A model generated the notes under the pieces. That model ran no database searches. It was not told the origin of the DNA and saw only the letters and a list, made by a program, of their open reading frames with translations. From the sequence record PV029745.1: a DNA stretch of 64,000 bases. One strand, given 5' to 3'. Position 1 is the first letter of the stretch. Every line of letters begins with the position of its first letter. A program made the translations under genes and the position numbers. This document shows, one piece after another, positions 1 through 64,000 of this stretch.

Positions 1-157
1 CATCATGACCTTCGAAAGCAGCTTGTAGTTCTTCAATAGAAAGGGGACCGTATTCAACCGGTGTCTCTTGGGGAGTTTCCGGAATAACGGGAGTAACAGG
101 TTCTACCAGTTTAGCTACGGTAGGAATAGAGAAACCACGATTTCGATTTTTAGCCAT
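1..157 (-). CDS. 5' part of a hypothetical protein (MAKNRNRGFSIPTVAK...), runs off the window
   Basis: Translated by hand: ATG at 157 with an AGGA RBS upstream, frame open to the window edge; Pro/Glu-rich. Confidence 0.55.
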   Translation of the reverse strand, partial: MAKNRNRGFSIPTVAKLVEPVTPVIPETPQETPVEYGPLSIEELQAAFEGHD

Positions 158-219
158 GGGGATTTCCTAGTTTGTGAATAGTCAAAGAATTAGGGGAATT
201 GGTAAGATTCCCCTTTGTC

Positions 220-1563
220 TTAAGAAAGACGACGGACCGGGTCCCATTTAACAGTCTTCAGAGTAGCACTGTGCATCTTCGACATGAAGATACTCAAGAA
301 GCGTCCACCCACACCAGCTGCCGCAGCAGGAATACCGTTGGGGTTCTCAGCAAGAGCTTTACCCGCACAAGTAGCACAGATATTCTTATCTCGTCCAAGG
401 ATACCCTTTTCAATGTCACGTCCAGACTTACATGTCATTGGACCGCGTACATCGATAATTTGACCCATGAGTCCATCAATGTTTTCAGAGGTAATAAGAA
501 TGGATTCTCCATCCTTAACCATAGTGTAACCAACGAGTTCTTTAGCATTAAACTTATCTACTCGCGTTGGAACACCAATATGTGTTTTACAGTCAGGTTC
601 TATAATTCGGACTGTACCGACCATTCGATAAATAGTCTTGGTGGACTCGCCACCCAATGCAGTCTGAGCACCACGGTTATAAGAACCATAACGAAGAGAG
701 TTGTTCATCACAGGCATGTGATCTGTATCAATGCCTTCTTCAAGTGACTTAGAGATAAGTTCAACCGACGTACCATCCGAGAACGGAGATTCACCACCAA
801 ATAGATAGTGAACTTTCTTACGAACACCGCCGAATAGCTTAGCATGTTTTGCATCATAGAACTCATACGACTCATCGTCAGATAGATACTCTTCATCCAT
901 CTTAATAAGTTCGTTACCTATTTTTGCAACAATAGCTGGGTCAGTTAATTGATCTTTATATTGTTCCAAAAGAGCTGCACGTACTTTATCTCTGTCTGGG
1001 TGAGCAGTCATCGATTTACGTGTAACAGAAGTAACAAGGCTATCTGCGTAAGCGGGAATAGCTAGACAATGATCCGCAAACATTAGATATTGCCAAACGT
1101 AGATCTTACCATCCGGTGCTCGTTCAGTGACGTTACCATCTTCACGGTCGTCAATCAGTCTATCTAGCAGCTCATTCTCAATTTTAGCAGGTGAGAAATA
1201 TCCTGTCTGAAATGGGAAGATATCCCCGAACGGAAGGACCAGACAGAGGTAGTTAACGAATACATTACCATACGTAGTACGTAACGGTTCAGTACCTTTG
1301 TAGTTTTCTATTTCACCCGGTTGTAAAATGAATTCATCACGGAAGTGTAAAGGAGCTCGACCTTCGATGTAATCATCGATGAAAATTTTCTCATCGCCAT
1401 TCGGCATGTAGAACCACATTCGGCCTTCACCAAAATGTGGCTTATAAGGCATGTTAGGAATATCATCGTTATTATAAACGATGTTGAACAGACTGTTCAT
1501 CCATGCACGTTTTTTACATAGACCAGCTTTAATTCCTAAAAGGAAATAATCACGCAGTTTCAT
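220..1563 (-). CDS. Virion RNA polymerase beta'-like subunit (phiKZ gp80-like)
   Basis: 447 aa; beta' features such as IIEPDCKT and the C-terminal CATCAG Zn ligands; position at the edge of the gp75-gp80 block. Confidence 0.8.
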   Translation of the reverse strand: MKLRDYFLLGIKAGLCKKRAWMNSLFNIVYNNDDIPNMPYKPHFGEGRMWFYMPNGDEKIFIDDYIEGRAPLHFRDEFILQPGEIENYKGTEPLRTTYGNVFVNYLCLVLPFGDIFPFQTGYFSPAKIENELLDRLIDDREDGNVTERAPDGKIYVWQYLMFADHCLAIPAYADSLVTSVTRKSMTAHPDRDKVRAALLEQYKDQLTDPAIVAKIGNELIKMDEEYLSDDESYEFYDAKHAKLFGGVRKKVHYLFGGESPFSDGTSVELISKSLEEGIDTDHMPVMNNSLRYGSYNRGAQTALGGESTKTIYRMVGTVRIIEPDCKTHIGVPTRVDKFNAKELVGYTMVKDGESILITSENIDGLMGQIIDVRGPMTCKSGRDIEKGILGRDKNICATCAGKALAENPNGIPAAAAGVGGRFLSIFMSKMHSATLKTVKWDPVRRLS

Positions 1564-2434
1564 AGAGCTTTCCCATTTTACGCTTGATCTCGTCGATCAC
1601 CCGTTCCATGATATTACGTTCCATCTCGTTCTCTGTGTATTCATCGATAGAAACTTTAACAGTGCTATAGATACTATCGAGGTGAAGATTAGAGAAGAAT
1701 GCAAGACCTACCATTTCATAAGCCGCATCTTGAGCGTTCTTATTGTCCAGGCTTTCAAGACTATTAGAAAGGAGTTCTAACCAGTCATGTCCGACTCGCA
1801 TACCAGAATTAGACAGTTCGAGAACCATACTAAACTTATCTCGACCTATGGTATTCATCAATCGATTAAGAACACGGATACGGGATACAGGAGCGATGTA
1901 TTCGTCGATGTGACCACGCGTCATCATAGTGTCTTGCACCATCGCTTTTAAAGCATCGATGAAAGAAACAGATACTTCATTAATTAAAGGCCACACTTCG
2001 TCGAAAGAAAGGCGTTCAAACATAGGTACCAGATGAGCAAGAATTTCCTCATTATCGAAATCGCCTTGTAGAATCAACTCAATCTGGTCAGGAAGAATAT
2101 AATTTGGCAAACCTAAAATAGTACGGACAATTGCAAGCCGTTGCTCTTGTGTCGCCTCATCCGATACTTTAACTTCGTGTGCAGCTAGAACCTGATCATG
2201 GGCCACACGGATAATATCGTCGATACGGCCAAGCAACATCATAGTGTCTGCATTGTCATCAGCAATAGAGCAAACGGTATGCAGTTCATCAAGAGCTGCC
2301 GAGTAATCCATTTCCTCTAGGGAAGCTACGCATTCAAGCATGATTTCTTTTCGTTCTTCCATCACTAGGGGAGTGAGGATACTATCTAGCATTTCTTTCA
2401 TTGGAATTATCCTGTATAAATGAATATCTAACAT
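1550..2434 (-). CDS. Conserved phiKZ-like hypothetical protein (gp79-like by synteny)
   Basis: 294 aa helical acidic ORF coupled to the vRNAP gene. Confidence 0.6.
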   Translation of the reverse strand: MLDIHLYRIIPMKEMLDSILTPLVMEERKEIMLECVASLEEMDYSAALDELHTVCSIADDNADTMMLLGRIDDIIRVAHDQVLAAHEVKVSDEATQEQRLAIVRTILGLPNYILPDQIELILQGDFDNEEILAHLVPMFERLSFDEVWPLINEVSVSFIDALKAMVQDTMMTRGHIDEYIAPVSRIRVLNRLMNTIGRDKFSMVLELSNSGMRVGHDWLELLSNSLESLDNKNAQDAAYEMVGLAFFSNLHLDSIYSTVKVSIDEYTENEMERNIMERVIDEIKRKMGKLYETA

Positions 2435-2525
2435 ACGGTTATGTTGCAGGTATGTCTTCGTAATATGTGAAAAGTTACGTTTCCTGTAACATCTATGTTA
2501 CTACACTATTCCATTAGGAGCTTCA

Positions 2526-3122
2526 ATGAGTAAGTTTAGTGAGCTGCCGTTTAATTTGATGGATACAATACACCATCCAAAACCAACTCCTGAAGATGAA
2601 AAACGGCTCTCTGAAGCCCTTGATAAAATATTCCCCCATAATCCAAAATTGGAGCACAATCAAATGACCGCACTGTCCCCGAAAGAACAACTGGACCAAG
2701 CTGTAGAAGCTTCTGCTGTAGCAGCACAACAACTCATTAAAGAAGATGGCTGGGCCATTCTTCGCGAATTGTATCGCACTACAGCTGCTGCTCTTAATGC
2801 TACTTCCATTGTTATCATTCCGGCGCTGGAGCGTCGTGAAGAAATTCTGAGTAAACTCAGTGATCCTGAAGGTTTCTCTAAAGATCTGCAAAACTGCATG
2901 TCTGATATTGAACAGATGATCAGTGCTCTGGAAGCTCTTAGTATTCTTCACGTAAACAAAACTGGTACACCTGATCTGGCTGATCTCGATCAAATCGGTA
3001 AGCTGACTTTGGGTTACGCAAATCTCCAACATAAAGTAGAAACAGCTGTTCAACCACTGCTGATGGGTCTCATTGCTAAGATGCAAGAAGCTGGTGTTGA
3101 TACTGTTTCCTTCGTGAAATAA
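2526..3122 (+). CDS. Hypothetical helical protein
   Basis: 198 aa, AGGAG RBS, first gene of a + strand operon. Confidence 0.7.
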   Translation: MSKFSELPFNLMDTIHHPKPTPEDEKRLSEALDKIFPHNPKLEHNQMTALSPKEQLDQAVEASAVAAQQLIKEDGWAILRELYRTTAAALNATSIVIIPALERREEILSKLSDPEGFSKDLQNCMSDIEQMISALEALSILHVNKTGTPDLADLDQIGKLTLGYANLQHKVETAVQPLLMGLIAKMQEAGVDTVSFVK

Positions 3123-3133
3123 GGTAATACAAA

Positions 3134-4735
3134 ATGCAAGAGCTTGATATGGATAAAGAAGACAATTATCCTGCTGAGGGTAATTGGGAACAGCAAGCTG
3201 ATGCAGAAGTAGAACAGGGGCCCACGGGTCCCACTCTACCGGACGCACCTGCGGAAGAAGTATCTTCTTCGCCTGCTGTTGAACTACCTCCTCTGGTAAT
3301 TGACCAGAAACCAGTTAACTTCACTGAGACACGTTCTTGTTCTAGTGAAGCTATTCCTGGTATGACCTCTTTGATGAGTTTCATTCTAGAAAACCCCAAG
3401 ACCTTTAACCAGGTATTGGAACGTCACTCGGCGCTATTGAATGGAATGCACCAAGGTGATCTCACTACTACTAGCAGTGACCGAGATTGGTTGATTTCTC
3501 TAGTAGCTGGTATGAACCATACTAACCTTGACCCCACTCCTATCGGTGGGACGGAACGTGAAGGTTCTGTATGGCAACAAGGTATTACTGGTCATGATAA
3601 CGGTAACCTTATTCGACCAGGCCGCCCTTCTCAAAAGATCGATCGTAATAAACGACACAGTAAAGAAGAACTGTTGGCATACCTCTCCAAGAAATCTGGT
3701 CTTGGTGCGACATACGAAACGTTTATGCCTCGTTCGGGTATCTGGCTTCGCCTGCGTGCTCCGACACTTACTGAAGTAGTCGCATTGCAAACAGAAATGC
3801 AGCAGATCAAGCTGCGGCTGGGAATGCAAACCAAAGGCATGTCGTTCTCTAACGCTGGTTCCGTAATGATGAACGCGATGACTGACCTGGCTCTGTCTTG
3901 TGTTATTGCATCGAACAAGTCCTTCATTACTCCAAGTGACCTGGAACATGAACTATCGATCTTTGATGAAGCTATCCTGCATCATGCCCTAGCTTCTACA
4001 ATGTACATTGATGGATTCAACTACGACGTTCCATGTATTGCAGACCCGGACAACTGTACGGCTCGTATCACTGCAAAACTTAACATGTCGTCTATCGTTT
4101 GGTTTGACAACACTGTATTCAGTAATGATCAGCGTAAATTTATCGCTAAGAAATTTGCACCTGCTACGGATGAAGACTTCAAAGCTTACCGTGAAGGTTT
4201 CGGTATTGGCGGTAAGAAAGTATTCTGGTTTGGTGATATTGGTGTTCGTCTTGCTATCCCGACTATCGCTCAACGTAAGATGGCTGCTTCTCAGTGGTCT
4301 CAGACATTGATCGAAATGTCTCAAGGTACATTTAACGAACCGCCACATGGTGTTCAACGTTCAGCGTACATTGATAAACTGAGTAAAGCTACTATCGCCA
4401 TGCAGTATGCTCATTGGGTAGATGGTATCTATGAAAAGGACGACGATGTAGAAGACTTCGAAGATCAACTGCTTTCCGACGATCAGGAAATCATTAGTGA
4501 TTATCTGGCGAACACTCTGAGTGATCCGCAGTACGCGGAGCAGTTCTTTGATACCGTACATGAGTATACTAACTCTTGCGTACTGGCTGTGGTAGCTCTT
4601 CCATCGCATAACTGCAAAGAATGTAAAGGTCCTCAGGGCCAAGCATTCAACGAACGTTTCCCGCACCTTGTACCGCTAGACATGATGGCAATATTTTTCA
4701 CGTTGGCGGGCCAGAAAGCCAAGCACCTGGAGTAA
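3134..4735 (+). CDS. Putative tail/baseplate-hub assembly chaperone (T4 gp26/gp51- or gpG-like); phiKZ gp77-like by synteny
   Basis: 533 aa; FMPRSGIWLRLRAPTLTE resembles the T4 gp26/gp51 N-terminal motif; Cys pairs CIADPDNC and CKEC. Confidence 0.5.
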   Translation: MQELDMDKEDNYPAEGNWEQQADAEVEQGPTGPTLPDAPAEEVSSSPAVELPPLVIDQKPVNFTETRSCSSEAIPGMTSLMSFILENPKTFNQVLERHSALLNGMHQGDLTTTSSDRDWLISLVAGMNHTNLDPTPIGGTEREGSVWQQGITGHDNGNLIRPGRPSQKIDRNKRHSKEELLAYLSKKSGLGATYETFMPRSGIWLRLRAPTLTEVVALQTEMQQIKLRLGMQTKGMSFSNAGSVMMNAMTDLALSCVIASNKSFITPSDLEHELSIFDEAILHHALASTMYIDGFNYDVPCIADPDNCTARITAKLNMSSIVWFDNTVFSNDQRKFIAKKFAPATDEDFKAYREGFGIGGKKVFWFGDIGVRLAIPTIAQRKMAASQWSQTLIEMSQGTFNEPPHGVQRSAYIDKLSKATIAMQYAHWVDGIYEKDDDVEDFEDQLLSDDQEIISDYLANTLSDPQYAEQFFDTVHEYTNSCVLAVVALPSHNCKECKGPQGQAFNERFPHLVPLDMMAIFFTLAGQKAKHLE

Positions 4736-4773
4736 TCAACGAGGACCCCCGGCATAGTCGTCTAACAATTAAT

Positions 4774-5196
4774 TTGGAGGACGACAACGGGCACGTTACA
4801 ATGAACTCTTTCGGTCGCAAGACTGTTAATGGTAAGAGTGCATTCGATGAACTCGTGCGAACGCTAGATGCCGTAAGGCCAGCTATTGCCGAAATGTTGA
4901 CCAGGAAGGCCTACCATAAAGACTACGGTATTTTCGATCATGATTCACCAGAGGCTGATCCTTTAGATCTGGTTAGAATGCATCCTAAGGAAAACGTCGT
5001 AGAAGGTGGACCTGAAAGAACTTGGATACGGAAGTTTGTCAATTACAAGATCAATGACATTTATGGTTTATCTTTACTAGAGTTCTTTGAACTACCCTTT
5101 AATGATTGTTTGTTCATGATTGAACTTGCAGAGTCGAAGGCTATTCAAAGTACATCGCAAGCTAGACAAATCGAGAAAGATCTTGGATTAAAATAA
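4774..5196 (+). CDS. Putative gpT-like chaperone extension; frame is open from 4627 and may be reached by a -1 frameshift
   Basis: No convincing RBS for TTG4774 or ATG4801; C-terminal YGLSLLEFFELP resembles GT/gp51 C-terminal motifs. Confidence 0.5.
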   Translation: MEDDNGHVTMNSFGRKTVNGKSAFDELVRTLDAVRPAIAEMLTRKAYHKDYGIFDHDSPEADPLDLVRMHPKENVVEGGPERTWIRKFVNYKINDIYGLSLLEFFELPFNDCLFMIELAESKAIQSTSQARQIEKDLGLK

Positions 5197-5210
5197 AAAA
5201 AATAAAGCAT

Positions 5211-5234
5211 AGCTCCTACCCGAAGGTAGGAGCT
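5211..5234. terminator. Bidirectional intrinsic terminator
   Basis: AGCTCCTACC-CGAA-GGTAGGAGCT between convergent genes; A-run on the left, TTATGCCG on the right. Confidence 0.85.
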
Positions 5235-5244
5235 TTATGCCGTC

Positions 5245-5484
5245 TTACACTTGTGCTTCAATCATCATGAAAAGACCACCCAAGAAGAGAGTGATCAGCG
5301 CTACGATAGCAGCTCCCCATATGAGAGCAGTGCAAATCATATTAATGCGGTCGAGCATGATGATATCTTTCTTGGGTAAACGAGTTCGACGAACATCATC
5401 GTTATCTTTTACCAGTTTTGCTACGAACAGGGACCCAGCGATAATCGAAATAGAGATCCACCAGATCAGCATGATGGTTTCCAT
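5245..5484 (-). CDS. Small membrane protein (2 TM)
   Basis: 79 aa, two long hydrophobic stretches, GGAG RBS. Confidence 0.7.
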   Translation of the reverse strand: METIMLIWWISISIIAGSLFVAKLVKDNDDVRRTRLPKKDIIMLDRINMICTALIWGAAIVALITLFLGGLFMMIEAQV

Positions 5485-5497
5485 GATTAACTCCTTG

Positions 5498-5758
5498 TTA
5501 GTTCATGAGCGTCCACGGCGGTAACTGGAGAGGGGTATACACGCTAACCAGGGCCGTAATGATCATTACTAGATAAATCGCAAAGCTAATTGCCCAACTG
5601 ACGCAGAGGAACATGCAGAGGTACTTCCAATTAGGAAGCCACTTGCATACACCCATTACGAACAACCACGATACAGCATAGCCAGTCATGAACAGTAGTC
5701 CAGGAAAGCTAAGTGTCCCGTAAATAAACGCTATTGGGTTAGTAAACATCAAATCCAT
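5498..5758 (-). CDS. Small membrane protein (2-3 TM)
   Basis: 86 aa, almost entirely hydrophobic. Confidence 0.7.
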   Translation of the reverse strand: MDLMFTNPIAFIYGTLSFPGLLFMTGYAVSWLFVMGVCKWLPNWKYLCMFLCVSWAISFAIYLVMIITALVSVYTPLQLPPWTLMN

Positions 5759-5766
5759 GTTAACTC

Positions 5767-5955
5767 CTATTTTGGAAGCATGTCGAATAAATGATATCCA
5801 CTATAGCCGGTGATAGCAATAATAACTACACCAAATAGAACCATAGAGATTCTATCTGAAAAGGTTTTACTGCTAGCTACCAAGCCATAGAAAGTCATTA
5901 CACCTCCAACCGTAAGAGAAGCGAAGAAGGTGAGTATCAGTACAATCCATCCCAT
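5767..5955 (-). CDS. Small membrane protein (2 TM)
   Basis: 62 aa, two hydrophobic helices. Confidence 0.65.
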   Translation of the reverse strand: MGWIVLILTFFASLTVGGVMTFYGLVASSKTFSDRISMVLFGVVIIAITGYSGYHLFDMLPK

Positions 5956-5959
5956 GGCA

Positions 5960-6169
5960 TCAACTCAGAAAGATGTTATAAAAGGTTGCCATGATCAAGT
6001 ATACGGCAAGAAGGATTGCTGCCAAAGGACCAGATGCATTGAAAGCTTTAGCCAGTTTAATCGGCAGGTGGTTCGTTTTGACACCCATGACCGCAAGTCC
6101 CTGTTTCAGGAAAAAGACGATGAACAGAGTGATGATAGCGAAAGCAAATACATTGGTGATAATAGCCAT
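5960..6169 (-). CDS. Small membrane protein (2 TM)
   Basis: 69 aa, AAAGGA RBS, downstream of an early promoter motif. Confidence 0.7.
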   Translation of the reverse strand: MAIITNVFAFAIITLFIVFFLKQGLAVMGVKTNHLPIKLAKAFNASGPLAAILLAVYLIMATFYNIFLS

Positions 6170-6202
6170 TACATTGTCCTTTATGTGGGTGTATATTCAC
6201 AG

Positions 6203-6222
6203 TTGTAATATAGGCTTTAAAT
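6203..6222 (-). promoter_or_regulatory. phiKZ-type early (vRNAP) promoter
   Basis: Minus strand TTAAAGCCTATATTACA, with the TATTAC core of phiKZ early promoters. Confidence 0.65.
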
Positions 6223-6519
6223 GAACTTAAATGCATATTTGAGATTAGCTGCTGCGAACATAGCAACAGTGAAGAACCCAAATCCAGCGATTAGATAATA
6301 ACGATACTCTCTCCAGTGTTTAGGTGTATCGTAGGCATTTGGATCAACTAGTGCATTACCGATACCTAAAACACAGGTACATGCAGCTAGTACACCTGTT
6401 GAAATAGCCAGTGCAGCATAAGGTAGATAGATGTATGCCACAACGGGAATTGCTATAACAATTACCAGAAGGAGGAACATTAGGTTGGGGAAAGGGAGAG
6501 CAGCGGGAGATGTATTCAT
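6217..6519 (-). CDS. Membrane protein (3 TM)
   Basis: 100 aa, three hydrophobic segments. Confidence 0.7.
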   Translation of the reverse strand: MNTSPAALPFPNLMFLLLVIVIAIPVVAYIYLPYAALAISTGVLAACTCVLGIGNALVDPNAYDTPKHWREYRYYLIAGFGFFTVAMFAAANLKYAFKFI

Positions 6520-6529
6520 TTGTAATTCC

Positions 6530-6802
6530 TTAGATGTGGGATGCAGCGATTACGAACATGGTCAGCGTAAAGTAAGCTAATACCAAGTAACATTTCTTTA
6601 CGAACGTATGGATCAATCGGGTCAATGCAATCTCAGAATACTCTATAGACTGCTTTATTAACTTCGGTTTGATGTTCTGTCCGGCTAAACGTAACAAGTG
6701 TTTATAGTGCGCCGTTCTGTACTCCTCACGGAGCTTCAGTTCCAATACATACATCACGACGGTTAATATCGGTGAAACAATAAGTAGGATCACAGGTGAC
6801 AT
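6530..6802 (-). CDS. Membrane protein (2 TM)
   Basis: Start moved to ATG6802 (GAGG RBS); hydrophobic N- and C-termini. Confidence 0.65.
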   Translation of the reverse strand: MSPVILLIVSPILTVVMYVLELKLREEYRTAHYKHLLRLAGQNIKPKLIKQSIEYSEIALTRLIHTFVKKCYLVLAYFTLTMFVIAASHI

Positions 6803-6825
6803 TTCTATTCCTCTTAACGGTATAA

Positions 6826-6845
6826 AGCCCACCCGAAGGTGGGCT
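6826..6845. terminator. Intrinsic terminator hairpin
   Basis: AGCCCACC-CGAA-GGTGGGCT just after the helicase stop. Confidence 0.75.
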
Positions 6846-6849
6846 GTTA

Positions 6850-8384
6850 TTAGTGCATGGCTATCCGTCTGAGTACCATTGAAAGAGTTTTACCGGCGAA
6901 ATGCTCACTTTTATTCCGAGCATATCTCACGTGGTGCGGTATGTTTTCACACACTAGGTAGGTCAACCTAGGTACCACATCTTGGAAGTCTTTCAGTTTA
7001 CGGAGACGACCCAGAATTTGAATGTTATCTTTCTTGGAATCGGTAGCTTGTAACAATACTACCTCACGAAGATTAGGGATGTCTACACCTGTACCAGATG
7101 ACTTAATAGTGGACACCGTAATGTCGTTCTTAAGTAACTGTTCATAACTGCAACCTGAGACATGTCCGTTAACCACAAGGTCAGGGAACTTAGTCTTTAG
7201 ATATTTAACCAGTTTTTCAATAAAGGCGACCGTTGCACAAAGGAGGAGTAGTTTCTGACCAGGTAACCGATCTTTCACATACACGCCCTCAGCAATACGA
7301 CCGACCATCCTGAAATAGTCATCCATCCGTTTAGGATCTTTCATCATTACCGTTTCGTAACGCGCATGGTTATACGTATTCTTAAACGGTGTAAGATAAT
7401 CCTTCGGTTTGATCTTTGGTTCAGTGTAGAGTAGCCCCATGCAGTTGATGTAGACATCGTAGTTGGGCAGGCGACACATGGTCTCTGCTGGCAACATCTT
7501 GTCAATCATCTTCGTCACGTAGGCGTTCCCTGTGTAGGGAGTAGCCGACAAATAGATCTGCTTATTAATGTTAGAGTAAATATCGATACGGAAGGTTAGT
7601 CCTGGATCTTCTTGAATCTCGTCGTTAATTTGCAGTCCTGCTTGTATTGCTTCGTGGAACCGGGGTGGAGGTACATTGTATCCGAGCTCATGGAGTCGGT
7701 TACCATACTTCTCAAAGTTATCTAGATATGCCCGGTAGGTAGTAGAAGAGATTACAATAACGTCAATCCCTTCAAGATCGTTTTCGACGCCGCGATCTAT
7801 TAGTTTTTGGAGTTCTGCGGAACCCGAGATGGTAATGTATCTCTGGGCAATGTCCTTGTAAGTGTTCTGAAGAGCCTCAATCCAAATACCAAAATACTTG
7901 GGAGGAACCATCACAACACATCTTACCCCCATCGAAGCCAAGGACGCTAGGCTCGTGAGGGTTTTCCCTTTCCCGTTTGCAAGTCTACCCGTGCAGAATG
8001 TAACCAATCACGCAAAATATCTTCACGGATGATTTCCTGATAATCCCGGAGTACGTATTTCTCGTACATTTCGTAAACAGCAGTTGCTGCTTTAGGGACA
8101 GGGATATCCTCAATCTCGACTCGTTCTCTTGGGATACCTTTGTTCTCCAGATAACCGATCAGGTCTTCTAGTGAATTTCGGTGGATATAAGTCTCTGATA
8201 GATCTTCGAAACAACCATAGTACTTTTTCTTGAGTTCCATGATGATTCGATTACCAGGGATCTTCTTAGGTTCTTTCAAAGAAAGCCCTTCAAGAAACCC
8301 CTGCATCTTAGCGAACGTTTCCCGAGTATACCCAGATAGTCGGACACCATGCGTATAGCGCTCAGCCTTGAGTATCGGTAGCAT
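6850..8384 (-). CDS. SF2 (UvsW/DEAD-like) helicase, phiKZ gp75-like, split into two frames at Walker A
   Basis: ORF 7947-8384 ends LRDYQ...DLQTGKGK; ORF 6850-8007 continues GKGKTLT and carries motif II (NDEIQ), motif III (SAT) and motif VI (QILGRLRK). Confidence 0.85.
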
Positions 8385-8440
8385 AAAAAATTAACGAGGG
8401 GAAAGGGAGAGCCAAAGCCCTCCCTACCTCGACCTCCATC

Positions 8441-10414
8441 TTAGAGCAGCTTACCTCCCATGACCGCAAGATCGTAGGGATGGTCATTCCTCAGTGTGTA
8501 GAGGAAACTGCCAGGATTGTTCAACGGCTCATGTTGCTTCTCAAACGACATCGCACCAGCAAGAGAACGGGACATCATCAGTTTGTTGTATTTTTCAAAC
8601 TGACCCGTAATACCCGGCTTAGGCAGACGATAATCGCGTTCAGCGATAGAGCGCACCATCATAGCATAAACCAGAACCTCACAGTGAACGGCATTCAAAG
8701 AGAACTTCTCATTCAACAGCGACACAGTGGCTGCCAAAGCATCAACTGGGTCTTTGTAGTTCTTAAGATAAGTCTTGCTAGTAAAACCTACCTTATCTGA
8801 GCTCAGTTTAGACCCTTCAGTATCACTACCAGAGTGCAGGAATGACTGAATACGCTTCATCACTTCGTACATGTTTACGTGCTTATTAGGCAACGTCAGG
8901 AACGGCAGGGCAAAGTCAAACCCGGCCATATCGATCACGATATTATCACGAGCGTCAAGTTCCCAACGTACACGTTTGATATGTTGCAGCATTTCAGTCG
9001 ATAGACTAGCTCGACGGTTATACAGCGACACCGTCAATACATCGCCTTCGTCTACTCCATCAACCGTCCGTACCAAACCAATACGGGTAAGTTCAGAAGC
9101 ACTCGGTGCTGGATATGCACTAAGGTCATCGATCATCAGAATATCAGCCAGGTTCTGAGCTTCGTTACGACCGATCATCAAGCGGAAACCTTTACCCGAG
9201 AGTTCTTTCTTCAGATAAAGAGTTTCAGCCGCAGATCCAGTGCGCAGGTACTTAGCTTCGACGCCACCAATCTGATACTGTTCTACAGCCGAGGTTGCAT
9301 CAGTGTGTTTTGTCGACAATACCGCAGAAGTGATTTTGTCACCCATGGATACAGCCGATACCTGACCAATGACAGTTCCTTTTGGAATAGAGAAACTTAG
9401 TCGCCCATAACACCGCGAACATACACCCTGAGGATCCGGATGCATACATCCCAAAATAGAACGCATCTTAATCTTTTTACCGATAAGATGTTTCTCATCC
9501 CCTTTCAGCCAGTCCAGTTGACCTGTCTGTTCGTTCAGATAGTACTTGCCACGAAGAGCTTTCAACGTACCCTGCATTACAGGGAAGTCGATCAAGTGAC
9601 CATTACAATCACCAGTGTGTAGGTTCTGTACATACTGAGCAATCAACTGAGACTTCCGGTTGAAATACTCGGTTACACGCAGTAGCTCTTTGTTATACAA
9701 CAGAGCTTTGGTACCCGATCGGGATTCGATCATGTTTTCATACAGACCCCAAATACCATCAATGTAACCAGTGGTACACGGCTCACTGAAAATATCAGAG
9801 TTAATGTCTGTCGGGAAACCACGTGGTCCGTATGCCTGAAGCAATTGCTCCATTTTCTGCGTACCCGAGCGCAGGCCCTCAATGATGCTGTTACCACGGA
9901 ACTGTGTTTCGTCGTTGAATGCTTCTTTGATCATCCCGTAAGAAATGTTTTCAATCCCGTACGTAGTAGGCTGTACATCTTGGTTAGCCTTTCTAACTGC
10001 CGGGTGATTGTACACTTCCATAATGTCAAAGATCGACAGGGTTGCAATGTAAGCACTCAGTCGAGTAGTGGTTTCATTATAAAGCCAATTCTTTCCTTCA
10101 ATAGCCAGTTTAGCCAAAACCTCTGGATCGATCTGTTCACCACTCCATGCATGAATACCCCAAATAACTTTGTTCAGGTATTTCACAAGAGATTTAGAGG
10201 TAACCCGAGTAGATGCCAGATGGTAATCTTTCAGAACCGGGGCATCAGGGAAAGCTTTCAGTGGATACCAGAGCAGAACCGACAGCTTGGTGATCCGATC
10301 TTTTGCATAGAGTTTCTCCCCGTCATCAAAGATGATCTCATGCCATTCACTTGGAATCGCCCAGAGTTCATCGTAACTCATATTGAGAAGATCACGTGCT
10401 TTATACTGATTCAT
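8441..10414 (-). CDS. Non-virion RNA polymerase beta' C-terminal subunit (phiKZ gp74-like)
   Basis: 657 aa; beta' motifs YGPRG, ESRSGTKAL, Zn site CMHP...VCSRCYG, trigger-loop-like LSTKHT. Confidence 0.9.
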   Translation of the reverse strand: MNQYKARDLLNMSYDELWAIPSEWHEIIFDDGEKLYAKDRITKLSVLLWYPLKAFPDAPVLKDYHLASTRVTSKSLVKYLNKVIWGIHAWSGEQIDPEVLAKLAIEGKNWLYNETTTRLSAYIATLSIFDIMEVYNHPAVRKANQDVQPTTYGIENISYGMIKEAFNDETQFRGNSIIEGLRSGTQKMEQLLQAYGPRGFPTDINSDIFSEPCTTGYIDGIWGLYENMIESRSGTKALLYNKELLRVTEYFNRKSQLIAQYVQNLHTGDCNGHLIDFPVMQGTLKALRGKYYLNEQTGQLDWLKGDEKHLIGKKIKMRSILGCMHPDPQGVCSRCYGRLSFSIPKGTVIGQVSAVSMGDKITSAVLSTKHTDATSAVEQYQIGGVEAKYLRTGSAAETLYLKKELSGKGFRLMIGRNEAQNLADILMIDDLSAYPAPSASELTRIGLVRTVDGVDEGDVLTVSLYNRRASLSTEMLQHIKRVRWELDARDNIVIDMAGFDFALPFLTLPNKHVNMYEVMKRIQSFLHSGSDTEGSKLSSDKVGFTSKTYLKNYKDPVDALAATVSLLNEKFSLNAVHCEVLVYAMMVRSIAERDYRLPKPGITGQFEKYNKLMMSRSLAGAMSFEKQHEPLNNPGSFLYTLRNDHPYDLAVMGGKLL

Positions 10415-10440
10415 TATTTACCTCTTGGCGTGCAGCCCGG

Positions 10441-12552
10441 TTAAACACCGGGCGCGTACTTGAACTGCAATCCACGGCATTCCAACAAGTGCGACAGAAG
10501 TCCAACTGGTCGGGAGTTACCGAATGGGATTTTGGAACGATCAACCGCTTTCTCAATGTTGGACGGTTTATCCGCAGTGAGGATAGAGTTGATCACAGCA
10601 ATGTGTGCTTCGGGGTTATTGGTTTGATCCAACAGTTCTACCGTGGGTAGTGCACCGACCGTACAGTTGTAAGATCGAGTCTCAGATTCACCAAACGAAC
10701 GAATAGCGCTTTCTCGACCAGGTGTACTGGACCGATCGGAGTTATTCAGTTTCGATGGTAGACCAAACTGTTGAGTCTTCACCGATGCTACGGCCGACCA
10801 GTCTTCACCGATCTTTTCGAGCAGCATCATGTATAGCGGGCCAAGCAACATTGGGTCTTTTGTCGTTACTTCTTTACCTGTTTGATCTCGATATGTCACC
10901 GGTGCATATGTTGGACAGAAGCGAGAATTAAGGATTTGGTTACTTGCTGTCGGTAAATGTACGGGGTCATCAACCGGGGAATACAAGTACGCAAAACCAT
11001 CTCTCAATACATGCGATACATGTTGAATCGGATTCGGGTGATCCTTAACCATTCCATGCATTGTCGGAGTAACGATTGCATAGAAATCAAGCAGCTCATT
11101 AAAGGCATACTTGATAAAGTCAGGATTGTTTCTGATATGGTTTACAACGTCGTCAAGTTCATAGGAACCATGACGCTCTAGCCCACATTCAACTCGGAGA
11201 CGTTGAGCCAGATCGCGAGATGCTGCACCGAAACCATGTTCATAGATACGACCATAGTTAGAACGACGCATAGTCGAGCCGCCAAAGATAACAACATCTG
11301 CAACGTTACCATTCACGTCACGAGGCATATCTGCTCGCTTCATGATCTTACAAACGACACCTTTTCCGCCATGGAAATCAGTGGCTTTATATGCACCGCC
11401 CGGTTCTTTAATCGATTCATAGGTGATTTCAACACGCCATTCATCAAGTTGATCCAGTCGATACATACGGGTCAGCTTACGTTGACCTTCGGCTTGAGGC
11501 AGATAGATCATCGCTTCTACTACAAGTTGACGAAACTCCTCGGTCATATGGAGGCGATCTTTACGGCGGGCAGACAGACCTTTATATACCTTGATGATCT
11601 CACGGTAATACGACGCCAGTGCGTCATAGTACTTCCGCAGTTGTCCATCCATACCACTCGGAGTATAAGATGGATTTTGACGATCATCCCAATACACTTT
11701 GATGTCTTTAATGATTGCGCCCGGATCACCAATTACGGCACGGTCGAACGTACGATCGAGAGTGCGCAATGCACGTGGAGTCATTTCAGCTGGCGAGAGA
11801 TCGTCATCAAGGTCTCTAACAGCGAAGATAACACCATCATCACGAATACGTTCACCGATATCAGGGAAGAGCTTGATGTTTTTATCGTCACCGTACATAT
11901 TGAGGAAGAATGCTTTCTTACCAGCTCCGCCAGTAGCGGTTGTATAAGTACGAGGAGCCATCTTCTCCCGAAGGAACTCATCGCAGAATACGAAACCGTC
12001 CTCAATAGTACCAGGCATAGAACCGAACATCACGGTGGCGTTAACGCCCATGCCCAGAAGACCATTTTCTTTTACAGTTGTGGATTGTGCAATAACCGTA
12101 TCTTTGGCAAACATCTCGCCAACGGCAAGGTTATTCCATACATCTTTCTGCTTCTCAAGTTTGAATCCAAAGTCCTGGTGAAAGCTTAGGTACTCTGGTA
12201 CATGGATAACACCGATTCGTTTAAACTCGTCGTAATACTCCTCATACACGATCGTAGTTACGGGGTTATGTCGAATAGATCCACGACCCACACCAGTGGG
12301 ATACTTACGGATAATATTCAGAACAACGCAATCCGTTGGGAAACGAATATCGAAGGTATGTTCAGCATAACGCATTTCGATACCCGCCATTACCCGACGT
12401 GGCTCGTTCCCTTCCACTACTGGCGATTGTCCAATATGTGACAGCAACATGGCACCGCGTGCCGCGGAGGTTGTTCCGTAATATGGATCAATTGCCGCGT
12501 GACCGAGCAAACGCAGGTTAATTTCACGGATGGCATTTGGTAGACTTTGCAT
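10441..12552 (-). CDS. Non-virion RNA polymerase beta C-terminal subunit (phiKZ gp71-73-like), uninterrupted
   Basis: 703 aa; beta motifs GMGVNA, EDGFV, KATDFHGGKGVV, RRSNYG, GESETRS. Confidence 0.9.
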   Translation of the reverse strand: MQSLPNAIREINLRLLGHAAIDPYYGTTSAARGAMLLSHIGQSPVVEGNEPRRVMAGIEMRYAEHTFDIRFPTDCVVLNIIRKYPTGVGRGSIRHNPVTTIVYEEYYDEFKRIGVIHVPEYLSFHQDFGFKLEKQKDVWNNLAVGEMFAKDTVIAQSTTVKENGLLGMGVNATVMFGSMPGTIEDGFVFCDEFLREKMAPRTYTTATGGAGKKAFFLNMYGDDKNIKLFPDIGERIRDDGVIFAVRDLDDDLSPAEMTPRALRTLDRTFDRAVIGDPGAIIKDIKVYWDDRQNPSYTPSGMDGQLRKYYDALASYYREIIKVYKGLSARRKDRLHMTEEFRQLVVEAMIYLPQAEGQRKLTRMYRLDQLDEWRVEITYESIKEPGGAYKATDFHGGKGVVCKIMKRADMPRDVNGNVADVVIFGGSTMRRSNYGRIYEHGFGAASRDLAQRLRVECGLERHGSYELDDVVNHIRNNPDFIKYAFNELLDFYAIVTPTMHGMVKDHPNPIQHVSHVLRDGFAYLYSPVDDPVHLPTASNQILNSRFCPTYAPVTYRDQTGKEVTTKDPMLLGPLYMMLLEKIGEDWSAVASVKTQQFGLPSKLNNSDRSSTPGRESAIRSFGESETRSYNCTVGALPTVELLDQTNNPEAHIAVINSILTADKPSNIEKAVDRSKIPFGNSRPVGLLSHLLECRGLQFKYAPGV

Positions 12553-12583
12553 CTATAACTCCTGTTGATCGTTGGTGCAGAAT

Positions 12584-12610
12584 GATTATATAGATGTGAA
12601 AATTATTTTT
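12584..12610 (-). promoter_or_regulatory. Early-type promoter variant for the nvRNAP beta/beta' operon
   Basis: Minus strand AAAAATAATTTTCACATCTATATAATC, about 30 nt upstream of ATG12552. Confidence 0.55.
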
Positions 12611-12625
12611 TTGTAGGATTCCTCT

Positions 12626-12988
12626 ATGGCATTTACAATTATGGAACAAACCGGTGACGGTGGAGCATCAATGTTTTATGATCCAGCTTTCCGTTTAATT
12701 GTCGAAACACATATCAACATTCTCCGTAATATCAACTCAGTTAGAGTAGAGATTCCGAATGAGTTGTACTGGCAATACGAAGGAAACTTTTATGGGTATT
12801 TAACAGAGATCGGTATTGAGCCTGAACTCCATTGGATTTATTTGCGTGTTAATGGCATGGAAAATCCAAACCAGTTTGCAGCAGATGTCCGTAACCCTTT
12901 AGACAAAGTGTACAACAATATCTTGATCAAGCCATCTAACAACGAGATCGGTGCATTACAACAGTTCTACACTAGTCGAAAATTTTAA
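12626..12988 (+). CDS. Hypothetical protein, possibly LysM/T4 gp53-like baseplate protein
   Basis: 120 aa; YEGNFYGYL...LHWIYLRVNGMENP resembles the gp53/tail-X pattern; own terminator. Confidence 0.5.
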   Translation: MAFTIMEQTGDGGASMFYDPAFRLIVETHINILRNINSVRVEIPNELYWQYEGNFYGYLTEIGIEPELHWIYLRVNGMENPNQFAADVRNPLDKVYNNILIKPSNNEIGALQQFYTSRKF

Positions 12989-12994
12989 AGCAAT

Positions 12995-13020
12995 AGCAGG
13001 GGACCCTAAGGCCCCCTGCT
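12995..13020. terminator. Bidirectional terminator
   Basis: AGCAGGGG-ACC-CTAA-GGC-CCCCTGCT between convergent genes, followed by TTATGCCG. Confidence 0.75.
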
Positions 13021-13030
13021 TTATGCCGTC

Positions 13031-14350
13031 TTACACCAATCCAAGACCATTGGTTTGACGCATGCCAGCCACAGCCTGCATGTACGGGTTAGCCGGTTGA
13101 CCGTTACCCATCATCATCATGCCCTGTTGTTGGCCACCCATCCACGCGGGAATGGGTGCGTTCGCTTGGATACCCTGGGGCTGCATGTTACCCATTTGCA
13201 TAGGTTGCATCATCCCACCCATGCCATTCATCTGCATCATGCCATTGCCTGGCATCATCATGCCGTTATTCATCGGCATCATCATTCCCATTTGCTGCTG
13301 CATCATCTGCGGTTGGGGATTCTGTGCAGCCATGAATTCGCTCATGGAGACAGTATCTTTTTCTACAGGTTTGCTAACAACTGCGGCGGGACGAGTCAGC
13401 TGAGGAGTACTGGCTTGTGGAGCAGTAACGCTCGGTGCTTGTTGCTGGGTTTGTACAGCTTCGGCAGTTTCCGGAGTATCCTCATCACGACCACCGAGGT
13501 TGCCATTCAGCGGAGGGATAAGGTTATAGATCTTCGGGAACTCATCGATCAGATCCAGATCAAACACAGGAATAAGATTGACGGGGATTTGCAGTGGAAT
13601 CGCGTACCGGTTAATCAGCTGATTGAGCATCACGATTACTTTGTGATACGCAGTCAGAAGACTGGTGTAATAAGGTGCAACACGGCTGGTAGTACCAAAG
13701 GCATACTCTTCCGGATTGTCACCAAACGGAACGATCAGTTTGAACAGCGCAGTGAGAACCTTACGTTGTTTCTTCGCCATCTTGATACCAAGAACATCAT
13801 CAGTTTCAGCCTGAAGATCTTCCAGGATCGGGAAGCGAATGATCGCCATACGGTTTACTTTCTTACCATCGAAAGTACCGCCATTCTTCAAGTAAACTGC
13901 AACCAGTCGGTTCTTCTTAGTAGCAGCAGGCATCAGTTTCTCGAACAGACCGACAGTTGCTTTATCCGCATCTGCCAGTTTCTTCAGGAAGTCAGTTGCA
14001 TCCGGCGGCAGGTCCTTGTGGGACGACTTGTCCGCTGCGATGGTCAGAAGTTGTTCGGCCATTTTGTGGACGACGAAACTAATGTGTGCTTTTGCTGCGC
14101 GTTGCAGATACTGAATCACCGGGGAAGTACCCCGGCGACTCAATGCTTCACTCAGCGGGTGGAACGGCTGGAAGTCTTCACCGAATCCCTTGCGAAGGAA
14201 CTTATCGGTTGGGATTACAAGACGTTTACCGTCTACGGTCGAAGGAGAAGCAGTACCTACCGGATTACGGAGGCTGATATAACCTTCTTCATCGAACTCG
14301 CAGGCGAACGAGGGGAGTACAGACTTATACGAGTCCAAGATCAACGACAT
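13031..14350 (-). CDS. Conserved protein (phiKZ gp70-like) with a Met/Gln-rich disordered C-terminus
   Basis: 439 aa; last ~150 aa are low complexity; position between picA and the nvRNAP beta gene. Confidence 0.7.
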   Translation of the reverse strand: MSLILDSYKSVLPSFACEFDEEGYISLRNPVGTASPSTVDGKRLVIPTDKFLRKGFGEDFQPFHPLSEALSRRGTSPVIQYLQRAAKAHISFVVHKMAEQLLTIAADKSSHKDLPPDATDFLKKLADADKATVGLFEKLMPAATKKNRLVAVYLKNGGTFDGKKVNRMAIIRFPILEDLQAETDDVLGIKMAKKQRKVLTALFKLIVPFGDNPEEYAFGTTSRVAPYYTSLLTAYHKVIVMLNQLINRYAIPLQIPVNLIPVFDLDLIDEFPKIYNLIPPLNGNLGGRDEDTPETAEAVQTQQQAPSVTAPQASTPQLTRPAAVVSKPVEKDTVSMSEFMAAQNPQPQMMQQQMGMMMPMNNGMMMPGNGMMQMNGMGGMMQPMQMGNMQPQGIQANAPIPAWMGGQQQGMMMMGNGQPANPYMQAVAGMRQTNGLGLV

Positions 14351-15959
14351 TGCTTGCTCCTTGGTTAATAGCGTTAGGCATCATGATGGGTGCAGCTACC
14401 GGATGTTGGTAACCGACAGACTGAAGAGCCTGATGTTGAGTCGGATTGGGAATTACTTCTTGTACCAGCCACAGCATATCACCAGACAGGTTAGTCGGAT
14501 GTTGCTCGTTACGGGTAATCATCGGGGAGAACAGACTATCCGTAAAGGTCGGTGCAATGAAACGAGTCAGCGACTGACCACCGATGGCAATATCGATGAT
14601 CGAGTCACCAGCCAAGTCCGAATGCATCGAGATACGGAACGGCAGCTGGTTACCACGGGTGATGTTGTTCAGGATATCGATAGCCAGGCGGCGTTCGAAT
14701 TCCAGAATGTATTGACGCATGTCCAGGTTATCAATGATAGCCTTAGAGTTCTGCGGATGGAACTCGAACGAATAGTTATTCGGACCAGTACCATTAGTTA
14801 CAGCAAACGAGCAAGTGCGGAGGAAGGTATCCATCATGATCGACGGAATGGTCTGTGCCAACAGACTTGCACCAATGGAGGTATAGTCTGCACCGCTCCA
14901 AACTTCGGAGTCTTCTGCCTGAGAAATACGACGGATTGAACGGCCATCGTTCATGGAGAACTGAGTAACCTGTTGGGTGCCGCATTCAGGGAAGAGCCGC
15001 TTGAGATCACGGAAAGTGATATAGCCATTCTCCATATACCCGGCATGATCTTTAAGAACAGCCAAGAAGGTGTTAGTATGGATCTGCTGGTTCCTGCACT
15101 GGGCAGCAGCTTCACCAAACATCACATCTTTATCAGGAGCCCCGAACAGATCATCCCCTTGGTTCTCCATTGCATTCTCTTTGACAGCATGTTGGTATGC
15201 GCCAAGAGTATTCGACAGATAACGAGTTGGGGAGGTATCTCGACGTTGGCTATACTTGTATGCTCCTCCTTCACCAACCATCGTGCGATGGTCGATGGAC
15301 CGATTGATCATTCCGTCAAACAAACCAGAGCTTTGCAGTTTCTGTGCCACATGCGCTGTTTGACCAATACTAAAGATATCTTCAGGACGGATCAGGTGAG
15401 CAGTTGCACGAGAGAACATTCCATTCATTCCACCCATCATGTCAACAGGAGAAACGATCTGGTTGGAACCTACGATCGACGCAACGTGTTGGGGACCATG
15501 AATGGTTTGTTGAATAGCTTGAGCAATGATAGTTTCGGAGTTGAAGTAGATACGCATGTCATCCGGCAGATAATTCTGAGATGCGTCAGCGTGGTCACTA
15601 TAGCCAAAGAAGATACGTTGAGTCAGCGTTCCCGCAATGAATGGATGTTGCTCATTCACTTTCATCAAGAAGCGGAACCGGCGAGAACGCCAGCCATGTG
15701 CAATACCGACACTACCTTCTACCGATGCTTGGGGAGTGATAACCGAAGAAGCTACTTCTTGTACAGCACTTACCCGAAGGTTCATGCCACCATTTGTAGC
15801 TTGTTCCAGTTGACGAGCTACTTCTTGGTTAGCATTAATCGAGAAAGGTCGAATGTGCTGTTCTTGATAGGTGCCGGTTTCCACCAGAACAAAGTTCTGT
15901 ACGGACAGCTTCGAGTTGACAGCTGCACCAGCGGAAATGCCCATGTTGATTCCGTGCAT
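14325..15959 (-). CDS. picA: Phage-nucleus protein import factor PicA/Imp1 (phiKZ gp69-like)
   Basis: 544 aa; immediately downstream of the gp68-like gene in the conserved chmC-gp68-picA order; call rests on synteny. Confidence 0.7.
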   Translation of the reverse strand: MHGINMGISAGAAVNSKLSVQNFVLVETGTYQEQHIRPFSINANQEVARQLEQATNGGMNLRVSAVQEVASSVITPQASVEGSVGIAHGWRSRRFRFLMKVNEQHPFIAGTLTQRIFFGYSDHADASQNYLPDDMRIYFNSETIIAQAIQQTIHGPQHVASIVGSNQIVSPVDMMGGMNGMFSRATAHLIRPEDIFSIGQTAHVAQKLQSSGLFDGMINRSIDHRTMVGEGGAYKYSQRRDTSPTRYLSNTLGAYQHAVKENAMENQGDDLFGAPDKDVMFGEAAAQCRNQQIHTNTFLAVLKDHAGYMENGYITFRDLKRLFPECGTQQVTQFSMNDGRSIRRISQAEDSEVWSGADYTSIGASLLAQTIPSIMMDTFLRTCSFAVTNGTGPNNYSFEFHPQNSKAIIDNLDMRQYILEFERRLAIDILNNITRGNQLPFRISMHSDLAGDSIIDIAIGGQSLTRFIAPTFTDSLFSPMITRNEQHPTNLSGDMLWLVQEVIPNPTQHQALQSVGYQHPVAAPIMMPNAINQGASNVVDLGLV

Positions 15960-15978
15960 GTAATTTACCTCTTGAATT

Positions 15979-17556
15979 TTACTGGTTGATCTGAGCGAGG
16001 TGTAGAACCACTTCGGTGATCGTGTGCTTGATATTTGGAGGTGGAATCAGAATGTTGTTCTGAGCAATCTGACCAGAAAGCTTGAACAGCTCAGGTGGAC
16101 CATGATAGATCCAAGTAGAGGAACGGATGGACTGGTTACAGTTATTCACTGCAATACCCGCCATGTTATCTGGCTTAGGAATCTCTCCCGATTGGGGGAC
16201 CTTAGCGAGTTTCATATGCGGATAGAGTTCATCGAGCTGTGCCTTATACTTCTGAGCAATTCTCGAACCACTTCGGGTATTACTAAGCTGATTAGTCGAT
16301 CCATGTTCACCGTGATAAACAGGTTCGACTTGTAGGAACACAGCTACATCAAGGTAACCCCAATGCCACAGTAGAGCCTGGGTAGTTGCCAACAGTGTAT
16401 TGACTGGCAGTTTGGAGATATGATAGAAAGCACGCGCCGGGAAAGCTTTTGCCATTACCCATTGTGCCAGTAGTACTTGGTGAGGACGGATCTCAAAGTT
16501 CGCGACCTGACTCACGCAACTAATACATTTTCTCAGTTTCTCCATGTCGATAGTAGGATCTACCGTTTGTGCCAGTAGCACATAATCCATCGCATCGATG
16601 TTGTATGCCTCAATGTCACCTGGGCTAACTCGACCTTTCGTCTTGTGTGCCTCAATAAACGAAGTTTTATCTTCGTCGTCACCACCGCCGCCTTCTGGAC
16701 GCTTTTCATTAACGCGATCAGTTGGACTACGCTCGGCAGGATTGAGATTGCTACGTACGTAACGGAACGTGTTAGCTACGATAGAGTGGGACATTGGATC
16801 GTTCAGAGGAACGATTGTCAGTCGGCGAACCAGAACCTTCGAACGAAGATGTACTGGAATTTCAACTGAACTCATACCACGCCAAAGGCTACCCAAAGTA
16901 GTCGGTTCATCTTCAACGCAGAATTTGACGTACCCTTCCAGTTTGTCAAATGCCGCATCTACATCTTCACCCACTTCATCTTTTTCAAGTAGCGGCCAGT
17001 TAGCAATTTCACAACGGCTAATCAAACCAACAACTTCGTTTTCTTTGTGGAGTTCTTGATCCGTACCAGAATCAATGTATTCTCCCCAAATCGGAACCAT
17101 CGGTCGAAGACCAAGTGCCACAGTAGCGAGGTTGATGTAGTCATGTTGAAGATAAGTCTGCTCACGCTTGGTGTAGCGCGATTCATCAGTGATCGTTTTC
17201 TGGATCTCTGGTGGAATATGCAGATTACCAATAGTCAACAGCCAACGACGGAGTTTGTTCATTGGCAGAGCTGAGTACAGTTCATGGATGTAATGGATCA
17301 GCGTACTGGAGATGTGCGCCGGTTCGAAGTCCATCTTGAACAGATCGTTGATTTTGACATAGCTGTTCCAGATACGATCTTGATCAGCCTCATCGCAGCT
17401 TTCTAGGTAATCATTAAATTCCTTGAAAACACGAGTTGGATCATTGAGTTTTACTTTGCTATAAGCCCTTGTACTCCACTTGATTTCGTTTCCTTTATGG
17501 CTAGTGGTTACTTCCACAAAGCCGTTGCCTTGTACCCCAGTAACGTCGATGCGCAT
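15979..17556 (-). CDS. nvRNAP promoter-specificity subunit (phiKZ gp68-like)
   Basis: 525 aa, matching gp68 in size and position. Confidence 0.75.
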   Translation of the reverse strand: MRIDVTGVQGNGFVEVTTSHKGNEIKWSTRAYSKVKLNDPTRVFKEFNDYLESCDEADQDRIWNSYVKINDLFKMDFEPAHISSTLIHYIHELYSALPMNKLRRWLLTIGNLHIPPEIQKTITDESRYTKREQTYLQHDYINLATVALGLRPMVPIWGEYIDSGTDQELHKENEVVGLISRCEIANWPLLEKDEVGEDVDAAFDKLEGYVKFCVEDEPTTLGSLWRGMSSVEIPVHLRSKVLVRRLTIVPLNDPMSHSIVANTFRYVRSNLNPAERSPTDRVNEKRPEGGGGDDEDKTSFIEAHKTKGRVSPGDIEAYNIDAMDYVLLAQTVDPTIDMEKLRKCISCVSQVANFEIRPHQVLLAQWVMAKAFPARAFYHISKLPVNTLLATTQALLWHWGYLDVAVFLQVEPVYHGEHGSTNQLSNTRSGSRIAQKYKAQLDELYPHMKLAKVPQSGEIPKPDNMAGIAVNNCNQSIRSSTWIYHGPPELFKLSGQIAQNNILIPPPNIKHTITEVVLHLAQINQ

Positions 17557-17587
17557 TTATACCTCTTTAGTTCTGGTGATGCACAGT

Positions 17588-17614
17588 TGTAATATAGATC
17601 TGAGATATTTTTTA
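17588..17614 (-). promoter_or_regulatory. Early promoter for the gp68-picA operon
   Basis: Minus strand AAAAAATATCTCAGATCTATATTACA, about 32 nt upstream of ATG17556. Confidence 0.75.
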
Positions 17615-17678
17615 ATGTCAGGAAATAGAGGGCATACAGCATCTCTCGGTGTTTACCAAAGAGATGCTGTAGATTTAT

Positions 17679-18425
17679 TTAGAAGTCAGGAATGGAATCG
17701 TCAAAGCCATTGTCCTGGAAACCACCGGAGGACGGACGATTGTAACCTTGAGGAGCACCACCGCTATTACCACCACGGTTGCCGCCATTATAGCCACCTT
17801 GACGTTGACCACCGCCGCCACCGTTACCAAAGTTAGCTGGGTTGGCTACGTTCTTAGCGTTCTGGTCAAAACTGCTTACCATCATCTGGTAAATGATTGC
17901 AGTGGCCGGTTCCAGGAAACCGGTAGCGTAAGCTTCGGACATCTCTTTCGGAGAGATGGGAGAACCATCACCATTCAGGATGGTGTGATATTTCGACGGA
18001 CCGAAGAAGAACCGAATACGCGGGCGCTGTTGCTGAGAAGAGATAAGAGCAATGTAAATACGACCAGAGTTCTGTTCGCGGCCGATTACCAGTGTGGTGA
18101 TCGGAATGATCTTATCGATCTTTTTACCGCCAACAAAGTCGTCTTGGTGAACAAACTTACGTTCTTGAGGAACATCTTTACCATCGACAAGATCCCGTGC
18201 ATACTTCATTGCAGCTGCAAAAGTAGCCAGGTCAGTTTTGAATTCAATCTTACCGTTATTCAGATCACCTTGAACGTTAGTACGTACGGTCAGGCGAGGT
18301 ACGTTACCAAAGACACCGAAACGCAGGTTAGGACGTTTCTGAGAACCTTCTACCGGATCAGCATGTAGCCAAGTGGACATTACAGAGAACGGAGAGAGGG
18401 CAGGGCCTTGGGATTGTTGAGACAT
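17679..18425 (-). CDS. chmC: Nucleus-associated RNA/ssDNA-binding protein ChmC/Imp6 (phiKZ gp67-like)
   Basis: 248 aa; beta-rich core, then a G/N/Q/R-rich tail (GGGGGQRQGGYNGGNRGG) and an acidic tip; synteny. Confidence 0.7.
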   Translation of the reverse strand: MSQQSQGPALSPFSVMSTWLHADPVEGSQKRPNLRFGVFGNVPRLTVRTNVQGDLNNGKIEFKTDLATFAAAMKYARDLVDGKDVPQERKFVHQDDFVGGKKIDKIIPITTLVIGREQNSGRIYIALISSQQQRPRIRFFFGPSKYHTILNGDGSPISPKEMSEAYATGFLEPATAIIYQMMVSSFDQNAKNVANPANFGNGGGGGQRQGGYNGGNRGGNSGGAPQGYNRPSSGGFQDNGFDDSIPDF

Positions 18426-18510
18426 GATGTGTTAGCTCCAATTGGATTAATTTTTTACACTTCGCGAAAGTGTTTCTACGTACTATATCGATGAAGAGTA
18501 TTCTTTCTAA

Positions 18511-19338
18511 TCAGCGTAATAGCGCGTAACATTCTTTAAGTTCTTTACTGCCATGAGTTGTAATGTCATGATAGATTTTGTCTTGTGTAGTTACAGGCGA
18601 CCAACGTCTCGAAGCAGCTAACTGTTTCAGCTGGGCCTTAATAGCTTTTGGTTGTGCATCGAAAACAACGCTATCGCCAAACACTTGTAGAGTGAATTTA
18701 GTGAATGGGATGGGCGTATCCTCTTTTATGCCGTTAAGCTTGGTGTACCACAAGTTGTACGGTTTTATTTTCCCTGTGTGGGATTCCAACAAAAGAAGAC
18801 GATCGAAATATTGTTTCCACAATAGCTCATGTGGAAAATGGGTAACCAAAGCGATCGTACCTTGGGTCCTTACTGGAGCTTTATCGATCTCCATCACTTC
18901 TATTCCTGCATCTTTCATTTGATGCAGAAGTTCAATTGCCGCGTAACGTTCGTATACTTCATATGCCATTTGTTTTGGCGTTTTGGCTTCTTTATAAATA
19001 GCCTTGGGGTATTCCCACTTGACCGCGTCTTTAGATGCGATATACCAACGCACCTTGACTTTCGATCCATGTTGCCCCAGTGCAACCGGAATTGTCTGTA
19101 TTTCCTGCATTAGGATTGTAACAGCATCAGCTGGATTAATGCCATGGACTTTATCCGTAGCTACAGCTGAATTAAGATTACGGGCCAATGTTCGAAGATT
19201 GACCCATATCTCTTTTACCGATTTAACGTCAATCGGATGCTTAGGTTGATTCGGGTGAATTCCTAAGAATCCCTCAAAGGCAAGAGAAGTACCGATACTA
19301 ACTGGAAGCTGTCCGACATCTCTTTCAATGAGTTCCAT
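18511..19338 (-). CDS. Conserved hypothetical protein (phiKZ gp66-like by synteny)
   Basis: 275 aa, coupled to the SbcD-like gene. Confidence 0.65.
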   Translation of the reverse strand: MELIERDVGQLPVSIGTSLAFEGFLGIHPNQPKHPIDVKSVKEIWVNLRTLARNLNSAVATDKVHGINPADAVTILMQEIQTIPVALGQHGSKVKVRWYIASKDAVKWEYPKAIYKEAKTPKQMAYEVYERYAAIELLHQMKDAGIEVMEIDKAPVRTQGTIALVTHFPHELLWKQYFDRLLLLESHTGKIKPYNLWYTKLNGIKEDTPIPFTKFTLQVFGDSVVFDAQPKAIKAQLKQLAASRRWSPVTTQDKIYHDITTHGSKELKECYALLR

Positions 19339-19340
19339 AT

Positions 19341-20486
19341 TTAATTCCTAACGAACTGTGCCAACCTTTCAAGACAACGGACTTGTATGGTCTGATCATC
19401 AGTGACTTTTGAAATCTCTTCTTTAAGAAGATCACTAATTGTCTCTGGTGTAATAGCGATAAACTTAGACATGTCAAATTCTTTTAGACTTGTCGCTACA
19501 CTATTCTTTTTCTTAGTAGCTTTTTCCACCAAGACAGACCATTCGTAGTTAGGATACTCAACTCGAAATGTTTCGATATCGCCGTTAGCTACGTCCATTG
19601 GGTCACAACGCAGTCGTATAGCAGAATACTTGGGTAGTTCTGCTAAGGTTTCTTTTACTTTATTAAGAAGTTGTTTAGTATCATAACCGTGAACTTCTAA
19701 AGTAACATACTTCTTAGCATTCTTGTTCTTTATAAATGTCGCCGTGAAATTACCATCCTCACGAACGATAAAATGAAACAACCCTTTATCGATCTCATCG
19801 CCATGACAGATTCGATCGAAAGAACCAGCTGCGTAAATTCTATCATTAATAGTCATGTTGTGGACATGACCAATTAAGATCTGATGTTTTACTAAAGCTA
19901 AGTATTCTTCTTCATCGTGAGTTGGTTCTTCTACAATGGAAGGTAGCTGATAACTAAATGCACCATGCATAATAGCAAAGTCAACCTTCTCTATGCCCAG
20001 TGAAGCCATCTGTTCTTTTACCTGCGATAAAGTAACAGCTGTTGATGGATGCCATTTATCTGGGACATAAAGAAAATGTGCATCGAGCTTCTCAATATAC
20101 TCAATTGACAGTGTCTTAGAGTAATGGAGATCGACTGGAATATTTACGTTTACTTTTTGCTCTACAAAGAACTGGGTTTGTTCCCTATCATGGCTAGGTG
20201 TACCTTCAACTATTCTGAGCATCACGTTATTTGCAGCGCAGCGCATCATGAACGTTGTTGCCCAACGGTTTATCTGATGTACAGATTCATCACCGTAGTT
20301 AAGCTGTCGGTCGAATAGGTCACCAGTAATAATGACCATATCGAGTTCCTTTAACATCTTATCTGTAATAACTTTATCTAAGTTTAACAGAATATGAGAG
20401 GTAGGAGTTGTCCGATGACCTAGGTGAATATCACCTAGGCTTATATATCGAAATGTACCGGGGAACTTTGTTTTATCAGTCTTCAT
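19341..20486 (-). CDS. SbcD/Mre11-like metallophosphoesterase nuclease (phiKZ gp65-like)
   Basis: Motifs GDIHLG, GDLFD, GTPSHD, MHG, GHVH, AGS; start moved to ATG20486. Confidence 0.9.
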   Translation of the reverse strand: MKTDKTKFPGTFRYISLGDIHLGHRTTPTSHILLNLDKVITDKMLKELDMVIITGDLFDRQLNYGDESVHQINRWATTFMMRCAANNVMLRIVEGTPSHDREQTQFFVEQKVNVNIPVDLHYSKTLSIEYIEKLDAHFLYVPDKWHPSTAVTLSQVKEQMASLGIEKVDFAIMHGAFSYQLPSIVEEPTHDEEEYLALVKHQILIGHVHNMTINDRIYAAGSFDRICHGDEIDKGLFHFIVREDGNFTATFIKNKNAKKYVTLEVHGYDTKQLLNKVKETLAELPKYSAIRLRCDPMDVANGDIETFRVEYPNYEWSVLVEKATKKKNSVATSLKEFDMSKFIAITPETISDLLKEEISKVTDDQTIQVRCLERLAQFVRN

Positions 20487-21087
20487 AATCGTCGTCAAAT
20501 GAGCTTGTATCAGCCTGTTGACGTACACTACCATTAGACCCTTTAACGGGAACACCCCCGGCGAGGGTGTACAATGGATTCCCACTTTCATCTTCGAAAG
20601 TGCGGTTGTACATCGCCAGGATGTTAGCTAAAGGAATGAGAACACTTTTGTCCACGGTTGTAGTAATAGATACACTACTTAAGAACTCCGTGATATACGG
20701 TTCAAGATCTTGCAGAGACCTTTCACGTTCAATAGCAATGTAATCTACTACATGTGAAATAGATGCAGTTGTAGCATCGGCTGCCCATGAGGTAGCTGGC
20801 CTGGGATACAAAGCTGGTACAGTAAAAAGAATCTTCGGCTCTGCTTCATTAGAAGCTACACGCAGAGGATTTGTCAATTCTAGTACGTATTTCCGATAAC
20901 GGGTTAAGTTATCAGTATCCCATGGTCTTACTAGTAGGGGTAAGACCTCTTTCACAAACCTGTCTTCCAGGATAATGGGCAACTGCATCTCGTCGTTTGC
21001 GATGATTGTATTCAGACAATCATCGATTCCACGCGTTACATGACGTGCGCGGATTTCTTCAGCTGTATCAGTTTGATACTGGCTCAT
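20476..21087 (-). CDS. Conserved hypothetical protein
   Basis: 203 aa, acidic C-terminus, overlaps both neighbours. Confidence 0.65.
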   Translation of the reverse strand: MSQYQTDTAEEIRARHVTRGIDDCLNTIIANDEMQLPIILEDRFVKEVLPLLVRPWDTDNLTRYRKYVLELTNPLRVASNEAEPKILFTVPALYPRPATSWAADATTASISHVVDYIAIERERSLQDLEPYITEFLSSVSITTTVDKSVLIPLANILAMYNRTFEDESGNPLYTLAGGVPVKGSNGSVRQQADTSSFDDDYED

Positions 21088-21658
21088 TCAATTCTCCTTG
21101 TACTTTTTCAAGTGCATCTTTAGAAGCAAGGATATTAATGACGATTGCATTCTGACCTTCAAACAGTTCATCATGTTGCTTCAGGTATTGAACGAATGGT
21201 TCGGTTCCATGGTTTTGGATTTGATCGGGGGTATTAATAGATGCGAAATCAATACCACCATCTTCTCGTTTGGTTGCAATTACACTATTCTCGTGTGCCG
21301 TTACGTTAACACCATCAACAACTTCAATAGTAAAACCATAACGACGTGTGGATACTTCTTGAGTCATATGCTCAAGACTTTCACGAAGGCTATTATTCAA
21401 CCCACCAAAGAAACTAGAGAGAATCTTAATGACACGGAGTTCATGTAGATCTTCCGATTGGGTCAGTGCTTCCAAAATTTGTTTAATAGCCTTTTCAGAA
21501 ACATGAAGCCTTTCGCTCAGCCGTTCTACCATGCGATTAAGATGTTCCACTCGTTGAATGAGTGCATCTGTTTCATTAAGGTCAGGAGCAGATTTAACAT
21601 CTGATTCCCCATCGACCAGTACCTGTGCTTCTTCCATTTGAGAATCAAGATTCGACAT
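21068..21658 (-). CDS. Hypothetical coiled-coil protein
   Basis: Start moved to ATG21658; heptad-like N-terminal half. Confidence 0.6.
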   Translation of the reverse strand: MSNLDSQMEEAQVLVDGESDVKSAPDLNETDALIQRVEHLNRMVERLSERLHVSEKAIKQILEALTQSEDLHELRVIKILSSFFGGLNNSLRESLEHMTQEVSTRRYGFTIEVVDGVNVTAHENSVIATKREDGGIDFASINTPDQIQNHGTEPFVQYLKQHDELFEGQNAIVINILASKDALEKVQGELNEPVSN

Positions 21659-21662
21659 ATAT

Positions 21663-22067
21663 TTACCCGTTGTTGATATTAGCAATATTCACAATGTGTG
21701 AATTTTGGAATTGAACCAGTTTACCCACTGTATACTCTTTAGTACCATCAGTGACTATACCTGTAAACTGAATGGAGAATGCATCCGGATTATCTGGACT
21801 CGCTGGAACAATACTAACCAAAGCCTGAGCTGATTCACCAAACACGGTTCGTAGTTTATTTGTTAGTACATCACGAAGCTGAATTTCCAGATTAAGGATA
21901 TCGTTAGCATATTCCTTCAGTAGATATTGAAGCGAAGTATTTTGTGTCCTATGTAACGTTGACATGGACCTATTTGTTGTAAGGAAAGTAGAGATGATGT
22001 AGTCTGCTTTGGATTCCATTGAGGTAATCCAACCATCAGTACCTAGTGTTGGGAGAGAGACTGTCAT
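21663..22067 (-). CDS. Conserved hypothetical protein, possibly T4 gp25-like
   Basis: 134 aa, GGAG RBS; helix-helix-strand pattern in the C-terminal half; fold is inferred. Confidence 0.6.
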   Translation of the reverse strand: MTVSLPTLGTDGWITSMESKADYIISTFLTTNRSMSTLHRTQNTSLQYLLKEYANDILNLEIQLRDVLTNKLRTVFGESAQALVSIVPASPDNPDAFSIQFTGIVTDGTKEYTVGKLVQFQNSHIVNIANINNG

Positions 22068-22097
22068 GGCAACTCCAAAAAAATAATAGGAAAGTAT

Positions 22098-22117
22098 GCG
22101 GAGTCCTAAGACTCCGC
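22098..22117 (-). terminator. Intrinsic terminator
   Basis: GCGGAGTC-CTAA-GACTCCGC with a T-run on the minus strand. Confidence 0.75.
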
Positions 22118-22134
22118 TAACTACATCATTGGAC

Positions 22135-22557
22135 TCAATCGGACTCCACGAAAAGGAAGTCTAAGAAAGGATGTCCGAATGGCAACTCAATCCTTTTTCG
22201 GGTATAGCCGCCACCGATAGCGTTGATTGCTTCCCAAATACGACCATCATGAATTTCCACGAAATGTACTTTATCATTAGGGTCATTGGAAATCTGTAGT
22301 TGAATCGTATCTGGGAATCCAGGGGGACCCATGACAATTATTTCATTTTTGTCAATTACTTCGACGCCATCACGTTCAATACAACAATACCATTTATTAC
22401 CGTCGCGATGTATCTTAACCATCTTATCGGGGTTATTGGCACAGTAAGTTACTACATTCATACGCCCTTTTTGAGCTTGTATTTTTTGAGCGTAACTATC
22501 GAGAATAGGGCGACGTGCTTTATTAGGATCGGCCTTAAACGACACCGGTTCGATCAT
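22135..22557 (-). CDS. Hypothetical protein
   Basis: 140 aa, AAGGA RBS, flanked by two hairpins. Confidence 0.65.
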   Translation of the reverse strand: MIEPVSFKADPNKARRPILDSYAQKIQAQKGRMNVVTYCANNPDKMVKIHRDGNKWYCCIERDGVEVIDKNEIIVMGPPGFPDTIQLQISNDPNDKVHFVEIHDGRIWEAINAIGGGYTRKRIELPFGHPFLDFLFVESD

Positions 22558-22585
22558 ACTAAATTCCTTATATCCTCGTTATAAA

Positions 22586-22605
22586 GGAGTCCCCTAAGGG
22601 ACTCC
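22586..22605. terminator. Intrinsic terminator
   Basis: GGAGTCCC-CTAA-GGGACTCC. Confidence 0.75.
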
Positions 22606-22615
22606 GTTTATGTTG

Positions 22616-23230
22616 TTAACCCAACAAGTTCCCTACAGGACTGGTTGGATCCATTTCGTTTTCATCTAGAGCAACATTCACAAGATTCCATGAACGGAGA
22701 ATATCAACCTTCTCGTAGAGAGAAAGCTCTTTATCACCTTCTGGGATTTCTTCGTAGAACTGCTTGACTACGGTGTGGTCATCATTGACAACCAGTACTT
22801 CGTCCATCACACGACGATAATCGTAATGGCGTTCGCCAACACGATCACCATGATGGTTTACATACGAATCAGCATAACCTTCAACCATGTTGTTCAGATA
22901 CATACCACGCAGGCGTTCTTGTGCCATGATGTATCGTTGCATGATCGGATTTGCGGTTTGCAATTGCTCTAACGTGTACAGTCCGTGAATGTTGTTAGAC
23001 ATCCAACTGTTATCCGTTTTAGCAACAATGTTCCGCATCGCCTGTACCGCTGTGCTGGTACTGATCATCTGGTAAAGATTTTGTGCTTGATCGAAGAACG
23101 AAGTTGCCATCGAACTCAGGTTACTACGAAGTGTCTGAGAACGTTCACCCAACCAGTTCGTGGTATTTTGATCCAGATGGCCACCAGCGACGATGTCCAT
23201 CAGATCGACGCCGTATGCCTGTTGTAACAT
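22616..23230 (-). CDS. Conserved hypothetical protein (possibly phiKZ gp59/Imp3-like)
   Basis: 204 aa, GGAG RBS, directly after the nvRNAP beta' N-terminal gene; homolog identity from synteny only. Confidence 0.55.
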   Translation of the reverse strand: MLQQAYGVDLMDIVAGGHLDQNTTNWLGERSQTLRSNLSSMATSFFDQAQNLYQMISTSTAVQAMRNIVAKTDNSWMSNNIHGLYTLEQLQTANPIMQRYIMAQERLRGMYLNNMVEGYADSYVNHHGDRVGERHYDYRRVMDEVLVVNDDHTVVKQFYEEIPEGDKELSLYEKVDILRSWNLVNVALDENEMDPTSPVGNLLG

Positions 23231-23250
23231 GGATTACTCCTCTTGGATCG

Positions 23251-24717
23251 TTAAGCTGCTTTCGCCAACCATTCTTCCAAGGACGGAAGATAGTCCTCGT
23301 GAGCATAGTTGATGATGGTCTCTACTACCGGACCTTGTAGTTCCAAGTTACCCGAGATCTCGTGCGGATCATCAGGACTCAGTACCCAAGTATGCGGAGC
23401 GATTCGTTCAGTTGCATCAGCCAGATAGTTATCGGGCATCAACGTCAAATTCAACTGATCGCCGTCGAAATCCGCATTAGGAGCTTTAAGACAGAGGACC
23501 GACATGCTGATCGAGTTATCGCGAATGTCATTCTTGATAACGGTGATGAAGAACTGTTGAGTCGAACCACGTTGCAGAGTCGGGTTGCGGTGGAATACAC
23601 AAGGAAGACCCTTATACTTCGATTCCGCGATGATCTCTTTGAACAGTTGATCGATGACTTCGTTGTACTTCAGAACGTTCTCGTAAATGAACGAGTTCGC
23701 TTGGCGAGTCGTCATACGGAATTTGCGTTTGAGCTTGTTGATCAGATGATACTTCAACAGCTGACAACCGACACCCCACGGAATGTGAAGTTCATCGTAA
23801 TCATGCGGATCACTGATAGAAGTAATTACTGCACGTGCAGTCAGGTTAAGACGACCACCTAGTACATGTCGACGAACCAAACCGGGTTTCTGTGCAATTC
23901 GTTGTTTGTCGTAGTTCTCGTGGAAGATAGCTAGAAGCTTCAGTGCACGAGCTACACGGTTTTGTACAGTGATTGGTTTCAGCGGAATTGCCGAACTACC
24001 GATACTACTAATAGTCAGTACCGCATCGATTGCTGCGCCGATCGGCTTATCGATGTAAACACCCGAGGTCGTAGACTCTACAACGAAGCAGAGTTTAGTT
24101 GGGATCGGAATGTTCTTCGGGAACAGATGTTCTTTATTCTGGTTAACGAATGCAGCCATCTCACCTTTGTTGGTATTGATGATACTGCTATCGAGCAAGA
24201 ACTGGAAGATCGTATCGAAGTTCTGAACGAAGTTGTTCAGTCCACGCGGGAACTGGCGAGCCAGCAACTTGTCAAGTTTCCGTTTTGTTTCCTTCGAACT
24301 GATCGTATCGTAATCGTACTGATACTGGGTGTTGGTCAGATACTCCAGGAAGTCGAATTCTTTCATCGACATATAACCTGAAAGCATAATCCACAACTCG
24401 GGACTCACCAGACGATCCACCCCTTCCGGTGCCCGAATCCACATCGATGGAACGATGGGTCGGTTGCTCGTGCTTACTACTGGTGTACCGCAGTTATCGC
24501 AGATTACCCCAAGCTTGTATGCTTCTGTGATATGCTCACAGTCACACGAAGCTGAGTTCTCGATCGCATCTGCATCCTGATAATGGGAGAACAGATAACG
24601 TTGGAATTCCTCCTTTTGTTCAGCATTGCTGGTATTAAAGTCATTAGCGAATACTACTTTACCTCTTTGGTTAGCGAGCATCTCGTCATGATTGACAACC
24701 TGAGCATATAGACCCAT
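23251..24717 (-). CDS. Non-virion RNA polymerase beta' N-terminal catalytic subunit (phiKZ gp55-56.1-like), uninterrupted
   Basis: 488 aa; KAPNADFDGDQ catalytic motif, N-terminal Zn finger (CDC...CDNC), GGRLNLTARAVI, RNPTL. Confidence 0.95.
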   Translation of the reverse strand: MGLYAQVVNHDEMLANQRGKVVFANDFNTSNAEQKEEFQRYLFSHYQDADAIENSASCDCEHITEAYKLGVICDNCGTPVVSTSNRPIVPSMWIRAPEGVDRLVSPELWIMLSGYMSMKEFDFLEYLTNTQYQYDYDTISSKETKRKLDKLLARQFPRGLNNFVQNFDTIFQFLLDSSIINTNKGEMAAFVNQNKEHLFPKNIPIPTKLCFVVESTTSGVYIDKPIGAAIDAVLTISSIGSSAIPLKPITVQNRVARALKLLAIFHENYDKQRIAQKPGLVRRHVLGGRLNLTARAVITSISDPHDYDELHIPWGVGCQLLKYHLINKLKRKFRMTTRQANSFIYENVLKYNEVIDQLFKEIIAESKYKGLPCVFHRNPTLQRGSTQQFFITVIKNDIRDNSISMSVLCLKAPNADFDGDQLNLTLMPDNYLADATERIAPHTWVLSPDDPHEISGNLELQGPVVETIINYAHEDYLPSLEEWLAKAA

Positions 24718-24750
24718 ACCTACTTCCTATTATGTCTCGACAAAAAAAGG

Positions 24751-24785
24751 AGATAGAAGCGGCTCCCGAAGGAGCCGCCTTATCT
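24751..24785 (-). terminator. Strong intrinsic terminator with cUUCGg loop
   Basis: Minus strand GCGGCTCC-TTCG-GGAGCCGC, stem extended by AGATA/TATCT, then CCTTTTTTT. Confidence 0.85.
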
Positions 24786-24789
24786 ACTA

Positions 24790-25253
24790 TCGATGGACCA
24801 CCAACGGAGCCTGGCACGATCCTAGCATCGTCTACAAAGCTTAACCTCCGCTCTTCTCTGTAGCACTTTGACACTAGGACCTTTTACCATCCATCGTTGT
24901 TTGATCACACGTTACCCAAGAGTAACTCCTTTCGGTTAAGTGATCTTTTAATACGGTTTACCTATTTCTGTTAAGAGTAGGTGGAACTTATATGTTCGCT
25001 TACCCAGTTACATCACCGTAAGTTTTATAACACACTGGGACTTTGGCAGGTCAATAATAAAATGTGAACGTCAGACCTTTATGGCGCTGGCGCCTGCAAT
25101 TGAGTTCACATTTAAATAACTAGTCGAGATCGGGTGGGTACTTTTAAACCCACGCGACCTCCTAGAACCTGTAATGTAATTCCCTCCACGCGCTTTCTCT
25201 TAAGTGTTGGCGTATCGCAAATTAAATTGAACCAGGTTAACTAGTTACTGTTC
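24790..25253 (-). ncRNA. Candidate large structured ncRNA or structured chmA 3' UTR
   Basis: No credible ORF; about 10 nested helices; G.U pairs favour the minus strand; contains a GAAA tetraloop. Confidence 0.5.
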
Positions 25254-27119
25254 TTAGTACAGAGTACCAACCGAACCTACCATGTTCATCTGGTAGCCGC
25301 CACCAACGCCCATGCCGTTGACAACCTGTGCGGTAGAACCGACAGCGAAGTCTTGGATCATGGTGTTGCCAACGAAGCGCTGAGCACCGAAGACCTGTGC
25401 AACGTTGTCCATTGCTACAGTCAGACCAGCAGCAGCAATCGCCTTATCCAGACCCTCGATGAACTTCGGGTTGAAGATACCACGATGTGCACGAGTGGTG
25501 TAGGTTACAGCACCCAGGAACGCACGGTCGTAGTTCTTGGATTGCTTGTTACGCAGTTCCGGATGGATGTTCGGGTTGCATTGAGTACCGTACCAGGACA
25601 TCCACTCTTGTTGGTTGCCCTCAGCAGCGTTCAGTGCGCCCAGTGCATCCAGGTCACGACGGTCACGTTTCTCGTCGCCATCCCAGTAGTAGCCCTTGTT
25701 CACTTCAGTGCCAGTCGATGCAATGATCGGCTGAGTGTTGAAGTCGAAGAAGCGCTCGAAGCCACCACCAACCAGGTTCTGTACAGCGCGAATGATCGCG
25801 GCAGTAGCTTTCTGTTGGTTCGGGCCACCCATGGCATCCAGGAAGATTACGTCCAGTGCTGCGTTGTCGCCCATGCGATCCAGATCGATCAGGAAGGACG
25901 GGTTCGGACGAACCATGCTCAGCATCAGATCAGCGAAGTTCTGATCGGTGAAGGTATCGGACTTGGTATCGATCTTCTTACCCAGGTTGGACAGCCAACC
26001 CAGAGCACCGATGTCACCCAGGTCTTTAACTTTACCAACTTGAGGCAGGAACTTACGAGCCCAAGCCTGGCCAGCGGTTACGCGGAAGGCGTTCGACAGA
26101 GCGAAGAGGTACAGTTCCAGAGTGTTTGCCTTGATCCAGTTGGCCTGACGAATGTCGGTTACCAGGATCGCCGGGGAGAACGGCGGCAGCGGTTGGGTCT
26201 GTTGACCGAACATCTGGGCTTGCGGAGTGGGGGTGTACTCCAGGGTTACTTGTACCGACACCTGGTTCAGCATGGTGTCTGCTTCGTAGAACTCGTTCTC
26301 TTGCTGACCTTGTTTCTTGGTACGGTTCAGGCTGATCACGATGTCGGACTTGATCGGGTTACCGACGCTGTCCATTACCGGACGACCGGAGAAGTCCATC
26401 TTGGCAGCCAGGGTTTCATCTTGGCCGCGCAGCATTGCGATCTGGAACGGAGTCTCGCCAGCTTTCTTAGCCAGAACGTCGTCACACAGGTTGACGGAAC
26501 GGATCAGAATGTCTTTCAGCAGGACTTCGTCTTTCAGATCGAATTCAGCCGGGATCGGCAGCGGGCCAGCCGGGTGTACTTCAGCCTTCGGACGACCGGT
26601 GGTCTGACGAACGAATTCGCAGATGCGGTTCCAGTACTGAACGGTGAATACGTCTTGTACTTCGACGTCTACATCGAAGCGATCGTGGCTCATGCCGTTC
26701 TGAATGGTAACCTGACGCGGAGGCAGGGTGATTGCCGGGTTCGGCATGATCAGCGGACGAACTACGATGATACCGTTACCACCAGCAGCGTGCTTGACGA
26801 TCAGCAGCGCGGAGTAGCCAACACGGTTGGCATCACGGTCGAAACGCAGAATCTGGAAATCGTTTTCCAGGTCTTGATGGTCGATGGCATCTTTGCCAAC
26901 GCGGGTCATTACTTGCAGCGCTTCGCTCGCACGGGCGTCGCCGCCATCAGTACGACCGGAACGTTTGAACATGTTCGGCAGGCCGGAAATACCGCCTTGC
27001 AGAGCTTGAGGTGCAGCTTGTTGCATACGAGGAGCTTCCTGTTGTGCGCGCGGAGCAGCTTGAGCCGGAGCGTTGTTGGCTTGAGCTTGAGTGTTTTGAG
27101 TTTCGGTATCACGAATCAT
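25254..27119 (-). CDS. chmA: Chimallin, the major phage nuclear shell protein (PhuN; phiKZ gp54 / 201phi2-1 gp105 family)
   Basis: 621 aa; MIRDT..., GGDARASEAL, FDRD, QENEFYE, LSNAFR, DIGALGW, DGDEKRDRRDLD match the 201phi2-1 chimallin as recalled; directly upstream of the nvRNAP beta' gene. Confidence 0.97.
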   Translation of the reverse strand: MIRDTETQNTQAQANNAPAQAAPRAQQEAPRMQQAAPQALQGGISGLPNMFKRSGRTDGGDARASEALQVMTRVGKDAIDHQDLENDFQILRFDRDANRVGYSALLIVKHAAGGNGIIVVRPLIMPNPAITLPPRQVTIQNGMSHDRFDVDVEVQDVFTVQYWNRICEFVRQTTGRPKAEVHPAGPLPIPAEFDLKDEVLLKDILIRSVNLCDDVLAKKAGETPFQIAMLRGQDETLAAKMDFSGRPVMDSVGNPIKSDIVISLNRTKKQGQQENEFYEADTMLNQVSVQVTLEYTPTPQAQMFGQQTQPLPPFSPAILVTDIRQANWIKANTLELYLFALSNAFRVTAGQAWARKFLPQVGKVKDLGDIGALGWLSNLGKKIDTKSDTFTDQNFADLMLSMVRPNPSFLIDLDRMGDNAALDVIFLDAMGGPNQQKATAAIIRAVQNLVGGGFERFFDFNTQPIIASTGTEVNKGYYWDGDEKRDRRDLDALGALNAAEGNQQEWMSWYGTQCNPNIHPELRNKQSKNYDRAFLGAVTYTTRAHRGIFNPKFIEGLDKAIAAAGLTVAMDNVAQVFGAQRFVGNTMIQDFAVGSTAQVVNGMGVGGGYQMNMVGSVGTLY

Positions 27120-27187
27120 GATTTGTTCCTATGTTTGTAACGTTTCTTGATCAAGAATGAGATCCAACAGTGTATTGGATTCAAAAC

Positions 27188-27214
27188 TGTTATATAGATC
27201 TCAGATTTTTTTTA
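27188..27214 (-). promoter_or_regulatory. Early promoter of chmA
   Basis: Minus strand AAAAAAAATCTGAGATCTATATAACA, about 70 nt upstream of the ATG. Confidence 0.7.
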
Positions 27215-27409
27215 ATGCAATATAGACCGGAGGACCCGCTATAAAAGCAAGGTCATTTGAGGACATTCAGTCTTCACATACTGTATTACATATTTGTTTC
27301 CTTAAGATTCAAACTTCAGTATGCAGTGATCTGGGGCATAGCTCAAATAGCAGGTCAGGACCTCACGGTCATTTCCTGTATTAAATAACTAGCCCCAGTA
27401 TTTCTTTTC

Positions 27410-29035
27410 TTATTTCTCGTCAGACAGGAGGTCTTCAAGATCATCCAAGTGGTCTTTCAACTTACTGTAGATTTCCTTCGCACTCTTAATGTTCACAACT
27501 TTACTGAGTTGATCAGCGTATTGCGCAATCGCCGAAGAATACTCCTTCATGTGAGTGAGCATCGTGTCATCAAAACGATTGTCATCTTCAATAAAGGAAG
27601 AATGCAAATTGCGAAGACCTTGAATGGCCGTCACTGGATCGATGGTGTTATTTTTAACACAATCCCGAACATGCGCCTTGACGATAGAGAATACCCAGTC
27701 TCGTTCCTTCTTATCTTTGATAGAAGAGAAAACAATAGTCAGCGGAGAACGGAAATACTCACCCCGGCGAATACTATCTGCCGAAAGTGCCGCAATCTTC
27801 ATCGATTTTACATTGCCTCCTTCCTTATTAATTTTATTTGCGGTTTCACTAATACGCTGAGCCTCTTCAACAAGAAGTTGTGCAATAGAAGGACCAGAGA
27901 ATTCACGATGGATAGCAGCACGCGCTTCTTCCTCTGGGGAAAGTTTACCACTCGTGAAAGCAGTAGAGATCCGATCAAGTGTATGTGTATTCTCTTCTAC
28001 ATGTTTGTCATTATCGTTATTATCACTCTCTGCATAGTAGAGATCAGTGAGACCTGGGTTTTGCAGATATGACGAACTTTTCACTGTTTCATGTTCGAAC
28101 CCAGTATTGATCCGATTACCACCACGGAAAATAGAAGGCACGGAACGAAGGCGAGTTTCAGCAATGAAATCATCACCGAGTTGGTTCGTTTTCTGGGAGG
28201 GCGCGTAACTAATCGGACCTTTCGAAGTATACTGACCAACGATGTACGGGTTATCGTGTTTGATTTCCTTTTTCTCCATTCGACCAGTAGAGATCAACCA
28301 ATCTTCAAACAGCATCCCATTCATCTGGCCGGCTTCACAGCAACGTTTATAGAAGTTAATATATTTCCCATAAACGATAGCTCGTTCATCGAGAGCTTTG
28401 CTATAATTGGAATTAAGGAAGTTCAGTACTTCCCCAACAGTTGGGATCTTGTTCGAAGGCAGGTTTCGAATATCCAGATCAATAGCTACTTTAACTGCCA
28501 GTTCTTTAACGAACTTGCCGTTGTACCCAATGAAATCCATGCGATGTTCTGTAGGTATAACGCTGGCGATGAAGTCAGTAATGGCTTCGGCAAGATTAAT
28601 GTCAATATTCTTGTCTTTGGATTGCATCTCACTATTCTCCACTTTGTCAATAAGTTCGTCGTATTTACCGGACTGAGCCAACATGATACCTTCGCGTTGT
28701 CTCTCGTAATACCAGTCTTCAAAAAGAATACCAGTATTACTTTTCTGATATGTTTCTTTAAATATACTGAAATTTTCAGACATCGCTTTAACGCGATCAG
28801 AAACAGTATTAAGGAACTGAATACGGATGTGATTATTAATAACGTCCGTGGGTGCATGAAAATCCGGAAGGGTTTTCAAAATCTCATCGAACATGGCTTT
28901 AACAAATTTCGGGTTATGTATCACGAAAAGATCCGTGTTAATTCGACCCATCGTTTCCTCGAAGAAACGTCTGAGCGAATTATTGACAACAGCAAGTTTA
29001 TAAGAAGACGTGCTGTTCAATGCTTTATTTATCAT
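27410..29035 (-). CDS. Hypothetical protein with a tandemly duplicated N-terminal domain
   Basis: 541 aa; HNPKFVKAM/YNGKFVKEL and GILFEDW/GMLFEDW repeats. Confidence 0.7.
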   Translation of the reverse strand: MINKALNSTSSYKLAVVNNSLRRFFEETMGRINTDLFVIHNPKFVKAMFDEILKTLPDFHAPTDVINNHIRIQFLNTVSDRVKAMSENFSIFKETYQKSNTGILFEDWYYERQREGIMLAQSGKYDELIDKVENSEMQSKDKNIDINLAEAITDFIASVIPTEHRMDFIGYNGKFVKELAVKVAIDLDIRNLPSNKIPTVGEVLNFLNSNYSKALDERAIVYGKYINFYKRCCEAGQMNGMLFEDWLISTGRMEKKEIKHDNPYIVGQYTSKGPISYAPSQKTNQLGDDFIAETRLRSVPSIFRGGNRINTGFEHETVKSSSYLQNPGLTDLYYAESDNNDNDKHVEENTHTLDRISTAFTSGKLSPEEEARAAIHREFSGPSIAQLLVEEAQRISETANKINKEGGNVKSMKIAALSADSIRRGEYFRSPLTIVFSSIKDKKERDWVFSIVKAHVRDCVKNNTIDPVTAIQGLRNLHSSFIEDDNRFDDTMLTHMKEYSSAIAQYADQLSKVVNIKSAKEIYSKLKDHLDDLEDLLSDEK

Positions 29036-29077
29036 TACAATTTCCTTTTCTTTGATTAGGGTGAATATATCAAAACT

Positions 29078-29101
29078 ATGATATAGATTTGAAATAATTT
29101 C
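29078..29101 (-). promoter_or_regulatory. Early-type promoter variant
   Basis: Minus strand AAATTATTTCAAATCTATATCATA, upstream of ATG29035. Confidence 0.6.
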
Positions 29102-29116
29102 TAATGGACGAAAACC

Positions 29117-30202
29117 ATGTACATGCTATTCCGGGACGCCCCAGCGCGGCGCTTAGGGCAAGCAGTTGACCCAAAGATCGTCTATCTCCGTAGGACGTAT
29201 CGGGAACTGATCAATGATGTAAAAACGTATTACCGTCGAGCCCCCAAAGCGGTTGGCTCGGCTAATATTTTCGCCAACATGATTCAACATTTTATCATCG
29301 ACTGGAAGATTGATGATGCCGCTTGGGCAAAGAAGGTTGAAGATCAGGCTAAAGGTTTATCACGCGTATTTGGTCTTACCTCAGCTATTAATAGAGGGAA
29401 GATTCATGAGAAGGGGATTACACTAGGTCCCAACTGTGAAGAAGTCGCTATTGCCAGTTATGAGAAGTTCGAGAAGGAGGGTCTCGGAAAGCGCTGGAGA
29501 GATCTGACTCCAGTTAAATATCTTTATCATACCCGGACAGACGTGAATCTTCCAATGATGAATAATACTACAGCTGGTAAAGGTTACGGTGTTATCACAG
29601 TTAACATTCCAATGCTGTTAGTTCAATATCGCTATTGGTTACGTTGGCAACAACAACGTGGTGTAGAACAACTAGAGAATGCCTATCGCTTCGTTGGGAG
29701 TATCATCCTCCCCAACATGGTAGAGAGCTATTTAGATGTTGCTTACTTCAATAGGTTATCTCGACAAGCACAGGGTATCAAATGTTTGAATTTCCCTGTA
29801 TCTCATCCTTTCTATCTAACTGACATGACTCCACGGGTTGATAAGCTCGTAGAGAATGTAAACTTTGAGAACTCTATTAAAGGCATAGAGCTGGAAGGTC
29901 TAGCTTGGATTACTCCTGCTATTGTTAAGACTAATCTTTTCGAAGTTATGGAGATTCCTCGGGAACCTATCACGTATCAAAACGAATGGGCTTACACTTT
30001 AGCACGTCTACCGTACATTAAGTATCTAGTAACCATGCTTAAGAAGAACCCAGGTTACGACCGTTCCCAGATGAACGAAGTATTAATCGATCTGATTGAC
30101 GCTACCAACGACCAAGTCTTCAAAACTGCTGGTAATACCGAAATGGTTAAAGCGCTACGTCGTGATGTAGCTATCCTAATTGAAGAAATGAAAAAAACAT
30201 AA
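29117..30202 (+). CDS. Conserved phiKZ-like protein (gp52-like by synteny)
   Basis: 361 aa + strand gene between the chmA block and DNA polymerase, with its own terminator. Confidence 0.65.
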   Translation: MYMLFRDAPARRLGQAVDPKIVYLRRTYRELINDVKTYYRRAPKAVGSANIFANMIQHFIIDWKIDDAAWAKKVEDQAKGLSRVFGLTSAINRGKIHEKGITLGPNCEEVAIASYEKFEKEGLGKRWRDLTPVKYLYHTRTDVNLPMMNNTTAGKGYGVITVNIPMLLVQYRYWLRWQQQRGVEQLENAYRFVGSIILPNMVESYLDVAYFNRLSRQAQGIKCLNFPVSHPFYLTDMTPRVDKLVENVNFENSIKGIELEGLAWITPAIVKTNLFEVMEIPREPITYQNEWAYTLARLPYIKYLVTMLKKNPGYDRSQMNEVLIDLIDATNDQVFKTAGNTEMVKALRRDVAILIEEMKKT

Positions 30203-30207
30203 TAAAC

Positions 30208-30231
30208 AGCCCCTACCCGAAGGTAGGGGCT
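30208..30231. terminator. Bidirectional terminator
   Basis: AGCCCCTACC-CGAA-GGTAGGGGCT then TTATGTCG; identical to the hairpin at 40980. Confidence 0.85.
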
Positions 30232-30239
30232 TTATGTCG

Positions 30240-30662
30240 TTATTTGAATTGTTCCAAGAGTTTATCGTAGAATTCTTGATTCTTCTTCTTAGTCGCCTCA
30301 GCGCGAAGACCGACCAGTTCTTTCTTCAGTACTTTAGCCTTGAGGAACTGATAACCAGAATACCAATTGATATCTTTAGATGGAACGTCTTCACACTCAG
30401 CATATACATCCGACAACAAACGAATGTAACGCTGATTACGAATACTGTTCTTTACAGTTTCGGCTTTTAGGTTAGGGTACTTAGCGATCAGCTTATCCCA
30501 TACATCTTTCTTTATCGAAATAGAGATGTGCTGTGGGTCGATCTGCCGTCTAACTGATACAGCTAGTGCAGCCATACCAGTCACAACGAAGTCATTAGAA
30601 GATAAATTGTAATGACTCTTAACCCTGAGTAGTGGACCATGGACCTTTGGGTTATGGATCAT
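30240..30662 (-). CDS. Hypothetical basic protein
   Basis: 140 aa ORF within an operon. Confidence 0.6.
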   Translation of the reverse strand: MIHNPKVHGPLLRVKSHYNLSSNDFVVTGMAALAVSVRRQIDPQHISISIKKDVWDKLIAKYPNLKAETVKNSIRNQRYIRLLSDVYAECEDVPSKDINWYSGYQFLKAKVLKKELVGLRAEATKKKNQEFYDKLLEQFK

Positions 30663-30704
30663 ATTAACCTCGACATAAAGCCCAGCTTAAGCTGGGCGTT
30701 TAAG

Positions 30705-31874
30705 TTAAACCTGTTCACCGTCCTGTGCAGAGACTTCCTCAACAGGTTTCAGGGGTTTACTATCAGCACGCTCTTGGAACTTATCCAGGAGACGTTTCTG
30801 ATACTCAGGGATAGCCTCACCGGAAACAGTTTCAACGAAAGAACTCAGGGTATGGTTCTTGAGGATCTCACGTTTAATACCATCTTGGGTCTGAGTTTGA
30901 ATCTGACTCAGCTTAGCCAAAATAGATCCACCCATCAAAGCTTTCACCATACCGGACTTACAGTTGGTGATATGCTTGGAACGCTTGGCACCTTTCTTTT
31001 TCTTACGGCGGGTACGCATGCGGGATTCGATCGAATCGATTTCGGTCGGCTCAGCTTCAACAGTTTCCATTTTGCTCAGGTGTTGTTCCAGAAGGTCAGT
31101 AGACATTGCAGATTCAGTATCAGTAGATTCCAACATGATGTTGTTATGTCCTAGTTCACGAAGTTTATTGTACATGTAGAGACGGCTATTCGTTTTGGGA
31201 ATGTCGTCCAATACAGGAGAGGAAATGATTTGGAGTTCGCCCGGTTTGAAGCCCTTGGTGAAAACGTCGTTTATACTCAACCATTCAGGAGGAGTAACGA
31301 TACCATCGAACTTTGGCATTTCATTACATTCGGTATCGTAGGTGGGTATCTTTTTCATAAGTACCTCATGTCGTGTACCAGGTAGTTCACCGTTTTTGCT
31401 GATCAGGTTATTGTACTGGGTCCATAGTCTTTGGCTTTGCGAAGTTGTCGATCTTGTACCATGCAATACCCAGCTACGACGAACAAGGGTCATACCAGCC
31501 CAAAGAGTTTCTAGTTGATCCTTAGAGAGTTCTTCATGTTCTTTCATGAAGTTAGCGATAAGATCATCTAATTCTTGGAGTTCATCCGGTAGATATCCTG
31601 CAAGTGTATAACCCGAGTAAGAATCTGTAATCAGTTTGCCTTCCGGAGCGAATGCCTGACGTAGAGCAACATCAAAATGGCAGTACATGTTGTAATCCAA
31701 CAGTAATGCTTGTTCCATATAGGGGTAGTCTAAGCCAAGTGTACAGATCTTTGCGAAACGGCTAGCTCCAGGTTGAGCAATCTCACCACATAGATTACCA
31801 TCCAGTACATTGTAAGTACCGAAAGGAAAAGATACAACTTCTTTATTTTGCGTTGGATTGGAATTATACATCAT
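30705..31874 (-). CDS. Hypothetical protein
   Basis: 389 aa; basic patch RMRTRRKKKKGAKRSK and a GFKPGEL segment. Confidence 0.65.
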   Translation of the reverse strand: MMYNSNPTQNKEVVSFPFGTYNVLDGNLCGEIAQPGASRFAKICTLGLDYPYMEQALLLDYNMYCHFDVALRQAFAPEGKLITDSYSGYTLAGYLPDELQELDDLIANFMKEHEELSKDQLETLWAGMTLVRRSWVLHGTRSTTSQSQRLWTQYNNLISKNGELPGTRHEVLMKKIPTYDTECNEMPKFDGIVTPPEWLSINDVFTKGFKPGELQIISSPVLDDIPKTNSRLYMYNKLRELGHNNIMLESTDTESAMSTDLLEQHLSKMETVEAEPTEIDSIESRMRTRRKKKKGAKRSKHITNCKSGMVKALMGGSILAKLSQIQTQTQDGIKREILKNHTLSSFVETVSGEAIPEYQKRLLDKFQERADSKPLKPVEEVSAQDGEQV

Positions 31875-31903
31875 ATTTTCTCATCTGTGGATTTACGACA
31901 TAA

Positions 31904-31923
31904 AGGAGTCCCGAAGGACTCCT
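31904..31923 (-). terminator. Intrinsic terminator
   Basis: AGGAGTCC-CGAA-GGACTCCT preceded by CGACATAAA (TTTATGTCG on the minus strand). Confidence 0.8.
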
Positions 31924-31928
31924 CTGGT

Positions 31929-32093
31929 TTAAAGTTTTCCAATGTAATCAATAATGATCGGTCCCTTGAACTCAATACCACTACGGACTATGCGGTCGTT
32001 ACATGGTTGCTTGGCTGTAACGATAACCACATCTTTATTAAACGTGAATTTACGCATACGTTCATAGATCATTTTCAATTCAGGATCGCTCAT
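31929..32093 (-). CDS. 54-aa hypothetical protein missing from the ORF track
   Basis: Translated by hand: MSDPELKMIYERMRKFTFNKDVVIVTAKQPCNDRIVRSGIEFKGPIIIDYIGKL; GAGGTG RBS right after the polymerase stop. Confidence 0.65.
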   Translation of the reverse strand: MSDPELKMIYERMRKFTFNKDVVIVTAKQPCNDRIVRSGIEFKGPIIIDYIGKL

Positions 32094-32103
32094 TATTCAC
32101 CTC

Positions 32104-34254
32104 TTAATAGAAATCGGAAATCAAACGAGTGTTACCTTTATCGATCAGGAAGATACCCAAAGATTCAAAGATCAGATAGAAGACACCCATCGTGTTGGAG
32201 ATGATCGTACGAACATCCGCTACACGTGTGATCTCATCTGGGATACCACGGTTTTCTACAACAGACATTGGAACATGGAAGTTGGTAATACCAGTCTTCT
32301 TATTTTCCATAGCCCAGCGTTTTAGACGCATGGCCAAGCCTTTATCTTCGATGGATTCAACCCATTCGTTAAAACGGGTTCTGTTGTCCACCGTTACAGA
32401 AATCTTTACGAAACTATAAGGTGGTTCTTCAATCTCACCAAAGGATGGACTGCATACTTCTTTCCAGAAAGTATGTTTGGCATAAGTGGCATTATCTTCA
32501 GATTTGTATGCATCTATTTTCTTACACTTACCAGTGGTAAGATATTCAGCTTTACCAGAACGTACAGATGCGATAATGTCTCTTTCCAGATCTGCTACTT
32601 CTTTCAACATTGCTGGTAGATCTAAAGGTGTTTCAGCTTTAATGGATTTAATAATATCATCCATCATTCGCTTAGCGGTCTTGTTAATCTTCGGTGGAAC
32701 TTTAGAATCTCGAAGGCCGACACCTTTAACTTCCATACGTGCTTTAGCAAACATAACACCCTCTTGTGCATCTTGAGACGCGTAGTAGTGTTTTGAACGT
32801 GTGGTCAGGGAAAGTACCGCGAAGTAATATTCGTTCTTCATAGCGAGCAGGCGGAGCTTCTCTTTCGATACGCCCATGTTAGCCGATTGAATCGCTAGAA
32901 TGTGTGCTACAACACACGATACTAAGAATACCAACGCAAACACTAGACGCTTGGCTTCGTCAGTGAAAGTGATCTTACCAAAGAACTCTTCTACCCAATA
33001 CTGCATCGTGAACATGGTCGAGTCTGTATCGGAAATAACAGCTGCACGACGATAAGCAGTTGGGAAAGCATGAATGCTGGAAGGAACATTCTTGGTCAGC
33101 AATAGTGCATCAATAAGACGCTTGTATTTCCACAGCGTATCAGAGATGTTCTTACCTGTTGCATAGATCTTGTCGAATACTTCAGGAGACTCTTTACTCA
33201 GCTTGTCGTAGTTACGACCTTTAACCAAGTCAAAGCAGATGAAGTTAGCCAACAGTTGGAGGTCACCATCGTAAGTGTTGTAAACTTCTTTGGTAACCTT
33301 TTGTTCATCGGTACCTACTTTAGCAAGCTCAGTCAGGAAACCGCGAATCAAAGTTTTGTTATGTTTGTAAGTATGATACAGATCACCTACGTACATAACA
33401 GCAGCACGTTGTAGTGGTGTGAAGCCAGTAACCAACATCCGAATCTGTTCGGTGTAGTCACGGTTCTGCCAATAGTGCGCAGTCGAATACAGAACCATCT
33501 CAACCACTTCTTCCGGAGTCGGATAGTGCATGTTGAAATGTTCGATGCAATCTTTCAGCTTCTTCATGTCGGTGTTGTTAGCAATCGACAGAAGATTAGC
33601 CTTGGTGATTTCCGGACTATAATAGTGACGGTTACCGGTGATGAACTTCTCGTTGTTAGCGTTAGCATACGAGGTTGCTGTACGGCAGGTCGATGTCAAA
33701 CTGGAGTGAGTCGACTTGTAATACAGAATTGTTGCAGCTGATACGGTTGCTCCACTATAGGAGTTATTGTTAATTTTGAAGTTCTCTTGTTCGCCTTTAC
33801 GAACCTGGGCAAGTTCTGCTGCTTCAGGAGTACCTTCACCTTCCAGCCGCATTTGTTCTTTCTTTACACGTTTACGGTTAGCAACACCTTCAGCAATATA
33901 CTGCGAGTGTGTAGACTGTCGCTGCGATTCTGGGAGATACACCGTCATACTCGGCGACAGCAAAAGATTCTGTTTTTCTACGCGTCCAAGAAAACCCATA
34001 AAAGTGGTTTCTTTAAGACTACGGTCACCATGGGGGTTTTTATCAACCACCAGGGTTTTTGGATTATTCAAGGCAAATTGACCTTGAGGACGAGATTGTT
34101 CTTTTACAAACTCCAGACAGGTTTCAAAATCATCTCCCGTCATTGCCGAGATATAAAGAGCCTGATCATTGAGGTATCCTTCAATGATGTTCAAGTCACG
34201 GGCATATTCATCGACCGGGAGAATGAACGGGTTAGGCATACTGCACTGGTTCAT
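32104..34254 (-). CDS. Family B DNA polymerase, catalytic (polymerase) subunit of the split enzyme (phiKZ gp50-like)
   Basis: 716 aa; motif B KINNNSYSG, motif C ISDTDS, and KGVGL; no N-terminal exonuclease domain. Confidence 0.9.
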   Translation of the reverse strand: MNQCSMPNPFILPVDEYARDLNIIEGYLNDQALYISAMTGDDFETCLEFVKEQSRPQGQFALNNPKTLVVDKNPHGDRSLKETTFMGFLGRVEKQNLLLSPSMTVYLPESQRQSTHSQYIAEGVANRKRVKKEQMRLEGEGTPEAAELAQVRKGEQENFKINNNSYSGATVSAATILYYKSTHSSLTSTCRTATSYANANNEKFITGNRHYYSPEITKANLLSIANNTDMKKLKDCIEHFNMHYPTPEEVVEMVLYSTAHYWQNRDYTEQIRMLVTGFTPLQRAAVMYVGDLYHTYKHNKTLIRGFLTELAKVGTDEQKVTKEVYNTYDGDLQLLANFICFDLVKGRNYDKLSKESPEVFDKIYATGKNISDTLWKYKRLIDALLLTKNVPSSIHAFPTAYRRAAVISDTDSTMFTMQYWVEEFFGKITFTDEAKRLVFALVFLVSCVVAHILAIQSANMGVSKEKLRLLAMKNEYYFAVLSLTTRSKHYYASQDAQEGVMFAKARMEVKGVGLRDSKVPPKINKTAKRMMDDIIKSIKAETPLDLPAMLKEVADLERDIIASVRSGKAEYLTTGKCKKIDAYKSEDNATYAKHTFWKEVCSPSFGEIEEPPYSFVKISVTVDNRTRFNEWVESIEDKGLAMRLKRWAMENKKTGITNFHVPMSVVENRGIPDEITRVADVRTIISNTMGVFYLIFESLGIFLIDKGNTRLISDFY

Positions 34255-34410
34255 ATTTCCTCTCTTAAAATTTGATCTTTCAAGAGATGGCTACGCTAAA
34301 ACGGAAAAAAATTAGGACACCCAATGGATGTCCAAAGATTGAGCGGTAGCACATCAAATTACTTTCACATATTGATGTGCCACAAGGTAAAAGTTCGCGA
34401 CGACATATAT

Positions 34411-34428
34411 GCCCTCCGAGTGGAGGGC
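34411..34428 (-). terminator. Hairpin terminator
   Basis: GCCCTCC-GAGT-GGAGGGC with a TATGTCG tail on the minus strand. Confidence 0.6.
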
Positions 34429-34435
34429 ACTATGT

Positions 34436-34843
34436 TTATTCCAAGACAACTGAATCTGGAACTTCGTTATTCATCTTGCAAGCTTCGATGATTCGTTCCA
34501 AACGTCGTTGATCGATATTCTGGAATACTAAGGTAGCTTTCTGACCGTTGTTGACGACCACGCTTCCTTCACGAATCCATGGAATACCAATATACTGGTG
34601 CTGCCCACCTTCAAATTCAACGCGTACATAACTGTACTGCGATGGATCGTTTGGTGTACCCGCTGGGAGAGTCGGATACACGTTTTGGTGAGCGGCGATT
34701 AAATCGAAACCCAGGATACGTACAAGATTTGCGTCTAGGAATGCGGCCAGTGTTACATTCTTAAAGTTGTTTCCGTATTGTGCAGACGGATAAACTTCAA
34801 AACTGATTTTCTGGCCAATTGCTACGTCACGAATGGATGGCAT
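34436..34843 (-). CDS. Conserved small beta-rich protein (phiKZ gp49-like by synteny)
   Basis: 135 aa, GGAG RBS, upstream of the polymerase. Confidence 0.65.
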   Translation of the reverse strand: MPSIRDVAIGQKISFEVYPSAQYGNNFKNVTLAAFLDANLVRILGFDLIAAHQNVYPTLPAGTPNDPSQYSYVRVEFEGGQHQYIGIPWIREGSVVVNNGQKATLVFQNIDQRRLERIIEACKMNNEVPDSVVLE

Positions 34844-34866
34844 GATTGACTCCGTTGAACTGATTG

Positions 34867-35292
34867 TTAAGCACTCATAGGTTTGCGCGAAACCACGAAT
34901 GCAAACGATCCATTCATATCAATCGGCCACATTGACAGAACGTCTAATAACGGGTTATTCAGTGTAAACTCTTTAAAGACTTTATACATCTCAACCACGT
35001 TGATATCATCGTCGTCTAACAGATCGTCCGTAGCGCCGGCTGATTCGAGAATATGTATCCCGAAATTGTTCATTACTTCTCGTTGAAAATAGAACAGAAC
35101 GCGCTTACGGATTTGATCAACCGGCAACTTAATATCTTTACCTACAGTTGCAGCTAATTCGTCTTCCAGGGAATCGTCTACTTCCTTTTTATCCCGCTCG
35201 TCCATCCAACGATCCTGATAGAACCGCAATCCGAATCTCTCTGCATACTGAGCTCCTGCAATTGTACCAGCTATGACAAGATCATGTATCAT
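34867..35292 (-). CDS. Hypothetical acidic protein
   Basis: 141 aa, overlaps the upstream gene. Confidence 0.6.
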   Translation of the reverse strand: MIHDLVIAGTIAGAQYAERFGLRFYQDRWMDERDKKEVDDSLEDELAATVGKDIKLPVDQIRKRVLFYFQREVMNNFGIHILESAGATDDLLDDDDINVVEMYKVFKEFTLNNPLLDVLSMWPIDMNGSFAFVVSRKPMSA

Positions 35293-36076
35293 CGTTCAAT
35301 CCCAACCCGATTTGTTCTTTAGTTACGCTAAGGGGTGAATTAATTGTACGCAAATATGACTCACGATCCTCTGGCGGCAGCATTGCAAGCTGTAGCTCCT
35401 GTTCACGTTCAAGACGAGCTTGTTCGCGATACGGATTGTCATTAGGATTGTAAGGTTCACGTACATGTGGACCATCGGCCGGATCATCTGTGTATGGAGC
35501 GTCAGGATTGTCACCGACCAGAACATAATAGCTGTCGTACTGACCAACAGCAAAGTTCTCTATCTTATCGATTAAACAACCATTATTTTCCAAATCAGCG
35601 ATCGCTGGTTGAAGACATTCTCCGAGCATTCCCGTTGTCTCTGCAAACTTAGCTTCAAGATAAAGCATAGTTGTAGAGTCATTAATAAGATCATTCTTAA
35701 TGCTCGGGAAATATTCTTCTACGTAGTGTACAAAACCTACGTTTTCCTTAGCTGGGGCAGTTAGGATATATTCGACGTGTTTGTTAACACAGTCTTGCAT
35801 GAGTGCAATAACAGAATCTTCTTCTGCTACATGATCGTCTTCGTTTTTTGGTACATGTGTCTGTAACATCTTGTTCCGGACAACATCTGTCATCTGAACA
35901 ATCTGACGATCAATCACTTTAGAGTTGATCATGATCCCGCAAGTACGGGGACCAGCAGATTCTTGGATATGTGTTGGGGTGATGTACTGGGTGCGATTAG
36001 CTACTGCCATAATATCGACAGTGCCATCCGGATTGAAGATGTCGGGTATCGCTCGATGCATTTCTTGGACATTCAT
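35282..36076 (-). CDS. Hypothetical acidic protein
   Basis: 264 aa, GGAGG RBS. Confidence 0.65.
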   Translation of the reverse strand: MNVQEMHRAIPDIFNPDGTVDIMAVANRTQYITPTHIQESAGPRTCGIMINSKVIDRQIVQMTDVVRNKMLQTHVPKNEDDHVAEEDSVIALMQDCVNKHVEYILTAPAKENVGFVHYVEEYFPSIKNDLINDSTTMLYLEAKFAETTGMLGECLQPAIADLENNGCLIDKIENFAVGQYDSYYVLVGDNPDAPYTDDPADGPHVREPYNPNDNPYREQARLEREQELQLAMLPPEDRESYLRTINSPLSVTKEQIGLGLNDDT

Positions 36077-36504
36077 TTAGGGGCCTCCATGGAGATCACC
36101 ATTATTGAGAGTTTGTATTTGTCATAACCTACTATGTTCACAGTAGAAATTATCTCTGATTTTGACTGGAACGAACGTAGGGTAGATACCATATCGTCCT
36201 TATAGGCATTTACACAGACATCCATCAATTCTCGAAAACGGAGGCGCCAATCGACAGCTTCACCATCGTCGTTAATTGTCTTTATGATGTCCTGACCATC
36301 AAAATCTTCACTAATAAGAGATAAATAAGAATCCTCCAGATAGAGCTCATAATAGCCATCCCAGCTCGGTAGGTTTAAGTGCCCGACGTACTGCCGAACA
36401 CAGTCGGCAAAGTAAGCCAGCACACGCTTAACTAGAAGCGCGTTTTCTTCCTTTACCAACTGGTCGGTTAAAGTCTTCGATTCGAAAACCAGTAACGATC
36501 GCAT
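36073..36504 (-). CDS. Hypothetical protein
   Basis: Start moved to ATG36504; GGAG 8-11 nt upstream. Confidence 0.55.
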   Translation of the reverse strand: MRSLLVFESKTLTDQLVKEENALLVKRVLAYFADCVRQYVGHLNLPSWDGYYELYLEDSYLSLISEDFDGQDIIKTINDDGEAVDWRLRFRELMDVCVNAYKDDMVSTLRSFQSKSEIISTVNIVGYDKYKLSIMVISMEAPK

Positions 36505-36865
36505 GCTGTTGCCACTTACTCCCATAGTACTCTAGCAGAAATCTAGCAGCTGTTCCTTTAAACATTATCGGGAATATACTAACAATTCCTCGTGGTAATG
36601 CTTTCAGAAATATGATCGCGTGCTCTAGAAACAACTCCTGATATCGTTCCGCTAGTTTACCGTTATAACTAAAATTTGGTATGGTAACATCCTTTGGTAT
36701 TACCTCTGGATTTTCATTTAACGCTTTAGATACACTAAGTACCCAAGTTATAACGTCATCCCATACTCCTCCTGGACCGTAGCCCTTGAACTCTTTCTTC
36801 TTGTAGATCACTCGATGTAATCTTTCAAGCTCGTTGTAATTAGGGAAGAATATTCCCAGGTCCAT
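36428..36865 (-). CDS. Hypothetical protein
   Basis: Start moved to ATG36865; 3' end overlaps the next gene by about 77 nt. Confidence 0.55.
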   Translation of the reverse strand: MDLGIFFPNYNELERLHRVIYKKKEFKGYGPGGVWDDVITWVLSVSKALNENPEVIPKDVTIPNFSYNGKLAERYQELFLEHAIIFLKALPRGIVSIFPIMFKGTAARFLLEYYGSKWQQHAIVTGFRIEDFNRPVGKGRKRASS

Positions 36866-37214
36866 TGAGAAGACTAGGGACGCGGGTGGCGATAACATAC
36901 ACTGCATCTCCATAAGTTCTTAAGTAACGAAGTTCAATGGTGTCGGTTGGAAGGTATGATATTATCTCTTTTATTTGTCGTCGGATTGTCCTAACGATAC
37001 ATTTACCAATATCTGAATCCATAAAAACTTCAGTGATAATTGCATCGTCATCGAGATCAGTTCCGTGACCTATATCAGCCTCAGCCATCAATATAGCTAA
37101 TGAGTTGATATCGGATACCGTGAAGCCAACCAAATCTGCCCATGCTTCTATTTGCCGACTACGAGGTCCATAAAGAACATCCATGGATAGCCTCACGAAT
37201 ATCGTCTCACGCAA
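36840..37214 (-). CDS. Hypothetical protein
   Basis: 124 aa ORF within an operon; start uncertain. Confidence 0.55.
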   Translation of the reverse strand: MRETIFVRLSMDVLYGPRSRQIEAWADLVGFTVSDINSLAILMAEADIGHGTDLDDDAIITEVFMDSDIGKCIVRTIRRQIKEIISYLPTDTIELRYLRTYGDAVYVIATRVPSLLNGPGNILP

Positions 37215-37599
37215 CGTAATACCCCACGATTAAGTAGACTGTATCTGATTTCTCGTCTAAGTAAACTTTTCTATTTGCGTAGTCAAGATGGATACAATCT
37301 GGGATAAGATATCCCAGTGCCTTAACCCTATTCATGACGAACTCAATGAGTATCTTGTCATGAGTGTCTTTGGGTTTAGATTTATTTGACTCTTTCTTGT
37401 ATCCGCAGATTAAAAGAACTGATTTCTCAAAGAGCTCAATATGTTCTTCATTATCAAAGTCAAGCTGCCAGCAAATAGATGTGGCAATTAGATCGACAAG
37501 ACCTTCTCGTCCGATATTACGCATTACATCGTAATATTTATCATCGACCATGCCGATGAAATCCGACGCCTTGAATGTTATCAATAACTGTTCTCTCAC
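37207..37599 (-). CDS. Hypothetical protein
   Basis: 130 aa, GGAG RBS. Confidence 0.6.
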   Translation of the reverse strand: MREQLLITFKASDFIGMVDDKYYDVMRNIGREGLVDLIATSICWQLDFDNEEHIELFEKSVLLICGYKKESNKSKPKDTHDKILIEFVMNRVKALGYLIPDCIHLDYANRKVYLDEKSDTVYLIVGYYVA

Positions 37600-37619
37600 A
37601 TTTATCTCTCCGGCATAAA

Positions 37620-37635
37620 GCCTCCTTTCGGAGGC
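37620..37635 (-). terminator. Hairpin terminator
   Basis: GCCTCC-TTTC-GGAGGC with a TTTATGCCG tail on the minus strand. Confidence 0.65.
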
Positions 37636-37641
37636 CCTATG

Positions 37642-38661
37642 TTAGTTATTTTCCAAATACCAACGTTCTGCAATAGCCCGTTGTTCTGGGGGAAGATAAT
37701 CGTTACGAAGGAACGATGCAACAAGCTCCATCATTTCTTTCTCCGTACGACTGATCCCTTTCATTTCGTATATGGCGAGAATGTGACTAGAACTGTATTC
37801 AAGCGTGTATTTCTTATCCCGTTTAACATACGACGAGAAGTAACTCAGGCCGAAAGCCGTGATAACTTTACGCACGTAATTTTGTTTGAATTCCTCCATG
37901 TTAGCAATACCAACAAGTGCGAACAAATCATCGTTCACTTGAGGACAAATGGGATCAAGGGTTATCATTGGATACATAGTTGTCAGTGTATCCAAGAACA
38001 CTGCTGCCATGGCCCTGTTGGGATTATTCAGGAAATCAATTACTTTCTGAACTCGTTCAGGTGTACGATGTTTACCCATCATTGCAATTGCACGGGTCAA
38101 CGTATTTGGATCTCGCATTACGGCTCCAAATGTACGCATGAATTCACCATGTAGATACGACACTAGAGAAGTGCAGTTCAATGCAATCTCGGCATGGCTG
38201 TCATCATTATGCTGATCGGTCAGGCGATAGTATTCTTGGATTCTATGATCTTCACCTTCAGCAAGCCCAATAAGGTTACCAATGCAGACTGGTTTCCATT
38301 CGGTATAGGTGCGTCGATCAATGTGGTGTTCCAATTGATTATCGATTTCAATCGTAACGCCTTCCCAGATAACATCACTAGCAAAGATCTTATAAACCTC
38401 CAGTTGTTTTTCATCTAATGTGCCTGGAGGTGAATTAAATAGGGCACCTGCTTTATGTACCTCGTAGTCAATCTCTGTTTCGAATGCACTTCGACTAGTC
38501 AAGATTTCTTTGACTGTAAGGAACACCAGTTGAATCGCGGTGTTACGAGTCGGGCGCGGTAGACCCAGATGCGGATTGCTTTTGGTAAAGTGTTCGAGAT
38601 ATGTATACAGGACATCTACCTGTGGGTTAATCTCAAGCACTACAAACCGTTTGGACGACAT
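37642..38661 (-). CDS. Conserved hypothetical protein
   Basis: 339 aa, GGAG RBS. Confidence 0.7.
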   Translation of the reverse strand: MSSKRFVVLEINPQVDVLYTYLEHFTKSNPHLGLPRPTRNTAIQLVFLTVKEILTSRSAFETEIDYEVHKAGALFNSPPGTLDEKQLEVYKIFASDVIWEGVTIEIDNQLEHHIDRRTYTEWKPVCIGNLIGLAEGEDHRIQEYYRLTDQHNDDSHAEIALNCTSLVSYLHGEFMRTFGAVMRDPNTLTRAIAMMGKHRTPERVQKVIDFLNNPNRAMAAVFLDTLTTMYPMITLDPICPQVNDDLFALVGIANMEEFKQNYVRKVITAFGLSYFSSYVKRDKKYTLEYSSSHILAIYEMKGISRTEKEMMELVASFLRNDYLPPEQRAIAERWYLENN

Positions 38662-38677
38662 TGCATTGCTCCATTTA

Positions 38678-39070
38678 TTAATTGATAGGTATTGCTAAGT
38701 AGATAACAGAACCAATACGTCTGTAACCAACATGCATCCCGGAAGCTTCCACTGGAAGATTGAGAGTGTCGTAAAGTAATGAACGCGCCTCATTATGAAA
38801 TGCCATCCATTCCAGTTCGGCCTGCGTGTTACGATATGGTGCGTAACCCATTACAAAACAACATTGAAACGAATTTATTGCGTTCTGGATGAAATCATCT
38901 ATTAACTGTTCCTTAGCTTTTACCAGGAGTCCTGAGAAGTCAGTAGTATCCATGTCAACCGATTCAATTGCTTTAGATTTAACTAAAGCCATGAAGGGTG
39001 GTTGAGTAATGGCCTTTATGACTCCAGCCAACTCGAAGGCATGAAGTTGAACTTGTCTTTGAGGAATCAT
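38678..39070 (-). CDS. Hypothetical protein
   Basis: Start moved to ATG39070, downstream of a promoter motif. Confidence 0.6.
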   Translation of the reverse strand: MIPQRQVQLHAFELAGVIKAITQPPFMALVKSKAIESVDMDTTDFSGLLVKAKEQLIDDFIQNAINSFQCCFVMGYAPYRNTQAELEWMAFHNEARSLLYDTLNLPVEASGMHVGYRRIGSVIYLAIPIN

Positions 39071-39098
39071 AGTTAGTATTCCGGAAATCACTCAGAGC

Positions 39099-39125
39099 TA
39101 TGATATAGATTTGAAATCTTTTAAA
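39099..39125 (-). promoter_or_regulatory. Early-type promoter variant
   Basis: Minus strand TAAAAGATTTCAAATCTATATCATA, nearly identical to the site at 29078. Confidence 0.6.
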
Positions 39126-39219
39126 ATCGTCACAGAACCCCCGTTGTATATGATACCCCACCTGGGTATTATCTCCATGGGTGTTCGTTCGCTGGCGAGC
39201 TTCCTAGGGGCGTTTAAAC

Positions 39220-40032
39220 ATGAATGCTATTCAATATGCACTTCGAGATTTACCTTTCCGAATTCCCCGTCAGATTCTAGAGTCTGTTTTCATTGGACAA
39301 GAAGCTGCATCTAATGCAGCTATTTGCGGTGAAGTCATTTCTCTTGAAACTAGAATTCGAGAGGCGGTATTAGAACCACGTGTCTTTGCAGACATGAACT
39401 TGATCGGTGGAACTAAAACTTATATTCCACTGGACTTTCCTGTTAAGTCTGAATATGTCGATCCGTACACTGTTATTTACTATATCCCGGATGAATACAC
39501 CCAACAGCGTCCCATCGTCCAGGTATTTAGTATTCACTTCGGTATCCTAGGTTATCAGAACTCTGGATATGCAATGCACTATAATGAATCGACTATTGGT
39601 GCTGAATCACGTAAAGTATTAGACTCTGCGCGAAGACTACCTGTTGCACAGACTGCATACATTAACTTGATTAACCATAACACTGTAATGGTTAGATTTA
39701 TTTACTTGCCTTCACATGCCGCGTATTTATCGTGTCGCTTGGGTAATGATGACGAGTTACTTAATATTCGTCCTCAGGCTATCCCTGTATTCTCTAAACT
39801 AGTTGAATATGCTGTTAAAGCCTACTGCTATAATGAACTTTACATCAATATGGGTGAAGCTCAGTTATCCGGCGGTCAAGAGCTTGGTGTATTCCGTGAC
39901 AAAGTTTACGAATGGTCTGAAGCGAACGATCTCTATGATGAGCAACTGAAGAAGTGGCGGAAGGTATCCCGGAACTTCAATGACCCTGAAGGTAACCGAC
40001 ACCATATCCGTACTATCATGGCGGCGCCGTAA
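39220..40032 (+). CDS. Conserved phiKZ-like protein, probably late/structural
   Basis: 270 aa + strand gene, TATG upstream. Confidence 0.65.
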
Positions 40033-40048
40033 GGGCGTAGGTGTTTAT

Positions 40049-40966
40049 ATGTTCGAGTCTTTACTCGCTACATTAGTCAGAACTAATCTTGGATGGCAAG
40101 GAATCCCTGTACAGGGTCCTAACATGCCTGTTACTAGGGTAGGTGCACCTGCAACCCTACTCAATGGTAAAGTATATATTGCTGGTGGCGGCACGCAAGG
40201 TGGAACAAATGGTGTATCCACTTCGACGTTAATGACGTATGATCTTGCCACTGGTGTGTATGATCAAAACTTCAGTACTGTTCCGTCGTCTGTATATTTC
40301 TCTGGTATCGTTAACGATGGAACATATCTGTACCACCTCGGCGGCGCTACATTTCCAGGTAATGCTGTTAATAGCACTTTTGTTAGGATTGATCCATTAA
40401 CAAAAGAAAAACTGGTTTTGAAATCCCCACCTGTGGCTCGTTACGATTTCCACATGTTCTATGAGTCGGGCTTTATTTATACTTACGGTGGCACGCCGTC
40501 AAACGACGTGTTAATGAAATATAATATCGCTACCGACACTTGGGAAACTGTAACCCAACCAACACTTCGCCCGCCAGCTAGAACATCGTCTGCTAGTGTT
40601 TATCTAAATGGTAAATTCTATTTAATCGGTGGCGTTAGCAATCGTAATGATTTCTGGGAATATACTTTATCCACAAATACGTGGGTACAGCTAAGTAATT
40701 TCCCAATTACTACTTGGGTTGGTAGTGGCTTCACCATGGATGGTCGGATATTCCTGATGCCTGGTGCACCCTTAATCAATAACAACGCGAATAAAAATAT
40801 CTACGAATATTTACCCGATGAAAATAAATGGGTATTGTTCAAGAATATAGCTAATATCGTATTCAATTCGAGTATTGTATCCGATGGAAAACGGTTGTAT
40901 TGTTTCGGTGGTTCTGGTAACAGTTCAGTCAACGCTGCTAGTAATGCCATGTATTATCTAAAATAA
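40049..40966 (+). CDS. Kelch-repeat six-bladed beta-propeller protein
   Basis: Six repeats with the GG/W kelch pattern (KVYIAGG, YLYHLGG, FIYTYGG, KFYLIGG, RIFLMPG, RLYCFGG); start moved to ATG40049. Confidence 0.85.
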   Translation: MFESLLATLVRTNLGWQGIPVQGPNMPVTRVGAPATLLNGKVYIAGGGTQGGTNGVSTSTLMTYDLATGVYDQNFSTVPSSVYFSGIVNDGTYLYHLGGATFPGNAVNSTFVRIDPLTKEKLVLKSPPVARYDFHMFYESGFIYTYGGTPSNDVLMKYNIATDTWETVTQPTLRPPARTSSASVYLNGKFYLIGGVSNRNDFWEYTLSTNTWVQLSNFPITTWVGSGFTMDGRIFLMPGAPLINNNANKNIYEYLPDENKWVLFKNIANIVFNSSIVSDGKRLYCFGGSGNSSVNAASNAMYYLK

Positions 40967-40979
40967 AAAAAATAAGCAT

Positions 40980-41003
40980 AGCCCCTACCCGAAGGTAGGG
41001 GCT
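40980..41003. terminator. Bidirectional terminator
   Basis: AGCCCCTACC-CGAA-GGTAGGGGCT, A-run on the left, TTATGCC on the right. Confidence 0.85.
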
Positions 41004-41011
41004 TTATGCCA

Positions 41012-41248
41012 TTATGACAAACGCTCCAAGCATTCCAGAACGTCATCAGGATCACATTTCATGCAAACCAAATCAGGTTTCGATGCCGATGCTTCAGCAA
41101 CAAGCTCTAGATTACTATCATTAATGATGACCTTATCTTCCTGAACGAAGACATCCCAATCCCCATAAGTCCAACGGCCCTGAGGATTAGTTTCGACAAC
41201 ACGTTTGGCTTCAGCTTGGATCTTATCAAAGAAAGCTTGCATAATCAA
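41012..41248 (-). CDS. Small hypothetical protein
   Basis: 78 aa, AAGGAG RBS. Confidence 0.6.
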   Translation of the reverse strand: MIMQAFFDKIQAEAKRVVETNPQGRWTYGDWDVFVQEDKVIINDSNLELVAEASASKPDLVCMKCDPDDVLECLERLS

Positions 41249-41253
41249 TCTCC

Positions 41254-41478
41254 TTACACGTTATTAAGAATAGACAGGATCATTGCTTTCGGAGTAACGC
41301 CAACACCGGCACAATAACGACGGAAAGATTCGCATGGCTGTGTAGCTTTACGTTCAACTACATTCAAGTTAAAGCACATGTTACCACGTGCATCAAGAAT
41401 GGTTACAAATTTACTATTGCTGGTTACTCGGTAATCACGACCGAGAACCTTTACGGTTTTGTACGCATGGCTATTCAT
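41254..41478 (-). CDS. Small hypothetical protein
   Basis: 74 aa, GAGG RBS, follows an early promoter. Confidence 0.65.
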   Translation of the reverse strand: MNSHAYKTVKVLGRDYRVTSNSKFVTILDARGNMCFNLNVVERKATQPCESFRRYCAGVGVTPKAMILSILNNV

Positions 41479-41510
41479 GTCGTGATACCTCTAAGGTTTA
41501 TTATCACGTT

Positions 41511-41530
41511 TGTAATATAGCCTTTAAATT
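41511..41530 (-). promoter_or_regulatory. Early promoter
   Basis: Minus strand AATTTAAAGGCTATATTACA. Confidence 0.65.
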
Positions 41531-41561
41531 GGTTTGAATGTAAAAAGAAAAACAAAATAAA

Positions 41562-41579
41562 CCCACCCCGAAGGGTGGG
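41562..41579 (-). terminator. Intrinsic terminator
   Basis: CCCACCC-CGAA-GGGTGGG with a T-rich tail on the minus strand. Confidence 0.75.
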
Positions 41580-41586
41580 CCTGTAT

Positions 41587-41994
41587 CTAAATGTTTACTA
41601 AAAGAGCTTTATCCAACAGCAAGATAACCCAGAAAGAAAATAAGTATGCTTCAACAGCAGCAGGCTTATATTTCTGTTTTACATCTTCCATTAAGTTGAA
41701 TACATGTATCGAATATAGTTTACCTATAATAGCAATTATCGCTACAAACGTAACAATACCCGCACCAATCCACATGCTATCAACATTCTTATTAAGGAAG
41801 CCAACCGTCACGCTTGCCATGAATACAACAACCGTGGTTATCAACCAATTAGCTAACTGATTAACACGTAGCTCCAGTTCAGGATGACGGTTATTGTTAT
41901 CGTCTCTATATTTCTTTTTATCTATCGCAATGATAGTAAAGGAAATACCAAGACCGATGAAGAAAGACAAAAATATCGCAAACAGACTTATCAT
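41587..41994 (-). CDS. Membrane protein (4 TM)
   Basis: 135 aa, four hydrophobic segments. Confidence 0.7.
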   Translation of the reverse strand: MISLFAIFLSFFIGLGISFTIIAIDKKKYRDDNNNRHPELELRVNQLANWLITTVVVFMASVTVGFLNKNVDSMWIGAGIVTFVAIIAIIGKLYSIHVFNLMEDVKQKYKPAAVEAYLFSFWVILLLDKALLVNI

Positions 41995-42000
41995 TTTATC

Positions 42001-42507
42001 TCACCAATAACGTCTAAGGAATACATCGAGATCTTGTACAGCACGATGATCCTTAGCCCGTACTTTAGGGTCTCTCGATTCTATCTTCTCAAGGGCTTCA
42101 AACGTTTCTTTCAGGTGAAGGGGATGGAGAACTTGGACCTCGTAACTATTAACAAGTTGTCCTTGTTGCTCCTTTGTCATTTTGCGCAAACGGGTGAAAT
42201 CATAGAAGACAATGAACTTACCTTGATCGTCTTCTGTCTCTTCGTTACCAGCTTCAATCCAGCGATTGTATTGAGCAGGTGTCAGAAAGATATCAATGGT
42301 ATTCACTTCTTTACGCAGATTGTAAATAACCATTGCACTGAGATGACCTAGGGCCATTTCTTCAGGTGGGCACTTATTGGTAGTAGCCCAAGTTTTCATG
42401 ATCTCGATGATGTGTTCACGTTGCGACATGCTAAGTACTCTATAGTGATTACATATCAGTAGTTTTGGAGTGTCTTTCCAATACAAAACTGTGCCGTACT
42501 GATCCAC
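42001..42507 (-). CDS. Hypothetical protein
   Basis: ORF of 168 aa; true start may be ATG42429. Confidence 0.55.
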   Translation of the reverse strand: MDQYGTVLYWKDTPKLLICNHYRVLSMSQREHIIEIMKTWATTNKCPPEEMALGHLSAMVIYNLRKEVNTIDIFLTPAQYNRWIEAGNEETEDDQGKFIVFYDFTRLRKMTKEQQGQLVNSYEVQVLHPLHLKETFEALEKIESRDPKVRAKDHRAVQDLDVFLRRYW

Positions 42508-42755
42508 TGGCGGACTTCACCTTGCGTGGACGAGAGTTCAATTTCATCGCCCGTCAAAGTGGCGGTGAGATATTCCTTTGTATGTCCGCGACTACGACTA
42601 GAAAAGGTAATTACATTACCCTTCTTTTTGACAGCAAGACGAGTATAGCTATCACCAGCTACGCAGGTTTCATCGAGTTCAAGTTCGATCCATTCTCGGA
42701 TCATTTCTTTGAGTTGCTCATTTGGACTTTGCATTAACTTTCTCCATCGCTTCAA
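42456..42755 (-). CDS. Hypothetical protein
   Basis: 99 aa ORF in a tightly packed operon; start uncertain. Confidence 0.55.
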   Translation of the reverse strand: MKRWRKLMQSPNEQLKEMIREWIELELDETCVAGDSYTRLAVKKKGNVITFSSRSRGHTKEYLTATLTGDEIELSSTQGEVRQWISTAQFCIGKTLQNY

Positions 42756-43284
42756 TTGCTAGCATGATACCAGCACGGGTAGGGATAGGTTCTTCAGTAG
42801 AGTAATCAAACGTCACGGTCTTTTCTGAAAGATTGACCTCTACGGGCCATTGACGCCATCTGGCGGCAGTGTGACGGATCCACAGTATATCTTTGTCGAT
42901 AGGAGAACTGTAGAACTCTAGGTTATTATGCACGCTATCATTCCACGCTTGACGTGGAAGTTTAGACACCCGATCTACGACTGTCTTTTCAAACGATCGA
43001 TGAACGATAAATTGGAGAGTGTTATAAATTAACTCATGGGCACTATCCTGATCTTCAGCCCAAAGACAGTTGATACGATCAAGCCGTTTCGAGAGAGGAT
43101 CAAGTTCAAATACAACATCGGGACACAACCGCTTATTTGGATCCGTCCCTTGCATCAGGATAGAATTTTTATTTGGCGCATACCACAATTGAACATGGCG
43201 TTTGGTATTAGGGTCGATACATGCAGAACGCTGACGGCCGAGAAGTCTCCAGATCTGGATCAGGGTAGCTATATCGTTAAACAT
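42718..43284 (-). CDS. Hypothetical Trp-rich protein
   Basis: Start moved to ATG43284 (GGAG RBS). Confidence 0.6.
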   Translation of the reverse strand: MFNDIATLIQIWRLLGRQRSACIDPNTKRHVQLWYAPNKNSILMQGTDPNKRLCPDVVFELDPLSKRLDRINCLWAEDQDSAHELIYNTLQFIVHRSFEKTVVDRVSKLPRQAWNDSVHNNLEFYSSPIDKDILWIRHTAARWRQWPVEVNLSEKTVTFDYSTEEPIPTRAGIMLAIEAMEKVNAKSK

Positions 43285-43329
43285 TTCTATCTCCCATGGA
43301 CATAAGCTCTCCCATCTAAGGGAGAGCAT

Positions 43330-43827
43330 TTATGCCACTTTTTCTTTACATGTTTCGGTTAATGTTACACCCCATCCGGGATGACTCTTTCTGTTAAATA
43401 ACAATGGCTTACTACGTATAAACGGAGCATCCTCTGTAAAAACGGTGAATGTACAATGACCGGGGTTGTCATCAATCTTGAAATAGAAATTTTCTTTTAG
43501 GTCATCTACTTTAGTAATGTTCAATGGAATTAACATTCCACCCCCATGAACATACCAACGTTTGTAAATCCTTTTAGCAAGCCTATCCTCGACCATTGGA
43601 TTAGACTGGAACCGAGCTATCCTCAAACGCATTCCATTGACTTCAGACCACGCATCAACTTTGTCGTAACATGTGACTCCATTCTTGTCATATACAAACA
43701 CAAAGCCTTCAAGAACGCCGACTAAGGTGACGGCATGGTGTAACATCGCTGTGTAATTGGAGAGTTCGAGGTTAAGCTCAGCTGCCATTAGCTCATCGAG
43801 CTTTTTCGCTGCTGTCTTAGCCATCAT
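43330..43827 (-). CDS. Hypothetical protein
   Basis: 165 aa, AAGGAGG RBS. Confidence 0.7.
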   Translation of the reverse strand: MMAKTAAKKLDELMAAELNLELSNYTAMLHHAVTLVGVLEGFVFVYDKNGVTCYDKVDAWSEVNGMRLRIARFQSNPMVEDRLAKRIYKRWYVHGGGMLIPLNITKVDDLKENFYFKIDDNPGHCTFTVFTEDAPFIRSKPLLFNRKSHPGWGVTLTETCKEKVA

Positions 43828-43903
43828 TCCTCCTTAGAGGTTTAATCAGGTTTCATTATTGATTCCTTACTGTTGTTAATTGATACAAAAGATTGGACGG
43901 TTA

Positions 43904-44326
43904 TTAAGGCTTCATATAACCTTGATAACGTTCTATAGCTCGTTCACCTACGGCTTTACGATGTTCATGCATTTCAACAGCATCGCGCCTGGCATACGTA
44001 GCCCAAATGCGGGCACTGTCCATTATATCCCTTTGATAAAGGTCAGTTCCACTCAGAGCTTGAATAAACTCATCGTCCGGTAGATCTTCCTGTTTGTAGA
44101 AAGTGTCCTCTGCTTGGATATAATAAAACAGTACTTGGAGTGCAGCCCTTGTCTCGGAGTCAGAGAGCAAAGCTTTCAATGCACTGCGCATTGTGTTATT
44201 ACAGACGTCGCAGTTAATAGCGAGTTCACCAATGGTAATACGGTCATTCTGTGCCACAGTTCGCATCAATACTTCAGTGCAATCAACGGCCAGTTTGATA
44301 AGATGTTCAGGTGTAAGCTTTATCAT
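43904..44326 (-). CDS. Hypothetical helical protein with an HTH-like segment
   Basis: 140 aa; ITIGELAINCDVCNNTMRSALK resembles a helix-turn-helix. Confidence 0.6.
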   Translation of the reverse strand: MIKLTPEHLIKLAVDCTEVLMRTVAQNDRITIGELAINCDVCNNTMRSALKALLSDSETRAALQVLFYYIQAEDTFYKQEDLPDDEFIQALSGTDLYQRDIMDSARIWATYARRDAVEMHEHRKAVGERAIERYQGYMKP

Positions 44327-44565
44327 TTCTTCTCCTTACAAACAAAGATAATCTTCGTTGTTCGATTTGTATTGATGACATGGAGTTCACTGTTATCGCC
44401 ACGGTGGTAACTGATATTCCAATTATTCCGGGTATACAAAGAACTGTGTTGATCGATGATGGCTCTACACACCTCAATGGAAGACACAGAAACTTCTTCT
44501 TCTTTAACTACAGGTAATTCGCCAATAGCTCCGGTAGAGACAATGGTAGCTAAGATCCAACTCAT
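44323..44565 (-). CDS. Small hypothetical protein
   Basis: 80 aa, GGAGG RBS, ATGA overlap with the next gene. Confidence 0.65.
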   Translation of the reverse strand: MSWILATIVSTGAIGELPVVKEEEVSVSSIEVCRAIIDQHSSLYTRNNWNISYHRGDNSELHVINTNRTTKIIFVCKEKK

Positions 44566-44587
44566 GAAACCTCCAGACGGAATAAAA

Positions 44588-44605
44588 GGGGAGCCGAAGC
44601 TCCCC
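44588..44605 (-). terminator. Intrinsic terminator after phuZ
   Basis: GGGGAGC-CGAA-GCTCCCC with TTTTATT on the minus strand. Confidence 0.8.
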
Positions 44606-44611
44606 AGTTAT

Positions 44612-45565
44612 TTAGAGGACGAAACCATCATCAGAACGGTTGTCATCGATATCAACGATCGCAGCTCGTTGGGTGTAACGAACTTGCTGACGATGATGTT
44701 CCTGTTTTTGATCCAGGAGAGACTTAATCCGCTCTTGGATACCAACCGAGTTGATAACGAAGTGCAGTTGCTCAGACAGAGCGTCTTCGTCGTCAGGGGA
44801 TGCGATACCTACAGTCCGAACAAACGGATTACCATAAGCTACTTCTTTGGAAGCATCTGTGTACAGGGATGCGACAGAAATCATCTCAGGGACAGAAGCT
44901 GCTTCTTGACGAGAAGTATGGATATGCAGTTCACACAGTTGCGGTTGAATGTAACTATGCTTACTAGTGAAACGTGCCCAGTGATCCAGATCCAGTACAT
45001 CGAGACGTTCATGTTTCTGATTAGACAGGTAAATCAGAGCATGGACAGCAAATACCGCATCTTTGTCGATTTCGGAATACGGAACGCCGTTCACGTTTTC
45101 GATCGGACAGATGTTGATCGGGGTGTTGGTTGCAGCAGCGATACCTTCCAGAGTCTTCATGGTATCGATATCGTTTTGCAGAACCTCAGTGGATTCAATA
45201 CCACTGACAACGACCGGAATTACAGTTTCACCAGCTTTAGCCAGAGCCGATACAATCAGCGGACCAAGAACAGAACCAGAACCACCGCCCATAGAAAACA
45301 GGACGATATTGAAATCGCCAGCTGGATATCGTTCAAGGAAAGGTGCAATCTGATGGCGAACCTTAGGCATGATGAATGCACGGTTCTTACCTGCCCCACG
45401 AGTACCCTCGGTCAAAAAGACACGATCGATATCATGACTAGAACTTACGTTCTTATCGCAGGTGTCAATGTATACCAGATCCGGATGCCATTGAAGGTTT
45501 ACACCAATATTCAGACCAGCACCACCACAGCAGTATACACGAGTTTTTACTTTAGTCATTTCCAC
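44612..45565 (-). CDS. phuZ: Phage tubulin PhuZ (spindle protein)
   Basis: 317 aa; CGGAGLNIG, DTCDKN, GTRGAG, tubulin signature SMGGGSGS, RLDVLD, acidic C-terminal tail; close to 201phi2-1 PhuZ as recalled. Confidence 0.95.
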   Translation of the reverse strand: MEMTKVKTRVYCCGGAGLNIGVNLQWHPDLVYIDTCDKNVSSSHDIDRVFLTEGTRGAGKNRAFIMPKVRHQIAPFLERYPAGDFNIVLFSMGGGSGSVLGPLIVSALAKAGETVIPVVVSGIESTEVLQNDIDTMKTLEGIAAATNTPINICPIENVNGVPYSEIDKDAVFAVHALIYLSNQKHERLDVLDLDHWARFTSKHSYIQPQLCELHIHTSRQEAASVPEMISVASLYTDASKEVAYGNPFVRTVGIASPDDEDALSEQLHFVINSVGIQERIKSLLDQKQEHHRQQVRYTQRAAIVDIDDNRSDDGFVL

Positions 45566-45577
45566 GTTTCCTCTTGA

Positions 45578-45682
45578 TTAACCTTCTTGAATTGTAACTA
45601 GCGTGTCGCGTTCTTGTTCATTGAGCACAGTCTTGCTGTTCATCCCAAAATGAATACTACCAAACGCTCCATTGTCACACAT
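45578..45682 (-). CDS. 34-aa small ORF directly upstream of phuZ
   Basis: Translated by hand: MCDNGAFGSIHFGMNSKTVLNEQERDTLVTIQEG; GGAG RBS; fills the intergenic gap. Confidence 0.5.
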   Translation of the reverse strand: MCDNGAFGSIHFGMNSKTVLNEQERDTLVTIQEG

Positions 45683-45705
45683 ATTAACCGTAACTCCGGT
45701 ATTTG

Positions 45706-46470
45706 TTAGCTAAGAACTAGCTCTTGGTCTTTGAACGAATTGAGATAGACTTTAACCTGAACATCGACTCCAAGATAGTAACCTACCATCAAGGTTACCG
45801 TACAGTTATCGTGAACCATGGTGTTAACAATGGATACATTATCCAGATTAGCAAAATTCCTGATTGTCGGCGTTATCCGATAAATCTTCGGAATTGACTC
45901 GAAGTCAAACTCGTGTCGTTCACTAACCTTCAGTGTATTCAGATCCAAGAACGTGATTGTCTTTGGACGACAGTATTCATCAACTTCGACATGTTTAATC
46001 GCAGATGACGTATTCTCAGGAACTAGAAGCTGATATACTCGATCATTACTGTAGAAAGTAATACGACCGATTTCCTGTTTAATCCACTCACTGGGTTTAT
46101 AATAACTAACCGAATGAACGGCGGTATCGAAGCTCATAGAACTTTGGACATCGAAGAATTTATATCCTTCGGCAATCATCAGTTCAATAAGCTTCTGATA
46201 ATGTTCTCCCAATCGATGAACTGTATTACGTTGACCAATTGCACTGAAGAACGAACCTAGGTTCTGTTTAGTGATTTCAATGTTTGCCTCACTAGGTTTG
46301 TAGGTCAGTTCGAAGTCTTCCTGTGTTACGTTCCATTCCGATACTTTCAGAAAGATATCGTTGGTAACTGGATGAACTGCACCAAAGGTGATTTCATCTA
46401 CGTTTTCAATAACCAGGAAGTTCTTGAAGATATCTTTGATGGCTGGAAGTGCTTCGCCAATAGATTTCAT
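45706..46470 (-). CDS. Hypothetical protein
   Basis: 254 aa, GAGG RBS. Confidence 0.7.
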   Translation of the reverse strand: MKSIGEALPAIKDIFKNFLVIENVDEITFGAVHPVTNDIFLKVSEWNVTQEDFELTYKPSEANIEITKQNLGSFFSAIGQRNTVHRLGEHYQKLIELMIAEGYKFFDVQSSMSFDTAVHSVSYYKPSEWIKQEIGRITFYSNDRVYQLLVPENTSSAIKHVEVDEYCRPKTITFLDLNTLKVSERHEFDFESIPKIYRITPTIRNFANLDNVSIVNTMVHDNCTVTLMVGYYLGVDVQVKVYLNSFKDQELVLS

Positions 46471-46595
46471 TTCGATTCCTCTTTAGGAAGGACCAAGAAA
46501 GTAAACCCGTTACCACTTGCATGGATAACCAGTTCCAATTTGCCACCGTTGTCGATAGCATGTTGCATCAGGCGGTTGTAATTGATAGCGCTCAT
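46467..46595 (-). CDS. 42-aa small ORF
   Basis: Translated by hand: MSAINYNRLMQHAIDNGGKLELVIHASGNGFTFLVLPKEESK; GAGG RBS; ATGA coupling to the next gene. Confidence 0.6.
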   Translation of the reverse strand: MSAINYNRLMQHAIDNGGKLELVIHASGNGFTFLVLPKEESK

Positions 46596-46605
46596 TTGTA
46601 CTTCC

Positions 46606-46827
46606 TCAGGTTAGAATTTCAGAAATGGGTACCACACGAATAATCAGGGTCGTTGGAGATTGATACTCTTTACTAACCGTTGCCATTATCACTGACGGAT
46701 AAGAACAGAGAATCGTCTTAGGGGAGACCATGTCGACTTTGAACTTAATGTACATCTGTTTGATCAACTCATGGACGTCTTCGTCGTTGTTAACCAAGAA
46801 CAAAGAATCAGGGATCAATGTTTTCAT
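46606..46827 (-). CDS. Small hypothetical protein
   Basis: 73 aa, first gene after an early promoter. Confidence 0.6.
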   Translation of the reverse strand: MKTLIPDSLFLVNNDEDVHELIKQMYIKFKVDMVSPKTILCSYPSVIMATVSKEYQSPTTLIIRVVPISEILT

Positions 46828-46867
46828 TTTCGGTTTTTTCCAGTTTTACGAGTTAATATTCAACTAG

Positions 46868-46892
46868 GTAATATAGATTTGAAATCTTTTTT
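46868..46892 (-). promoter_or_regulatory. Early promoter of the operon containing phuZ
   Basis: Minus strand AAAAAAGATTTCAAATCTATATTAC. Confidence 0.75.
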
Positions 46893-47171
46893 ACTACTGG
46901 GTGGATGGGGCTTTGTAGCCCCACGACACCCTCTTCCAAGTTTTGCGACATAGTCGTTTTTGTTTCCCTACCCCCGTACTAAAGAATAAGGAAATTATAT
47001 ATGGGGCCCCCCCAAAGGGTCCCCCCCACATATAATTACTATTTATATAAAATTTCTTTTAAAGAAAAAGCATTTAATAAGGAAAATACTCTTTATTAAA
47101 GATATCTATTCTTTAACAACAAGTTACTTATGCGCGCCCGGCCCCGCGAAAAAAAAAATAAAGTGGAATAA

Positions 47172-47191
47172 CCCTCTCCCGAAGGAGAGGG
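47172..47191 (-). terminator. Intrinsic terminator
   Basis: CCCTCTCC-CGAA-GGAGAGGG then CTTTATGCC. Confidence 0.8.
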
Positions 47192-47200
47192 CTTTATGCC

Positions 47201-47986
47201 TTAACGATTACTAAGCTTGATCATGGAGACAAACTTAGGATCCCAAGCCAGCCTATCCATATCAAAGTAACGGATAGGATGCATCATGAATCCAACTGCA
47301 ACTCCATGATAGATACTTTCGACATCATCAACTGCGATAACAACAGAACGGGTGTATTCATTCGCATCGTTTTTCATTACGTGCACGAACGATTTGACAC
47401 CCTTGCTACCAGTCAACCATTCAAGCCGTCGTTTAGCTACCTCCGCAAAACGCAGAACCTCTGGACGAACCCATTGCGGATAATGTAAGACATTATTGTT
47501 TTCCAGTTTACGAATAGAATCAGTCTCTTCATCGAGATCACCAAATACATAGGACGATACCAAACCCATGATCTGGAAATTAACCGGTTTATCAGAGGCG
47601 TCTGTAATCACCTGGTACACACCAGTAGTATTAGACAAGAAGCCACGGTCAGAGAACTCATCTACTACATCACGATACGCACGTTGAATACGTTGTTCGA
47701 TCCACCCACATTTTTCAATGTAAACGTCACGCAACAAAGACTTAACATGGGCAACGTACGATTCCTCATTGAAAGAAGAATTCAATCCACGTACGTTCAA
47801 GTAAGAACGATCTCGTCCTTCGAACGTGACAGTTGGTTTACTCCAACCACTGTGGCTTTCCACCTGTACACGGATGTTGTACGCATCCAAGGCGCCATTA
47901 CCTGTAATATCGAACCAGATGGTGTCTAGATGGTTTTTGGTGAGCCCTAATTCTTTTGCGTTAAAACTAAAATCAATATTGCTCAT
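47201..47986 (-). CDS. Hypothetical protein
   Basis: 261 aa, AGGAG RBS, own promoter and terminator. Confidence 0.7.
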   Translation of the reverse strand: MSNIDFSFNAKELGLTKNHLDTIWFDITGNGALDAYNIRVQVESHSGWSKPTVTFEGRDRSYLNVRGLNSSFNEESYVAHVKSLLRDVYIEKCGWIEQRIQRAYRDVVDEFSDRGFLSNTTGVYQVITDASDKPVNFQIMGLVSSYVFGDLDEETDSIRKLENNNVLHYPQWVRPEVLRFAEVAKRRLEWLTGSKGVKSFVHVMKNDANEYTRSVVIAVDDVESIYHGVAVGFMMHPIRYFDMDRLAWDPKFVSMIKLSNR

Positions 47987-48020
47987 CGTAACTCCTATTT
48001 AGTGATTGAATATCATTTTA

Positions 48021-48037
48021 GTAATATAGATTTAAAA
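48021..48037 (-). promoter_or_regulatory. Early promoter
   Basis: Minus strand TTTTTAAATCTATATTAC. Confidence 0.7.
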
Positions 48038-48053
48038 ACAAATACAACATAAA

Positions 48054-48071
48054 GCCTCCCCGAAGGGAGGC
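48054..48071. terminator. Intrinsic terminator
   Basis: GCCTCCC-CGAA-GGGAGGC. Confidence 0.8.
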
Positions 48072-48078
48072 GTTTATA

Positions 48079-48384
48079 TTACTCGCGTTCAACCCATGGG
48101 CGAAGATCCATTACTGTGGGAGCAGCCTTCTTAATGTAAGTTAAGATAGAGGCTTTGTCAACTGTAGGTTCTAAAGCAATACCAATTACGATACTATCTT
48201 TATTACGGATCAGTAGACGTGGTTTATTGCTCTCCAGACGTTGTTCTTCGAAGAGAATCTTACTTGGATAGGGTAAGTCATAGGGAAGTTGAAAAAGCTT
48301 ATGTAGGACCATTGGAACGATTTCTAGAGGGGTACCTAGTTCGGCTTTTATTTCTTCCAAGGTAACTTCAAATTGTGTTGCCAT
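48079..48384 (-). CDS. Hypothetical protein
   Basis: 101 aa, AAGGA RBS. Confidence 0.6.
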   Translation of the reverse strand: MATQFEVTLEEIKAELGTPLEIVPMVLHKLFQLPYDLPYPSKILFEEQRLESNKPRLLIRNKDSIVIGIALEPTVDKASILTYIKKAAPTVMDLRPWVERE

Positions 48385-48393
48385 GTTAAATCC

Positions 48394-49161
48394 TTAGATT
48401 GTGTAATATTCGTGATAACGGCGAAGTTTGTCATCATCCAACGCGATCTCTTGATAACTGATCGTAATCTTCATGTGGTTCCATGGAGATCGGAATGCGC
48501 GTCCAGTTAACGATACTTCACGGTAATCATTTACGTGTTCGTCTTTCACTTCTTCCTCGAACACGACCCCGAGTTTACTAAAACGTTTAATCAGTAGTTC
48601 AATGGATCTACCAAGCTCACCGGGGACATCCGGAAATTCTGTTGCTGATGCAATTCTAGGCATGATCACAGGACCATCTTCAACTTCATAATCTACCTTG
48701 AATACAACAACACCCAAATCTTTTTGGATTGGTCGGAAAATACGATAACCATCTTTGGTCCTCCGAAGCTTATATCCATCATCTGGATGTGCTTCTTGTA
48801 GGGCCTCTAAATGATCCTCTAGTGCGCGAACGATACCACGGTTATACCGTAGCTCTCTTTCACGATAATCGCGTTCAAACGCTTCCTGCGGGCCTTCTTT
48901 TGTAAATTCTTTTACAACGGTGTATTCAATCGTTTCACCAGTCAGATGATCGGTGATAACGAATAAGTACGTCATGGCATCAACCAAAGAATGTTGAACG
49001 CTATACCGGGTCATATCACATGGAATGGCACCAGCTCGTTCTTCTTTGAGATAATCAAACATGTCTTTGAGATGGGCCCAAACATCACAATCGCTACCTA
49101 GTCCATCCAGGTCAATCGATGTATCCGGGATTTCTCTCTGAGCACAACAACTCATACGCAC
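48394..49161 (-). CDS. Hypothetical acidic protein
   Basis: 255 aa, GAGGTG RBS. Confidence 0.65.
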   Translation of the reverse strand: MRMSCCAQREIPDTSIDLDGLGSDCDVWAHLKDMFDYLKEERAGAIPCDMTRYSVQHSLVDAMTYLFVITDHLTGETIEYTVVKEFTKEGPQEAFERDYRERELRYNRGIVRALEDHLEALQEAHPDDGYKLRRTKDGYRIFRPIQKDLGVVVFKVDYEVEDGPVIMPRIASATEFPDVPGELGRSIELLIKRFSKLGVVFEEEVKDEHVNDYREVSLTGRAFRSPWNHMKITISYQEIALDDDKLRRYHEYYTI

Positions 49162-49210
49162 CTCTTCAATTATATTTGGCGTTCACATGATAAAAGAAAA
49201 AGGCGACATA

Positions 49211-49234
49211 TAGCCTCTCCTTCGGGAGAGGCTA
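49211..49234. terminator. Intrinsic terminator
   Basis: TAGCCTCTCC-TTCG-GGAGAGGCTA; TATATGTCG tail on the minus strand. Confidence 0.8.
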
Positions 49235-49242
49235 ATGCCAGG

Positions 49243-49590
49243 TTAAGATTTCACCTGTTCATCCAGGGAAGCAAGAAACTTCTCCCAAGCGGGGCGAACC
49301 CCATGGAGGTAGTAGCTATTCTGAGTAGTCTTTTTCAGGGACTCTACGGAACATTCTTCAGGATCCCATTGATTATCGCCACCACTGCCCGGACTGAGCC
49401 CATAGCAGCTGCAATGTGAACCGTGGACCTCGTAGTATTTACCATCGCGCTCAAAGAGCACGAAAGCACTACCCGAGTAATCCTCGTATTCATACCACGC
49501 AAAAAGAATGGTAGCATTATCAAGTTCACCATTAGTCAGACCGAACTCAGAAATTACATCTTGCTCATTTTCAAAATTACCGAAGTACAT
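49243..49590 (-). CDS. Small protein with an H-x-x-H-C-x-C motif
   Basis: Start moved to ATG49590 (AGGTG RBS); YEDYSGSAFVL...VHGSHCSCYGL. Confidence 0.65.
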   Translation of the reverse strand: MYFGNFENEQDVISEFGLTNGELDNATILFAWYEYEDYSGSAFVLFERDGKYYEVHGSHCSCYGLSPGSGGDNQWDPEECSVESLKKTTQNSYYLHGVRPAWEKFLASLDEQVKS

Positions 49591-49698
49591 GATTTCACCT
49601 TTATGTTGTCTTTGCGGAATGCAAAAAAACGTTTGCAACGTTCATGCAAAATAGACAACAGGGAAATCTAACCTGTATTAAATACTGGATCTCAGTAT

Positions 49699-50082
49699 TT
49701 ATTCATCATCGAACTCTATACGGATATTGAGTTTACGATAAAGAGCAATCGCTTCTTTGTTGTTCTTGTTAACAACGGTGTTGGTGACTTTGGTGTGTTT
49801 CAGCAGTGCTTTACCAAGACCTTTACCGCGAGCTTTGCTTGCCACGTGAATAAGGTCAAGTGTATGGCTCGGTTCCAGTACAATGGCGTAGCCCAGAATT
49901 TCACCATCCAAAAATGCTCCGTAGGCTTTCCGACCAATGCGGAAGGATGGCTTTGTTAACAAAGTTTTAATACTATCTAGATCTACGACTGGCTCTAAAT
50001 AAAAGGGAAGTTCCTTTTCAGCGTACTTATTCAAATACGCTTCGATGTCAGAATACGTCACAGGTTTAATTTGAATATTCAT
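49699..50082 (-). CDS. GNAT-family acetyltransferase
   Basis: 127 aa; acetyl-CoA motif A VASKARGKGLGKALL and motif B NNKEAIALYRKL. Confidence 0.85.
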   Translation of the reverse strand: MNIQIKPVTYSDIEAYLNKYAEKELPFYLEPVVDLDSIKTLLTKPSFRIGRKAYGAFLDGEILGYAIVLEPSHTLDLIHVASKARGKGLGKALLKHTKVTNTVVNKNNKEAIALYRKLNIRIEFDDE

Positions 50083-50123
50083 CTGTGTTCTCTAAAGTCT
50101 TCCCCGAAGGGAGTGCGGTGCGA

Positions 50124-50243
50124 TTAATCTAACAATGCCTGGTCGAGAAGAGATTCAAGATAGTCAGGGAGGACAACATGTGTCCTCTCGACCTTTATGA
50201 ACTCACCAATTACTTCATGTCGAATTTCACCAATCTCTAACAT
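50124..50243 (-). CDS. 39-aa small ORF
   Basis: Translated by hand: MLEIGEIRHEVIGEFIKVERTHVVLPDYLESLLDQALLD; starts 4 nt after the upstream stop. Confidence 0.45.
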   Translation of the reverse strand: MLEIGEIRHEVIGEFIKVERTHVVLPDYLESLLDQALLD

Positions 50244-50246
50244 GAA

Positions 50247-50873
50247 CTATCCAAACACTTTAACGAATGCTTCTGGCCAGAGCATGGTTTTGAAATCAAC
50301 CCCATTAAGTTCAATGACAAGAAGACCTTTATCCAGCTTCAGACGGATGATATCAGTCTCGTCCATCTCACGTTCAGCTACATTTGACATGTAAGCAAAC
50401 ACAGCCTCGTTCGGAATCATGTATGTCTCATCCACATATGCCTTTACAACGAACAGAACGTTCTGGCATTGGATGTAATGAGTTTCAGAGAGTTCATCAT
50501 AACTGAATCGAGCTCGAACAGCAGTCTTCTGGTGAAGACTATTTGCGGTGATCTCGATATCCGTGATGACAGCCATCGCTTTAGACAATGCAAAGGTAGA
50601 CATGCTACCAGAGCCTAACCAAAGGCGATGAATTTCCGTGGGAGTTAGATCAACCGCGGACATGGGAATTTCGATAGTCGAACTATCGTAAACTTCAATG
50701 CAGTCACTGGTATACTCACCATTAATCAAGAAACGGAATACATTCCCATCTTGCTCATACTTCCAGCGGGAACCAACATTGCGCATCATTCCATCCAGAT
50801 ACAGTGCGACAACGTCAGACTTACTTGGGGATTTGAAAGTTACTTCTTCATTACGCAGGGTTGGTTGAGACAT
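50247..50873 (-). CDS. Hypothetical protein
   Basis: 208 aa, AGGAG RBS. Confidence 0.65.
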   Translation of the reverse strand: MSQPTLRNEEVTFKSPSKSDVVALYLDGMMRNVGSRWKYEQDGNVFRFLINGEYTSDCIEVYDSSTIEIPMSAVDLTPTEIHRLWLGSGSMSTFALSKAMAVITDIEITANSLHQKTAVRARFSYDELSETHYIQCQNVLFVVKAYVDETYMIPNEAVFAYMSNVAEREMDETDIIRLKLDKGLLVIELNGVDFKTMLWPEAFVKVFG

Positions 50874-50882
50874 GATAACTCC

Positions 50883-51887
50883 TTAGAAATCAATGGTGAT
50901 GGTTATTTCGTCTTTGTTATCGTCAAAGGCACGGAGACTAATGACAGTCTCGTAATGTCGTATGGACTTAGAAACAGATACCAGTTTAGTGGCACCGAGG
51001 GCATGGAGAGTATCCATGATTTCTTTGGCATTAACACTAGGAGACTGATTTCCGTAACTAACTATCAGTTGTTCAATACGCTCCTGAGTAAGAGGTTCAA
51101 CGAATGCCGTTTGCTGGTCGATTGCAGGGTAATGACCAAAATGACAAATTGTGTACTTACGTTTAAGAATGCCACCAACCTGACTAACGACATCCACACG
51201 CCGATGCGAATAACTGTAGTTTTCAAGAACATACAGATTGTCAGGGTACAGGGGAGCCAACTTATCAACGAAACCATTTGCGGCTTCACCAATGGTGGAA
51301 TCGAGTTGTACCATTACATCGTCACCGGTATAATCTATCCGCACACGAGCGTAAGGCTTCGCATCAATACAGCGGTCTGCTTGTTGCTCGGAGTGTAGGT
51401 AATTCAGAGCGTAGCCTTTACCAGTTAGTTCACCCGATACTTTAGCCAGCAGTGTCAGTAGTTCACTACCAGCTGGACTCTTTTCGGCATACTCGCCATA
51501 AAGCATTGACAGCTCTTTACTCACAGATACTTTCGTGAAATCGACATCACGTAGAACAATGGTGTCACTGTAATTACGGTAAGGGTCGTGGTAACCACCC
51601 TCTTCACCAAAGCCATAGAAACCACCATCGTATTTACGTACGATTCCAATAGTGCCAATCATCTTACGGGTATTGAGATCGAAGATGTACTGGCTCAGCT
51701 TCGGGCATTGATTTACAGAAACTTGGGATTGTTCATAACCAGCGTTATACCAATCGCTGACTAGTAGATTACCATGAACACCAGGTTCGATCAGATCAAG
51801 ACCAACATATTTAGCTGACCAGTTTTCCCAGGTGAATTTGGGTTCTTCGTGTTTTACAGCTTCTTCTTTTACAACAACATTGGACAT
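50883..51887 (-). CDS. Hypothetical protein
   Basis: Start moved from 52106 to ATG51887 (GAGG RBS, below the promoter, no overlap with the + strand gene). Confidence 0.65.
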   Translation of the reverse strand: MSNVVVKEEAVKHEEPKFTWENWSAKYVGLDLIEPGVHGNLLVSDWYNAGYEQSQVSVNQCPKLSQYIFDLNTRKMIGTIGIVRKYDGGFYGFGEEGGYHDPYRNYSDTIVLRDVDFTKVSVSKELSMLYGEYAEKSPAGSELLTLLAKVSGELTGKGYALNYLHSEQQADRCIDAKPYARVRIDYTGDDVMVQLDSTIGEAANGFVDKLAPLYPDNLYVLENYSYSHRRVDVVSQVGGILKRKYTICHFGHYPAIDQQTAFVEPLTQERIEQLIVSYGNQSPSVNAKEIMDTLHALGATKLVSVSKSIRHYETVISLRAFDDNKDEITITIDF

Positions 51888-51925
51888 ATTGCAAAACCTC
51901 TTTTTAACGGAATGTTTAGCTTGCA

Positions 51926-51951
51926 TGTAATATAGATCTAAGATATTTTTT
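51926..51951 (-). promoter_or_regulatory. Early promoter
   Basis: Minus strand AAAAAATATCTTAGATCTATATTACA, almost identical to the site at 17588. Confidence 0.75.
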
Positions 51952-51986
51952 AGCGCAATGATCTGATTAATCAAAGAGGTATAACC

Positions 51987-53231
51987 ATGGCTCTCACTAT
52001 TCGTCAAGTTCTTGACAAGCATTTCGAAGATGTCAAGTTTGACCGAGACCTTTGCAAACGAATCATCGACTACACCGTCCGTTACATGAACCGTAATGAA
52101 GATCACTCTGCATTTTTTGGTGGAGTTCTTCTAGGTGTTCAAGAAGTTCGCTTCTATGATACTGACCGTGAGATTTGGTTTGATGACGTGCTACGTGTAG
52201 ATGACGATCTACTCCGTCACGATTTCGTTAAAGCTGAAGGTATCGATCCTACACACATTGTGGCATCTGATCCATTCAACCATATTCCAGGTTATCTTAC
52301 GATCCAACTGAATAAACGTAATGACATTCCGTTGAATATCAAACAAGAAGCAATTACATGCGCTTTCATGGTGCTACATTTTAAATATCTAACATCTCTA
52401 TTGGTTAGACGATTTAAATATCCGGCTAGGCGTGAAGTGGCCGAAGCGACATTTGCTGCCCTTAACTACAAGTTTGATATTAAAGCTATTGGTAGTTGGG
52501 GAAAATTAATTCGTGAACGTTCCGAGGGGATTTCTTCGAACGACACTTCGAATATTTATTACTCGTATCTTCATGATAAGATCGAGGATAAAGACGGCTA
52601 TATGTCGAAACGCGTTGTAACTGACACGCAGTCACGTATTCGTGAATTGATCAATAAATACTACGAAGTTTATATCCGTACTTTACAATCTGGTTCTAGA
52701 TTGGTTATGACCTCTGATATTGGTGTCAATACCGATGGAGATCAAATACTAAGAGATAAAGTTAACGGTTATTCGGGTTATCTTCGCTACATGCATGGTG
52801 TTGTTAACAACGAACAGAACTTTATTAGACCTGAGCTGTTGGGTGTGATTGAGAACTCAATGGCAGCTATGCCTCCAAAGCTTCTAGTGGAATCGCTACA
52901 GTACATGTCGCGAAATTATGGTCAACCGAGAATGGGTCATCTAGAGAAACTAGTTGATGAATGTCTGCTCTACGCGTTTGACTACATGCAGTCGATTAAA
53001 ACCTCTGTACAGCGTAATACCGACCTAAACGGTATTATCGTGAAGATCCGTGCTAAGCTGATGGCTTCGCGTTCAGAAGATCCACGTGTACTCTTTATGC
53101 GGGACACCGGTGAAGCAATGGTGAAAGAAGCAACGAAGATTAAGAACCCGGCTGTTATTGCAGCTACCCGTACTGGGATCATGCTTTACATTATTCTTCG
53201 AGCTATGACCAGGAATTATTATTCCAGGTAA
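51987..53231 (+). CDS. Conserved phiKZ-like core protein (gp32-like by synteny)
   Basis: 414 aa, GAGG RBS, + strand, close to the tube/sheath genes. Confidence 0.65.
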   Translation: MALTIRQVLDKHFEDVKFDRDLCKRIIDYTVRYMNRNEDHSAFFGGVLLGVQEVRFYDTDREIWFDDVLRVDDDLLRHDFVKAEGIDPTHIVASDPFNHIPGYLTIQLNKRNDIPLNIKQEAITCAFMVLHFKYLTSLLVRRFKYPARREVAEATFAALNYKFDIKAIGSWGKLIRERSEGISSNDTSNIYYSYLHDKIEDKDGYMSKRVVTDTQSRIRELINKYYEVYIRTLQSGSRLVMTSDIGVNTDGDQILRDKVNGYSGYLRYMHGVVNNEQNFIRPELLGVIENSMAAMPPKLLVESLQYMSRNYGQPRMGHLEKLVDECLLYAFDYMQSIKTSVQRNTDLNGIIVKIRAKLMASRSEDPRVLFMRDTGEAMVKEATKIKNPAVIAATRTGIMLYIILRAMTRNYYSR

Positions 53232-53249
53232 AGAAAAAAAAACATAAAT

Positions 53250-53271
53250 GCCCTCTCCCGAAGGAGAGGGC
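53250..53271. terminator. Bidirectional terminator
   Basis: GCCCTCTCC-CGAA-GGAGAGGGC, A-run on the left, TTATGTCG on the right. Confidence 0.85.
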
Positions 53272-53281
53272 TTATGTCGTG

Positions 53282-53497
53282 TTACTTGAATAAGTGGTCT
53301 GCCAGGATTACAACGAACAAAGCGAGTAATGTATTTCTCCCGCCTTTGAATACGCGTATCCACCACTTAGATCGTTTCAATGTAACTGAGTCACACCCAG
53401 CTAGCTTTTCATGTTCATATTGCTTTGTCGAATAGAGATATCCGATATTTAAAATCACTGCAATAAAGAACAGACTAGCCAAACCGAAAGCGATCAT
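53282..53497 (-). CDS. Small membrane protein (2 TM)
   Basis: 71 aa, hydrophobic ends. Confidence 0.55.
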   Translation of the reverse strand: MIAFGLASLFFIAVILNIGYLYSTKQYEHEKLAGCDSVTLKRSKWWIRVFKGGRNTLLALFVVILADHLFK

Positions 53498-53700
53498 TAG
53501 TTATTGTAATCAACTACAGATGCGAGAAGATCAGCGGCAGTCCGATCATCAGCATTCCATAGTTTATCACACCACTCCTTATCTTCCGGATTGGTGATTT
53601 TGTGAAGTTCCATGTGACTATGGAAAGCTTGACCCCAACGTAGATTCTTATCGAGGTTCTTAAAGGAAGCCAGTCGGGTGTAGGGAATTGTTATGGCCAT
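53497..53700 (-). CDS. Small hypothetical protein
   Basis: 67 aa, coupled to both neighbours. Confidence 0.6.
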   Translation of the reverse strand: MAITIPYTRLASFKNLDKNLRWGQAFHSHMELHKITNPEDKEWCDKLWNADDRTAADLLASVVDYNN

Positions 53701-53703
53701 AAC

Positions 53704-54069
53704 TCACCGTATGCATTTAAGGGTACGTTTAGTCTGTTCACTCAGAGGACCAGTGCAGTCACCAGTCTTCAGTGCTACCAGGGTTTGATAAAACTCAGTT
53801 AACAGTGGTCGATATTTGTCGATTTCATGTTCACTGTATTTGCCTTTAGGAAAAGCGATTGTGTAACCATCAGGTGGTGGCATGTCAAACTCGGTGAACA
53901 AGTCACCATTATCGACATAATTACAGATACCTTTGTTACAGTAAATCAGATCAGAACTATCTACCATTTCAGCGTAGAGTTGGGAATCGTATTCCACCGG
54001 ATTGAACGGATCAGCGACAGCGACTTGCAATGCAATAGTGGATACCACAGCGATGAACAGTTTACGCAT
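53704..54069 (-). CDS. Secreted/periplasmic protein with a Sec signal peptide
   Basis: MRKLFIAVVSTIALQVAVA|DP, four Cys, 121 aa. Confidence 0.65.
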   Translation of the reverse strand: MRKLFIAVVSTIALQVAVADPFNPVEYDSQLYAEMVDSSDLIYCNKGICNYVDNGDLFTEFDMPPPDGYTIAFPKGKYSEHEIDKYRPLLTEFYQTLVALKTGDCTGPLSEQTKRTLKCIR

Positions 54070-54080
54070 TTCGATGTTCC

Positions 54081-54440
54081 TTACAAAGCGGTTTTGAAAT
54101 GGTTGGTTACAGCGTTGATCAACATCTCTTCGATATCGACCTTACGGTATTCTGGTTCTGAGTTCTCGTCTTCTACCATATCCCAGTAGATAGTGGCACG
54201 CAGCAGCGCTGGTGCAATGAAACGAATGATCTTGCCAGTAGCATCGAACTCCACGCTGAACATGGCATACTGTTCAGAGGTACCAGCTTTGTAGAAGATG
54301 AATGTTCCGGCGAAGGTATGAATCTCCAGTTCACCGAAAGTACTGTCACGGACTTGTTTATCGAAGTACTCACCTTTGGTGCGCATATTGTCTTCGATAA
54401 CAGTGAACAGTTCTTTGAGAAGTTCTTTATTGAGGTGCAT
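54081..54440 (-). CDS. Hypothetical protein
   Basis: 119 aa, first gene after an early promoter. Confidence 0.65.
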   Translation of the reverse strand: MHLNKELLKELFTVIEDNMRTKGEYFDKQVRDSTFGELEIHTFAGTFIFYKAGTSEQYAMFSVEFDATGKIIRFIAPALLRATIYWDMVEDENSEPEYRKVDIEEMLINAVTNHFKTAL

Positions 54441-54474
54441 TTGTAGATCCCTATTGTGGTATTGAATTCACATT

Positions 54475-54495
54475 TGTAATATAGGTTTTTAATAT
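54475..54495 (-). promoter_or_regulatory. Early promoter
   Basis: Minus strand TATTAAAAACCTATATTACA. Confidence 0.65.
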
Positions 54496-54518
54496 ATTTA
54501 AATACAAGCCGACATAAA

Positions 54519-54536
54519 GCCCAGCCGAAGCTGGGC
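54519..54536 (-). terminator. Terminator of the sheath-tube operon
   Basis: GCCCAGC-CGAA-GCTGGGC with a TTTATGTCG tail on the minus strand. Confidence 0.8.
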
Positions 54537-54542
54537 CATATA

Positions 54543-54755
54543 TCAAGCGTACTGTGCGTTTGCTTCTACGGGTAAACCACGAGCGATGTTATCTGCATCG
54601 GTAGCTACAGAAGCAGCTACTCGATTAATACGGTGCCAAAGACCATTATCTTCAGCAGCGACATCAGCAGAGATCAAATCGTTGTACCTTTCAACGGAAC
54701 CCCCTTGAGCGGGAGTTTGCGTCGAAGCATCATCTAGCTTAAGGGGATTAGCCAT
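54543..54755 (-). CDS. Small protein coupled to the tail tube gene
   Basis: 70 aa; TAATG stop/start overlap. Confidence 0.6.
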   Translation of the reverse strand: MANPLKLDDASTQTPAQGGSVERYNDLISADVAAEDNGLWHRINRVAASVATDADNIARGLPVEANAQYA

Positions 54756-55630
54756 TAGTCAGCACCATCGTAGGTTACACGGTTAGTAGCGGATTTCTCC
54801 AGCTGATCACGCAGACCAATGTTGGCAGCACGTACGTCAGCAGAGATGGATTCAATCCAACCACGTTGTTCGTTCGGGTTCATCCCTTTAATGTTCAGTG
54901 TACGGAACAGTTGACGAGCATACATGGTAACACCTTCAGATACGTCAGTCATCGCCGAGAACTCAATACTGAGGTCAAGGTTCTGGCCGATCTGTGCGGC
55001 GTCTTTACGGCTCTCCCATTGACCAGTCGACAGCGGGAACATGTTGGTGCAGAGATATGCGCTAACAACGTCTTGGAAAGTCGGGTCTGGTTCAACGAAT
55101 AGAATCGTGGCACCGTAGAAGGTAGCATCGTATTTCTCCGGCGGAACGTTACCTTCTGCAACGATACGCGGGATCTTGGTATTCTCGTCACCGATACCGT
55201 AGGTGATCCACCACTTCAGGTAACGCTGGATAGCACGACCTTGCAGTTCCCAGCAACCCAACGACGGAGTCGAACGAGCACGGGTAACGTTGGTGGCAGC
55301 CTGGATGGCTTCACCAGAACCACCCCAAGGAGCTTCTGCGGTATCAACAGTTACAGTCTGCTGTAGACCATCGATAGTACGAACATGGTTCTCTACCAGG
55401 GCTTTAAGCGAACGAACTAGTTGCCGGCTATTGCTAGCGTATTGGAAGAAGCGTGGAGCTTCCAGAAGGAACGGGACGAGGTTCCGGCTAACGTAAGGAG
55501 TGTTACTCGCAAGGTTAGCCAGATCAGGACGAAAGACATCCGTACCAGCCTGAGCCAGGTTGATGGTGTTCTTGGAACCACCTGCACCGTAGCCGGACTG
55601 AGGAGCCATCGGGTCATTATAACGTTTCAT
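54755..55630 (-). CDS. Tail tube protein (phiKZ gp30-like)
   Basis: 291 aa, directly downstream of the sheath gene; beta-rich pattern of the tube family. Confidence 0.75.
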
Positions 55631-55662
55631 TTCGATTCCTCAAAAATGAGTAGTTACCGAGC

Positions 55663-57756
55663 TTATTGCTGCTCGGTAACGTTCTCGCGGCGAACGGTTT
55701 CCAGTTGGAAGTTCAGAGTGGTGCGCGGGTTATTAGCCGCAACAGTCACAGTGCAAGTCCAGCTGGTGCCATTGTTCTCATCAATACCGGTGATCTCGGT
55801 ACGCGGGATCACGTCTACACGACCACCAAACAGATCACGAGTACGATCAAGGATCTCTTGGTCGCAACGTTCAACAAGCTGTTCTTTAGTCAGGAAAGCG
55901 TTACCCGAGAACTTAGCATGGATCTTGTGGATCAACCGCATGATTACGCAGCAGATATTCACAGTGATCGGGCTAAGCAGTACCGATGTGTCGTCCAGAT
56001 ATACCGAACGCAGACACGGGTAGTAATTCGAACGATGGTCGTACGAAGTAGAGTAAGTTGCACCATTGGCCCAGAGGTTAGCCGATGTACGAGCATTGAA
56101 GAACGGTACGTTAAGCTTCTTAACCATGGTTACACGGTTATTCGGATCAACGTCCATTTCAGCACCTGCACGTAGGATACCGGTGCCAGCACCAGCATAA
56201 CGCGACCACATCATGGCAACGTCGAGCAACTGCGGAACAAACTTATTGTAACCGCCGCCAACAAGCTTACCAGATTGCATTACAATCATCGCACGGCACA
56301 CAGGGGTACCATACAGGGTAGCTTCCGGGAAAGCCTTCAGACGAGTCATCAGAGCCTGTACACGGGATACTTCTTCAGATGCCGTCGGAAGACGGGTCTC
56401 ACCTTCAACAAAGGTAGTGAAGAAGTACTGTACGTCACGACGAGCAGACAATACTTGCATTGCCTTATATTTCGAGGCCATCGGCAGACCGGTGTCGTAC
56501 AGGATACCGAATTGATAGAGCGCAACGTTTTCGTACTGATCACCAAGCTTACCAAAGTTGGTATTCTCGATGTCAACAAGCTTGACGTATTCATCCAGGG
56601 TAGTGGTACCGTCTTTACCGCCTTGGGCGTAGACAGTAGCGTTCTTACCTAGAAGCACACCACCTTCAATCGGACCTTCCAGTTTGATGGATTGATACGG
56701 GTCACCATCTTCACCAAGCATAGTGAGGAAGTCAATCTGACCAGGTGCATCGATATGTGCATTGATTGCCGGGTTTACACGGGTCTCTGCATCGTAGATA
56801 ATCTCGCGAACGAGTTCTACGTTGTCACGATATACATAGCACTGCGAGAACGGGCTATAAAGCGGGGACATACCCGACTCAATACCGTCGTCGTTATACT
56901 GATCGATAAGAACTTCATCGATGGTTAGATCACGATCATACTGTTCCGACCAAACACCTTCGTCGAACGATACGTTGACGTAGTCTTCATCGGTCTTGGT
57001 CTTGATGATGATCGGAGTGCTTGTCCCGTCCATGAGTTCAACGAATTGAACACGATACAGACGAGTCTTGAAGCGCTGGCCAGTGAATTCATCGTAGCCA
57101 TCCGGATCGAGCTGAGTCGGTGCCCAGATACGCATGCCCAGGTTATTACCGGGCTGACCGAAGAACGAAGCGGGTAGTTCGAACAGCGGATATACAGTGG
57201 ACTGACTACCGTCCATACCGGAGACCATGGTACCCGGCAGGCGCCGTTGAGTACCCACTTCGGATTGGTTATCAGCAATCAGAACGATGCGTGCACGATA
57301 ACCTTCAACAGTATCGGTACCAGAAGCAATCGGACCGTTACCAGTGTCAGTTACAGCATCAGGATAGTTAAAGCCACTGAGACGGGTCACAGAAGCAGGA
57401 ATCATGTCTTGGACCATTTCCAGGGCCACAGTGATTCGAGCAGGGTTACCAGCGTCTTCGGGTTTCAGGCGTTTAACATAGAAACCGTTACCTTGACCAA
57501 GCAGGTTCAGCGCCAGCAGCGATTGCTGGTTAAAATACTTGCTGCGTGGATCAAGAGAGCTTTGACCAAAGATAGACGCGAAGCCATCTTCGGAATCACC
57601 TACATAAGTGGTTTCAGTTGGGCCAGTCTCAGTGAAGAGACGAAGCAGAGGAGTGTGTTGGGCGAAAGTAATCTCGGGACGAATGAACGCCCGACGGCTA
57701 CGATCTCGAATCCCGTTAAACACAACCTTAGGAACAGCGTTGTAGTACGTGGACAT
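55663..57756 (-). CDS. Contractile tail sheath protein (phiKZ gp29-like)
   Basis: 697 aa; size matches gp29; sheath C-terminal pattern ([21 protein letters not shown]...[10 protein letters not shown]). Confidence 0.85.
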
Positions 57757-57789
57757 CTTTATGTTTCTCCCAGATGTGGAGCTTTAAAC

Positions 57790-57840
57790 TCGATGTTATG
57801 AGTGTTAACTAACAGTCAATCATAAATATTGTTCATAGTT
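57790..57840. promoter_or_regulatory. Divergent late promoter region with TATG motifs on both strands
   Basis: GTTATGAG on + and TCATA (TATGA on -) between divergent structural operons; TATG is the phiKZ nvRNAP late motif but is only 4 nt. Confidence 0.35.
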
Positions 57841-57887
57841 GGCTGTGATAGTTATTTTTCCCTACCCATGAAAGGAGTAAAACGGTA

Positions 57888-58823
57888 ATGTTTTCGCTAC
57901 CGTATCAAACAACAGTCTGTGGGATCTATCCTAAATATCAACAGGTGATCGCAGCAGCCCGTCGGGCAGAAATTGATTTGCCATTCCCCCTGGTAGAAAC
58001 ACCCGGTGGAAATCAGTTAATGAACTCTGCGTTCGTAACACCTCGTGAAGAACACGAAGCAATTCCGAACTTCACTCAGATTATCAATGTGGGCGAACCC
58101 AATAAACCACGGCTTCTTATTGATAGCCGCCAATACATGAAGTTTGACGCTCGATCTCAGAAGTATTCTTTGATCGCTCAAAACGACTGGCAGTTCCAAT
58201 GCGTTCGTCTAGCTTTGAACAATCGCCTGCTTTCTGGCGACGAAGCTTTCTTTAATCGCTTATCGGACCTACCTGCAAAAGTATTCCATCGTTGGGTTAG
58301 CGGTGTATTGGTTACACGCTACAATCTACCGATCGAATCGCAGATGGCACTCTTTGTCATTACGGCTTATTACTATTACGCCATGTCCACCCCTGAACTT
58401 CGTCAACCGGGTGAAGAGCGTGAGAAATTTGCACCGATTATTTCTCGCTGCACTTCGGTGCCGCCAGAATTTGTACTCGATGTTGCCGCAACGATGGGTA
58501 AGCTGGAGAATGCCTCTGACCTCATTCATGAGATGTCAGTTAACTCCCGTCAACAGCGTACCGGTGAATTGAAGTTTGGGGATCTTTTTGCATTGATCTC
58601 GACTTCTTGGTTCGGTGTAAACTCCCGTGAAAACGTGGGTGTAGCCCTCGAACATTTACCGACTTTCATTGCATTGCTTTACATGGCAATTGCAGAACGC
58701 TCATACCGTAAAACAGTAATTACTCAACGAGTAGAATCGTTAGCTCGTGGAAACGAGCTTAAAGTCTTTACTGACCTCGTTTTCAAAGCGGTTTCCGAGC
58801 AATTCACACGTCTGCATCAGTAA
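57888..58823 (+). CDS. Virion structural protein (phiKZ gp28-like by synteny)
   Basis: 311 aa, AAGGAG RBS, divergent from the sheath gene. Confidence 0.65.
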   Translation: MFSLPYQTTVCGIYPKYQQVIAAARRAEIDLPFPLVETPGGNQLMNSAFVTPREEHEAIPNFTQIINVGEPNKPRLLIDSRQYMKFDARSQKYSLIAQNDWQFQCVRLALNNRLLSGDEAFFNRLSDLPAKVFHRWVSGVLVTRYNLPIESQMALFVITAYYYYAMSTPELRQPGEEREKFAPIISRCTSVPPEFVLDVAATMGKLENASDLIHEMSVNSRQQRTGELKFGDLFALISTSWFGVNSRENVGVALEHLPTFIALLYMAIAERSYRKTVITQRVESLARGNELKVFTDLVFKAVSEQFTRLHQ

Positions 58824-58833
58824 TGGGTGATTA

Positions 58834-61530
58834 ATGAACGACTATCTATTGCGCTACGCAATTGAGAACGTTTGGTGTAACCCTACTCAGGATCGACAGT
58901 TCGTATATAAGCTCCGTCAATTAACTCCCCGCTACGGTGTACGGGGTAGTTACGTGGTGGAGCACGAACGTTATAAACTTCCACAAATCTCTACTCGTGA
59001 CTTCTGGCATATCTACCAAATCGGTCAGGTTATTCCTCGCCATCTTGGTATTCCAAAGCTGTTGAATAACTGGATCAGCCTTGAGCAACTGGGTAAAGAG
59101 GTACATACTCTCGCGGAAGTTTATGTCAGTAATGGAATTCAGTTCCCACGTTCTGAAACATATATCCTGGTAACCCAAACGCAAAACTTGCTTGTAGCTA
59201 TTCGACGAAATGATCGCTTCCCTGATTTGGACGAAGCTGAGAATAATCCATATCTCCATGTTTATCACAACGCGTATTTCAACTCTGATCGTAGCGATAT
59301 AGCAGCAGCCCGTTATATCGATGTGATGACTTTGACACCTAACTCTAACGAAGAGCTTCGTCAATTCCAAATTCAAATTATGGACTTGATTGAAACTAAA
59401 GGCGGTTACCCCCAGTACTTCGTTAACGGTAGGTTCGTACAAGAGATATCGTTAGTAACAGCTGGTCCGGGTGATTACTGTGAATTCATCCTTGATCCAA
59501 GTATTAAACGTGTAGTCGATTTAGATCTACGTGATCTTAAAACATTCAATTCTACGCTCGATAAAGAAAGGAAATATATCCTTCACTACGACGATAAGAA
59601 TGTCAACACGATTGAGTACTTCGACGATCTAGATGTTTATCTTTGCAAAAGGGGTTCATTGCCTGGTCGGTTCAGTGGTGTGATGTATCACCACAATGAA
59701 GGTAATTGGCTTCGAATGTTGACGCATAAAGACTATTCGGCTCCTGTTGATCGAATTCAGTCTTTCATCACAAGTCACCCTGAAGACCCACGCCATGCAA
59801 ATGATCCATCGCGTTGGCCTTCTGACAAATGGACAGGTATTGAAGATAAGTTCCTTCGCCTTTACATTCGTCATTCTGGATACGAACGACCTCTGGTAGC
59901 CGATGTTGGTCGCATTCAAGAACTCTATCGTTTATCCTCGGATAATATCCTTAGGGCCATGACTGGAGCAGACGCTACTTGCCCATTATGGAGAGCAGAG
60001 AATCTTGAACAATCGGCTTACGTTCAATTCATGTCCGCTGATCCAGATGTAATCTACCCTATCGCTTTCCAAGATCCTGATGAGATATCTCAGGGTAAGA
60101 TCGATGCCCAGAATTTTGCCGGTGATGTATTCGGTTACCATAAAGCCGCAGATATTCAGGCACATAATCCAACCAAGGTCCATGTTGACCAAGGTACAGT
60201 ATATGCAAGTCTTCCATACAACTATTGGGAGAATGCTACTGTTTTCGAATATGATTCGAAAGGGATTTTGTTGGGTTATTACCATCATGTCGCAGGGCGC
60301 CGATACCGCGTGGTAAATCAAACCGAATGTAAGATGGTAGAATGTATTACTGGTAAAGGTGATACCAATCTTCATGGTGTATTTGGTAATGGAACAGTCG
60401 ATCTTTCAGAAGGTTATAACTTCCGTCTTTACGTCTGTAAAGTCTGGGCTGGTGTACCAACCAACGAATGGATTGATATCACTGACCTACCTAATCGAAA
60501 TGATTGGGGTTTCCATGATACAACTGATATTGAACATCCTAAATGGACATGGACTGCTTTACCAAATGAATGGTACGGTTATGTCCGTATGGATAACTAC
60601 TTCTACCTGAAGGAAATGCGGTTTACTAAAGACCAGGGTATTATTCGATTTGGAATCGATAACTGGGAAGAGCATAACGGTGAACTAATCAACAAGCTCA
60701 TGGAGATCCCATTCGGACAACTAGATATCTTCTTAAATAATCGACCGATCATAAATGGTCTCGATTACTTTGATAAAGGTATTATGACTGTACTGAATAA
60801 CCATGAGTATTTGGTTGATGGTATTAATACCGTTCTTGTACGAGGTACCGGTTACTGTACTCCTGATCTTCAGCGTTATAAACCTGGTGAAGTTGGTTGG
60901 GTAGAGTATAATGTTCTTTCCAATAATGGTATTTACGATATCCATACGCACAAAATGCAAAGGATCATTGTAGATGGACATTACCGCGCCCGTGAAGATT
61001 TGGTGTTTGAGGAGGATAATAATTCTCTTCTGATTACCGATGAACGAAATGGAGCACCCTTCCAAATCCAAACACCGCAATCCACTTTCCGTGATGTTTA
61101 CGATACTGATCAGCAAGCACGTATCGCAGATGACGAACGTGATAAACAAGTTTCCGATTACATGACAGCGTATTTCCCTAAGAGAACACGCGATCAAGTT
61201 GACTCGGTTACACGTCGTTATGTGGTATATTCGGCATTCTCTAACAAAGTTCTCCACGACATTGTTAAGGGTACGCTGAAGCCACCGCTGGTTAATGGTC
61301 GTTACAACGAGATGGATATTGCTCGGGTTATGGCATCCTACGAGTGGTTGGTTCCGTTTGATATCCTAAACACAGATTACAACACCAACCATGTGGTAGT
61401 TTATCCACATTGGCATAGTGATCCTATTGGGTTAGATACTGATCAGTATGACTTCTACATTCGTGTACTGAAGTTGTATTTACAGCGCCCTATGGACATC
61501 GCGCCATTCGTATACCTAACGAGGACTTAA
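58834..61530 (+). CDS. Large virion (tail/baseplate) protein (phiKZ gp27-like)
   Basis: 898 aa, second gene of the structural operon; synteny and size. Confidence 0.7.
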
Positions 61531-61531
61531 C

Positions 61532-63196
61532 ATGCTTCCTGTACCATACGGGAATTCCGACTACATGGACCCTAATAGGGGTTGGTGGGTTTGGAACCGC
61601 AAAGATATCGTCCAGCAAGCTGGACAAGTAAATAAGTGGGTCCCCAATATTGGGGACCTCGTTTGGGACCGCGAGAATGGCTGGTTCACAGTTGAGGATG
61701 TCGAAGAGGGTACTCACGTAGCTACTCTTAAAGAATGGTATCCTCCAACCAAAGTTGACCCCGATGGCGAAGAAAACGTACTGGTGGGCGTAGGTCCAGG
61801 CTATAGCTCCGAAAGCTACCGTCTGTTCCTTGATACCAGCGTTATTCCCCATACTCTCGCACCCGATAAACGTCTGCATTTTTATGGCTCGATGGTTGCT
61901 AGTTACAAAGTCTTTAAGGGTAGTGATATCTCTGAAGAATTTGGTAAGATCATCTCTGCTTTCTTCACTCCCTCTGGTGATTACACGGGTCCACTTATTC
62001 CAGTTGAGACAGTAACCGTCGGTAATGGCTCTCAGAACGTCATTAAGGCCCCTATGGTTGGTTTTACAGCCGAGGAGATGGATGACGGTGAGCGTTGCAC
62101 CTTGGTGGCCTACGATGACCTTGGCGGGGTTGTGTCGATAGCACAGTTGCTCGTACAAAACACGAAAGCAATTCGACAGTCTGATAACTCGAAGAAGTAC
62201 ATTGCCGGTATCGAGATCGAGAGTCCGTTCCTGTCTGCTGCCGATCCTAAGGTTATTGAATTCCCGCTGAACGTAAACGTTGAATCTCTTCCGATGGTTG
62301 GTATGATTAACTATCGTGGTGGTTCTAAAGTACGTCGCGGTATCGATAACTCGACAATGTTCTTGTTTGGCATGGAAAACTATATCGCTACTGAGATTGG
62401 ACAGGAGTTCCCGCTTACTCTTGCTTACCAGTTAGCAGAAGATGAAATTTCCTATGCGTTGACACCAACAGCAAATCGTCGGATTACAGAAAACTACATT
62501 GCCCGTACAACTGCTGCCGATGGAGCTTACGAATGCCGTCTATTCGTTTATCCAGTATGGCAAAACGTTACTGCTGGCTATCGTCTGGAATTCTGGCTTT
62601 ACAACTTGGATCGCCAACGTTTCTACAACGTTACTTCTTTGGTTGAACTTGGTGTTAACTCAGCACCATTCAATCCGAAGGGTTATGGTAATCTACAAAC
62701 GCTTACCTACGCTGTTAACCTGAACAAGGTCGATGGTCGTTTCGCACCACATCGATTCGTTACTACATTCCAAGTTGCACTCCTGACATCTGGTGAAAAC
62801 CGTGATGCTAACTGGGAAATCTACACTCGTCCTGATGTAGACGCAGCTTATGGACGTGGTCTGAAAGCCGATCTGGAATACATCCAAACCAACGCTTGGG
62901 ATCTACGTCTCCAGAACGGAGCTAATACCAAAGAAGCATGGTTGCGGAAGATGTATGAAGCAGCCGAGCCTCTTGTAAATCCGGACTCTGAAATTGTGGC
63001 ACCTACACCAACTCACTTTGTATTGCATTTCTTGCATAACAAATACGAGTTCAGTGTTGAACAATGGAAAGATAAGTTGCGTGTTAATAACGATCTTACC
63101 GATGGAGAGCTTCTCTACATCCAATGGATTCGTCGTGAATACGACACTGATCTTCAATTGGCGATGACCGGTATTCCAGTACTGAAACGCGCTTAA
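61532..63196 (+). CDS. Virion (tail/baseplate) protein (phiKZ gp26-like)
   Basis: 554 aa, beta-rich, coupled to the upstream gene. Confidence 0.65.
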
Positions 63197-63204
63197 GGCA
63201 TAGT

Positions 63205-63224
63205 GCCGTCTCATTAGAGACGGC
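63205..63224 (+). terminator. Hairpin terminator
   Basis: GCCGTCTC-ATTA-GAGACGGC then TTTATGTCG. Confidence 0.75.
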
Positions 63225-63263
63225 TTTATGTCGTTTTAGTATGTAACAAATAGGAGCTGGACC

Positions 63264-63914
63264 ATGATTGAAATTTTACTATCGGTCAACTCTAAAAGAG
63301 CTAAACCAAGTGTTTTACCTACTGAACTGATAGCCGGTGATTCGACACTAGGTTATTTTGGTACAGTTACAGCTGCCGATTTCATTGGAGCTGAACAAAT
63401 GAACGATGTACACGGTTTTTCTGGTAATCCGTATGGAACGCGAATGCCAGATCAAACAGATGTAGATTGGTTAATGTTCTCTTTAAATGACAGACGACTC
63501 TTAGTCTCTACAAAGACTATCCGTCATTCAATGTCCTTTGATCAATTAGTTTTGGCCATTAATAACTTCAATACTAATTCATCTAAAGTAAAAGATATTG
63601 ATTGTAAGATATCTTATCTGTCAGGCGGTGCAAGTGGTTCCCCAGCCAACTCGGAGTGGGGTCAGCTGATGTACCGTGTATCCGCGAATGATCCAACTGG
63701 AACATTCTGGGAAAATTTAAGTAATGAGGATCTTGGATTTGTACATCCAAGTAACCTCGGTATTTGGACATGGACACCCACTAATGGTAACACTGGGTCT
63801 CCTAGGTTCAAAGTCTTACGTGGTGGACCTAATGGCGTAACAGGGTGGGGGCAGAACGCACCATCTCAACCTAACGTAGGTTATGGTTGGCGCCCAGTAC
63901 TAGAGTTAATCTAG
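63264..63914 (+). CDS. Putative virion accessory protein of a phiKZ-like paralog family
   Basis: 216 aa, AGGAG RBS; LGYFGTV, WLMFSL...LLVS and C-terminal GYGWRPVLELI pattern. Confidence 0.6.
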   Translation: MIEILLSVNSKRAKPSVLPTELIAGDSTLGYFGTVTAADFIGAEQMNDVHGFSGNPYGTRMPDQTDVDWLMFSLNDRRLLVSTKTIRHSMSFDQLVLAINNFNTNSSKVKDIDCKISYLSGGASGSPANSEWGQLMYRVSANDPTGTFWENLSNEDLGFVHPSNLGIWTWTPTNGNTGSPRFKVLRGGPNGVTGWGQNAPSQPNVGYGWRPVLELI

Positions 63915-63920
63915 ATACAG

Positions 63921-63944
63921 AAGCTTTCCCTTCGGGGGAAGCTT
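63921..63944 (+). terminator. Hairpin terminator with cUUCGg loop
   Basis: AAGCTTTCCC-TTCG-GGGGAAGCTT then TATGTCG. Confidence 0.8.
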
Positions 63945-64000
63945 TATGTCGTAAATTAACCCTAAAGGTATGAACCTTTTGTTTCTTTAAGGAAACGGTC

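Follow-up and report, generated by a model that had tools for sequence, protein, structure and literature searches.

Programmed -1 ribosomal frameshifting probably yields two isoforms, predicted at 533 and ~687 residues, from the phiKZ gp77 homolog encoded in record PV029745.1. The analysed window, a stretch of 64,000 nucleotides, derives from a phiKZ-like Pseudomonas jumbo phage of the PA1C/PS119XW group and is 100% identical to phiHQ. Within it, the gene occupies positions 3134..4735 of the plus strand, including its TAA stop. It encodes the homolog of phiKZ gp77, 201phi2-1 gp136, PhiPA3 gp074 and Goslar gp81, and its product matches phrog_4585 at E 1e-156. Homologs are present in 216 phage records, and gp77 is a core gene of the Chimalliviridae, the nucleus-forming phages; throughout the records examined, the family is labeled 'hypothetical protein'.

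According to the proposed mechanism, most ribosomes would terminate at 4733-4735 and release the 533-residue protein, and a fraction would slip back by one base on the T-run at 4693-4699. There, the tRNA-Phe on TTC would re-pair with TTT, while the preceding tRNA-Phe would re-pair at two of three bases. The slipped ribosomes would read the -1 frame on to 5194-5196. In their product, ~687 residues long, residues 1-522 would be followed by a short, flexible linker and then by a helical domain of 165 residues. Such a shift, joining the 533-residue gene to the open reading frame (ORF) downstream, had been put forward in an earlier note made from the letters of this DNA; the T-run and the overlap of the two frames, both retained in homologs, and the lack of a conserved independent start all support it. 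The locus has the generic features of a -1 site, namely a slippery heptamer in 0-frame phase followed by an open, selected and start-less -1 ORF. As judged from sequence comparison, a genuine recoding site, absent from the annotation, seems to lie in this core gene of nucleus-forming phages. Our literature search returned nothing on PHIKZ077 or on frameshifting in the gp77 family; the papers found that mention 'gp77' follow the numbering of other phages.

The T-run at the end of gp77 is selected at the codon level

The 533-residue gene carries ATA TTT TTC at 4691-4699, which places the heptamer A TTT TTC at 4693..4699 of the plus strand, in 0-frame phase, just as the earlier note had it. The two Phe codons encode F521 and F522, which are invariant or nearly so across the gp77 family. 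The heptamer is imperfect, as also remarked in the note: its first position is A instead of T, leaving a run of 5 T, so that re-pairing would be perfect in the A site and 2/3 in the P site. Across the family, the heptamer reads T TTT TTT or T TTT TTC in 53 of 77 loci and A/G TTT TTT or A/G TTT TTC in the remaining 24/77. A T-run of 5-9 T at the invariant Phe-Phe was found in all 82 related loci (the 77 and 5 more distant isolates), 10-46 codons ahead of the 0-frame stop. Conservation of TTT TTY in gp77 homologs, which the note had named as a check, is equally apparent from codon usage. The first Phe codon is TTT in 63 of 64 distinct loci, and in the one exception the TTT TTC pair sits one codon earlier; at the other Phe codons of the same genes, TTT is used in 331/1031 cases (32%). 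This comparison shows that the T-run is selected at the codon level. Two of the loci, L034 and L072, carry G TTT TTC, an imperfect heptamer of the window's type, together with a start-less -1 ORF.

A conserved T-run might also act during transcription, with phage or host RNA polymerase stuttering on it and adding one extra U, which would give the same extended protein. This would be in line with the runs of 7-9 T in many relatives, with our finding no universal downstream stimulatory RNA structure, and with the unusual multisubunit RNA polymerases that these phages possess and whose subunit genes lie nearby. However, the run comprises 5 T in the window, in HPP-Temi and in the Noxifer-like clade, and 6 T in many others, and runs of 5-6 T fall below the lengths known to cause appreciable stuttering; L034 and L072 combine a start-less -1 ORF with a T5 run as well. 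Moreover, the phase of the run always fits a ribosomal shift site, although Phe-Phe would fix the phase anyway. In clades with 7-9 T, stuttering could yield an identical product; overall, we regard it as unlikely and infer that the slippage is ribosomal, not transcriptional.

The -1 frame is open from the T-run onwards

The frame of the ORF at 4774-5196 is the -1 frame of the 533-residue gene. It is stop-free from 4627, the preceding TAA being at 4624-4626, and covers the last 109 nt of the gene; all these coordinates of the earlier note were verified. An open -1 stretch of 36 codons in a single genome would be unremarkable, given that the frame is open at about a third of positions elsewhere in these genes (0.33 for equal lengths). 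The pattern across relatives, in contrast, is not chance. The downstream ORF lies in the -1 frame in 77/77 loci and in 5/5 more distant isolates, and in these 82 loci the -1 frame is open from the T-run for 149-181 codons, compared to a median of 11 codons in the +1 control. From the run to the 0-frame stop, 64/64 distinct loci keep the -1 frame free of stops, compared to 31/64 for the +1 frame. The nearest -1 stop upstream of the run often lies just 4-6 codons before it. From these sequence comparisons, constraint on the -1 frame begins at the T-run and not at the 0-frame stop, and the layout is shown to be conserved across the whole phage family. Loss of the T-run or of the overlap in homologs had been named in the note as evidence against a shift; both are kept.

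It is practically negligible that the two frames are one in-frame ORF split by miscalled homopolymer lengths in the assemblies. Homopolymer runs are error-prone on some sequencing platforms, but the same -1 relation recurs in 82/82 loci from independent isolates, laboratories, sequencing eras and metagenomes, with runs of 5-9 T, and the 0-frame tail past the run is conserved. Furthermore, no natural in-frame fusion occurs among 77 + 319 database relatives. Long matches of 613-674 aa were considered as such fusions and rejected, as they are extended at the N-terminus instead.

The two frames overlap as dual-coding sequence at 4699..4734 (plus strand). Read in the 0 frame, it gives the final 11 residues of the 533-residue protein; read in the -1 frame, it gives a poorly conserved linker modeled at low confidence (pLDDT <50 for residues 1-10 of the -1 product). 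Compared to HPP-Temi, these 36 nt of the window are free of substitutions, whereas the 99 nt before them contain 12 and the 66 nt after them 7. In the 0 frame, T523 and L524 are conserved after the shift site, and this conservation of the 0-frame tail suggests that the unshifted product matters too. Both isoforms are probably needed.

The downstream domain lacks a usable start in most relatives

The -1 extension spans 4699..5196 on the plus strand (165 codons and a TAA stop) and encodes a mainly helical domain of unassigned function, phrog_12109; in the 77 loci, it measures 150-181 codons throughout. The 0-frame protein and the extension were searched and folded as separate pieces. AlphaFold2 (AF2) modeling of the extension gave a pLDDT of 89.4. 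Its 319 representative relatives are all short and have ragged N-termini. Searches in Pfam, PHROGs, NCBIfam and the PDB (phmmer and profile) returned no informative match for the extension, and Foldseek against BFVD matched uncharacterised jumbo-phage family members alone.

In GenBank, the region is annotated as a 131-aa 'hypothetical protein' starting at ATG4801 (4801..5196, plus strand), a call that most likely cuts the extension short. The segment from the 0-frame stop to this ATG (4735..4800, plus strand) is coding in the -1 frame, and the conserved domain begins within it, at G31-H32-V33 of the extension. Among 64 distinct relatives, 83% have the identical residue at H32 and 94% a residue of the same class at V33; the phrog_12109 profile begins 13 residues upstream of the Met of ATG4801. 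We found no Shine-Dalgarno (SD)-like motif 5-13 nt from ATG4801 or TTG4774, and the GGAGG at 4776-4780 is 20 nt from ATG4801, in agreement with the earlier note, which had recognised neither codon as usable. The neighbouring genes mostly carry AGGA/GGAG-type motifs 5-10 nt upstream of their ATG.

The same holds for most of the family. In 43 of 64 distinct loci, no ATG, GTG or TTG occurs between the run and the conserved G-H-V motif, and an SD-like motif accompanies 1 of the 21 loci that have some canonical start before it. In phiKZ, the -1 ORF contains no start codon over 85 codons, and one metagenomic locus has none over 151/154 codons. These counts show that a usable start is absent in most relatives; a conserved independent start, which the note had listed as speaking against a shift, was not found.

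To see how this start-less stretch evolves, substitutions within it were tallied pairwise by -1-frame codon position (first/second/third). The tallies were 12/6/40 for L066 versus L069 (over 249 nt), 9/9/29 for L064 versus L066, 10/2/16 for L034 versus L072 and 2/3/13 for L062 versus L065; for the window versus HPP-Temi, positions 4735-4800 gave 1/0/6. This third-position excess shows that coding selection acts on the -1 frame in its start-less part.

These results also bear on whether, in the window's lineage, two separate proteins are made, with translation starting at TTG4774 or ATG4801 and the open -1 frame upstream being an ancestral relic. Both codons exist, GenBank uses the latter, TTG4774 lies just upstream of the G-H-V motif (5 codons before it in this lineage), and a canonical start of some kind precedes the motif in 21/64 relatives. 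Against this reading stands the lack of an SD-like motif at usable distance from either codon, and the Met of ATG4801 is conserved in 19% of the 64 relatives. In addition, the 38 nt before TTG4774 differ from HPP-Temi by synonymous third-position changes alone and the overlap by none, the T-run and its TTT are retained, and in 43/64 relatives initiation before the conserved domain would be impossible. Two separate proteins are therefore improbable; a weakly initiated independent product from TTG4774 is nevertheless conceivable as an additional route in the window's lineage, next to the frameshift.

RNA structure around the shift site

For the window, the earlier note had proposed a stem downstream of the site whose loop might form a pseudoknot. 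The sequence elements exist as described (TTGGC at 4703-4707, GCCAA at 4718-4722, CCAG at 4712-4715 and CTGG at 4727-4730), but the TTGGC/GCCAA hairpin differs from the minimum-free-energy fold and is not conserved. Folding of the 75 nt downstream of the site is no more stable than that of shuffled sequences (z = +1.2), and RNAalifold on 16 sequences of the window's clade returned no conserved pair; the hairpin/pseudoknot was rejected on these grounds. Likewise, no SD-like element was found upstream of the shift site, and no frameshift element in Rfam. Two other clades have clade-specific hairpins 7-10 nt past the heptamer, one of them with 3 pairs showing compensatory changes. Many phage frameshift sites function without a stimulator. 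Because a stimulatory element is not conserved in the window's clade, the efficiency of the shift is expected to be modest.

gp77 may be a distant relative of T4 gp26 and gp51

The AF2 model of the 533-aa protein (pLDDT 84.5, pTM 0.83) was compared to other structures by Foldseek. In BFVD, it matched proteins named 'Baseplate hub subunit' (phages SP-15 and phiA8-29) and 'Baseplate hub assembly protein, T4-like' at E 3e-5 to 5e-4, with probability 1.00 and a TM score on the target of 0.53-0.62, these being comparisons of predicted with predicted structures; against the PDB, no solved structure matched (best E 0.9). T4 gp26, gp26' and gp51 are baseplate-hub assembly chaperones (PMC3004832, table 2). 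T4 gp26 and gp51 match PF12322 at E 9e-64 and 4e-52, respectively, as well as phrog_150, and NCBI names the family 'gp26 family baseplate hub assembly chaperone'.

Beyond the predicted fold, the gp77 core shares with T4 gp26/gp51 two Cys pairs, a G-D-I..P strand motif and a C-terminal Phe-Phe, all in the same order (C301, C308, C494, C497, F521 and F522 in the gp77 family; C82, C84, C187, C190, F204 and F205 in the gp26 family). It differs by ~190 extra N-terminal residues and by insertions, and the sequence profiles are unconnected. PF12322 matched neither the window's protein nor any of 51 relatives, and hhalign of the gp77-family profile was not significant against the gp26-family profile (E 0.2, probability 0.3%) or against T4 gp26 and T4 gp51. 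Pfam, NCBIfam and the PDB (phmmer and profile) gave no informative match for gp77, and PHROG no function beyond phrog_4585. In T4 gp26, the C-terminal Phe-Phe is encoded by TTC TTT, without a run. T4 gene 26 also yields two products, but by internal initiation and not by frameshifting, and a counterpart of the 165-residue extension is missing in T4 gp26 or gp51. Thus, the likeness to T4 gp26/gp51 suggested in the earlier note stands for predicted fold, Cys pairs and Phe-Phe, but not at the level of profiles. Its further comparison of the GLSLLEFFELP end of the downstream ORF to T4 does not hold, as the extension reached an hhalign probability of 0.4% against the gp26-family profile.

Based on the structural models, we give a nearly even chance to gp77 being an enlarged and highly diverged relative of the baseplate-hub assembly chaperones T4 gp26/gp51. 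If so, gp77 would be a non-virion assembly factor, and the extra domain of the long isoform would recruit a second partner, a logic that would resemble lambda G/GT without homology. The 201phi2-1 record carries a virion mass-spectrometry note for gp138/gp139 and none for gp135/gp136, and the text of the Goslar virion structure paper leaves the homologs gp81/gp82 unmentioned.

Comparison with lambda G/GT and dnaX

In long-tailed phages, the tail assembly chaperones lambda gpG/gpGT and P2 gpE/gpE+E' are made by a conserved -1 frameshift (Xu, Hendrix and Duda 2004, as reported in PMC9024508). gp77 resembles them in the proposed -1 shift a few codons before the stop, the start-less downstream ORF and the common N-terminal part of the isoforms; further shared traits are the morphogenesis-type, apparently non-virion gene and a site that is often a bare slippery run, with a strong stimulator missing. 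gp77 could itself belong to the G/GT (P2 E/E+E') family and have been relocated from the tail genes; the recoding logic and the hints from 201phi2-1 and Goslar that gp77 is not a virion protein might be cited for this. A sub-domain of ~120 residues also matched proteins named tail assembly chaperone in Foldseek, but at E 1.0-2.0 and probability 0.2-0.5, which is not significant. No tail-chaperone match was found in Pfam, PHROG or NCBIfam, and the significant fold matches go to the T4 gp26/gp51 type. With 533 residues versus roughly 100-150, the upstream protein is ~4 times larger. Slippage in gp77 would take place on a pure T-run at a conserved Phe-Phe, and the locus is not placed between tube and tape-measure genes. 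Its neighbours are homologs of gp78, gp79 (head), gp80 (virion RNA polymerase), small ORFs, gp75 (helicase) and gp74 (RNA polymerase), with no adjoining tail genes. Membership in the G/GT family is accordingly unlikely, and the label of a G/GT-type tail chaperone given in the earlier note is not supported.

A second parallel to the frameshift proposed for gp77 is bacterial dnaX, where host ribosomes slip by -1 on a homopolymeric heptamer and produce tau and gamma in a fixed ratio. As in dnaX, slippage on a run would let a single gene yield two isoforms. Frameshifting in dnaX yields the shorter isoform, at a site with an SD-like element upstream and a hairpin downstream; in gp77 it would yield the longer one, and neither element is conserved in the window's clade.

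Discussion

Taken together, these lines of evidence permit a broader reading. All Chimalliviridae and a few relatives might need an obligatory -1 shift on a bare U-run to produce the long isoform of a gp26-like baseplate/tail-hub assembly factor. A two-isoform chaperone would then have been invented a second time, independently and in a family other than lambda G/GT, and the helicase gene of the window's species may use a second -1 shift. We hold this joint reading tentatively and lean slightly against it. If true, the shift was missed during two decades of phiKZ annotation. It would also suggest that the expression of tail-assembly factors as two isoforms extends beyond the G/GT family. For the core gene gp77, hub or tail assembly is a first functional lead.

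The gp77 family belongs to the core of much-studied phages, including phiKZ, PhiPA3, 201phi2-1, Goslar, PCH45, RAY and the Seoulvirus Salmonella phages, and recognition of the frameshift would correct the proteome of a whole phage family. The predicted long isoform of ~77 kDa is searchable in existing proteomic data. In addition, U-run frameshifting on bacterial ribosomes could be studied in these loci, a natural and well-controlled series from T5 to T9 in which a downstream hairpin is present or absent.

In the records examined, gp77 and the extension are annotated as two unrelated 'hypothetical proteins', with the second ORF often truncated; phiKZ gp76.4, for example, covers 80 of ~165 codons. 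Behind the extension, a G+C-rich, terminator-like hairpin of 10 bp lies between convergent genes at 5211..5234, where the gp78-gp77-extension transcription unit probably ends.

Conservation of a T-run and an open -1 frame at the end of gp77

Segment 3000-5300 of the window was identical (100%) to Pseudomonas phage phiHQ, which its record classifies in the Chimalliviridae, and shared 99.7-99.8% identity with PA1C, PS119XW, BRkr, phiLBG22 and HHBS36_1 and 82.6% with HPP-Temi, all jumbo phages of about 300 kb. The ORF at 3134-4735 (plus strand, 533 aa) is homologous to phiKZ gp77, 201phi2-1 gp136, PhiPA3 gp074 and Goslar gp81. Using tblastn, a gp77 homolog was found in 216 phage records, with Pseudomonas, Erwinia, Salmonella, Serratia, Ralstonia, Vibrio, Klebsiella, Xanthomonas and E. 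coli as hosts. The annotated CDS downstream (ATG4801-5196, 131 aa) is labelled 'similar to PHIKZ076.4', and both genes are given as 'hypothetical protein' in all records looked at.

An earlier note on this DNA had proposed that the two genes are joined by a -1 frameshift. The sequence features it listed were confirmed: the -1 frame is open from 4627 and overlaps the 533-aa gene by 109 nt, the gene reads ATA TTT TTC at 4691-4699, and GGAGG is located 20 nt before ATG4801. Taken alone, the 36-codon open -1 stretch of a single genome is not remarkable, since a stretch of equal length is open at about one third of positions elsewhere in gp77-family genes. We therefore rely on a comparative set comprising 13 annotated relatives, Goslar, 65 IMG/VR loci and five more distant isolates (Salmonella Seoulvirus, a Vibrio phage, Erwinia phage Asesino, Halocynthia phage JM-2012 and a Klebsiella phage). 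All 77 loci and all five distant isolates exhibited a run of 5-9 T at an invariant Phe-Phe pair, 10-46 codons before the stop, together with a downstream ORF in the -1 frame, so that the conservation expected of the proposed site was indeed observed. As heptamer, 53 of the 77 loci have T TTT TTT or T TTT TTC; the other 24, all from the Pseudomonas-phage part of the family, start with A or G instead, a type that the window shows with A TTT TTC at 4693-4699. None of the records inspected carries a join or slippage annotation.

F521 and F522, which are encoded by the run, are conserved residues in the gp77 family. Of the 64 distinct loci, 63 use TTT as the first codon of the pair, compared to 331 of 1031 (32%) for the other Phe codons of the same genes; in the remaining locus, TTT TTC occurs one codon upstream. 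The Phe-Phe pair of T4 gene 26 is encoded by TTC TTT, without a run. Judged by this codon usage, the Phe-Phe codons are selected beyond conservation of the residues. The -1 frame is open from the run to the 0-frame stop in 64/64 distinct loci (background 0.33), the +1 frame in 31/64; measured from the run, the -1 frame stays open for 149-181 codons, compared to a median of 11 for the +1 control. Constraint on the -1 frame starts at the T-run rather than at the upstream stop. The 36-nt overlap (4699-4734) exhibited no substitution when the window was compared with HPP-Temi, whereas its flanks differ by 11-12%, as double coding predicts. Conservation also covers the 0-frame tail past the run, with T523 nearly invariant and L524 invariant, and both products therefore appear to be under selection.

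The downstream ORF lacks a conserved start of its own

When the 64 distinct -1 products were aligned, each solely in its own frame, the conserved domain was seen to start at G31-H32-V33 of the window's extension (4699-5196, 165 codons); 83% of the products have an identical residue at H32 and 94% one of the same class at V33. This motif lies upstream of ATG4801, the Met of which is common to only 19% of the products. In 43 of the 64 loci, the -1 frame from the T-run to the motif is free of ATG, GTG and TTG, and of the 21 with a candidate start just one is preceded by an SD-like tetramer at suitable spacing. The start-less stretch extends to 85 codons in phiKZ, 68-101 codons in RAY-like phages and 151 of 154 codons in one metagenomic locus. 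Across the family, the downstream ORF thus cannot generally start by itself. In the window's lineage, TTG4774 could add a weakly initiated free domain; it is located five codons before the G-H-V motif and, as noted earlier, has no SD-like motif upstream.

As the -1 ORF generally has no start, gene callers return products with ragged N-termini: the database relatives of the extension comprise 319 representatives of 84-175 aa. Correspondingly, phiKZ gp76.4 (3102-3563 of the phiKZ locus) is annotated as 80 aa from an internal ATG within a homologous open frame of about 165 codons, and the annotation of Phabio gp120 is similarly truncated. Over the start-less stretch, four pairs of related loci exhibited substitutions of 12/6/40, 9/9/29, 10/2/16 and 2/3/13 by -1-frame codon position; for the window and HPP-Temi, the figures over 4735-4800 were 1/0/6. 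The stretch accordingly evolves as -1-frame coding sequence.

Probable mechanism of the proposed shift

The simplest reading of the conserved run, the overlap and the start-less ORF is that the extended product arises by -1 ribosomal frameshifting on the T-run, as had been proposed. In line with the established simultaneous-slippage model, tRNA-Phe would re-pair one base back on the run. Transcriptional slippage on the same run is a fair rival in those relatives where it reaches 7-9 T, but is unlikely for the window with its 5 T, and start-less ORFs also occur behind 5-T runs in two further loci (L034, L072).

With regard to ribosomal frameshifting, no universal stimulatory element was found across the loci. 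The 75 nt past the site gave a mean fold z-score of -0.68, compared to -0.41 in control segments; for the window, z was +1.2 over 75 nt and -1.8 over 91 nt. RNAalifold predicted no conserved base pairs among 16 sequences of the window's clade, and an Rfam search for an element at the site returned no match. Therefore, although the short complementary pentamers and tetramers are present in the sequence, the hairpin and pseudoknot built on them in the earlier note are not supported, and the efficiency of frameshifting in the window's phage cannot be predicted. Two other clades have hairpins of 8-10 bp positioned 7-10 nt past the heptamer, one formed by IMG/VR loci L046, L050, L057, L058 and L062, the other by the RAY-like loci L064, L066 and L069. 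In the first, the 0-frame stop codon lies within the 3' arm and three pairs exhibit compensatory changes. These hairpins are possible local stimulators of frameshifting that are missing from the window's clade.

Possible relation of gp77 and its extension to known chaperones

Searched and modeled as separate pieces throughout, neither gp77 nor the extension gave an informative match by sequence in Pfam, NCBIfam or the PDB (by sequence and by profile), and PHROGs yielded only two families of unknown function. An AF2 model of the 533-aa protein, based on 52 relatives, reached a pLDDT of 84.5 and a pTM of 0.83, with residues 1-46 disordered, and matched no solved structure. Among predicted viral structures, its own family came first (E down to 2e-30). 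Next, with E 3e-5 to 5e-4, a probability of 1.00 and a TM on target of 0.53-0.62, came proteins about 250 residues long that carry the names 'Baseplate hub subunit' (in Bacillus phage SP-15 and Aeromonas phage phiA8-29) and 'Baseplate hub assembly protein, bacteriophage T4-like'.

In T4, genes 26, 26' and 51 occupy 10803-12229 of the locus compared (L081). The products gp26 and gp51, encoded by divergently transcribed neighbors, are paralogs (both PF12322 and phrog_150, 25% identical) that are listed as hub assembly chaperones in PMC3004832; their family goes under 'gp26 family baseplate hub assembly chaperone' at NCBI. The likeness to gp26/gp51 suggested earlier was partly borne out for gp77, by the predicted fold and by the C-terminal Phe-Phe and two pairs of conserved Cys that each family has, but not by profile-profile alignment, where E was 0.2 and not significant, even though the alignment is colinear and matches the first Cys pair and a G-D-I..P strand. 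Judged from predicted structures, the core of gp77 (about residues 190-533) may be a remote, enlarged relative of gp26/gp51. The T4 system also yields two products, but through internal initiation. Weak hints would place gp77 outside the virion: in the 201phi2-1 record, a note on detection by mass spectrometry accompanies gp138/gp139 and not gp135/gp136, and neither gp81 nor gp82 is named in the text of the paper on the Goslar virion structure.

The extension was modeled by AF2 as mostly helical (pLDDT 89.4) with its first 10 residues disordered, and confidence was already 82-91 at residues 21-40, ahead of the annotated Met. Its fold matched uncharacterised jumbo-phage proteins only; the comparison with gp26/gp51 revealed no likeness, and that part of the proposal was dropped.

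In its mode of expression, the gp77 locus would resemble lambda G/GT, with a -1 shift close to the 3' end, a second ORF lacking a start, and two isoforms. It differs in fold, size and gene neighborhood and is not a member of that family, and the matches by fold between gp77 and so-named tail assembly chaperones (E 1-2) carry no weight; the G/GT-type label of the earlier note was thus abandoned. We found no report of the gp77 site or of a function of PHIKZ077 in a literature search that covered few subscription journals.

Further features of the region

The helicase gene (phiKZ gp75 homolog, 6850-8384, minus strand) lies in two reading frames separated by one frameshift, its second piece being in the -1 frame relative to the first. 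It spans 1535 nt in the window, compared to a single 1536-nt ORF (511 aa) in HPP-Temi. As the two-piece form, annotated as two CDSs, is common to all seven relatives with at least 99% identity, it is a real trait of viable phages rather than a sequencing error. Within the double-open overlap, an in-phase X XXY YYZ heptamer is located in the P-loop region, which may make this another -1 recoding site of the window.

A terminator-like, G+C-rich hairpin of 10 bp at 5211-5234, which probably acts in both directions, separates the extension ORF from the convergent gene on the minus strand (5245-5484). Upstream of gp77, the annotated start of the phiKZ gp78 homolog (2526-3122) varies between records: ATG2526, with AGGAG 6 nt upstream, in PA1C and HPP-Temi (198 aa), and ATG2664 in phiHQ (152 aa). 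A small minus-strand ORF overlapping this gene is annotated in phiHQ only.

Follow-up and report, generated by a model that had tools for sequence, protein, structure and literature searches.

In the Pseudomonas jumbo phage phiHQ (PV029745.1), the spacer between the chimallin gene chmA and the gene of the nvRNAP beta' subunit is best read, in our view and at about even chances, as an RNA-gene cassette of self-contained modules that yields stable processed RNAs, and not as a chimallin-specific regulatory UTR. Its chmA-proximal module ends in a core that belongs to a widespread phage RNA motif, and this core apparently represents an undescribed phage RNA family. The window analysed is the whole stretch of 64,000 nucleotides taken from this record.

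Layout and folding of the spacer

The spacer (24718-25253, 536 nt) is read on the minus strand. The chmA stop codon directly abuts the 5' side of the RNA cassette, and at the other end only ~25 nt lie between the terminator and the start codon of the nvRNAP beta' gene, which has the ribosome-binding site (RBS) AGGAAG ~10 nt upstream. The locus comprises the following features:

25254..27119, minus strand: chmA (chimallin, nuclear shell protein), 621 aa, from the ORF list and annotated as nuclear shell protein in relatives
25249-24952, minus strand: module A as a whole, i.e., 5' domain plus core
25114..25249, minus strand: 5' domain of module A, a three-way junction for which the phiHQ and Psa21 sequences independently fold alike
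24952..25113, minus strand: core of module A, copy of the widespread phage motif, supported by covariance model R1, covariation and homologues
24945-24791, minus strand: module B as a whole
24903..24945, minus strand: first domain of module B, a small three-way junction (GAUCAC/GUGAUC, CC-GAAA-GG, GUUAC/GUAAC)
24791..24896, minus strand: second domain of module B, a long irregular hairpin with a side hairpin, supported by an RNAalifold consensus and compensatory pairs
24742..24785, minus strand: ancestral intrinsic terminator with the stem GGCGGCUCC-UUCG-GGAGCCGCU, a GAUA/UAUC extension and U7
23251..24717, minus strand: nvRNAP beta' subunit gene, 488 aa, from the ORF list and annotated as RNA polymerase beta subunit in relatives

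As the original prediction had it, the spacer is non-coding; its longest open reading frame (62 aa, GTG start) extends over both the terminator and the start of the RNAP gene and is shortened to 31 aa in phiKZ, and no ORF is conserved. A search for tRNAs and tmRNAs with ARAGORN or Rfam comes out empty for the window and for the Psa21 locus. The dense structure ascribed to the minus strand is likewise borne out, with 509 nt folding at -171.5 kcal/mol versus -134.0 +/- 6.9 for shuffled sequences (z = -5.4; 0 of 100 shuffles fold as well). The z-score is -3.5 for the plus strand of the spacer, -4.6 for module B by itself and -2.8 for the 5' 305 nt.

All complementary segments listed in the original prediction are in place; however, the helix CAGGU/ACCUG, thought to close a multibranch, was given the wrong partner. 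CAGGU (25171-25167) pairs with AACCUG (25238-25233), which is backed by compensatory changes in Psa21, and ACCUG (25051-25047) forms the 3' strand of helix S2, for which 26 homologues give 182 paired cells out of 182. What holds of the earlier description is a non-coding, structured minus-strand RNA ending in a terminator; the notion of a single element of ~460 nt gives way to a mosaic of exchangeable modules. Pseudoknots and the composite make-up of the spacer had been missed in that reading.

That the element belongs to no described family agrees with Rfam 15, which gives no match for the spacer. Across the whole window nothing reaches the gathering score, and short stretches of it searched at E<=10 return chance-level matches only, all on the terminator hairpin; the same search extended to RP13, L022, 124.01, PA1C and PhiPA3 adds nothing other than terminator-like chance matches and tRNAs.

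The predicted cUUCGg terminator is present as proposed, with its hairpin at 24779-24758 and its U run at 24748-24742. It has a 9-bp GC-rich stem and a UUCG loop, with G-U/A-U variation among relatives, and was missed by a simple scanner because, owing to the extension, the U run begins 9 nt past the core stem. The terminator is kept in phiHQ, PA1C-like and phiKZ-like phages, PhiPA3, Psa21 and D6; in Noxifer, its place is taken by another UUCG hairpin, likewise with a U run.

The core of module A and its relatives

Module A is made up of the following helices, all on the minus strand:

25249-25239 with 25125-25115: outer helix of the 5' domain
25238-25233 with 25171-25166: inner helix of the 5' domain, AACCUG/CAGGUU
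25161-25127: long hairpin of the 5' domain, its segments verified
25113-25104 with 25069-25060: S1
25097-25096 (GC) and 25078-25074 (AGGUC) with 25052-25046 (GACCUGC): S2
25095-25079: hairpin inserted in S2
25043-25040 (AAGU) with 25023-20 (ACUU): S5
25039-25034 with 25008-25003: S3
25019-25015 (ACGGU) with 24957-24953 (ACCGU): S4
24997-24960: two optional hairpins of the core

Comparison of phiHQ with Psa21 reveals compensatory changes in the 5' domain, among them AACCUG/CAGGUU versus AGCCGU/ACGGUU. The core itself counts ~105 nt and five helices, three of them pseudoknotted, in the order S1-S2-S1'-S2'-S5-S3-(S5',S4)-S3'-S4', with both its 5' and its 3' end tucked in helices. Covariance model R1 finds a single copy in the window, on the minus strand, and no second one is found there by blastn (word size 7) or by R1.

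About 27 distinct copies of the core are at hand from viral, metagenome and MAG contigs as well as from four cultured large phages. Among 12 sequences, 97.9% of the cells are paired and 13 pairs are altered on both sides, values matched by none of 500 shuffles, with slid controls reaching 20-40%. S5 is a U-A pair 22 times and a G-C pair four times, with one exception, and in Xoo-sp13 a pair of S4 has changed from A-U to U-A in a compensatory manner; overall, three helices show strong covariation and the other two a thinner signal. Approximately 45 unpaired, junction and loop nucleotides are near-invariant across phages of unrelated hosts, phiHQ deviating at one invariant position of the 12-sequence alignment A4 (UAUU versus UAAU before the 3' strand of S2). 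Over-loose pattern scans (the loop 17-mer alone; GTCTGACG...AAAGT) returned mostly chance matches in coding sequence. A text search of the literature for the motif sequences or for a chmA-gp55 ncRNA found none, its scope not extending to the tables that supplement the ONT-cappable-seq paper and the catalogue of 10,006 csRNAs.

Beyond phiHQ and Psa21, the recovered copies all reside at other loci, chiefly within the tRNA arrays that other phages carry. Eleven lie 3-22 nt upstream of a tRNA, several of them inside arrays of 12-18 tRNAs; a position directly 5' of a tRNA is found in RP13, Xoo-sp13, L022, L054, L105, L112, L120, L123, L127 and L154, and six of the tRNAs downstream of core copies are tRNA-Leu. 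The minimal copy (L054, 113 nt) occupies an entire tRNA-tRNA spacer. All copies examined are located between or beside genes or tRNAs and on one strand. The proteins of the window have no similarity to the motif-bearing loci by tblastn, and among the ORFs neighbouring core copies nothing recurrent emerges with Pfam.

Module A joins a small set of phage RNAs of tRNA islands, i.e., GOLLD, ROOL and the theta ribozymes. GOLLD and ROOL are phage-encoded, multi-pseudoknotted RNAs of unknown function that are often found by tRNA islands, and GOLLD combines a conserved 3' region with a variable 5' region (PMC12286853). Module A resembles GOLLD in its conserved 3' core, variable 5' extension and tRNA neighbours; as with both families it is phage-encoded, with eleven core copies within 22 nt of a tRNA. 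However, the core has ~105 nt as opposed to 580-800 nt, and with the threshold relaxed to E<=10 the GOLLD and ROOL models of Rfam still match none of phiHQ, RP13 and L022. Theta ribozymes are HDV-like ribozymes of gut phages which abut tRNAs in tRNA arrays and for which a role in tRNA processing has been proposed (PMC10879173). They share with the core the compactness, the pseudoknots and the vicinity of phage tRNA genes, but they are situated at the tRNA 3' end, where their cleavage site is, whereas the core is for the most part found 5' of tRNAs, at distances that vary, has a different helix order and matches no HDV family in Rfam. Small stable RNAs are also known from T4, where species 1 and 2 (rnaC, rnaD), of unknown function, are annotated beside the tRNA cluster on the same strand. 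They are co-transcribed with that cluster. As relatives of the core they were rejected: with filters off, R1 gave no match (L170, 2909-3172), the best score at the locus being 10 bits.

Given its size and conservation, module A qualifies realistically as a candidate new ribozyme or high-affinity RNA ligand. It is rather improbable, although worth spelling out, that the core constitutes a novel ribozyme class, self-cleaving or catalytic in another way, which would cut polycistronic transcripts between cistrons; the cuts envisaged would separate chmA from nvRNAP, a spacer from a tRNA, or an upstream from a downstream gene. A length of ~105 nt, three interlocked pseudoknots and ~45 near-invariant nucleotides are typical of small ribozymes, the copies examined keep to one strand between or beside genes or tRNAs, and HDV-like theta ribozymes abutting phage tRNAs provide a precedent (PMC10879173). 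Furthermore, both flanks pair with the loop strand ACUU-ACGGU, which would bring the 3' tail beside junction J2/3. Against this, no ribozyme family of Rfam is matched, catalysis in the core is hypothetical, and the distance between core and tRNA varies from 3 to 22 nt, so that the element cannot itself generate the mature 5' end of the tRNA. Among the known small ribozymes, hammerhead, HDV-like, twister, twister-sister, pistol, hatchet and glmS give no Rfam match. The hammerhead-like stretch CUGACGA is not conserved among copies, the next base being A, U or C.

Another alternative starts from the position of the cassette just upstream of a terminator and before an essential early gene, with no room for a promoter: it might be a riboswitch-like leader or attenuator that responds to a ligand or factor by adjusting how much transcription passes the terminator into the nvRNAP genes. 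An aptamer-like pattern of conservation would suit this, as would those core copies that are found just upstream of an RBS, several of them at 15-25 nt, for which a cis role would fit too. Yet no alternative pairing is seen between the core and the terminator or RBS, 160 nt of module B intervene between core and terminator in phiHQ, most copies precede tRNAs, where an expression platform is absent, and the terminator by itself suffices in D6 and Noxifer; hence, we deem this explanation quite unlikely.

Finally, a degenerate group I intron or another selfish mobile RNA remnant without function for the phage was considered, which we regard as very improbable. The core has a pseudoknot and a tRNA-Leu association in common with group I introns of the IC3 tRNA-Leu type, tRNA-Leu being an often-encountered neighbour, and it contains short stretches (UCAAUUGC..., ...AAACCGU) with some resemblance to these introns. 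The mosaic, horizontally exchanged distribution and a duplicated chmA end in Psa21 might be added. However, group I introns are not matched at E<=10 in 24500-25500 or 24930-25260 of the window, in RP13 or in L022, nor are group II introns in short stretches at this threshold. The ~105-nt core with its S1-S2-S1'-S2' order is unlike P3-P9, i.e., P3-[P4-P6]-P7-P3'-P8-P7', and no gene or tRNA is interrupted, chmA (621 aa), nvRNAP beta' (488 aa) and the neighbouring tRNAs being complete. The strong purifying selection on unpaired nucleotides in distant phages argues for a function.

Module B and the mosaic make-up of the spacer

Module B is present in 55 records of P. aeruginosa jumbo phages, one copy per genome, and is confined to the phiKZ-like and PA1C-like phages of P. 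aeruginosa. When IMG/VR was scanned with patterns for modules C and B, in search of copies beyond the phages of this host, the outcome was limited to PA7, PhiPA3 and two chance matches. In its first domain, compensatory changes occur in PhiPA3 (GAACCAC/GUGGUUC) and in HPP-Temi (GUUGC/GCAAC). The second domain, built on the minus strand from the helices CGAUGGA/UCCAUCG, GGUCCUAG.../...CUAGGAUC and CUACAGAG/CUUUGUAG, varies between CGAUGGA/UCCAUCG and CAAUGGA/UCCAUUG and shows a U-A to G-C change in phiKZ. An interpretation of the first domain as a tRNA-like minihelix serving as RNase P site was dismissed, given that the PhiPA3 version is devoid of the T-loop-like hairpin.

Between phiHQ and SL2, module B is 92% identical and the flanking genes are 60-65% identical, which points to horizontal movement of module B among P. 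aeruginosa jumbo phages, as judged from sequence comparison. The flanks of PhiPA3 are closer to those of phiHQ (72-76%), yet its module B is far more diverged. RNA cargo would pass horizontally between diverged co-infecting phages, and the chimallin transcript, which is the most abundant of the early messages, would provide in its 3' end a landing site for such exchangeable cargo.

Exchange is equally apparent on the 5' side. The flanks of phiHQ and HHBS36_1 are 99.7-100% identical, but the 5' module differs: the ~300 nt of module A are replaced in HHBS36_1 and phiKZ by a different module of ~160 nt, the switch point lying exactly at the base of helix GAUCAC. By tblastn, ChmA of phiHQ is 100% identical to that of PS119XW and HHBS36_1 and 48.5% identical to phiKZ gp54; HHBS36_1, PS119XW and BRkr have the identical ChmA protein together with a different 5' module. 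In Psa21, a second, decayed copy of the chmA 3' end comes after module A. The spacers of D6 and Noxifer, ~85 nt in length, contain the terminator only and no such RNA. Taken together, the cassette appears to be an insertion between the chmA stop codon and the ancestral terminator.

These findings bear on the suggestion that the spacer RNA serves chimallin biology, e.g., in shell nucleation, export or as a ChmC ligand. Formulated as a cis-acting chmA 3' UTR, the RNA would stabilise, localise or export the mRNA, bind ChmC or scaffold the shell. Its place directly after chmA in phiHQ, Psa21, phiKZ-like phages and PhiPA3 would be in line with this, and strong structure could stop 3' exonucleases. 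However, phages with 100% identical ChmA differ in the 5' module, D6 and Noxifer dispense with any such RNA, and the core copies outside phiHQ and Psa21 are for the most part in tRNA arrays that belong to other phages, in flanks without chimallivirus genes as far as examined. Moreover, ChmC was seen to discriminate little, if at all, between phage mRNAs by their sequence (PMC11077065). The mosaic of modules, the absence from D6 and Noxifer and the occurrence of the core elsewhere render chimallin-specific roles unlikely; the 3' UTR explanation is accordingly given a low probability, and the tempting assumption that the RNA serves chimallin biology is unsupported.

Proposed expression, processing and function of the cassette

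Returning to the cassette of self-contained modules, transcription would occur as the tail of the highly abundant chmA transcript, considering that there is no apparent room for a promoter of its own and that phiKZ gp54 reportedly lies in a six-gene operon (PMC8244752); high expression of the spacer within that transcript is a reasonable inference. In folding computations, every module folds independently. The modules would then accumulate as stable processed non-coding RNAs acting in trans, with a wholly hypothetical partner, and the terminator would let only a fraction of the polymerases pass into the nvRNAP gene.

In other phages, the 3' end of the core would be set by RNase P cleavage at the following tRNA, given its location 3-22 nt upstream, and pseudoknot S4 would shield this end. 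For phiHQ and Psa21, where no tRNA follows module A, the RNase P argument is not directly transferable. RNase P cleavage at a tRNA or tRNA-like structure also makes the 3' end of the upstream non-coding RNA in MALAT1-mascRNA and MEN beta, which is thereafter sequestered. The likeness, which we infer, consists in the ACCGU tail of the core pairing into S4 at 3-22 nt before a tRNA; in contrast, MALAT1 and MEN beta are eukaryotic and use a triple helix instead of a pseudoknot, and the phiHQ core has no tRNA following it.

The ~45 conserved unpaired and junction nucleotides in phages of unrelated hosts argue that the core fold may bind a universally conserved partner or ligand, or may be catalytic. 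Tentatively, and with the balance of probability clearly against it, the core might serve large phages as a new natural class of ribozyme or as an RNA that binds a ligand or the ribosome. It would then be found within tRNA arrays and, as regards some chimalliviruses, within the early transcript of highest abundance, and phiHQ and its sisters would be a natural near-isogenic pair with module A present or absent.

UTR-derived non-coding RNAs of jumbo-phage mRNAs are known from phiKZ, namely 3'UTR_PHIKZ298 and 5'UTR_gp40, the PHIKZ298 species having been detected by Grad-seq and Northern blot and ending at a putative Rho-independent terminator (PMC8545117, PMC10914365). These papers do not report an RNA from the chmA-gp55 spacer, which may mean that no discrete, abundant species arises there or that none was sought. 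The phiKZ RNAs are two-hairpin species of 100-200 nt from other loci, whereas the spacer RNA is much larger and modular. With near-identical flanks and a different 5' module, phiHQ versus HHBS36_1 or PS119XW provides a natural comparison.

Folding and modular build of the chmA-nvRNAP β′ spacer

The window is 100% identical to Pseudomonas phage phiHQ (PV029745.1, Chimalliviridae), in which a spacer of 536 nt separates the gene of the nuclear shell protein chimallin (chmA) from that of the nvRNAP β′ subunit.

Features of the phiHQ cassette
25254-27119, minus strand: chmA
24718-25253, minus strand: spacer
25249-24952, minus strand: module A (5′ part), with its core, "the motif", at 25113-24952
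24945-24791, minus strand: module B (3′ part), followed by the terminator
23251-24717, minus strand: nvRNAP β′ gene

The original prediction of a structured element stands, and the spacer is a genuine structured non-coding region. All complementary segments listed in that prediction are found at their positions, and the proposed comparison of folding energy with dinucleotide shuffles favours the minus-strand RNA (-171.5 kcal/mol vs. -134.0 ± 6.9, z = -5.4; plus strand, z = -3.5). As had been claimed, there is no credible ORF, the longest (62 aa, GTG start) crossing the terminator into the RNAP start and having a phiKZ counterpart of only 31 aa. Assignment to no described RNA family likewise agrees with the search of the entire window against Rfam 15, which gave no match at the gathering score; short stretches searched at E ≤ 10 returned chance matches only, all on the terminator hairpin. 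On the plus strand, an unusually long open frame of 595 aa (25353-27140, TTG start) runs antisense over nearly all of chmA, probably as a side effect of codon composition.

The single element of ~460 nt that had been proposed, however, resolves into a mosaic of modules when the phiHQ spacer is aligned with the spacers of relatives. In the sister phages HHBS36_1, PA1C, PS119XW, BRkr and HPP-Temi, the spacer measures ~392 nt; its 3′ 200 nt are as in phiHQ, while the 5′ ~160 nt differ in sequence and constitute a module C in place of the phiHQ-specific module A (~300 nt). The switch point to module B coincides exactly with the base of the helix GAUCAC/GUGAUC, and the spacer flanks of HHBS36_1 and phiHQ are 99.7-100% identical. 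The C+B arrangement also occurs in phiKZ-like phages; a pattern scan did not find module C outside phages with spacers of this type, and neither C nor B matches an Rfam family.

In the chimalliviruses D6 and Noxifer, the chmA-RNAP gap is only ~85 nt, corresponding to the terminator and the ribosome-binding site (RBS) region. Since, in addition, the terminator is recognisably alike in D6, Psa21, phiKZ, PhiPA3 and phiHQ (UAGAUAnG, a GGCUCC-UUCG-GGAGCC stem and a U run), the structured RNAs represent sequence inserted 3′ of the chmA stop codon and 5′ of a terminator that is ancestral. Psa21 (locus L004, ~3150-3205) carries, 3′ of module A, a degraded second copy of the final ~30 nt of chmA; this copy can be aligned, with a 2-nt deletion, to the genuine chmA 3′ end of D6 and looks like the footprint of an RNA module insertion.

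Module B, found in 55 records that all come from P. aeruginosa jumbo phages, has a single copy in each genome. Its predicted helices agree with the RNAalifold consensus of eight spacers, in which 17 pairs stay paired despite changes on both sides, as in GAUCAC/GUGAUC to GAACCAC/GUGGUUC (PhiPA3), GUUAC/GUAAC to GUUGC/GCAAC (HPP-Temi) and CGAUGGA/UCCAUCG to CAAUGGA/UCCAUUG (phiKZ); by itself, the module folds with z = -4.6. The phiHQ module B is 92% identical to that of SL2 and 86% to that of phiKZ, whereas identity is 60-65% over the neighbouring 600 nt in chmA and in the RNAP gene; for PhiPA3, the flanks are 72-76% identical and module B aligns over 73 nt only, at 68%. This discordance points, besides any selection, to horizontal transfer of module B between co-infecting P. 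aeruginosa jumbo phages. The chmA 3′ end is thus a docking site for RNA modules exchanged horizontally. That the cassette is an intron-like selfish remnant is very improbable.

A device tied to chimallin is not upheld by the exchangeable mosaic, given that the 5′ module differs even beside identical protein (ChmA of HHBS36_1, PS119XW and BRkr is 100% identical to that of phiHQ). The chmA-specific cis roles suggested for the spacer are, hence, improbable, although it directly follows the gene; the region is in one respect more interesting than had been proposed and in another less so.

Other relatives vary further. In PhiPA3 (L006, 2552-3066), the spacer of 515 nt combines a module C enlarged by an extra ~170-nt insert with a module B that has diverged strongly, which makes it a third cassette variant. 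In the chimalliviruses Phabio, 201phi2-1 and Viktualia (L057-L059), 130-285 nt of non-coding sequence follow chmA, and one or two small ORFs intervene before the nvRNAP β′ gene. The nvRNAP β′ gene is uninterrupted (488-489 aa) in phiHQ, PA1C-like phages, PhiPA3 and Psa21, and is annotated as shorter (379-420 aa) in phiKZ-like phages (SL2, L003, 3235-5258; phiKZ, L056, 2736-5018), with an HNH endonuclease gene coming next in SL2. The pattern is consistent with an insertion at gp55/gp56, of an intron or a homing endonuclease, that has long been suspected.

The module A core as an RNA class

With blastn, the phiHQ-specific part matches only Psa21, likewise in the chmA-RNAP spacer, and Ralstonia phage RP13, immediately 5′ of tRNA-Leu. 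Pattern scans built from conserved stretches revealed further copies in IMG/VR, metagenomes and two MAG contigs labelled Saccharibacteria and Bacteroidetes, and blastn with other members added Xanthomonas jumbo phage Xoo-sp13, giving ~27 distinct copies after removal of chance matches and duplicates. Within a set of 50,697 phage records, the motif is confined to phiHQ, Psa21, RP13 and Xoo-sp13. Its covariance model (R1) detects a single copy in the window, on the minus strand, and no copy at the chmA locus of phiKZ, PhiPA3, 201phi2-1, Phabio, Viktualia, D6 or Noxifer.

Order of elements in the core (~105 nt), 5′ to 3′
Part 1: S1 5′ strand, UCAAUU, S2 5′ strand (NNNNGUC), UGAC
Part 2: S1 3′ strand, linker with UAAU end, S2 3′ strand (GACNNNN), YAAAGU
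Part 3: S3 hairpin (25-nt loop, nearly invariant), 0-60 nt of optional hairpins, AAACCGU

The helices S1 and S2 are interleaved and form a pseudoknot, and a loop segment, ACUU-ACGGU, pairs with AAGU immediately 5′ of S3 (S5) and with the ACCGU tail (S4). Nine copies, including those of phiHQ, Psa21 and RP13, contain an additional hairpin, bordered by A and AUAA, behind base 2 of the S2 5′ strand; phiHQ retains every conserved element save one base (UAUU for UAAU before the S2 3′ strand). Upstream of the core, 136 nt (25249-25114) fold into a three-way junction common to phiHQ and Psa21, whose compensatory changes reassign CAGGU, originally paired with ACCUG (25051-25047), to AACCUG (25238-25233); ACCUG itself belongs to S2.

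In an alignment of 12 sequences, standard pairs occupy 97.9% of cells and both sides have changed in 13 of 24 pairs; for four of five measures the observed values were reached by none of 500 shuffles, and for the fifth, the count of further pair types, by 12. Sliding the partner by 1-3 columns lowers pairing to 20-40%. Across 26 sequences, S2 is paired in all 182 cells, with 3-4 pair types at four positions, and the five junction-proximal positions of S1 are fully paired with 2-4 types each. For S5, 22 copies have U-A and four have G-C, with one exception, and S4 is invariant save for A-U to U-A in Xoo-sp13. The core is, thus, a well-supported phage RNA class of unusually knotted fold, apparently undescribed, though possibly listed without a name in ONT-cappable-seq supplementary tables or the catalogue of 10,006 viral RNA candidates. 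On each of three Ga0137411 contigs (L113, L114, L136), the motif is present twice, in inverted orientation, and the two copies differ by numerous single-base indels, which makes a hairpin or fold-back artefact from assembling error-prone reads look likelier than a true duplication.

Genomic setting and predicted function

Eleven copies (RP13, Xoo-sp13, L022, L054, L105, L112, L120, L123, L127, L154 and, probably, L142) end 3-22 nt 5′ of a tRNA, which is tRNA-Leu in six. The motif is exactly the whole tRNA-tRNA spacer in L054, and in L053 and L142 it begins at most 10 nt after an upstream tRNA. Other copies lie 15-25 nt 5′ of an RBS and start codon (L113/L114, L149, L126) or in long ORF-free regions (e.g., ~2 kb in L152). 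Wherever examined, flanking genes and tRNAs are on the strand of the motif, which places it inside transcription units or in the gaps that separate them.

The known RNAs closest in kind are GOLLD and ROOL, which are ornate, phage-encoded, located at tRNA islands and of unknown function (PMC12286853). Theta ribozymes resemble the core in being compact, pseudoknotted and adjacent to phage tRNAs, but abut the tRNA 3′ end (PMC10879173). Tests for membership in any of these three, in group I introns, in the known small ribozymes and in tRNA or tmRNA were negative; T4 rnaC/rnaD are unrelated to the motif. Unpaired nucleotides conserved across phages of unrelated hosts suggest a fold with either a universal binding partner or catalytic activity; a new self-cleaving ribozyme for intercistronic processing is unlikely.

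Our confidence is evenly balanced on a stable, trans-acting RNA cassette, a function predicted from sequence. The cassette would be transcribed together with chmA, given that the terminator ends only ~25 nt from the RNAP start, that no sigma70-like site was found and that phiKZ gp54 is reportedly the first gene of a six-gene operon served by early and middle promoters (PMC8244752). The modules would then be freed as stable RNAs; for copies in tRNA arrays, RNase P, by cutting at the next tRNA, would set the 3′ end a few nucleotides past S4, with S1 closing the 5′ end of the core. The terminator would restrict read-through into the nvRNAP genes. A riboswitch or attenuator for these genes is an improbable alternative to the cassette reading.

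Several motif-bearing contigs have further features. L112 (530-2852) encodes two tRNAs with CUA anticodon (amber suppressors; tRNA-Pyl according to ARAGORN) and a tmRNA, which hints at a stop-codon-recoded phage. In the 245-kb jumbo-phage contig L152 (identical to L043), ~2 kb around one motif copy (9398-11426) lack ORFs of at least 70 aa on the coding strand and may hold further structured RNAs. L116, L141, L149 and L155 share extra conserved non-coding blocks near the motif, e.g., UAGCCGGUAGCU...AGCUAUUCGGnUAGUAACU and CCAGAG..CUCUGGCUAAUCAAAAGAU, one of which lies 5′ of the motif in one contig and 3′ in another, suggesting larger multi-module RNAs or arrays.
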